DNA of 22,519 nt, from NCBI GenBank assembly GCA_048938295.1, contig JBHLMI010000009.1, forward strand, positions 1 through 22,519. Direction: 5' to 3'. Under the pieces are notes generated by a model. The model did not search any database and was not told the DNA's origin. It saw only the letters and a list, made by a program, of their open reading frames with translations. The translations under genes and the position numbers were made by a program. Positions within the stretch are counted from its first letter, which is position 1; every line of letters begins with the position of its first letter. Shown piece after piece: positions 1 through 22,519 of this stretch. The DNA is from Promethearchaeota archaeon. GTDB lineage: Archaea; Asgardarchaeota; Hermodarchaeia; Hermodarchaeales; Hermodarchaeaceae.

Positions 1-804
1 AACCTGGAGGAAGCAAAACAAGCGCTTCGTGAATCAGTCATTCTACCTTTGCTGCGGCCCGACCTGTTTACCGGAGCAAGGCGTCCGTGGAAAGGCGTAT
101 TAATCTTCGGCCCACCGGGCTGTGGCAAGACCCTGATCGCCAAAGCGGTGGCAAATGAAGCGGGTTGTACCTTCTTTAACGCGGATGCGGCGTCACTCGT
201 TTCGAAGTGGCTGGGTGAATCTGAACGGTTGGTAAAGAATCTCTTTGCATCAGCCCGAAAAGAGCAGCCAGCGATTGTGTTTATGGATGAAGTCGATGCG
301 TTAACCGCTGAACGTGGCGCAGATCAGGTTGGTGGTGAGCGGCGGCTGAAAACTCAGTTCTTGATTGAGATGGATGGGATGAAGAGCAAGAAAGATGATC
401 ATATCGTCGTCTTGGGTGCTACAAACCGTCCGTGGGATCTGGATGCGGCGTTTCGTCGACGCTTTGAGCGACGAATTTTGGTGCCGATTCCTGAATTTGA
501 GGCCAGGGTGCGGATTTTTGAGATTCATACCAAGGGTATTGATTTAGCGCCGGATGTGGACTTTAACTTCCTCGGTGAGAAGACCGATGGATACGCGGGA
601 TCGGATATTGCGCTCATTTGCCGGGAGGCGTCTCTGCAACCCGTTCGTGAATTGGACGCATCGGGTGCCATTCGTGATAAAGAAGTCATGGCGCGGGCGG
701 TGAATCTGCAAGATTTCCTTGAGGCTTTGCAGAATATTCGTTCGGTCGTGTCGCCGGAAGAGCAAGCCCGGTATATTGAATGGGATAACACGCATGGTTC
801 ATAG
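1..804 (+). CDS. vps4: Vps4-family AAA+ ATPase (ESCRT-III disassembly), 5'-truncated by the window edge
   Basis: Frame is open from base 1 (NLEEAKQALRESVILPL...). Walker A GPPGCGKT, Walker B IVFMDEVD, pore loop SKWLGESE, SRH GATNRPWDLDAAFRRRFERRI, Vps4-like C-terminal helix. Adjacent to ESCRT-II/I genes. Confidence 0.9.
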   Translation, partial: NLEEAKQALRESVILPLLRPDLFTGARRPWKGVLIFGPPGCGKTLIAKAVANEAGCTFFNADAASLVSKWLGESERLVKNLFASARKEQPAIVFMDEVDALTAERGADQVGGERRLKTQFLIEMDGMKSKKDDHIVVLGATNRPWDLDAAFRRRFERRILVPIPEFEARVRIFEIHTKGIDLAPDVDFNFLGEKTDGYAGSDIALICREASLQPVRELDASGAIRDKEVMARAVNLQDFLEALQNIRSVVSPEEQARYIEWDNTHGS

Positions 805-815
805 GGGAACAAAAC

Positions 816-1544
816 GTGTCGAAGGAAAAGCCCCGGGAACGGGTGAAAGAGAAGGAGAAAGATGAGCTTCGTGCAGATGTAGAGCTCACGGAAGAAGACT
901 GGTTAGACCTTCTCAAGAAGACCCGTGAACATATGAAAAGCGTGGAAGAAGAAGACGAAACGGCAGTCCTGGTCTTGCCGGTTACCGAAGAGGAAGAAAA
1001 ACAGCTTGAGGAATTGGCCCATCAAGTGGTGGAAAAACTCGGTCGCCGGTTTGTATGGATTGCGAAACGTGGTCGGTACGGGTTCATGTTTGTTATTCCC
1101 ACCTCCGAATCTGATATCGTTCAATGGGGTGCAGAATGGGCGGGGTTTACCGTTGATTATTGCCGTGAAATGCTATTACACATCGTTTCGACGCGCACCC
1201 TAGTCATGTTGGATCCCTTCAATGACATCCGCCCAGATCGGGTAAAGGCCGTGAAGATTATCCTCGACGTACTTGTAAAAGAAGAACTTGGACGCTGGAT
1301 TGATGAAGCGGAAGGGATTGTCCGAATCACCTGGAAAACGGATGATGAATGGGCAAACGAGATTAGACAGTGGGCTTTGAAAACAGGAAGAACTACCTTT
1401 ACACTCTTTAAACTGAAAGAACACCGAAGAGATCTTGCCAGCTTGCCTAAATCCGAGCTACGGATTATTCTTGAGCGCCTTGTTGAGAGGAAACAGGCAA
1501 AATGGTTAGACCGGGAACGCGAAGTAGTCGAAGTCCTCGTCTAA
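816..1544 (+). CDS. vps25: ESCRT-II subunit Vps25 (EAP20) homologue with N-terminal charged extension
   Basis: QWGAEWAGFTVDYCRE resembles Vps25 QLAAWCSLVLSFCR; ITWKTDDEWANEIRQWA resembles IMWRRPEEWGKLIYQWV; TFTLFKL resembles VFTLYEL. Tandem winged-helix layout. GTG start with AGGGG RBS, 11 bp after vps4. Confidence 0.88.
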   Translation: MSKEKPRERVKEKEKDELRADVELTEEDWLDLLKKTREHMKSVEEEDETAVLVLPVTEEEEKQLEELAHQVVEKLGRRFVWIAKRGRYGFMFVIPTSESDIVQWGAEWAGFTVDYCREMLLHIVSTRTLVMLDPFNDIRPDRVKAVKIILDVLVKEELGRWIDEAEGIVRITWKTDDEWANEIRQWALKTGRTTFTLFKLKEHRRDLASLPKSELRIILERLVERKQAKWLDREREVVEVLV

Positions 1545-1562
1545 TAATTTAGTAGAAGCGAA

Positions 1563-2297
1563 TTATTCTGCGGGATTGAGTCCTGGGAAGAAGTACCGTT
1601 TTCCGTGTACGAAGGACTCGTCGATTTTAGCAGCTCCGACTGATTCGAAGCTTTTCAGGGCAGCGTCGGCTCGTTCTTGCGACCAATTAGTTTGGGTCAT
1701 CACTTCTTCCAGGGTGGTGTAGCCTGACCGACTAGCGATGGAGAGGACTGCAACTTGGTCGTTAGTGAGTTCTCGTGGGACTAGTTCGGCAATCCGGATT
1801 CCTGATGGGAGTTTTCGAATGCCTGGAATGAGTTTTGCACTCGCAAGGTTCTGGATGGCTTTCGCGATATCGACTTGAGAAACACTCGCCCTTCGTTGTT
1901 TATTAACAATTAGAACAATTTCCGCTAGCGTCATGATTCCCCCTGTTGCGTCACGTCGCCGCTTGGCTATGTCAAGAATCTGGAGACCGAGTTCGTCATA
2001 GAAGCGTCCGCGACCGGTTAGGCGTTCCATTAACCCGGGCTTTTCTTTCATGTCTTCGGAGAAGGGAATGCCAGGCATGGTAATACCGAGTTCGTGTGCA
2101 ATAGCGGCAGCCTTCTCACTATATTCGGGTGACACTTCGATAAATTCCCCATAGGTTTGCTCAAAGGCGTCAGCTTTATCGCGAAGTTCTGAAATAGTTT
2201 GGAGCATATGCTCGAGTTCTTTGAGCATGAGCTCGACACGTTTCTTCTTGTAGGCAGCATCCATTTCCATTTGTTTTTCGATTTCCCAAAGTCCCAT
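1563..2297 (-). CDS. vps22: ESCRT-II subunit Vps22/Vps36 (EAP30/SNF8-like)
   Basis: Aligns along its length to SNF8: FYDELGLQILDI vs FYYELGVQIIEV; GGIMTLAEI vs GGLITLEEL; VSQVDIAKAIQNL vs VSQDDLIRAIKKL; VPRELTNDQVAVL vs VPAELNMDHTVVL; C-terminal YFFPGL. GGAGG RBS. Confidence 0.92.
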   Translation of the reverse strand: MGLWEIEKQMEMDAAYKKKRVELMLKELEHMLQTISELRDKADAFEQTYGEFIEVSPEYSEKAAAIAHELGITMPGIPFSEDMKEKPGLMERLTGRGRFYDELGLQILDIAKRRRDATGGIMTLAEIVLIVNKQRRASVSQVDIAKAIQNLASAKLIPGIRKLPSGIRIAELVPRELTNDQVAVLSIASRSGYTTLEEVMTQTNWSQERADAALKSFESVGAAKIDESFVHGKRYFFPGLNPAE

Positions 2298-2310
2298 CTA
2301 ATGTTCCTCC

Positions 2311-2604
2311 TCATATTTGTCGGATGTAGTTGAGCCAGGTTTCAGCTCGCATCGCGAATCGTCGCGCTTCTAATTCCTCCACATGTTGGGTGAGATTGGC
2401 ACCATATTTTGACAAGAAGTATTCATACCATTCCTGGGCTTCTTGGGTTACCGGGTGATTGGGACCGAGCATTGCTTCCGCAAAGGCAGCGACCACATCT
2501 AAATCTTCAAGAATATATTCAGCATTGATGCGCAGATTCGCTTTATTGATAGCGTTCACCAACCGTTCGCGCATTTCTGCAAAGGAACGCATTGGGTGTA
2601 CCAT
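2311..2604 (-). CDS. Small helical protein; putative stand-alone Vps28 C-terminal-domain paralogue
   Basis: In the operon between vps28 and vps22 (19 and 13 bp gaps). Manual alignment to the C-terminal domain of the adjacent Vps28: [16 protein letters not shown] vs [30 protein letters not shown] vs [14 protein letters not shown]. Confidence 0.65.
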   Translation of the reverse strand: [97 protein letters not shown]

Positions 2605-2623
2605 CAGCTTTCTGCCTCAACAT

Positions 2624-3271
2624 TTATTCATCAGCCGCCATCTCTCGGAGTCGTCGCTTGAAATCATTCAGCCATCGGACCGCTTGAAATTCCAGCTGTT
2701 TGGCTTCTTCTGGTGAAAGGGGTTCCTGAGGGTCGCGGTCTTGCAGCTGGTTCCGCCAATCTTTGAGGGCTATCAATATCCAATATTGTGGTGGAAAGTT
2801 TGGATACTTTGTCAAGAGGATGATGGCATCATCCAGGAGAGGTACAATAAGGCTCATTTTTGCAACGTCGCCGAGTTTGGCGATATCAATGAGTGTGATA
2901 AGATCCGAGACAATATCGGCGGTTTTCGCAGCCATTCGGGCAGAAGTTTGGGGGGCTAGTTTTATAGTTTCTTCTCCTTCAGGAGCCCGTTGTTCAAGTT
3001 GGAGTTTCTCGACCGCGGTGGGAAACCGTTCGACAATCTTTTCATCCTCGACGAACTCGTCCCAACTTTCGCCCTCAGCCTCAAGCATTTGACGTGTCTT
3101 AATGGTATCTCGAACAAGTGATTTGAATTGACGTTTGTATAGTGCGGGTTGAAGATCGCCCTCATCGAACTTCTCAGAGATGCTGTCAAGGGTTGCTATC
3201 GTGCCATAGAGTTCTGCTTCTAATTCAACAACCTTAACCGGTTTGGGTCGTTTTTTTTCACGCACTGCCAT
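2624..3271 (-). CDS. vps28: ESCRT-I subunit Vps28, full length (N-terminal core plus C-terminal four-helix bundle)
   Basis: [27 protein letters not shown] resembles [43 protein letters not shown] resembles ADVVSLFITVMDKLRL; FPPQY..W resembles LPPDF..W. ATG at 3271 follows a GTGAT RBS-like motif (the ORF track extends to GTG 3280). Confidence 0.9.
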   Translation of the reverse strand: [215 protein letters not shown]

Positions 3272-3295
3272 AGCAATCACTTCTGAATGACTGGC

Positions 3296-4114
3296 TTATT
3301 GGTATTTTTCAAGCGCTTTGTCGATTTGGTAGAGCCGTTTCTTGTATCGCTTGTACAACTTGGTGTATTCGGTAGAGGTAATTTCTGCCGCATCAAACTT
3401 CTGTTCAAGATTCTGCAAAAGGTCAGAGATGGCTAGCTTCTCACTCTCAAGCTCAAGCTTCTCTCTTTCTTTTGCATCAGCTGGAAGAATCAGATTATCT
3501 AGTTCTTCTTCGTCTGTTACTTCTCCAGTAGTTAAGGAGCCAGTGTCGATTTGAGCAGACATTCGGGCGAGTTGTTCATCACGGTCCTGTACTTTCTTAG
3601 TAAGGCGTGAGACTTCGCGTTCAAGTTGCTGATAGCGTTGTTGGAGGACTTCCTCTTCTGGAGGCATTGTAACCTTGGGGGCTTCTCGGGTTGCATCTGG
3701 CACAGGAGGTTCGCGGGCGAAAAGGCCCTTAATACTATTGACCACCTGGTAGACGTGATAATGAGGTTGCCATTGAGTGACTATTCGAAGATGAATAGCT
3801 CCAGACTCAGAGTCGACCCGAGGATGCTTGGTTGGAGCAAGCATTCGAGCAACTGGTGGTTGAGCTGGAAAGTTTGCAGGGACAATAATCTCGACGAGAA
3901 ACTCGTCTTTACCCCGTGGTCCACCCTTAATCTTCCCACGCCAACGACGGAGATTGGACTCAACAGGTGCAAAGGTGGGTGCACGACGATACATTAGCTG
4001 GGCTTCGCGTGCAATCGCCAATTCTGTTTGACTTCTCATAGCCTGTGCCATTGAAACACACCATGATATCTGTTTGAATTCTTCCTGTGAGAGCGGGCAT
4101 TTAATCTTTGGCAC
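3296..4114 (-). CDS. vps23: ESCRT-I subunit UEV-Vps23 (TSG101-like): inactive E2 fold, coiled coil, steadiness box
   Basis: E2 fold (FPAQPP, HPRV) with the catalytic Cys replaced by His (GAIHL). Central coiled coil. C-terminal LAISDLLQNLEQKFDAAEITSTEYTKLYKRYKKRLYQI resembles the TSG101 steadiness box. The true start may be ATG 4051. Confidence 0.88.
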   Translation of the reverse strand: MPKIKCPLSQEEFKQISWCVSMAQAMRSQTELAIAREAQLMYRRAPTFAPVESNLRRWRGKIKGGPRGKDEFLVEIIVPANFPAQPPVARMLAPTKHPRVDSESGAIHLRIVTQWQPHYHVYQVVNSIKGLFAREPPVPDATREAPKVTMPPEEEVLQQRYQQLEREVSRLTKKVQDRDEQLARMSAQIDTGSLTTGEVTDEEELDNLILPADAKEREKLELESEKLAISDLLQNLEQKFDAAEITSTEYTKLYKRYKKRLYQIDKALEKYQ

Positions 4115-4134
4115 CTTGAACCTGTCAAAGTAAG

Positions 4135-4671
4135 TTATGTTGAACTACTCTTAGTCTTCTTCTTGGACAGCACATTCTTTTTAGGCGTTTCCGCTTTAAC
4201 GGCTTGTCGGACGGTAATCAAGATATTTCCTTGAAGTTCGCGGAGAAATTCTTCAAACCGCGTTTCAAAGAGCGTGACCATTTCCTCAAGTCGCTGCACG
4301 GCCTGGGTCAAGGTGGGAACAAGTTCCTTCTGCAGTTCCCGTAATTCCTTGGAACCTGATTCGGGTTTGCTTTTCGCAACTTTATCCATAGTCTTCTCAA
4401 AGTCCTCAAAACGGTCGACTAACACGCCCAACCGTTCAACTGAAGACTCCGACGCAATGGTATCATCAGCTACCAACTTCTGTAGTGTTTTGACCTCCCG
4501 CAGGAGGGCCCGAATATTCGCCTCCATCTTTAGATTCATCCGTCCAAGGTCAGAATCGAGTAAGTTCAAACCTTTCACTATACGCTTCAGAGACTCAACA
4601 GTAGGGACTAACCCCTTAGGCGTTTTGATGGCTTCAATTTCTATCGCATACTTTGGTGGATCAGCGGACAC
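4135..4671 (-). CDS. Uncharacterised coiled-coil protein, first gene of the ESCRT-I/II operon
   Basis: 178 aa, GTG start, heptad-like helical stretches, Lys-rich C-terminal tail, 20 bp upstream of the UEV-Vps23 ORF. No family recognised. Confidence 0.7.
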   Translation of the reverse strand: MSADPPKYAIEIEAIKTPKGLVPTVESLKRIVKGLNLLDSDLGRMNLKMEANIRALLREVKTLQKLVADDTIASESSVERLGVLVDRFEDFEKTMDKVAKSKPESGSKELRELQKELVPTLTQAVQRLEEMVTLFETRFEEFLRELQGNILITVRQAVKAETPKKNVLSKKKTKSSST

Positions 4672-4871
4672 GGTTCAAGTAACCCCCGAAGCTCTCGTTC
4701 AAGTTTACTCACCTCAGACTTTTAAGCTTTAATTTGGATGGTGAAAAAATTCGAAAAGACTAGGCTTTTACGAAAAATCCAGAATCACACTCAGGGTTGC
4801 CGCATTTCCATAGTTTTTTAAGAACGCATCTAGAAGAAAAGCCCAAGCGGAACCGAATAAGGGGCCTTGCC

Positions 4872-5123
4872 ATGGCACAAGCAGCTGGACGGTTTGTCAT
4901 TTCATCGGTGAAAGAAATTGGCCGATGGGATTGGACCCAATCCACTGACATGTGTTGTGTCTGTCGGCTCCAAATCCGTGATGGTGAACAAATGGTCCAT
5001 TGCCCGCATTGCGGGAATCCTGCCCATTATCGGCATCTAGCAGAATGGGTAAAGATGAAAGGCTCTTGTCCCATCTGTCGGAACCGCATCAACATACGAA
5101 GGTTGAAACCGGTTAGAAAATAG
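4872..5123 (+). CDS. Small RING-finger E3 ligase, Rbx1/Apc11-like N-terminus
   Basis: C-x2-C-x12-C-x2-C-x4-H-x2-H-x3-W-x6-CPxC. First gene of a RING-Ub-E2-E1 cluster. ATG at 4872 preferred over the ORF-track start at 4797. Confidence 0.85.
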   Translation: MAQAAGRFVISSVKEIGRWDWTQSTDMCCVCRLQIRDGEQMVHCPHCGNPAHYRHLAEWVKMKGSCPICRNRINIRRLKPVRK

Positions 5124-5135
5124 TCGGTGGTTAAA

Positions 5136-5372
5136 ATGCGAATAGAAGTTGTACCAGCGATTGGTGGCAGTGACCCCATTGCTCTTGAAGTTGAACCAAA
5201 CACAACGGTTGGAGAGATTCGGAACCGTGTGGCTCAAATGCGCCGGATACCGCCTAACATCGTTATCCTTGCATATCGTGGAGCCCAACTGACCGATGAA
5301 CAGACAATCAAGAGTGTTGGCATCACGCCCCACGATAAACTGTACCTCATTACGAGGACAGAGGGCGGCTAG
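5136..5372 (+). CDS. Eukaryote-type ubiquitin-like modifier ending in Gly-Gly
   Basis: Aligns without gaps to ubiquitin L15-G76 (LEVEP, IPP, L.Y.G.QL.D, L.L..R..GG). About 30% identity by hand. The stop codon follows GG directly. An alternative GTG start lies at 5127. Confidence 0.93.
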   Translation: MRIEVVPAIGGSDPIALEVEPNTTVGEIRNRVAQMRRIPPNIVILAYRGAQLTDEQTIKSVGITPHDKLYLITRTEGG

Positions 5373-5569
5373 GACAAGCAAAACCTAACGGTTTCGATCT
5401 CAGTCGCCCCCCTCTTTTCTCTTCATTACGTAGAATTGGTACCTGATTCATTCTGCGTTTGCCTTGAGCAAATGAAATTTCTACTACTACCAACCGAAAA
5501 GGTATTTACGACAAACGCAATTGGTAAGTGTAATGGGGACCGGCTTATCTAGGCAGAGGCGCTGTCCAC

Positions 5570-6031
5570 ATGTTATCAGAAGACGATTATTGGGCAAGAT
5601 TAGCCCTTGAAGCAAAGAACATGGAAACCGAGGAACCATCGTTCCAGCCAATCCAAGGTGATCTCCGGCGATGGCGCGGATTTATACTGGGCACTGGCAT
5701 CTACGATAATGGCGTCTTTGTTGTACAAATCAATGTTCCCCGATCATTCCCCTATGAACCTCCACAGGTACAATTTATCACTCAGATATGGCATCCCAAT
5801 ATCTACAGGAGCCGAGTCTGTGTAGGGATTTTGGGAAAAGATTGGCTCCCCAGCATGTCACTTACAGGTGTAGTAGAAACGCTTCGAAATCTGTTAAATT
5901 TCCCCAATCCTGACGATCCTTTGAATCAACGGGCATCACGGGAAGCAAAGCAGAACCCAGTGGCCTTTGAACGTACGGCTAGAGATTGGGTTAAACGCTT
6001 TGCTGGTTGGGATCAAATACAACGAGGATGA
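5570..6031 (+). CDS. Ubiquitin-conjugating enzyme E2
   Basis: FPYEPPQVQF, HPNI followed by the active-site Cys (RVCVGIL), W.P..S, LLNFPNPDDPLN: the canonical UBC signature. Confidence 0.95.
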   Translation: MLSEDDYWARLALEAKNMETEEPSFQPIQGDLRRWRGFILGTGIYDNGVFVVQINVPRSFPYEPPQVQFITQIWHPNIYRSRVCVGILGKDWLPSMSLTGVVETLRNLLNFPNPDDPLNQRASREAKQNPVAFERTARDWVKRFAGWDQIQRG

Positions 6032-7071
6032 AATTAGCCATGGATGAGCAGGTCGTCGAACAGAAAAAGAAGGTCCCTGTGTATCATGGCACCGAGAGAT
6101 ATGCTCGTCAATTACTCCTTAATGAATGGAATCAAGAAAAGCTCTCAGAGTCAACTGTTGTTGTAGCCGGTATGGGAGCATTAGGCACAATCATTGCCTT
6201 GGATTTGGTTCTCACTGGAGTCGGCAAGGTCGTATTAATTGACTTTGATACAATCGAATTATCAAATCTAAGTCGTCAATTCTTATATCATGACGAAGAT
6301 GTAGGTAAAGCAAAGGCTGTCGTTGCGGGCCAACGGCTTCGTGAAATGAACCCAGATGTACAGGTACTTGCTTTAAATTGCACAATTCAGGATGTGCGTC
6401 ACTCCATATATGAGGAGGCGGACTTGATTGTTGAGGGGCTTGATACCTTTGAAGCCCGACGATGGCTAAACTCACTTTGCGTCCAGAAGAACAAGGTCCT
6501 CATCCATGGTGGCATGTATGGTTGGTGGGGGAATGTTCAACGTGTAGTTCCCTTCGAAACCGCCTGTTTGGAATGCCAACCACTGGTGCCTGCTGAACGC
6601 CTACAAAAAGCTTGTACACCTCCAGGAAAACGTAGAAAAGTAGAAGAACCACTGCCTAAGTTCCCCGCACTCCTGAGCGTCGCCACCATAATAGCAGGAA
6701 TTCAGTTTCAAGAAGCTTTGAAACAACTTCTAAGGGTAGGATCGCCTCTTGACAATTACCTCTTTTATGACAGTCTTCACCAGCAGTTCACAATTCTGAA
6801 ACTCGCCCGTAACCCCAATTGCTTTTTGTGTAGCGATCGATTCCGCCTGGAAGGGGAAATATACGCAATAGGGCGGAAAGAGACTGTGGCAGAATTGAAA
6901 AACAGATTAATCATGACCTTTGGAATGCAAGATCCCAAGATTATCTTGCGTGGAAAAGTCTTATTTGACGAACAGGTCTTTGGAAAACTCCGGATGAAGG
7001 ACAAAGAACCACTTTTCATCATTGATACTGCATTAGCACAACCGTTGAAACTGCTAGCTGTCTTTAAATAA
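6028..7071 (+). CDS. Ubiquitin-activating enzyme E1 (ThiF/UBA adenylation domain, catalytic Cys, C-terminal ubiquitin-like domain)
   Basis: RYARQ, GMGALG, DFDTIELSNLSRQFLY, GKAKA, Zn-binding CLEC and CFLC, putative catalytic Cys in KACT. Start overlaps the E2 stop codon (ATGA). Confidence 0.93.
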   Translation: MKLAMDEQVVEQKKKVPVYHGTERYARQLLLNEWNQEKLSESTVVVAGMGALGTIIALDLVLTGVGKVVLIDFDTIELSNLSRQFLYHDEDVGKAKAVVAGQRLREMNPDVQVLALNCTIQDVRHSIYEEADLIVEGLDTFEARRWLNSLCVQKNKVLIHGGMYGWWGNVQRVVPFETACLECQPLVPAERLQKACTPPGKRRKVEEPLPKFPALLSVATIIAGIQFQEALKQLLRVGSPLDNYLFYDSLHQQFTILKLARNPNCFLCSDRFRLEGEIYAIGRKETVAELKNRLIMTFGMQDPKIILRGKVLFDEQVFGKLRMKDKEPLFIIDTALAQPLKLLAVFK

Positions 7072-7822
7072 TCGGAATAACGGTCAACCGGACTAAAATC
7101 GCTACAACGACGAAAAAAAGAGTAACACTCATTGTGATGAGTAGGGCTGTCGCTGAAGGCATCCGATAGCCTTCTCGGATTCCTAATGATAAAATCAGAG
7201 CACCCCATAAGATAGCAATGCTGGCAAGTGCGTATACTACTAGCCATATAGGATGAAGGTACAAAATCGTCATGTTTGCCCAGGTAGTGGGGAGAAGACC
7301 GACAGAGAGCAGTCCAAAGGAGAGAAGGTTCACAAGAAGAAATGGAAAGAGCGCATACTGTCCCATGAGAAAGGTTTTCGAGAAATCCCCCTCATGACCT
7401 GAATAGTTAATTATTACATGTATGATTCCGAAATACACCAGGTTCAAGAGCAGGTATAACAACGACAGAATCGCAAATACTCCGACAAACCCGTACAAGA
7501 GCAGGGAGCTAGCATCACTAACGTGTAGCGCCATGGCAACATACCAAAGCGAGATGACTCCAAGATTGCCCAAGAAGATCAATGCAGGTCCGCGAGTGTC
7601 TGTGTCGTGTGCAATGTCCCAAAACGTTATGGAAGGAAAGCGAATCACACCCCAGAGTCGCTGCCTTAGAGTTAGTCGGCTTTCCCATTGTTGCTCGGGA
7701 CGTTTCATAAAAGGAAGGATGCGTTCGAACTGCTCCGTCCGAATTCGATATCCACACTGGGGGCAGACGGCGTCTTGGGATTCCAACTGGATAAGGCACT
7801 CAGGGCACCGGAGTTTGGACAT
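7064..7822 (-). CDS. Yip1-domain multi-pass membrane protein with N-terminal zinc ribbon
   Basis: CPEC..CPQC, then RLWGVIRFPSITFWDIA (typical Yip1 N-terminal motif) and about five hydrophobic segments. Confidence 0.7.
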   Translation of the reverse strand: MSKLRCPECLIQLESQDAVCPQCGYRIRTEQFERILPFMKRPEQQWESRLTLRQRLWGVIRFPSITFWDIAHDTDTRGPALIFLGNLGVISLWYVAMALHVSDASSLLLYGFVGVFAILSLLYLLLNLVYFGIIHVIINYSGHEGDFSKTFLMGQYALFPFLLVNLLSFGLLSVGLLPTTWANMTILYLHPIWLVVYALASIAILWGALILSLGIREGYRMPSATALLITMSVTLFFVVVAILVRLTVIPII

Positions 7823-8070
7823 AGAGTAGACACACCCGTTATCAGAACCTCGTAGAGGAGGCTTATTTGCTTTCGGTTCGCCGGGTTTGGCGAAACCTTT
7901 AAGTTAGGAGCCTTCAATCTTCTCTGCGAAGTGATCCCCGTGTGGTATGACTTTCTCCCAAACAATTAATTCTCTGCAAAAAGCTAACTACCCCAGATTA
8001 TGGAGGGGATCGCGACGAAAAAGAATCCTTTTGAAGGTAAACTCTTGCAACCTAGGGGAGGTTCGATACA

Positions 8071-10965
8071 ATGATTGATTCTAAAGAGATTGAGCCAAAG
8101 TGGCAAATGCGATGGCGCGAAGCTCAGGCATTTGAAGCAGATCCTAATCCACAACGCCCTAAATTTTATCTAACTGTTCCTTACCCGTATGCCAACGCAC
8201 CGATGCACGTGGGACACGGTCGAACCTATACAATCGGGGATATTATTGCTCGATACAAACGCATGCGTGGTTTCAATGTTCTGTGGCCTATGGCGGCCCA
8301 TGTAACTGGAACGCCTGTAGCAGGAGTGGCAAAACGAATCCGAGACAAAGACCCAGTCATTTTGAAAGAATATCGCACCAGTATTGGATTTTATCGACCA
8401 AAGAAAGACATTGAATCGGTATTGGCAACCTTTACGGACTTGAAAGCCATTGCACAATTTTTTACCAATGTCTTTGAAAGCGACTTCCGAAAACTAGGCT
8501 ATTCAATTGATTGGCGGCGCAAATTCACCACAGACGATCCCGAATACCACGCCTTCGTAACCTGGCAGTTCATCAACCTGCAGAAACTCGGATATATTAC
8601 CAAGGGTAAATATCCCATCCTCTATTGTGTGTCCTGCGGAAACGCCGTTGGCGAAGATGACTTACTGAAAGGCGAAACTGCAAAAGTAGCCGAGTTTGTG
8701 GCAATTAAATTCCCCTTCGAAGATGGATTCTTAGTTGCAGCAACTCTACGCCCAGAAACAGTATACGGCGTAACTAATGTCTGGATCAATCCAGCGGGCG
8801 ATTATTCGAAAATACAGGTTGACGAAGAAATCTGGTATGTATCTAAACCTGCAGTCCGAAAACTGGTAAACCAAGGCTACCGTTCAAAACGAATAGAGGA
8901 AATCCCTGGAATGGAATTCATCGGAAAGACCTGCAAATCACCAGTTGACGAGCGAGAGCTATTAATTCTACCAGCTGAATTTGTGGATCCTGACAATGGC
9001 ACCGGAATCGTTTACAGTGTTCCCTCTCACGCCCCATTCGACTGGATCGCACTACATGATATCCAGCAGACAAAATCCGCAATTCACGGTTTCAAACTCG
9101 ATTTTGATGCTATAAAAGCAATCGAACCTATCTCCATCATTACAATCGAAGGTTATAGCGAACACCCAGCCATCGAGTTAACTGAGAGAATGAAAATTAA
9201 GAACCAAAAAGCAACTGCAAAACTTGACGAAGCTACAGAGACGCTCTACAAAGCAGAGTACTATCAAGGCATCATGAAAAGTAATACGGGACCATTTGCT
9301 GATCGAAAAGTGAGCGATATCAAAGAAGAGGTCATTAACTATCTTGAAAATCAAGGGCGAGCTTTTCGATTCTATCAACCTGACCAGAAACCGGTCATCT
9401 GCCGATGCGGAAATGAAGTCGTTGTTGCAGTCTTGCCAGATCAGTGGTTTCTCAACTATGGCAATCCTGAATGGAAAGCAAAAGCAACAAAGGCTTTAGA
9501 CCAAATGCTCATTTATCCTGAGGTGTATCGTAAGCTATTCGAATCCACCTTTGATTGGTTAAAACAGCGTCCAGCAGCACGAAAACGTGGTTTGGGAACC
9601 AGATTACCCTTTGACCGAAAATGGGTCATTGAATCGCTTTCTGACTCGACAATCTACATGCTTTTCTACCTCATTATCGCTCATATCAGAGCTAACCAAA
9701 TAACGGCCCAGCAATTGGATTTAGCTTTCTTTGATTATGTTCTATTAGGAGAAGGGGCAATTGATAAGGTCGCTGAAAAAACTGGAATTCCCGAAGAAAC
9801 ACTTACAGCAATGCGATCAGAGGTCGAGTATTGGTATCCTAACGATCAACGACACACAGCGGTAGGACACATAACCAATCATCTTTCCTTCTTTATCTTC
9901 CACCATGCCGCATTATTCCCTGAACGATACTGGCCAAAAGCAATTACGATCAATGAATATGTTATTCATCAGGGTGAGAAGATGAGTAAAAGCAAGGGTA
10001 ATTTCATACCCATGGCTGATATTCCAAAACGGTATGGTGCAGATCTTTACCGCCTTTATATTACCCAAATAGGAGATCTACAAGCTCTTGTCGATTGGAA
10101 GGAGAAGGATGTTACCACCATACAACGTCGCATCAAACGGTTGACTAACATTCTGGAAGAAGGTGCAAAAATCCCTGAAATCACACTAGCTGAAACAAAA
10201 CTGAGCCTGATGAGCCGCTGGATTCTCTCAAGAATCAACACTGCAATCCAAAGGGCAACTGAAGCATTAGAACAGATGCACCTCCGAACGTATGCGATAG
10301 AAACGTTCTTTCAACTACTAGCGAATGTCGAATTCTATTTGCGGCGTATGAAGAAAAACAGTACCGAATATAATGCCGTCTTACGTTATATTGTCATTCG
10401 ATGGGTGAAATTACTCGCCCCAATCATGCCTCATTTAAGCGAAGAGATCTGGGAACAACTAGGCAGCATTTCATTCGTCTCTCTTGAAGCCTGGCCAACA
10501 TCCGAAGAACAATTCATCGATGAAAAAATCGAGAAAGCAATGGACGTCGTGCAACATACCATTTCAGACATCAAAGAAATCAAAAAATTGCTAAAAGGAA
10601 AAGATGTGAGCACTGTTCAGATTTTTATCAGCCCTAGTTGGAAGTACACGGCATTGAAGAAAGTGACGAAAGCTAAAGCAGCCCCCACAGTTCAGGAGTT
10701 AATGCCGATTTTAATGAAGGATGCCAAATTCAAGAAACGTGGAAAGGAGGTCAATGAGCTAGTTCAAGCCATTGCCAAGGCAGGAGGGTTTTGGACATTC
10801 GTTGATAAAACAACGGAAACCACGGCACTTTCTGAAAACCGTGACCTAATTGAGTCAGAAACTGGATTTAAAGTGAACATTCAAGATGGCGACAAACCCG
10901 TTAAGGATCCGGAAAACCGGGCACCAAAAGCGTTACCAGGCCGTCCAGCGCTCTTCTTAGAGTAA
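8071..10965 (+). CDS. leuS: Leucyl-tRNA synthetase, archaeal/eukaryotic type
   Basis: PYPYANAPMHVGH (HIGH motif), KMSKSKGN, CP1 editing motifs ATLRPETVYG and GTGIVYSVPSHAPFD, IESLSDSTIY, archaeal C-terminal PGRPA. Confidence 0.97.
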   Translation: MIDSKEIEPKWQMRWREAQAFEADPNPQRPKFYLTVPYPYANAPMHVGHGRTYTIGDIIARYKRMRGFNVLWPMAAHVTGTPVAGVAKRIRDKDPVILKEYRTSIGFYRPKKDIESVLATFTDLKAIAQFFTNVFESDFRKLGYSIDWRRKFTTDDPEYHAFVTWQFINLQKLGYITKGKYPILYCVSCGNAVGEDDLLKGETAKVAEFVAIKFPFEDGFLVAATLRPETVYGVTNVWINPAGDYSKIQVDEEIWYVSKPAVRKLVNQGYRSKRIEEIPGMEFIGKTCKSPVDERELLILPAEFVDPDNGTGIVYSVPSHAPFDWIALHDIQQTKSAIHGFKLDFDAIKAIEPISIITIEGYSEHPAIELTERMKIKNQKATAKLDEATETLYKAEYYQGIMKSNTGPFADRKVSDIKEEVINYLENQGRAFRFYQPDQKPVICRCGNEVVVAVLPDQWFLNYGNPEWKAKATKALDQMLIYPEVYRKLFESTFDWLKQRPAARKRGLGTRLPFDRKWVIESLSDSTIYMLFYLIIAHIRANQITAQQLDLAFFDYVLLGEGAIDKVAEKTGIPEETLTAMRSEVEYWYPNDQRHTAVGHITNHLSFFIFHHAALFPERYWPKAITINEYVIHQGEKMSKSKGNFIPMADIPKRYGADLYRLYITQIGDLQALVDWKEKDVTTIQRRIKRLTNILEEGAKIPEITLAETKLSLMSRWILSRINTAIQRATEALEQMHLRTYAIETFFQLLANVEFYLRRMKKNSTEYNAVLRYIVIRWVKLLAPIMPHLSEEIWEQLGSISFVSLEAWPTSEEQFIDEKIEKAMDVVQHTISDIKEIKKLLKGKDVSTVQIFISPSWKYTALKKVTKAKAAPTVQELMPILMKDAKFKKRGKEVNELVQAIAKAGGFWTFVDKTTETTALSENRDLIESETGFKVNIQDGDKPVKDPENRAPKALPGRPALFLE

Positions 10966-10969
10966 CTTA

Positions 10970-11161
10970 TTAGGCAACACGCCGACCAAATTGCTGAACT
11001 TGCTCCTCACCTTCATTCAAGGAAAACTCATGTTGGCAACGAGGGCACTTAGCAAAACCACATTTCCCCAAAGTTGCCGAGGGACAACTACCACAGGCCA
11101 TTATGCGACCATAACTAGTGTCGAATTGAAAACCACATTGAGGACATGTAACAACCGTCAT
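10970..11161 (-). CDS. Small Cys-rich putative metal-binding protein
   Basis: 63 aa from ATG 11161 with seven Cys (CPQC, CGSC, C, CPRC). Lies directly downstream of the metal-binding lipoprotein-family gene. Confidence 0.65.
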   Translation of the reverse strand: MTVVTCPQCGFQFDTSYGRIMACGSCPSATLGKCGFAKCPRCQHEFSLNEGEEQVQQFGRRVA

Positions 11162-11217
11162 CTTTGAATCGACTTCGAGGCATCCTTCCCAAACTGTGTA
11201 AAAAGGATTTCGGACAG

Positions 11218-12288
11218 TTAGTCCCGTGCGCGAGAACAACGAATTAACAGAACAAGTTCGATAATAACCAGAAAGGCAAGCACTGCAGCTAAGATGATGA
11301 CTGGCATACTAATCGAAAGGAAATCTGCGGCGGGGGGAATACCCACACTGACGCCGGTAGTGATGACACCGATATTATAAGCCATTATTCCCACATAATC
11401 TTCGAGTATGGAAAATATGGCACGTATCCATACTAGTGGAACCCCAGAGTCAGCTGAAAGTTGCTGAGCAAATTCACCAGCAGCTTGAAGTTGGGCGACA
11501 TCAGAAGCTAATATGAGATCGATTGATCCATTTCGTAATGTCTGTTCAACAGCTAAGAGTTCAGGACCTGAAATGAAGACGTTTTCACTTTCCATTAGCA
11601 ACCCCTTAACTTGGAGACCTAGGGTTTCGGCTATGTAGGCTTCTGCAGGAAAGGTAATAATCACTTTCTTGTTGGACAGCTGATACAACAGGTTCTGTTC
11701 CGAAACAAAGGTTTCAAAATCAGAGACTTTGGTGACAAACTCTGTGAACCGGTTTTCCCAATATTGCGTGTACGTCGAGTTTAGCGAGGCGCAAAGGTTA
11801 CGTGTCGCATTGGCAATAGCTATGGCATTTTGAGGTAGAAGCCAGTACCCATGCAGGTTTTCGTTTTGATCATGCTGTTGACTGCTAAGAAATAATGGGG
11901 ATTGAACACTTACATGCCCAAATAGTGGAAGAAGCATGGCACCAAAATTTTCATAATCCCCCAAGGTGACATACGGCTTTCCGACTTGTGTCGCGAGTTC
12001 TTCTTCCCAGTTAAAATGCCCGGTTAAGACTAGCATATCTGCAGCATTTGCTGCATCAATAACTGATTGGGTAAGTGAGAAGGCGTGTGGTTCAATACCT
12101 TCAGGAAGCAGAACAGCAACATCAGCCTGCACACCACCAACTTCTCGAACAATCCCAGCTAGAGGTTGTATGGAAACGGCTATACGCAGCGCTGGAGGTG
12201 ATTGGGCGGAGGTGTTAGGGAAACCACCAATTACTCCGAAGGTTACCAATAGGATTCCAAAAACCACTACTAATTGCTTTTCTCGCAT
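11218..12288 (-). CDS. Zn/Mn-type ABC transporter substrate-binding protein (ZnuA/PsaA family) with C-terminal membrane anchor
   Basis: N-terminal hydrophobic signal, SIQPLAGIVREVGG, GIEPH, NLHGYWL, hydrophobic C-terminal helix. ATG 12288 follows a GTGAT RBS-like motif. Confidence 0.85.
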   Translation of the reverse strand: MREKQLVVVFGILLVTFGVIGGFPNTSAQSPPALRIAVSIQPLAGIVREVGGVQADVAVLLPEGIEPHAFSLTQSVIDAANAADMLVLTGHFNWEEELATQVGKPYVTLGDYENFGAMLLPLFGHVSVQSPLFLSSQQHDQNENLHGYWLLPQNAIAIANATRNLCASLNSTYTQYWENRFTEFVTKVSDFETFVSEQNLLYQLSNKKVIITFPAEAYIAETLGLQVKGLLMESENVFISGPELLAVEQTLRNGSIDLILASDVAQLQAAGEFAQQLSADSGVPLVWIRAIFSILEDYVGIMAYNIGVITTGVSVGIPPAADFLSISMPVIILAAVLAFLVIIELVLLIRCSRARD

Positions 12289-12342
12289 AGCAATCACATC
12301 CTTGTGGGCATTATGAAAGGTTATTAACTTCTATGCCATTTC

Positions 12343-12365
12343 TTATTAATCCCGAATATTAATAA
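12343..12365. promoter_or_regulatory. Inverted repeat TTATTAAT-N7-ATTAATAA in the divergent promoter; candidate operator or back-to-back TATA elements
   Basis: Exact 8-bp inverted repeat. TTATTAAC also occurs at 12321 and 12380 in this AT-rich intergenic region. Confidence 0.35.
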
Positions 12366-12409
12366 TCTTATTGGTATTTTTATTAACAGTAACGCCCTAC
12401 GGTGATTCT

Positions 12410-12802
12410 ATGTCCATAATTAGTATTTCAGTAAACGAACAAGATCTGCAAACGCTCGACCATTTACAATCATCAGGAGGCTTTGCCAATCGTTCAGAAC
12501 TATTTCGCCAAGCTGTTCGGACGTTAGCCAGCGAGCTCCAAGAGATTGAGACCATCACCGGCAAAGTATCCGCCGTAATAACAATCGTATATGGAAAGAA
12601 AGGAAAGGGCATTGAGAGCAACTTTCTCCTTCACCGCCAGGCAAGCCTCATTGACGCTTTACTCCACTCTCACACGGTAAACGGCGAGTGCGTGGAAGTT
12701 GTCGTAGTGAACGGCCCAGCTAGCGAAGTGCGTGAGTTGGTGAGAACGCTGAAGGGAAACCGAAAAATCGTCCAGGTAAAAGTAGCCATTATTGGAGTGT
12801 AG
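12410..12802 (+). CDS. nikR: NikR-family ribbon-helix-helix metal-responsive regulator
   Basis: N-terminal RHH (IISISV...NRSELFRQAV), ACT-like C-domain with His, HSH and ECVE matching NikR H76/H87/H89/C95. GGTGAT RBS before ATG 12410. Confidence 0.85.
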   Translation: MSIISISVNEQDLQTLDHLQSSGGFANRSELFRQAVRTLASELQEIETITGKVSAVITIVYGKKGKGIESNFLLHRQASLIDALLHSHTVNGECVEVVVVNGPASEVRELVRTLKGNRKIVQVKVAIIGV

Positions 12803-12809
12803 ATAACCG

Positions 12810-13616
12810 ATGGCAACAACTCCTTTGATCGAAGCTGAACATTTAGCAGTGAAATACCCCAACGGCGACCTCGCCCTTGAGGATGTCACCTTTTCAATTG
12901 ATCCTTCAACATTTATGGCTATTATCGGACCGAACGGATCAGGAAAAACTACGCTTTTAAAGACAATGCTCGGCCTGCTTAAGCCTACCGAAGGGTCACT
13001 TCGAGTCATGGGTCTGGATACTAGGAAGGCATATCGTAAAATTCGGCACATGGTTCGGTATCTGCCACAGCGTGACGAAATTGAAGCAACAGTTCCAATG
13101 AAGGTCAAAGACATCGTATTGATGGGGCGACTCTTGAAGAAGCCTCCATTACGTTTGGCTTCTAAGAAGGATGTAGATTTTGCTAAAGACGCATTACGAC
13201 GCGTTGATTTAATGGATCTTTGGAACCATCCGTTTCCTGAATTGTCTGGAGGACAACGCCAGAGAGTACTAGTGGCACGAGCTTTAGCCGCAGAAGGACA
13301 AATAATGATGCTTGATGAACCGATGTCAGGGGCAGACCATGATAGTCAGGTGAAAATCGTTGAAGCCCTCAAAGAGTACTATGATGAAAACCAAGTTAAC
13401 ATCATCATGGTGACCCATGATCTGAATCCAATCCACACTGTGGTAAAAGATGTTCTTATGCTGAATCGTAGGGTCATGGGAATTGGACACCCCTGCGCAG
13501 TCATGGACCTTGAACTCTTGAAACAGGTCTATGGACCCACAGCAAAAATCGTCGAAATGGCAGGACACAAATACTGCATAACAGGTGACTCGGGGTTCGA
13601 CCGCCATGATCATTGA
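12810..13616 (+). CDS. Metal ABC transporter ATPase (ZnuC/MntA family)
   Basis: GPNGSGKT, YLPQ, LSGGQRQR, LDEP, VTHDL; His/Cys-containing C-terminal tail. Confidence 0.93.
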   Translation: MATTPLIEAEHLAVKYPNGDLALEDVTFSIDPSTFMAIIGPNGSGKTTLLKTMLGLLKPTEGSLRVMGLDTRKAYRKIRHMVRYLPQRDEIEATVPMKVKDIVLMGRLLKKPPLRLASKKDVDFAKDALRRVDLMDLWNHPFPELSGGQRQRVLVARALAAEGQIMMLDEPMSGADHDSQVKIVEALKEYYDENQVNIIMVTHDLNPIHTVVKDVLMLNRRVMGIGHPCAVMDLELLKQVYGPTAKIVEMAGHKYCITGDSGFDRHDH

Positions 13617-14457
13617 TGCCTTTTACCTCATTCTGACCTCACCTATTATTCAACGTGCATTGATCGCGTCCATTCTGGTAGCGATTATTGCAGCTACATC
13701 CGGGACCTTCATGGTATTCCGTGGATTATCATTTCTCACTGCAGGCGTTGCGCATGCCGCGCTGGGAGGAGTAGCTTTAGCGTTGTTTTTGCAGGCTACA
13801 GCTATTGCACCATGGTTTGATCCGATTTTAGGAGCTGTCATTTTTGCAGTCTTTGTCGCTGTGCTAACTGCTTATGCAGGTGAACGAGGAGTTTCCCAAA
13901 AAATGGAAGTGGCTGTGGGGGTCTCCTTTGCGCTTTCCATGAGCATCGCTGTATTTTTGATGTACTATTTACCCCCCACGCTGGTTCCCGTCATCTGGGG
14001 ATATTTAATCGGAGATATCCTTCTATTGGACAACTTGGACATCGTCCTTTTACTGGGGGTTGCTCTATCCCTTGTAACCCTTTTCACCCTCTTCAAGAAA
14101 GAATTCGTATACATCAGTATTGATATGGAAGGATCAACCGCGCATGGTATGAACGCACGAGCCTACAACTATCTCCTCCTGATATTCGCGGCTATCGCCA
14201 TTGCCCTAACCATAAAGGCAGTGGGGGCAATTCTCGTTTATGCCATTCTCATTGCGCCTGCTGCTGCTTCAAATGAAGTGATGAAGACAGTCAACAACGT
14301 CATTATTGGCACCTTCGTCTTGGCACTCGTAGCGATGTTTCTTGGGCTAGCGGGTTCATTTAATCTCAATGCCTCGCCCAGCGCAATTGCAGGAATTATC
14401 GCTGCCCTCTCCTATATCATCGCAATTCAAGTGAAGCGATACATGCGGTCAAAATAG
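13606..14457 (+). CDS. Metal ABC transporter permease (ABC-3, ZnuB/MntB family)
   Basis: FLTAGVAHAALGG, YLIGDIL, KAVGAILVYAILIAPAA; multiple TM segments. Overlaps the ATPase stop. Confidence 0.93.
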   Translation: MIIDAFYLILTSPIIQRALIASILVAIIAATSGTFMVFRGLSFLTAGVAHAALGGVALALFLQATAIAPWFDPILGAVIFAVFVAVLTAYAGERGVSQKMEVAVGVSFALSMSIAVFLMYYLPPTLVPVIWGYLIGDILLLDNLDIVLLLGVALSLVTLFTLFKKEFVYISIDMEGSTAHGMNARAYNYLLLIFAAIAIALTIKAVGAILVYAILIAPAAASNEVMKTVNNVIIGTFVLALVAMFLGLAGSFNLNASPSAIAGIIAALSYIIAIQVKRYMRSK

Positions 14458-14555
14458 TTACACTGAATCCCCTTAAATTGCAGTTCATGTATAAAATCGG
14501 TTTTACCACGTTTAATAAATCGTGCTGCCTGTTAGTTCTTTGGAGAGATGAGTTT

Positions 14556-15320
14556 ATGTCATCGAATACCGATTACGCCCAAGGAGTCGTCTTAATCAAT
14601 GGCCATGCTTATCCAGCCAGAGAGGTACTGCAGGCATTAGAACGCCAAGCCATGACGTCCTTACGGGCGGTTGGCGACGAACTCTGGATTGGCAAAGAGC
14701 GGGTTCGTCCAATTGGGAAAACAACCCCTGAACAAGCTATGAAACTTACTTGTTATGGTAGCCTTGCATTTTGTTGTGATCTAAATCGCGAATGTCATCT
14801 AAGAGATCAAGCCATTGAATTGTTGGGAATCTCAAAGGAGGAGTACAGAGCAATCCAAAGAGACTGCCACCAGCAGTTCCTACGATATGGAGAGCGGCGG
14901 TGGCCACAAGAGCAATATGGTATTTCAGATTCTGAGTATTCCCGTTCTTATTCACCTACGGAGGACCATACTGAGCACGAATCCTTTGAATCGTGGCGAG
15001 AAAGGACCAGTTCAGGACGATATAGCACGAGTCGAGAATCAACCCCGCCCTCTAGTTCTGGAAAAGTAGATTTAGGCGGTTTGTTCGCAGCGCCTGAAGA
15101 GTATAGTTCCAGATCACTGACAGATCCAGATCCCTTTGGTCCCACCTCATCTCGTGGAACTCATGAGTCCAGCGGCATTTCATCAGGTGGATGGTATTCT
15201 TCAGGTGGAAGTGCAACAGCGTCAGCCCACTCAGCTCCGACTGGATTTTGCATCTTTTGTGGTCAAGATTTACGAGAGGATAGTGAATTCTGTAGCCGTT
15301 GTGGACGCAGCCAAAGATAG
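14556..15320 (+). CDS. Uncharacterised protein: Cys cluster domain (methanogenesis-marker-9-like repeat), Ser-rich linker, C-terminal zinc ribbon
   Basis: TCYGSLAFCCDLNRECHLRD...GISKEEY; low-complexity S/G/Y middle; CIFC..CSRC at the C-terminus. ATG 14556 preferred over TTG 14478. Confidence 0.6.
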   Translation: MSSNTDYAQGVVLINGHAYPAREVLQALERQAMTSLRAVGDELWIGKERVRPIGKTTPEQAMKLTCYGSLAFCCDLNRECHLRDQAIELLGISKEEYRAIQRDCHQQFLRYGERRWPQEQYGISDSEYSRSYSPTEDHTEHESFESWRERTSSGRYSTSRESTPPSSSGKVDLGGLFAAPEEYSSRSLTDPDPFGPTSSRGTHESSGISSGGWYSSGGSATASAHSAPTGFCIFCGQDLREDSEFCSRCGRSQR

Positions 15321-15377
15321 ATGACATAGCACCAGATCTAGATTTCAACAAAGATTTCAAGTCACCAAGCAGATTTG

Positions 15378-16010
15378 TTAGCCCTTCTTGGCTAATTTAC
15401 GCAGGGTATCGATCTGCTTCGTGAGTTTTTGGAGATCCTTTTTCCAGCGTTCAATCTTCTCCATATCGGCTTCAGTCTTAGCTCCCTTAACAGCTTCAAA
15501 GTCAGCTATGCGACGCTCAAGTTCGAGGGCACGGCTGCTTAGCCCAGCAATACGAGCGTGCACTTCAGGGGTAGGAGAAACAATTTCTAGTAAGGTTTTA
15601 ACAGTGACCCGGATTTCTTCGACAACCGTGGCTAGCTGAGTCATTGTTTGACGAATCGAAGACAGGCTCTCACTAACAAGTGTGCTGGATTCCTCTGTGG
15701 GTCCTTTTCGGCGGATGAGGAAAAGACGCACCTTCGAGAGGATATCAAAGTAAAGTTGGACCAGAGATTCCTCATCACGGAACCAGGCTGTGAGAGGATT
15801 CCATTTCGAAACCAGTTCATAGAGCTTTTCTAACTCTTGACCAAGCTCTTGTGTCTCAGCACTATTATCAGCTTGAATAACGGCTTTCAATTGTGGAATA
15901 AGGGAGATAATCTCAGCCTTAGCCTTGACTTCTTGGGCGGTGGCGATATCAGAGCCCATGAGTTGCCGATACAGTTCTTCGAGCCGCTGAATAGTTTCGA
16001 TTTCACTCAC
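15378..16010 (-). CDS. Hypothetical all-helical/coiled-coil protein
   Basis: 210-aa ORF, amphipathic helices, co-oriented downstream of the TIM-barrel gene. No family recognised. Confidence 0.65.
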   Translation of the reverse strand: MSEIETIQRLEELYRQLMGSDIATAQEVKAKAEIISLIPQLKAVIQADNSAETQELGQELEKLYELVSKWNPLTAWFRDEESLVQLYFDILSKVRLFLIRRKGPTEESSTLVSESLSSIRQTMTQLATVVEEIRVTVKTLLEIVSPTPEVHARIAGLSSRALELERRIADFEAVKGAKTEADMEKIERWKKDLQKLTKQIDTLRKLAKKG

Positions 16011-16061
16011 GCTGTTTTCAAATCCTCAACTTTATCTGAATCCAATTGTAGGTGCGATGAG

Positions 16062-17081
16062 CTAGTATCCGAGTCCTAACCGGATTTCCCGTAGAGATTG
16101 ATAACCTGACGGGTATCCGAGCATTGAATAGAGCGATGCAATATCCACAGCGTCGGCAAGAGCCTTCGCCCGCCCATATTCAGCCTCGTCTTCTAACACC
16201 CAATGGGTCATCGAGAATTCGACCCCGAGCTTCGTCAACGAACTGATGAAAGATAGGTTTTCGATGTAGTCGTTGAAGTCTTTGGAACCCGGATCGGGTA
16301 GAATCGGAGTCCAAGGAAAGACCTCAATGGCGATATTCTTACTCATTTTGGCAATGGTGTCGAGATCCAACCCCAGATTGGTTCTTGTCCCAGCAACATA
16401 TCCGTTCTCAGAGTCAATTGGATATGCAGGGATTACCTTCAGGTCTGGTTGGACTTCCTTTGCCGCAGTGACCAGTTGTTGAACCATCCCAGACATTTTG
16501 GCTACCCGCCATTCAATCCATTGATTATAGAGTGCAGGATTAGCCGTCTGATCGGCGATTTGGAAGGTGTGTCGCAGGTCAGCATATTCACTGAATTCAT
16601 TTCGACAATCATTGCAATAACAGTAACTTGCATGAGAATACCCAAGGTTACCTAAGAAGAGAGTTTCAATTGGGTTTTCAGTCACTTCTTTAATTACCGT
16701 AGTCATGTGTTGAATGAAAGATGGTTTATTGGGGCAGACAAAGTTGTTTAACGGTTGACCATCAGCAGTGAAAGTTTTGAATTCTTGGTCAGCAGCAAAG
16801 AAGGCGTCAGCAAAGACGTTTAGGTATGCACCTGCACGGATTCCCACCGCATCTGTCGTGTCAATGAATTCGTCAAAGAAGGTGGGATATTCTTCATCCG
16901 CTGGTGCCACTTTGCTGGAATAAAATACGCGCCCCGACATATCCTTTGCAACGGCAACAGCGTATTCGAGGTATCCACCATAACTTGCGAAGAAATCGTC
17001 AAGGCTAGTTTTTAGTCCGCGAGGATCCACGATGAGTGAAACCCCGCGGGTTAGGAGGTCCCGTATCTCCACAGTTTCCAC
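16062..17081 (-). CDS. Glycoside-hydrolase-like (GHL/GH42-type) TIM-barrel protein, cytoplasmic
   Basis: FVCPNKP..(CP..P motif), YCYCNDCRNEF (C-x-C-x2-C-x3-F), QWIEWR, AAKEVQPDL: motifs typical of GHL-type barrels. No signal peptide. Confidence 0.55.
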   Translation of the reverse strand: METVEIRDLLTRGVSLIVDPRGLKTSLDDFFASYGGYLEYAVAVAKDMSGRVFYSSKVAPADEEYPTFFDEFIDTTDAVGIRAGAYLNVFADAFFAADQEFKTFTADGQPLNNFVCPNKPSFIQHMTTVIKEVTENPIETLFLGNLGYSHASYCYCNDCRNEFSEYADLRHTFQIADQTANPALYNQWIEWRVAKMSGMVQQLVTAAKEVQPDLKVIPAYPIDSENGYVAGTRTNLGLDLDTIAKMSKNIAIEVFPWTPILPDPGSKDFNDYIENLSFISSLTKLGVEFSMTHWVLEDEAEYGRAKALADAVDIASLYSMLGYPSGYQSLREIRLGLGY

Positions 17082-17136
17082 CTACAAGAGTAACTATACC
17101 AACTGTGGATAAAAGCCTGAATAAAGTTATGGTCAA

Positions 17137-20100
17137 TTAGCCGAAAAAGGTATCCAGTCTACGCATTCCTATGGTATCCAACCATTCAATACCTAAGGCA
17201 TCAAGGACCTGTTCAAAGGTACTTTTCACCAAGTCTTTGTATTTTGATACATCAATATCCTGGGCGGTAGCTTGCTCTACAGGCTTCACTCCGTCAGTTG
17301 TTTTGACAAAAGCGATGATATCTCCCGCTGTCACTTCTTTTCCGGCTTTTTGGAGCTGCGTAGCCGCCTTGACATGTTGCGGAGTAGTTTTGGTGTAAGC
17401 GCTGAGATTCTTCGTGAGTTGCACCCGAATGGCAAGATCTTCCACATCAAATTCGCGACGGTCCAACATTGTTAACTTATCCCTGGCAAGTTGGAGGATT
17501 CGTTTTTTCGCAGAGGCAAAACCATCAGGGTCACGAACCTGACTTAGGATATCTATCATCTCCATAAACGCCTTCTGTAAAAATAGGGGTGTATTCCGTT
17601 TCTTCCCCGTCAAGCCCTTAATATCAACCTGACCATCCTTTGACACCCCCAGATAATTCTTCTTCCTACTAGACAAGGCAACATACCGGTACTCCTTTTC
17701 AACATCCAGCTCCACCCTCAGTTCCTTCTCGCTATAATCAATGAGCCGTTTCAACTGATCGTTAGTGGGATTATCCAAAAACAGGCTGTCAGTATCCCCA
17801 TAAAGCACCGTAACTCCCAGCTCTTCCGCTTTCTCGATCGTCTGAGTGATTGCGTATCGACCAAGGGCCGTTATTGACTCCGCTGCAGGAGCGCAGTAGA
17901 GAGGGAAATGCGAAGCCCCAAGAACACCGTAGCTGTTGTGGGTCACAACCCCATTCGTTGTGACAAACCAGCCATTACCAGTCTCTATGTCGAAGACTTT
18001 CTGGGTGTCAGATTCAATTTCAATCGATTTGACTCGAACAAGATTCGTCCCGTTGAAATCCATTAGCCCCTGATATTTCCTTGTATAGTTCTTGCCCTTT
18101 GTTTCCACAATTCGAGTAATATCAGAATCCCTATGGAGCGAAGTAAATCTCCCAAGTGCACTTAGGAGGAAAAGCAAATCCCTAACTAGTTGTTGGCTAG
18201 CCGTACTATATCGGCGACTTCCCTTTAAGGTGAAGTTTCCATCGCCCTTGAAGTAGGATTTCAACAAAACTTCTGCTCGTGTTTTATTCAGAAGCGATAA
18301 GGGCAAACGCTTGTTTACTGCATGGGTTCCACATAAAGTGCATATGACTGAGGAAATCACATTGGAATGAACAGTGATTGTCTTATCGCTATAAAAGACC
18401 GCAGGCCAGCCTAATTGTTTTAGAAGAGAAAGGATTTCAGCAATGTTTTCTGGATTCTTTTCGAAAGATTGAGTTAATGAAAATCTGTTTTGCTGCCCGT
18501 GGCCCTCAGCGACATACCAACCTAATAACTGAAAGAATTCTTCTGAAAGTGGGATGCAGAGATCCTGCCAAAAACCAGGAGAACGATGGCTTCGTGCAAT
18601 CTTTGCAACAAGAAGACCAGGTGAAGTGTTCCGAATAACGTCTCTTTCTTCTTCAGAAAGATCATCCCAATACGCTTTGTATATCTTCTGGACTTTGCTA
18701 TATTCGAACTTTCTGTTGATTATTGTAATTAATTCATTATCTGTTTGCTGCCCTTTTCTGTAGGAGAATTGCTTGTATACACTTCTTTCCATCCCGATCA
18801 ATAGATTTGTGGAATCGATAAGATCAGGGATGAATATGCGGTCTGGAACTGGTTCTGTGAAAGGCATTTGACTGCATAGAAGCAGTTCATCCCCAGTTTT
18901 TAGTTCGCCTGCAGGAATTTCATCAATCCGGAATGTTTTGCCATACCGTCTTCCAGTTTGTGTAGTATAAATCGGAATAACATGGTTAGCCGTACAACGC
19001 AATTGCCTTCCATCACTGAGTGTTATCTTCAGTACCTTGGCTTTTCCGGTTTCTGCGAACCCTTTTATCGGAACAAATATCGGTGTGCCAAAATGCCCAT
19101 TATTCGCATTAGCATTAATTGATAAAACCTCAAGACCTGCCCAACAATCTTTCAGTGACGCAATTTCTCGCTTCTGAACCTGCCCCGTGGGAGTGCGAAT
19201 GATGACTTCCTCATTAGAGGGTAAACACGCGTTGAGAAACACTTTGAGTGCTTGTTCTACGACGCTGAACCAGCTGCGTTGGGCGGGTTCGAGGGTTTTG
19301 TCTTTGGCTCTCGGTTTGAAGTGTTCGACCCGGACGTCGCGTATTAATCCGATGATGAGGCTGGTGATTCCTTCGCGCCTTGTGCACACCCAGTGGGGCG
19401 TGTCGGGAACGAGGTTGTCTTTGCATTCAGGATGATCGCAGCGCACGGTTTCATAGCTGAGATTGTAGGCCTTCATGATACTCGGATAGAGGCTATTTCC
19501 AGTAACAGCAGGTTTACCATTTCTTCGCGCAATAATTGTTCCATTGGGTACAGAAACGCACCATACTTTTCCTTGATAGGGGAGCCTCCAAATCCGTTGT
19601 CTTTGCCCAGAGAATACGTTCTGTCGAAAATAACTTAGAAATGCCCGATAGCTTTCATGGTTTCTGTACACTTTTTCATCGATTTCACAATCATGTATTT
19701 CGTGTTTCACTTGACAACCATAACCCAACCGCAACGCTAATTCCTGAAATTCATCAACGAATCTCCTTGTTATCGAGCTGAATGAGTGGCATTTACCACG
19801 CGACCAACTTCCATCTCCTAGTAGCAAACTATCAAAAAGGAGCTGGAGGTGTTCCTTCTCAAAATTCAAGATTGTTCGAGGAATCCCCTTTCGTCGCCCT
19901 CCCAACTCATGATCTAACCAATTTCTTAGAGCATTAGCAAATTCTGAATCGTTTATGTCAAATCTATGATATTTTCGACCTTGACCACTTGTATACTCTT
20001 TTTCTGTAAATTTGAAACCAAGAAGATTAATCGAATTCCGTATATGTTGAAAGTTCTTTTCTTTAGACTGATGAATTCGTACAGAATATTTGTCGAAGGA

Positions 20101-22161
20101 TCCATCAGTTAAGAGCCACCCCAGGAATGGCAGAAATTGGTCTGGAGTGAAAGTAAACCGTCCAAAATTCACATTATGGGATCTACCAACCCAGTTACCA
20201 AATTGAGGGATTTTGAACCAATACCGTTCACAAAGTTTCTGGGCTTCTTCTAATTCAAGAGAATCACTCCATTCCATACGATCTCTTTTGTTAGTTCTTC
20301 GATTAAACACCATTCTATGATTGGGAGTAACTAATAGATCAACTCCACCGCAGGCGAAGTTGTACAATTCTCCTTGATAATCATACTCATGTAATTTTCC
20401 AAGAGGCTGAAATTCAACCTCGCTAGAGAGTGGATTTACTGTTGCTATTTTTAGAAAAGCCCCATTATTCGAATGAGCCCTAACAGAATCAAGTGAAAGC
20501 CATCCGAGGTTTGTGAGAATTTCAGTATCTTCGGATAGACACGCAAAGTCTACAAGGGTGACGTTGAAGTGGACGCCTTCTTTGGGTTCGACGACGATGG
20601 CGCCCATGTATTTTTTGCCTTTGATGATGGCTTCGGTGACAGCTTCGCCTTTTAGGCTGGCGATTTCGTCTTGGCGTGGGATGAGGTAGTTGCGTTGTCG
20701 GTGGGCGTAGTAGAGGAGGCTGCGGATCCAGTTGGATACAGCGGCGCGAGTGAGGTCGTGCATACCTTGATGGGAGATTCGCATGAGCAGGAGGATGAGG
20801 CTCATGATGAGGTCATCATCAAAGGTTGAGAGGCGCATGGTTAGGCTTGCATCTTGCCAGTTGTATTGGGCGAGAAGATGAGCAGGAATTTTGTTGATTT
20901 CGTCTGGGAGTGGAAGCTTACCTTCTCCGAGGAGGGCTTGGCTGACCGTTTCAAGGCGAACTTCGCTGTACCGATTCCGAAAGGCATAGATTTGAATCGA
21001 TCGATTATGAAAGAATCGATAGAGGTCGATGTGGACGCCATATTCGAGTTCTGCTTCGGGATTGCCGCGGAAGCCGCCTCGTAAGCGAACAGGATTGTCA
21101 GCAGGGGGGATACCGAGTTTCTTTGCTCGATTGACAAGGTATCGAAGGTCAAAGTTATCCCCGTTGAATGTCAACAGAACCGGAGTACGCCATAGAATTC
21201 GAAAGACCATTTCAATGAGAGCTTTCTCATCAGCAAATTTCTCGACGGTCACGGTGTCGGGAAGATTCCGTGCTTCCCGTCCCTGTGAGCCTTGCTCGAG
21301 CAGCAGTACTCGACCAACACCTGTATCATCGACGACTGCCACTGAAATGATAGGTTGTGGGGCTTGCTCCGGATCAGGTATTCGATCGATGAATTCTGAT
21401 TCTACTTCGATATCAATAGCAAGTCGTGGTAACGACGAGGCAGGAGTCAGAAAAAGGGGAAGATACTCTTCAATGAGCTTAGAGAGCTCCTTGTCGTCTT
21501 TGAATAATCCACGAATCTTGGTGGCGTCTTCAGCTGAAAATTCCTGGGGAACGGGAACTAGTCGACCCTTTTGAACCCGATACAGAAGACCTGGTGTCAG
21601 GGCTCTGTCCATTGTATAACATTGTGTGTACCGGATATCTGCCTCCCAGGCATGGTCTCTTCCGATTTTCTCGCGGATGGAATCGGGGCGTCCACCAATT
21701 GCTAAAGGATCTTTTGCGACGATGATGGTGTATTGTTCTTCTGAATCACGCAGCAAATTGTATTTGGATCCTTCCTCGAATTTGAGAAAGCCTGAATGGC
21801 CAACGACATCATTTTGTTGGGAGAGATCCTCGCGAGATAAATCTGTTAGGCAATATGGTAGATGTCCGGTGTTATCCAACCATTCATAGATTTGGCCGCT
21901 AGTAGTATCATAGAGTTTGAGTTTGGCAGCCCCTACGTTTCCTTGGTAGTCAATGTTGATTAGAACAGCTGGAGGTCCCGACTCGGGAGTGTAGGGGTAT
22001 TCAGAGGGACGGATGGGCTGATCTTTACTCTGAGTAACGATCTGGGTTAATAATGAGAGTCGATTCTTCTTTGGCTTCGATTGGTTCTTTGTTTGCGGAT
22101 TAGGTTTTGATGGGCCCATCCATGATGACAGAGTAGATGGCACGCAATATCGCTTCCGCAC
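17137..22161 (-). CDS. polB1: Family B DNA polymerase, PolB1 (Dpo1-like) type, with two inteins (about 880-894 aa after splicing)
   Basis: Exonuclease motifs DIEVE, FNGDNFD and YNWQD; polymerase motifs DFA|SLYPSI, KVFLNA|SYG and YGDTDS; PolB1-type N-terminus (DNTGHLPYCL, KDPLAIGG, AWEADI). The start may be ATG 22119. Confidence 0.95.
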   Translation of the reverse strand: MRKRYCVPSTLSSWMGPSKPNPQTKNQSKPKKNRLSLLTQIVTQSKDQPIRPSEYPYTPESGPPAVLINIDYQGNVGAAKLKLYDTTSGQIYEWLDNTGHLPYCLTDLSREDLSQQNDVVGHSGFLKFEEGSKYNLLRDSEEQYTIIVAKDPLAIGGRPDSIREKIGRDHAWEADIRYTQCYTMDRALTPGLLYRVQKGRLVPVPQEFSAEDATKIRGLFKDDKELSKLIEEYLPLFLTPASSLPRLAIDIEVESEFIDRIPDPEQAPQPIISVAVVDDTGVGRVLLLEQGSQGREARNLPDTVTVEKFADEKALIEMVFRILWRTPVLLTFNGDNFDLRYLVNRAKKLGIPPADNPVRLRGGFRGNPEAELEYGVHIDLYRFFHNRSIQIYAFRNRYSEVRLETVSQALLGEGKLPLPDEINKIPAHLLAQYNWQDASLTMRLSTFDDDLIMSLILLLMRISHQGMHDLTRAAVSNWIRSLLYYAHRQRNYLIPRQDEIASLKGEAVTEAIIKGKKYMGAIVVEPKEGVHFNVTLVDFACLSEDTEILTNLGWLSLDSVRAHSNNGAFLKIATVNPLSSEVEFQPLGKLHEYDYQGELYNFACGGVDLLVTPNHRMVFNRRTNKRDRMEWSDSLELEEAQKLCERYWFKIPQFGNWVGRSHNVNFGRFTFTPDQFLPFLGWLLTDGSFDKYSVRIHQSKEKNFQHIRNSINLLGFKFTEKEYTSGQGRKYHRFDINDSEFANALRNWLDHELGGRRKGIPRTILNFEKEHLQLLFDSLLLGDGSWSRGKCHSFSSITRRFVDEFQELALRLGYGCQVKHEIHDCEIDEKVYRNHESYRAFLSYFRQNVFSGQRQRIWRLPYQGKVWCVSVPNGTIIARRNGKPAVTGNSLYPSIMKAYNLSYETVRCDHPECKDNLVPDTPHWVCTRREGITSLIIGLIRDVRVEHFKPRAKDKTLEPAQRSWFSVVEQALKVFLNACLPSNEEVIIRTPTGQVQKREIASLKDCWAGLEVLSINANANNGHFGTPIFVPIKGFAETGKAKVLKITLSDGRQLRCTANHVIPIYTTQTGRRYGKTFRIDEIPAGELKTGDELLLCSQMPFTEPVPDRIFIPDLIDSTNLLIGMERSVYKQFSYRKGQQTDNELITIINRKFEYSKVQKIYKAYWDDLSEEERDVIRNTSPGLLVAKIARSHRSPGFWQDLCIPLSEEFFQLLGWYVAEGHGQQNRFSLTQSFEKNPENIAEILSLLKQLGWPAVFYSDKTITVHSNVISSVICTLCGTHAVNKRLPLSLLNKTRAEVLLKSYFKGDGNFTLKGSRRYSTASQQLVRDLLFLLSALGRFTSLHRDSDITRIVETKGKNYTRKYQGLMDFNGTNLVRVKSIEIESDTQKVFDIETGNGWFVTTNGVVTHNSYGVLGASHFPLYCAPAAESITALGRYAITQTIEKAEELGVTVLYGDTDSLFLDNPTNDQLKRLIDYSEKELRVELDVEKEYRYVALSSRKKNYLGVSKDGQVDIKGLTGKKRNTPLFLQKAFMEMIDILSQVRDPDGFASAKKRILQLARDKLTMLDRREFDVEDLAIRVQLTKNLSAYTKTTPQHVKAATQLQKAGKEVTAGDIIAFVKTTDGVKPVEQATAQDIDVSKYKDLVKSTFEQVLDALGIEWLDTIGMRRLDTFFG
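17935..19227 (-). mobile_element. Intein 2 (431 aa) with LAGLIDADG homing endonuclease, in polymerase motif B
   Basis: Begins CLPSNEEVI; block B TANH; LGWYVAEGH and YFKGDGN; block F VFDIET; ends THN followed by Ser +1 (SYG). Confidence 0.93.
19495..20541 (-). mobile_element. Intein 1 (349 aa) with LAGLIDADG homing endonuclease, in polymerase motif A
   Basis: Begins CLSEDTEIL; block B TPNH; LGWLLTDGS and LLLGDGS; ends TGN followed by Ser +1 (SLYPS). Confidence 0.92.
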
Positions 22162-22229
22162 CGATTAAGAACCATCCCACTTTTTAGCCTTTAGCTCCCT
22201 GATAGAATCAGTATATCAATGGAGAGTTG

Positions 22230-22519
22230 ATGATGCCGTCTCGTTCCTTCCCTGTGAAAGAACTAATCGTTGCCCGATTTGATGCCGGTGAAGATCTTTA
22301 TCAAAACATCAAGCAAGTAATTGAGAAGCACGCGGTTAAAGCGGGGATGTTCACGGTCATTGGAGCCGTTGACCGAGCCAGGTATGGCTTCTATCATCCC
22401 GTGAAGAAGGCATATACCAATCTTAGTTGGGAACCCACCGCAGATTCATCACTTGCGCTTGAGATTGTGAATTGCACCGGAAACGTTGCACTCCTTGATG
22501 ATGATGTAGTTATCCATGC
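22230..22519 (+). CDS. PPC/DUF296-domain protein, 3'-truncated (not in the ORF track)
   Basis: My translation: MMPSRSFPVKELIVARFDAGEDLYQNIKQVIEKHAVKAGMFTVIGAVDRARYGFYH...LEIVNCTGNVALLDDDVVIH. The R...GEDL, IGA, EI....GN and H pattern fits PPC. GGAGAG RBS at 22221. Confidence 0.8.
   Translation, partial: MMPSRSFPVKELIVARFDAGEDLYQNIKQVIEKHAVKAGMFTVIGAVDRARYGFYHPVKKAYTNLSWEPTADSSLALEIVNCTGNVALLDDDVVIH

Follow-up and report, generated by a model that had tools for sequence, protein, structure and literature searches.

Cullin-RING ligases and the APC/C are hallmarks of eukaryotes, and to our knowledge no prokaryotic antecedent of them is known. The N-terminal strand of Rbx1/Apc11 ([KR]-h-x-h-K-K-W-N-A-V-A-x-W-x-W) inserts into the C-terminal domain of the cullin or of Apc2. 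The question raised by the present locus is whether a small RING protein encoded in a Hermodarchaeial genome carries a docking strand of this kind. The window, that is, the whole stretch of DNA analysed, comprises 22,519 nucleotides of contig JBHLMI010000009.1 (assembly GCA_048938295.1, Promethearchaeota archaeon). A sequence-only reading of it had proposed that this protein resembles Rbx1/Apc11 both in its N-terminal strand and in the spacing of its C-terminal half, and that the strand points to a proto-cullin-RING core or to another scaffold partner. We address these proposals in turn, from the gene and its neighborhood to the RING core, the N-terminal arm and the candidate partners of that arm.

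The open reading frame is a real gene. Eight orthologues with 61–88% identity and lengths of 82–83 aa all share its initial Met; because they begin at this residue, the ATG at 4872 is preferred over a TTG start at 4797, which would yield a 108-aa product and was ruled out. The RING gene is the first of a RING-Ub-E2-E1 operon that diverges from an ESCRT-I/II operon (Table 1), and the head-to-head layout around the shared intergenic region recurs in 35 other genomes. Among distant loci, the RING-Ub-E2-E1 order is also found at L016 and on the P0015 contig, and a further locus (L017) has the same genes in the same order with two extra genes interleaved.

Table 1. Coordinates and supporting evidence for the genes and protein segments discussed, numbered from the first nucleotide of the window
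Feature	Position	Strand	Evidence
Vps4	1-804	+	
ESCRT-II	816-1544	+	
EAP30	1563-2297	-	
97-aa ORF	2311-2604	-	
Vps28	2624-3280	-	
UEV-Vps23 (ESCRT-I)	3296-4114	-	UQ_con, UEV and Vps23_core matches
178-aa coiled-coil protein, N-terminal beta-hairpin motif (I.I.AI.TP.G.VPT)	4135-4671	-	no Pfam family; homologues adjoin srfp
200-bp intergenic region separating the divergent coiled-coil/ESCRT-I and RING-Ub-E2-E1 operons	4672-4871	.	gene coordinates
Gene for a small RING finger E3 of the srfp type	4872-5123	+	83 aa plus TAG stop; ATG start; zf-RING_2 28.4 bits vs cut-off 27.3
Conserved N-terminal arm, residues R7-T22 (RFVISSVKEIGRWDWT)	4890-4937	+	W19 invariant, 27 sequences
RING cross-brace core, C28 to R70	4953-5081	+	invariant columns; gapless alignment to EL5 RING-H2; RING/U-box structural matches, Z up to 9.4
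Ubiquitin gene, product ends Gly-Gly	5127-5372	+	Pfam ubiquitin E 3.7e-12; begins 4 nt past RING stop codon
E2 ubiquitin-conjugating enzyme	5570-6031	+	UQ_con E 1.1e-32
E1 (ThiF type), C-terminal ubiquitin-like domain	6007-7071	+	ThiF E 2.4e-62; weak ubiquitin match, residues 287-333

The sequence and operon features by which archaeal srfp-type proteins are recognized were recovered in this protein. With 83 aa, it falls at the expected size of about 80 aa, contains a single RING and is encoded in one operon with ubiquitin, E2 and E1 (4872-7071); it also shows the shifted C3/H4 ligands with an extra Cys ('C3B'), the E2-contact Ile/Val, the Trp and the linchpin Arg. Among Pfam models, zf-RING_2 passes its gathering threshold and aligns over the full profile (positions 1-44, residues 26-70), and Prok-RING_1 stays below its own (25.7 bits against 29.1), matching profile positions 5-31 of 54 only. 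The nearest clusters in a protein language model are likewise archaeal zf-RING_2 proteins. It is unremarkable within the archaeal srfp family, which is already known, and we are confident that it is the srfp-type E3 of the Asgard ubiquitin-ESCRT cluster.

Two earlier studies provide the biochemical frame for such proteins. The srfp of Caldiarchaeum subterraneum shows E3 activity with E1, E2 and Ub alone, requires I30, W58 and R69 for this activity as judged by mutation, and has a shifted ligand 3/4 arrangement with the extra Cys 'C3B' (Hennell James et al. 2017, PMC5654768). The protein studied here matches it in size (about 80 aa), in its single RING, in the extra Cys upstream of ligand 3 (here C44/C47), in the correspondence of I30/W58/R69 to V30/W59/R70, and in being encoded beside Ub, E2 and E1; it differs in that its gene belongs to an Asgard cluster linked to ESCRT, where Rpn11 is not encoded nearby, and in that the ubiquitin encoded with it already ends in GG. 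Closer to the present lineage, a 2023 preprint (bioRxiv 10.1101/2023.07.25.550441) describes a Helarchaeial cascade in which E1, E2 and a RING E3 mono-ubiquitylate UEV-Vps23 at K201 without a scaffold. The cluster outlined there—UEV-Vps23, Ub, RING E3 and the uncharacterized helical asCOG005522—is the same as ours and is reported for Hermodarchaeia too, and its RING E3, active with E1 and E2 alone, possesses the same conserved N-terminal region, modelled in that study as a loop.

The RING core itself is well defined. Its zinc ligands (C28, C31, C44, C47, H52, H55, C66 and C69) follow a C4-H2-C2 order, and the E2-contact positions V30, W59 and P67 as well as the linchpin R70 occupy invariant columns. 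C31 and C44 are separated by just 12 residues, the conserved ligands number eight in total, and an Rbx1-type insert is absent; the ligand order and the missing third-zinc insert had both been read correctly from the sequence. An AlphaFold2 model (pLDDT 85.9) likewise presents a RING/U-box core. In sequence searches against the PDB, the best match was EL5 (E 1.7e-6), followed by Arkadia/RNF165 (about 1e-5), with RNF4 and RNF13 also coming first, while Rbx2 and Rbx1 were retrieved at E 5e-3 and E 0.03-0.1, respectively. That RING-H2 E3s are the best PDB matches, together with the zf-RING_2 score above cut-off, supports the assignment of the protein as a RING E3. In structural comparisons with Foldseek, TRIM37, IFT-A, Rbx1 and others all fell inside one order of magnitude in E, and VIA-align placed the Prp19 U-box and TRIM37 on top (Z 9.1-9.4), with no Rbx1 chain among its best 50 matches, an absence that carries no weight as evidence.

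Generic RING-H2 proteins of the zf-RING_2 type (rice EL5, Arkadia/RNF165 and RNF38) are the best sequence matches of the protein, and with EL5 the core aligns without gaps over residues 27-72 with an identical C-x4-H-x2-C/H-x3-W-x6-CP spacing. The differences from this group are threefold: the ligand-4 His gives way to N49, and C44 provides the C-x2-C knuckle (C44-x2-C47); ligand 6 is His rather than Cys; and the conserved N-terminal arm has no counterpart. The C-x4-H-x2-H-x3-W-x6-CP spacing had been noted as a further match to Rbx1/Apc11. It is present, but since EL5 shares it gaplessly, it is generic to RING-H2 proteins.

A specific kinship with Rbx1/Apc11 also failed at the level of family profiles. 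Against 28.4 bits for zf-RING_2 and 25.7 bits for Prok-RING_1, the zf-rbx1 model (PF12678) scored 8.8 bits over residues 25-70 (E 7.3; cut-off 31), and zf-ANAPC11 (PF12861) gave no match at E<=10 in a profile search of the genome. The same ranking held across 23 members of the srfp family, for which the best E was 2.7e-10 with zf-RING_2 vs 3.4e-5 with zf-rbx1. A preference of the profiles for RING families other than Rbx1/Apc11 is the very outcome that the sequence-only reading had named as counting against its proposal. The Rbx1/Apc11 family consists of three-zinc RING-H2 proteins, in which the third zinc site comes from an insert placed between the first two ligand pairs; the present protein does not fit this three-zinc definition.

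The resemblance that motivated the comparison lies in the arm. Residues 7-35 (RFVISSVKEIGRWDWTQSTDMCCVCRLQI) do align to the Rbx1 peptide without gaps, as claimed, and this peptide matches residues 21-49 of the RBX1 chains in the PDB at 29 of 29 positions; the equivalent N-terminal peptides of Apc11 and Rbx2 were verified alongside it. The alignment shares R-F, four hydrophobic positions, W-x-W, and the distances of 12 and 7 residues to the first Cys. More broadly, the protein is similar to Rbx1, Rbx2 and Apc11 in being a small RING protein with an arm of about 20 residues before the first Cys, in the start of that arm with a basic and then a hydrophobic residue, in its W-x-W end 6-7 residues before C-x-[IV]-C, in hydrophobic positions that fall in register, and in the RING-H2-type C-terminal half. 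Among the PDB matches listed, only the alignments of Rbx1 and Rbx2 reach query residues 5-9, and the top Foldseek matches include Rbx1 chains, which have the longest alignments. These observations speak for the reading of the protein as a proto-cullin-RING ligase subunit, genuinely related or ancestral to Rbx1/Apc11, whose N-terminal strand would complete the beta-sheet of a proto-cullin or some comparable scaffold.

A PSSM was built from archaeal arm residues 7-22 and scored against a null of the flanks of 136 other RINGs (mean -18.5, sd 5.3, maximum -2.7 bits). Each in the expected register, Rbx1 reached +0.9, Apc11 -5.4 and Rbx2 -8.1 bits, such that the Rbx1 flank outscored all 136 others; composition-preserving shuffles gave p = 0.013-0.04. 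An hhalign comparison with the three verified N-terminal peptides (Rbx1, Rbx2 and Apc11) reproduced the same register with a single-comparison P of 0.0012 and an HH probability of 7.5%. However, its other-RING null is dominated by a shared C-x-V-C-x-L-x-I block, and a control showed that the C-x-V-C block carries the score itself, such that the value of 18.9-20.1 lies inside the null (mean 13.9, maximum 25.9) and the test does not discriminate. Direct PDB searches told against the relationship: the N-terminal 30 residues alone returned only chance IgE matches (E 1.3), the 27-sequence arm profile returned three chance matches, and neither recovered Rbx1, Rbx2 or Apc11 at E<=10. In contrast, the Rbx1 29-mer alone retrieves both Rbx2 (2e-8) and Apc11 (4.5e-4) from the PDB. 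The hallmarks of the arms differ as well: the archaeal arm lacks the eukaryotic K-K-W-N-A, and Rbx1, Rbx2 and Apc11 have neither G17 nor D20 of the archaeal sequences. The likeness of the arm to Rbx1 is thus real and stands above every other RING flank tested, yet it is statistically weak and, because the PSSM log-odds are close to zero, only marginally significant.

A scaffold of the cullin type was sought at the sequence level. The cullin model PF00888 gave no match at E<=1 in the source genome (91.6% complete), in line with the earlier observation that the window holds no cullin, and none of 400 Asgard genomes had a match above the Pfam cut-off, with three partial matches at 18-20 bits. A single 12-bit match to Cullin_Nedd8 (PF10557) in the source genome was treated as noise because control genomes score at the same level.

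Several features set the protein apart from Rbx1, Rbx2 and Apc11: it has no third zinc site or insert, follows a C4H2C2 order, lacks K-K-W-N-A and falls short of both Pfam models, neither cullin nor Apc2 was found by sequence in its genome or phylum, and the presence of the Asgard arm tracks a coiled-coil gene instead. Generic RING-H2 proteins match better by 3-4 orders of magnitude, and orthologous archaeal E3s are active without a scaffold. On this balance, we regard the reading of the protein as a relative or forerunner of Rbx1/Apc11, with a strand that docks into a proto-cullin or similar scaffold, as highly improbable. What the arm has in common with the Rbx1/Apc11 strand is best taken as an analogy of function, with a beta-prone docking segment placed before a RING in each case, rather than as demonstrated homology. 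A literature search found no paper linking the srfp arm to Rbx1, and the text of the Helarchaeial preprint (bioRxiv 10.1101/2023.07.25.550441) contains no occurrence of either Rbx1 or srfp.

What the arm might do is better addressed through its own conservation. In an alignment of 27 sequences, drawn from metagenomic representatives and from 12 or more GTDB families, the motif [RK]-F-h-I..h..I-G-x-W-D-W is kept in no fewer than 12 families of Asgard archaea. With 27/27, W19 is as invariant as the zinc ligands, followed by G17 (24/27), W21 (23/27, with two F and two L), R7 (20/27, with three K) and F8 (19/27), while position 10 is I or V in 25 of the 27; RF..WxW is thus conserved in the test for which the sequence-only reading had called, and the unconserved strand that would have counted against that reading is not what is seen. 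In the AlphaFold2 monomer model the arm is a coil with pLDDT 68-81, and the four RING paralogues read in this genome (L006-L009) share the core but do not carry the arm. The arm is considered functional because W19, G17 and W21 are conserved, because these paralogues do without it, and because it is coil in the monomer. Its strong conservation implies a binding partner, and we judge it probable that the arm is a partner-docking element. Of the earlier suggestion that the strand indicates a scaffold, the part concerning a partner stands to this extent, with a candidate gene next door, whereas no cullin passes the Pfam cut-off in the 400 Asgard genomes.

An arm with no external partner would have to fold back on the RING core as a stabilizing element or mediate RING homodimerization, as in RING1B/BMI1, RNF4 and Rad18. 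Many RING E3s dimerize via flanking segments, which lends this some general plausibility; RING1B/BMI1 and Rad18 are among the matches listed by Foldseek and VIA-align, aligned as far as model residues 15-18, and a pLDDT in the range given above suggests some preferred placement of the arm. However, the monomer model gives the arm no secondary structure, RING paralogues with the same core manage without it, and its presence tracks one specific neighbouring gene, and an arm serving only its own chain or its own dimer strikes us as improbable.

Two products of the cluster come into question as partners. The arm has already been described, as the 'N-loop' of the 2023 preprint (bioRxiv 10.1101/2023.07.25.550441), which assigns the conserved residues 1-19 of the Helarchaeial RING E3 a role in aiding UEV binding. 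Under that assignment, which is where the Helarchaeial study differs from our reading, the arm here would make contact with UEV-Vps23's UEV domain, serving substrate recognition only, and the coiled-coil neighbour would be unrelated to it. The SPR data bear on this directly, since the full-length RING E3 bound the UEV with a KD of 2.6e-4 M and more weakly after deletion of residues 1-19 (bioRxiv 10.1101/2023.07.25.550441); the cascade ubiquitylates UEV-Vps23 at K201 in the same source, and the UEV-Vps23 gene belongs to the same cluster here. Yet these affinities are very weak (sub-millimolar to millimolar), and the effect, as reported, is modest and internally inconsistent, being called 3.17-fold while the quoted KD values differ about 30-fold (bioRxiv 10.1101/2023.07.25.550441). 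The genomic evidence also leans the other way: in 47/65 genomes the coiled-coil gene is a closer neighbour of srfp than UEV-Vps23 is, and the srfp-coiled-coil pair persists on short E1-srfp-coiled-coil contigs without a visible UEV gene. A purely UEV-binding arm is accordingly, in our estimate, rather unlikely.

The second candidate, the coiled-coil protein, emerged from gene linkage. Its homologues adjoin even distant srfp orthologues (BLASTP E 2e-9 and 5e-17; profile 7e-26). The protein begins with the motif h-x-h-x-A-I-x-T-P-x-G-x-V-P-T, and its AlphaFold2 model shows two strands (14-17 and 20-23, forming a beta-hairpin at 14-23) followed by two long helices. From its size and context, we infer that it is asCOG005522; the available portions of the preprint treat that family as an uncharacterized cluster member only, leave its tight pairing with the RING gene unreported and propose a similarity to 6V1V (bioRxiv 10.1101/2023.07.25.550441). 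Our own searches gave it no closer identity: Foldseek with the coiled-coil model returned nothing below E 4.6, and the family profile run against the PDB recovered generic coiled coils only and not 6V1V, leaving the Vps37/Mvb12 idea unconfirmed.

To quantify the pairing, both profiles, srfp and coiled-coil, were run against 400 Asgard genomes, and gene arrangements were tallied over the 65 genomes for which a full-length srfp was listed. The coiled-coil gene is divergent from srfp and within about 600 bp of it in 35, in tandem about 50 bp downstream in 12 (all those listed for family f12, plus G057), on the same contig at a distance of 1.1-1.6 kb in four, and on a different contig in nine, four of these at contig ends; the remaining five gave no coiled-coil match at E<=1e-6. 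The arm-bearing RING gene hence directly adjoins the coiled-coil gene in 47/65 genomes, a count that overstates the support for a coiled-coil partner, as related genomes are not independent samples. Two more metagenomic contigs show the order E1-srfp-coiled-coil with 4-nt overlaps. Conversely, families f7, f9, f19 and f20 carry the coiled-coil gene in none of 192 genomes, and in the one genome checked for each, the srfp profile found only RING-core matches (profile positions 21-79) within larger ORFs.

Because adjacency to srfp persists in three gene arrangements, the coiled-coil gene is a candidate for the partner of the arm, and we tentatively name its product as that partner, at a confidence short of even. 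Against this, at locus L017 the coiled-coil gene sits with a UEV gene, 3.4 kb from srfp, and in families f4 and f13 srfp and the coiled-coil gene are on different contigs, so the coiled-coil protein may be no more than a part of ESCRT-I encoded in an operon that borders the one for ubiquitin. Families f24 and f25 have coiled-coil-like genes and almost no srfp. Co-folding of the RING protein with coiled-coil residues 1-125, using alignments for both chains, gave a score of 0.03, which counts neither way. In sum, docking of a partner encoded in the cluster is the most likely role of the arm; linkage favours the coiled-coil neighbour as that partner and the preprint favours the UEV domain, both being candidates at this stage.

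The overall reading that we favour, by a modest degree of confidence, is that of a stand-alone srfp-type E3 with an arm for docking a cluster-encoded partner, most likely the coiled-coil protein. By homology to the biochemically tested archaeal orthologues, the RING protein would work as an E3 on its own; its cross-brace core may bind the E2~Ub of the operon via V30, W59 and P67, with the linchpin R70 activating E2~Ub. The 22-residue N-terminal arm would lie outside the RING fold and, rather than acting as a cullin strand, would dock the partner. Judging from gene linkage, the N-terminal beta-hairpin of the coiled-coil protein could pair with the arm and so tether the ligase to its ESCRT-I/UEV-Vps23 substrate. 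A bolder version, in which the srfp arm and the coiled-coil hairpin form an intermolecular beta-sheet and thereby a two-subunit scaffold-RING ligase—a forerunner or an independent invention of Rbx1-cullin/Apc11-Apc2 docking, with the Rbx1/Apc11 strand descending from the arm—seems to us a long shot.

If a Rbx1-type docking strand were truly present in an Asgard RING, it would date the origin of cullin-RING ligases and the APC/C to before eukaryogenesis, and the tests made here give this no support. The joint inheritance of an arm-bearing RING and a coiled-coil protein as a pair, in three arrangements and across many Asgard families, suggests instead a two-component ligase or adaptor at the ubiquitin-ESCRT interface.

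Genes of one uncharacterised coiled-coil family almost always adjoin the gene for a small RING protein carrying the conserved N-terminal arm (RF..WDW), with the two arranged divergently, in tandem or in overlapping tandem. This family, recovered in 80 of 400 Asgard genomes, is characterized by an N-terminal hairpin containing an invariant T-P-x-G-x-V motif, and its member in the window had at first been read, from sequence alone, as a possible ESCRT-I stalk subunit. The family probably corresponds to asCOG005522, mentioned in a 2023 preprint on the Helarchaeial RING E3 cluster (bioRxiv 10.1101/2023.07.25.550441).

Coordinates of the coiled-coil, RING and partial Cullin loci and of a long ORF
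Feature	Location	Strand	Remark
Coiled-coil family member	window 4135-4671	-	uncharacterised
Coiled-coil family members elsewhere	L015:209-976; L016:5444-5866; L017:1287-1664; L018:1385-1708; L050:893-1030		
Further RING genes, own genome (loci L006-L011)	C8:54750-54935; C41:101455-101757; C5:58882-59019; C25:20135-20290; C50:78807-78965		
Very long ORF	window 17137-22161	-	1674 aa; far window end
Partial Cullin match L051	G031:C255:843-1040		
Partial Cullin match L052	G362:C18:8906-9280		
Partial Cullin match L053	G293:C40:2739-2891		

At least five more RING genes in the window's own genome, housed in ORFs of 103-565 aa, share the core C-x2-C...CP-x-C...H-x2-H...CP-x-C, and the RF..WDW arm was absent from the four of these that were read (L006-L009). 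The ORF on contig C41 holds a tandem pair of RING copies at the contig end. In P0028 and P0145, larger RING proteins of 400 and 586 aa respectively, the same core is immediately preceded by ..ETG[SI]W[EA]FDGR[FY]V.., a segment that follows an apparent helical domain and presents the arm elements W-x-F and R-F-V in reversed order.

Searches of other Asgard genomes with the Cullin profile returned three partial, sub-threshold matches scoring 18-20 bits, with per-genome E-values of about 5e-4 to 7e-4, one of them interrupted by stop codons; these probably reflect chance similarity between helical repeats.

Within the operon headed by the RING gene, the E1 ORF as listed opens with TTG at 6007 and shares its first 25 nt (window 6007-6031) with the 3' end of the E2 gene; its true start may lie further downstream. 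The ubiquitin ORF (window 5127-5372, plus strand) terminates directly behind Gly-Gly, which makes a processing protease unnecessary. Its start—GTG at 5127 or ATG at 5136—follows the RING stop codon at a spacing of 4 nt, which suggests that translation of RING and ubiquitin is coupled.

Follow-up and report, generated by a model that had tools for sequence, protein, structure and literature searches.

An initial annotation of this locus, made from the sequence alone, described a ubiquitin that is encoded already mature, lacks the canonical chain lysines and carries alanine in place of Ile44, and proposed that it acts as a mono-ubiquitin membrane-sorting tag or forms non-canonical chains. The locus therefore raises two questions, namely how far these features are peculiar to this gene, and how such a protein would be conjugated, read and removed.

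Gene neighbourhood and gene start

Within the window, by which the whole analysed stretch of 22,519 nucleotides is meant, the following features surround the ubiquitin gene:

1-804, + strand: Vps4
816-1544, + strand: Vps25
1563-2297, - strand: Vps22/36
2311-2604, - strand: small ORF
2624-3280, - strand: Vps28
3296-4114, - strand: UEV-Vps23 (ESCRT-I), the predicted ubiquitin reader (UQ_con, UEV and Vps23_core; orthologue alignment; complex model)
4135-4671, - strand: coiled-coil protein without a Pfam match, which in several Asgard classes is commonly encoded beside UEV-Vps23, RING and ubiquitin
4872-5123, + strand: small RING E3 (zf-RING_2, 27.6 bits; cut-off 27.3)
5126-5130, + strand: GGTGG, Shine-Dalgarno-like motif for ATG 5136, which includes the alternative GTG 5127
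5136-5372, + strand: ubiquitin, 78 residues in mature form, ending RTEGG-stop (PF00240, 46.3 bits)
5570-6031, + strand: E2 ubiquitin-conjugating enzyme (UQ_con, 113 bits; HPN motif, catalytic Cys)
6007-7071, + strand: E1 of the ThiF family with a C-terminal ubiquitin-fold region (ThiF, 210.6 bits)

A Yip1 protein is encoded after the E1 gene. The locus represents the Asgard ubiquitin-ESCRT supercluster, whose composition, coiled-coil protein included, has been described (bioRxiv 10.1101/2023.07.25.550441). The RING, E2 and E1 genes adjoin the ubiquitin gene with their domains intact, the E2 being the only one found in the genome. The RING gene ends 12 nt short of the ubiquitin ATG, a spacing that makes co-transcription of the two probable. 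The 197-nt spacer between ubiquitin and E2 is single-copy in the genome, and a consensus scan for terminators and promoters over positions 4600-6100 gave nothing above chance.

The translation of 5136-5372 exceeds the curated PF00240 cut-off of 25.4 bits, and Rad60-SLD is the only other profile that it matches. In the same profile search it gave no match to PF02597 (ThiS/MoaD, SAMP-type sulfur carriers), five genes of which are found in the genome, all on contigs other than that of the window. A genome search for ubiquitin paralogues, which the initial annotation had suggested, returned this one PF00240 protein and no other. With regard to the start codon, GTG 5127 had been considered as an alternative that would add one lysine; it is rejected in favour of ATG 5136, because it forms part of a GGTG motif that is kept 6-12 nt 5' of the ATG in 15/15 aligned Hermodarchaeial loci, and because in several Hermodarchaeial orthologues no more than one codon of the frame 5' of the ATG is open. 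Within the genus, dN/dS of the ubiquitin gene is 0.012-0.024 with synonymous sites near saturation, which indicates strong purifying selection. The open reading frame is a real gene, a Hermodarchaeial orthologue of the Asgard/Caldiarchaeum-type ubiquitin, and ubiquitins 96-100% identical to it occur in named Hermodarchaeota MAGs, including Ca. Hermodarchaeum yapensis. Since the stop codon directly follows the two terminal glycines, the earlier statement that no maturing protease is needed agrees with the sequence, which supports a predicted product that could be conjugated without C-terminal processing.

Register and fold

HMMER aligns residues 14-78 with residues 12-76 of eukaryotic ubiquitin without a gap, and a MAFFT alignment with the eukaryotic unit gives the same register of +2. 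On this mapping the lysines K27, K29, K33, K48 and K63 correspond to R29, R31, M35, A50 and P65; of the other sites, R42 corresponds to I44, I44 to A46, S57 to K59, T66 to K68, H68 to Y70, V70 to I72, R72 to R74, and G75-G76 to G77-G78. The gapless mapping from which the initial annotation drew its replacements is thereby reproduced, and so are the retained R72 and G75-G76 and the two lysines that it placed at positions 57 and 66, which in the translation are K59 and K68, the only lysines of the protein, residues 1-58 having none.

In the AlphaFold2 model of the protein (pLDDT 92.5, pTM 0.81), residues 2-7, 15-18, 43-47 and 68-73 form strands and residues 25-36 a helix, which are the elements of ubiquitin shifted by two. 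The model is a beta-grasp with ubiquitin topology, matching ubiquitin structures with Z 14.3-15.4 and an rmsd of 1.2-1.8 A over 74-78 residues; for eukaryotic ubiquitin the rmsd is 1.2-1.4 A (74-76 residues, Z 14.3-14.7). The register is thus structural as well as sequence-based, because the model superposes on ubiquitin with its elements so shifted, and no other register brings back Ile44 or Lys48. The best structural match is the ubiquitin of Caldiarchaeum subterraneum (6FJ7; Z 15.4, 49% identity, 78/78 residues), and the sequence scores accord with this, being 80 bits to Caldiarchaeum ubiquitin versus 34 bits to a single eukaryotic ubiquitin.

Comparison with known ubiquitins

The Caldiarchaeum protein (6FJ7, 2MQJ, 6FNN; PMC5654768, PMC6043591) is likewise of 78 residues when mature and aligns one-to-one with the window ubiquitin. 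Both have a beta1-beta2 loop longer by two residues (PA[IV]GG) and an RTxGG end, both have a residue other than Ile at position 44 (Thr46 in Caldiarchaeum, Ala46 here), and both genes share an operon with those for E1, E2 and a small RING. They differ in that Caldiarchaeum ubiquitin is made as an 87-residue precursor with Rpn11 in the operon, whereas here the gene ends at GG, with an unlinked Rpn11 homologue that is predicted to be tail-anchored, and in that Caldiarchaeum ubiquitin carries eight surface lysines, of which K4, K53 and K68 are ubiquitylated, against K59 and K68 only. In addition, the two papers mention no ESCRT-I/II genes alongside the Caldiarchaeum ubiquitin/E1/E2/RING/Rpn11 operon, while the window gene lies in an ESCRT locus.

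The Helarchaeial operon (bioRxiv 10.1101/2023.07.25.550441) resembles the present one in its order of UEV-Vps23, coiled-coil protein, RING, ubiquitin, E2 and E1. Its ubiquitin, about 47% identical to that of the window, is a pro-form in which GG is followed by SPKN, unlike the tailless window protein, and it retains Lys at the K27 position. The Helarchaeial-type orthologue with this SPKN tail in our survey (L138) shares Ala at the Ile44 position and has three lysines instead of two. In the Heimdallarchaeota AB_125 system, also of Asgard archaea, the ESCRT-I UEV reads the hydrophobic patch of a ubiquitin that has Val in place of the window's Ala, and the V45D mutation abolishes binding (PMC9192718); Heimdall-type orthologues differ from the window ubiquitin in having C-terminal tails and 5-7 lysines.

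Eukaryotic ubiquitin (1UBQ) superposes at 1.2 A over 76 residues and has LEVEP, IPP, R72 and the C-terminal GG in common with the window protein; it is used with E1, E2 and RING and read by UEV, for all of which counterparts are predicted here. Identity is however only 33-34%, and all seven lysines (K6, K11, K27, K29, K33, K48, K63) are replaced, as are Ile44 by Ala, Arg42 by Ile, His68 by Tyr and Leu73-Arg74 by Thr-Glu; moreover, the window ubiquitin is not made as a fusion or polyubiquitin. Under a strict eukaryotic definition, with seven lysines and the Leu8-Ile44-Val70 patch, the protein has 0/7 lysines and Ala for Ile44, whereas the marks of the archaeal type, an A-[IV]-G-G loop, an R-T-x-G-G end and adjacent E1, E2 and RING genes, are all present.

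Distribution of the replaced residues among orthologues

Three sources supplied orthologues, namely relatives, named genome records and 301 genomes sampled evenly across the phylum. An orthologue is present in 130 of these 301 genomes; two large families are nearly devoid of matches (0/76 and 2/68 genomes). Removal of duplicates left 55 unique orthologues, which represent 33 genera and 21 families. The phylum-wide genome search corrects for the bias of the sample obtained with a 6-row alignment, which detects only orthologues with a [LCV]YLITRTEG motif. A search of representative proteins with the single protein listed no archaeal relatives among its 150 matches, which are dominated by eukaryotic polyubiquitins with their repeated units summing.

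At the equivalents of K6 and K63, Lys occurs in none of the 55 orthologues; it is found at K48 in 16, at K29 in six and at K33 in 11. At position 44, 38 orthologues have Val, 12 Ala, two Ser, two Thr and only one Ile, and published residues at this position are Thr46 in Caldiarchaeum ubiquitin (PMC5654768) and Val45 in Heimdall ubiquitin (PMC9192718). Position 42, an Arg in eukaryotes, is hydrophobic throughout, position 68 is always Tyr or Phe, and the equivalents of R72 and T73 (R74 and T75) are invariant in 55/55. In the orthologue alignments of 17 sequences and of 33 orthologues, A8, G10, G11, R74, T75, G77 and G78 are invariant. As for the C-terminus, 20/55 orthologues end at GG-stop, and by genus 12 of the 33 do so throughout, two are mixed and 19 have tails of 1-16 residues. 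The survey and the published residues thus make the lack of canonical chain lysines, the lack of Ile44 and mature encoding common states of the archaeal family. Most of the noted differences from eukaryotic ubiquitin are ancestral to that family and not adaptations of the window gene, and the initial annotation overstated their rarity, the absence of K6, K63 and Ile44 and the scarcity of K48 being shared across Asgard and Caldiarchaeum-type ubiquitins.

What appears to be limited to a few lineages is Arg at the K27 equivalent and the presence of only two lysines. The K27 equivalent is Lys in 48/55 orthologues and Arg only in the two Hermodarchaeial genera and one other genus (f14g16), while two-lysine ubiquitins occur in the same set, beyond the genus of the window, only in the sister genus and in Sifarchaeum.

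Origin of the lysine poverty

The window ubiquitin has two lysines and seven arginines. Its K/(K+R) of 0.22, versus 0.48 for the proteome, lies near the 4th percentile of proteins; given nine basic residues in all, the deficit has a binomial P of 0.11, and two or fewer lysines occur in 37% of 78-residue stretches of the proteome. Lysine poverty is therefore suggestive, without statistical significance, as a sign of selection for a single-unit tag. It is possible, albeit doubtful, that the poverty in lysine and Ala46 reflect lineage drift without function, in which exchanges between Lys and Arg, and among Val, Ala, Ser and Thr, are tolerated and the former are fixed by codon usage. This would be in keeping with the non-significant deficit and with the finding that 83% of the genome's Arg codons are of the CGN type, from which Lys is two steps away, such that Arg may become entrenched once acquired; Lys is moreover present at position 31 in close relatives (P0008, P0009), as it is in the sister genus, and position 46 varies between Ala, Ser, Val and Thr among lineages. 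Against drift, the Arg at the K27 position has persisted through near-saturated synonymous divergence where most orthologues have Lys, and composition alone fails to explain the deficit, since Atabeyarchaeia and one Heimdall genome with similar GC and background K/(K+R) carry lysine-rich ubiquitins. A further point against drift is that the other two-lysine ubiquitin, that of Sifarchaeum, also ends at GG-stop.

In eukaryotic ubiquitin K27 pairs with Asp52. The equivalent D54 does not vary in the alignment of 17 sequences and shows at least 90% conservation in the set of 33 orthologues; Arg would be a conservative exchange for K27.

Predicted reader and the Ile44-equivalent face

The initial annotation supposed that the protein is read through a modified hydrophobic patch, and a model of ubiquitin in complex with residues 22-145 of UEV-Vps23, built with purpose-made alignments for both partners, points the same way, setting this face on the UEV of the neighbouring gene. 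The model scores 0.72, the best of three controls 0.01; the mark applied is reached by 58/80 solved complexes and 2/110 mismatched pairs. Three runs share at least 90% of contacts, with a partner pLDDT of at least 87. On ubiquitin the modelled interface comprises residues 6, 8-9, 44, 46-53, 68 and 70-76, centred on A46, I44, Y70 and I72, which form the Ile44-equivalent face; on the UEV it comprises residues 27-56, which form the N-terminal helix and the loop after it. Since solved structures of UEV-ubiquitin complexes exist, the model's pass may partly reflect likeness to them. Eukaryotic Tsg101/Vps23 contacts ubiquitin via a beta-hairpin tongue, and the modelled pose, which differs from this mode, may be wrong.

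Reading through an alanine-bearing face would agree with what has been reported for the Helarchaeial system, in which pro-ubiquitin with the SPKN tail is conjugated through E1, E2 and RING, UEV-Vps23 is mono-ubiquitylated at K201, and Asgard UEV-ubiquitin pairs bind with micromolar affinity in SPR (bioRxiv 10.1101/2023.07.25.550441). The shared SPKN tail suggests that L138 is the pro-ubiquitin of Lu et al., and Ala at position 44 would on this identification be tolerated in a conjugated ubiquitin. Comparison by eye of ubiquitin position 46 with UEV interface residue 35 in the UEV orthologue alignment gave an inconsistent pattern of co-variation: Tyr at UEV residue 35 accompanies Ala46 in Helarchaeial (L059) and f2g3 (L021, L027) loci, and Hermodarchaeia have Ala on both sides.

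Candidate deubiquitinases

The initial annotation noted that the window has no JAB/Rpn11 gene, which is true of the window and of its entire contig, where no JAB domain was found, but not of the genome (completeness 91.6%), which has three JAB genes on other contigs. The first (contig C1, 53435-54124) encodes 230 residues with an intact HxHx7Sx2D motif, matches CsRpn11 (6FJV) with an E of 1.6e-28, with CSN5, Rpn11 and AMSH as the next-best matches, and ends in a strongly hydrophobic helix of 20-25 residues (Kyte-Doolittle 19-residue mean 2.8). Judged by sequence it is an orthologue of Caldiarchaeum Rpn11, predicted to be tail-anchored in the membrane. Orthologues are present in 18/18 other Hermodarchaeial genomes searched, the strongly hydrophobic C-terminal segment in 27/30 orthologue loci, which come from Hermodarchaeia and eight further families of the phylum. 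Among the relatives searched, most of the other lineages with GG-stop also retain an Rpn11-type JAB. CsRpn11 cuts precursor and conjugates alike (PMC6043591), and the retention of its orthologue where no precursor exists suggests a deconjugating role, which by homology may extend to this ubiquitin. The second JAB (C9) resembles SAMP-specific JAMM1 (5LDA) and adjoins the proteasome alpha subunit, and the third, on C16, has a ThiF-like E1 and a transglutaminase-like protein as partners. No deubiquitinase of the OTU or USP type was detected by searches of the genome, and the control genomes likewise gave none.

Single units, chains and degradation

The explanation that we favour, and consider somewhat probable as a whole, is that of a mature Asgard-type ubiquitin handled by the local E1, E2 and RING, read by UEV-Vps23, used mostly as a single-unit tag and removed by an Rpn11-type enzyme. 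Translation would yield the mature protein directly with Gly78 free, as its sequence indicates. Activation and conjugation would be performed by the adjacent E1, E2 and small RING E3, as suggested by their intact domains and by the reconstituted Caldiarchaeum and Helarchaeial cascades. According to the model, the tag would then be read by the UEV of the neighbouring UEV-Vps23 through the beta-sheet face of I44, A46, Y70 and I72. With K59 and K68 alone, ubiquitin would probably serve mostly as a single-unit tag, and its removal would probably fall to the unlinked, tail-anchored JAB metalloprotease of Rpn11 type. A mainly mono-ubiquitin role fits, by analogy, the mono-ubiquitylation of Helarchaeial UEV-Vps23.

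An unlikely alternative is that chains are built through non-canonical sites, these being K68, K59 or the N-terminal amine, and that the ESCRT reader sees chains instead of single units. In Caldiarchaeum ubiquitin the ubiquitin-ubiquitin linkage sites identified in vitro are K4, K53 and K68 (PMC5654768), the first two of which are Glu4 and Thr53 in the window protein, leaving K59 and K68 as the only lysine candidates for chains. K68 aligns one-to-one with Caldiarchaeum K68, the ubiquitylation of which was detected by mass spectrometry in that study, and K59 is kept in both Hermodarchaeial genera, so that chains are possible; Lys at the position-66 equivalent is moreover found in 49/55 orthologues and at the position-57 equivalent in 36/55. 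Yet K68 is replaced by Val in the sister Hermodarchaeial genus and so is not essential family-wide, only K59 being common to the Hermodarchaeial family, and in the model K68 falls within the UEV interface. By analogy, the JAB may be unsuited to linkage-specific chain cleavage, as CsRpn11, its nearest characterised homologue, is without the Ins-2 that AMSH uses for this purpose (PMC6043591), and the Helarchaeial reconstitution gave a mono-ubiquitin product (bioRxiv 10.1101/2023.07.25.550441).

It is very improbable that the tag serves mainly proteasomal or AAA-unfoldase degradation instead of ESCRT sorting. The genome does encode a proteasome alpha subunit with the JAMM1-like JAB adjoining, and in other archaea the ubiquitin-like SAMPs are tags that act in degradation. 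Nevertheless, the ubiquitin operon sits inside an ESCRT-I/II/Vps4 locus, the JAB linked to the proteasome is like the SAMP-specific JAMM1 and unlike Rpn11, the Rpn11-type JAB is predicted to be membrane-anchored, and the UEV complex model passes its controls.

A more far-reaching version of the single-unit reading, which we regard as quite unlikely, holds that an obligate single-unit ubiquitin arose in Hermodarchaeia and, as a parallel case, in Sifarchaeum, the lysines, among them the elsewhere almost universal K27 equivalent, having been purged so as to avoid self-modification and chains, and the gene shortened to its mature form, with the Rpn11-type enzyme now a membrane-anchored eraser. If true, this would represent a minimal reversible membrane-sorting tag older than eukaryotic chain signalling, in which tagging is independent of a protease.

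Implications

With two lysines and a free GG, the Hermodarchaeial protein is a convenient natural, nearly lysine-free ubiquitin for reconstitution. Residue 74 is Arg and residue 76 is Glu, and the remnant left by trypsin should hence be TEGG and not the usual GG, much as TVGG was reported for Caldiarchaeum ubiquitin (PMC5654768). The window ubiquitin is the ordinary ubiquitin of the Asgard ubiquitin-ESCRT cluster; its extreme scarcity of lysine is the one feature confined to a few lineages. Asgard ubiquitin-ESCRT clusters serve to reconstruct the origin of eukaryotic membrane sorting; as K6, K63 and Ile44 of eukaryotic ubiquitin are not ancestral in the archaeal family, their absence from a single Asgard ubiquitin is not to be read as an adaptation.

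JAB metalloproteases elsewhere in the genome

Three JAB-containing loci are found on other contigs of the source genome (G000):

G000:C1:53435-54124 (locus L002:1135-1827), minus strand: Rpn11-type JAB metalloprotease, 230 residues, outside the window
Contig C16, L080:3-2896: second JAB (207 residues), ThiF-like E1 (287 residues) and transglutaminase-like protein (475 residues)
Contig C9, L072:1423-3185: JAMM1-like JAB (151 residues) beside a proteasome alpha subunit

The top match of the contig C1 protein is the Caldiarchaeum Rpn11, and its sequence ends in a predicted hydrophobic C-terminal tail anchor; such a putative anchor is present in 27 of the 30 loci examined, which come from Hermodarchaeia and from eight further families of the phylum. 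The word "membrane" does not occur in the paper describing the Caldiarchaeum enzyme (PMC6043591).

On contig C16 the JAB, for which no PDB match was found by sequence, overlaps the ThiF-like E1, and the transglutaminase-like protein adjoins both; the set may be a module in its own right, either for ubiquitin-like conjugation or of a defence type. The JAMM1-like JAB of contig C9, which together with the proteasome alpha subunit is preceded upstream by two more ORFs (228 and 118 aa), is probably the SAMP protease. The source genome also encodes five genes of the ThiS/MoaD type and four E1s of the ThiF type.

Ubiquitin start codon, spacer and flanking genes

One member of the genus carries ATA where the ubiquitin ATG is expected (L009:1492-1734, L040:7992-8234), the sole in-frame start being a GTG within a Shine-Dalgarno-like motif, which would extend ubiquitin by three residues, one of them a Lys. 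A genuine shift of the start could explain this, as could an assembly variant. Downstream of ubiquitin lies the following spacer:

5373-5569: ubiquitin-E2 spacer, 197 nt, with a C/T-rich tract at its start; single-copy in this genome

Whereas only 12 nt separate RING from ubiquitin, the distance between ubiquitin and E2 is 197 nt; E2 and E1 may be transcribed from a promoter of their own. Housekeeping genes adjoin the ubiquitin-ESCRT cluster (8071-14457), and the DNA polymerase intein carries a LAGLIDADG homing-endonuclease domain:

8071-10965: class I aminoacyl-tRNA synthetase, Leu/Ile/Val type
11218-12297, minus strand: ZnuA-like binding protein
Within 8071-14457: NikR-like regulator
Within 8071-14457: metal uptake system, ABC ATPase and permease components
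17137-22161, minus strand: family B DNA polymerase, 1674 residues, intein-interrupted

Variant ubiquitins and the UEV contact surface

Some Asgard genomes encode a divergent second ubiquitin paralogue (L145 and L146; genomes G053 and G044, family f18), with a DIEGG C-terminus followed by a tail, and AIGN rather than AIGG in the first loop. One ubiquitin orthologue (G086:C11:56485-56712, locus L136), of which the ubiquitin part alone was taken, sits in a 247-codon open frame, a hint that it may be fused at its N-terminus or that a long open frame lies upstream.

In eukaryotic Tsg101/Vps23, ubiquitin is contacted through a beta-hairpin tongue. In the complex model obtained here, by contrast, ubiquitin is predicted to dock on the N-terminal helix and adjoining loop of the UEV (residues 27-56; UEV-Vps23, 3296-4114, minus strand), a modelled contact region that holds the conserved motif AREAQLMY and the invariant L55.
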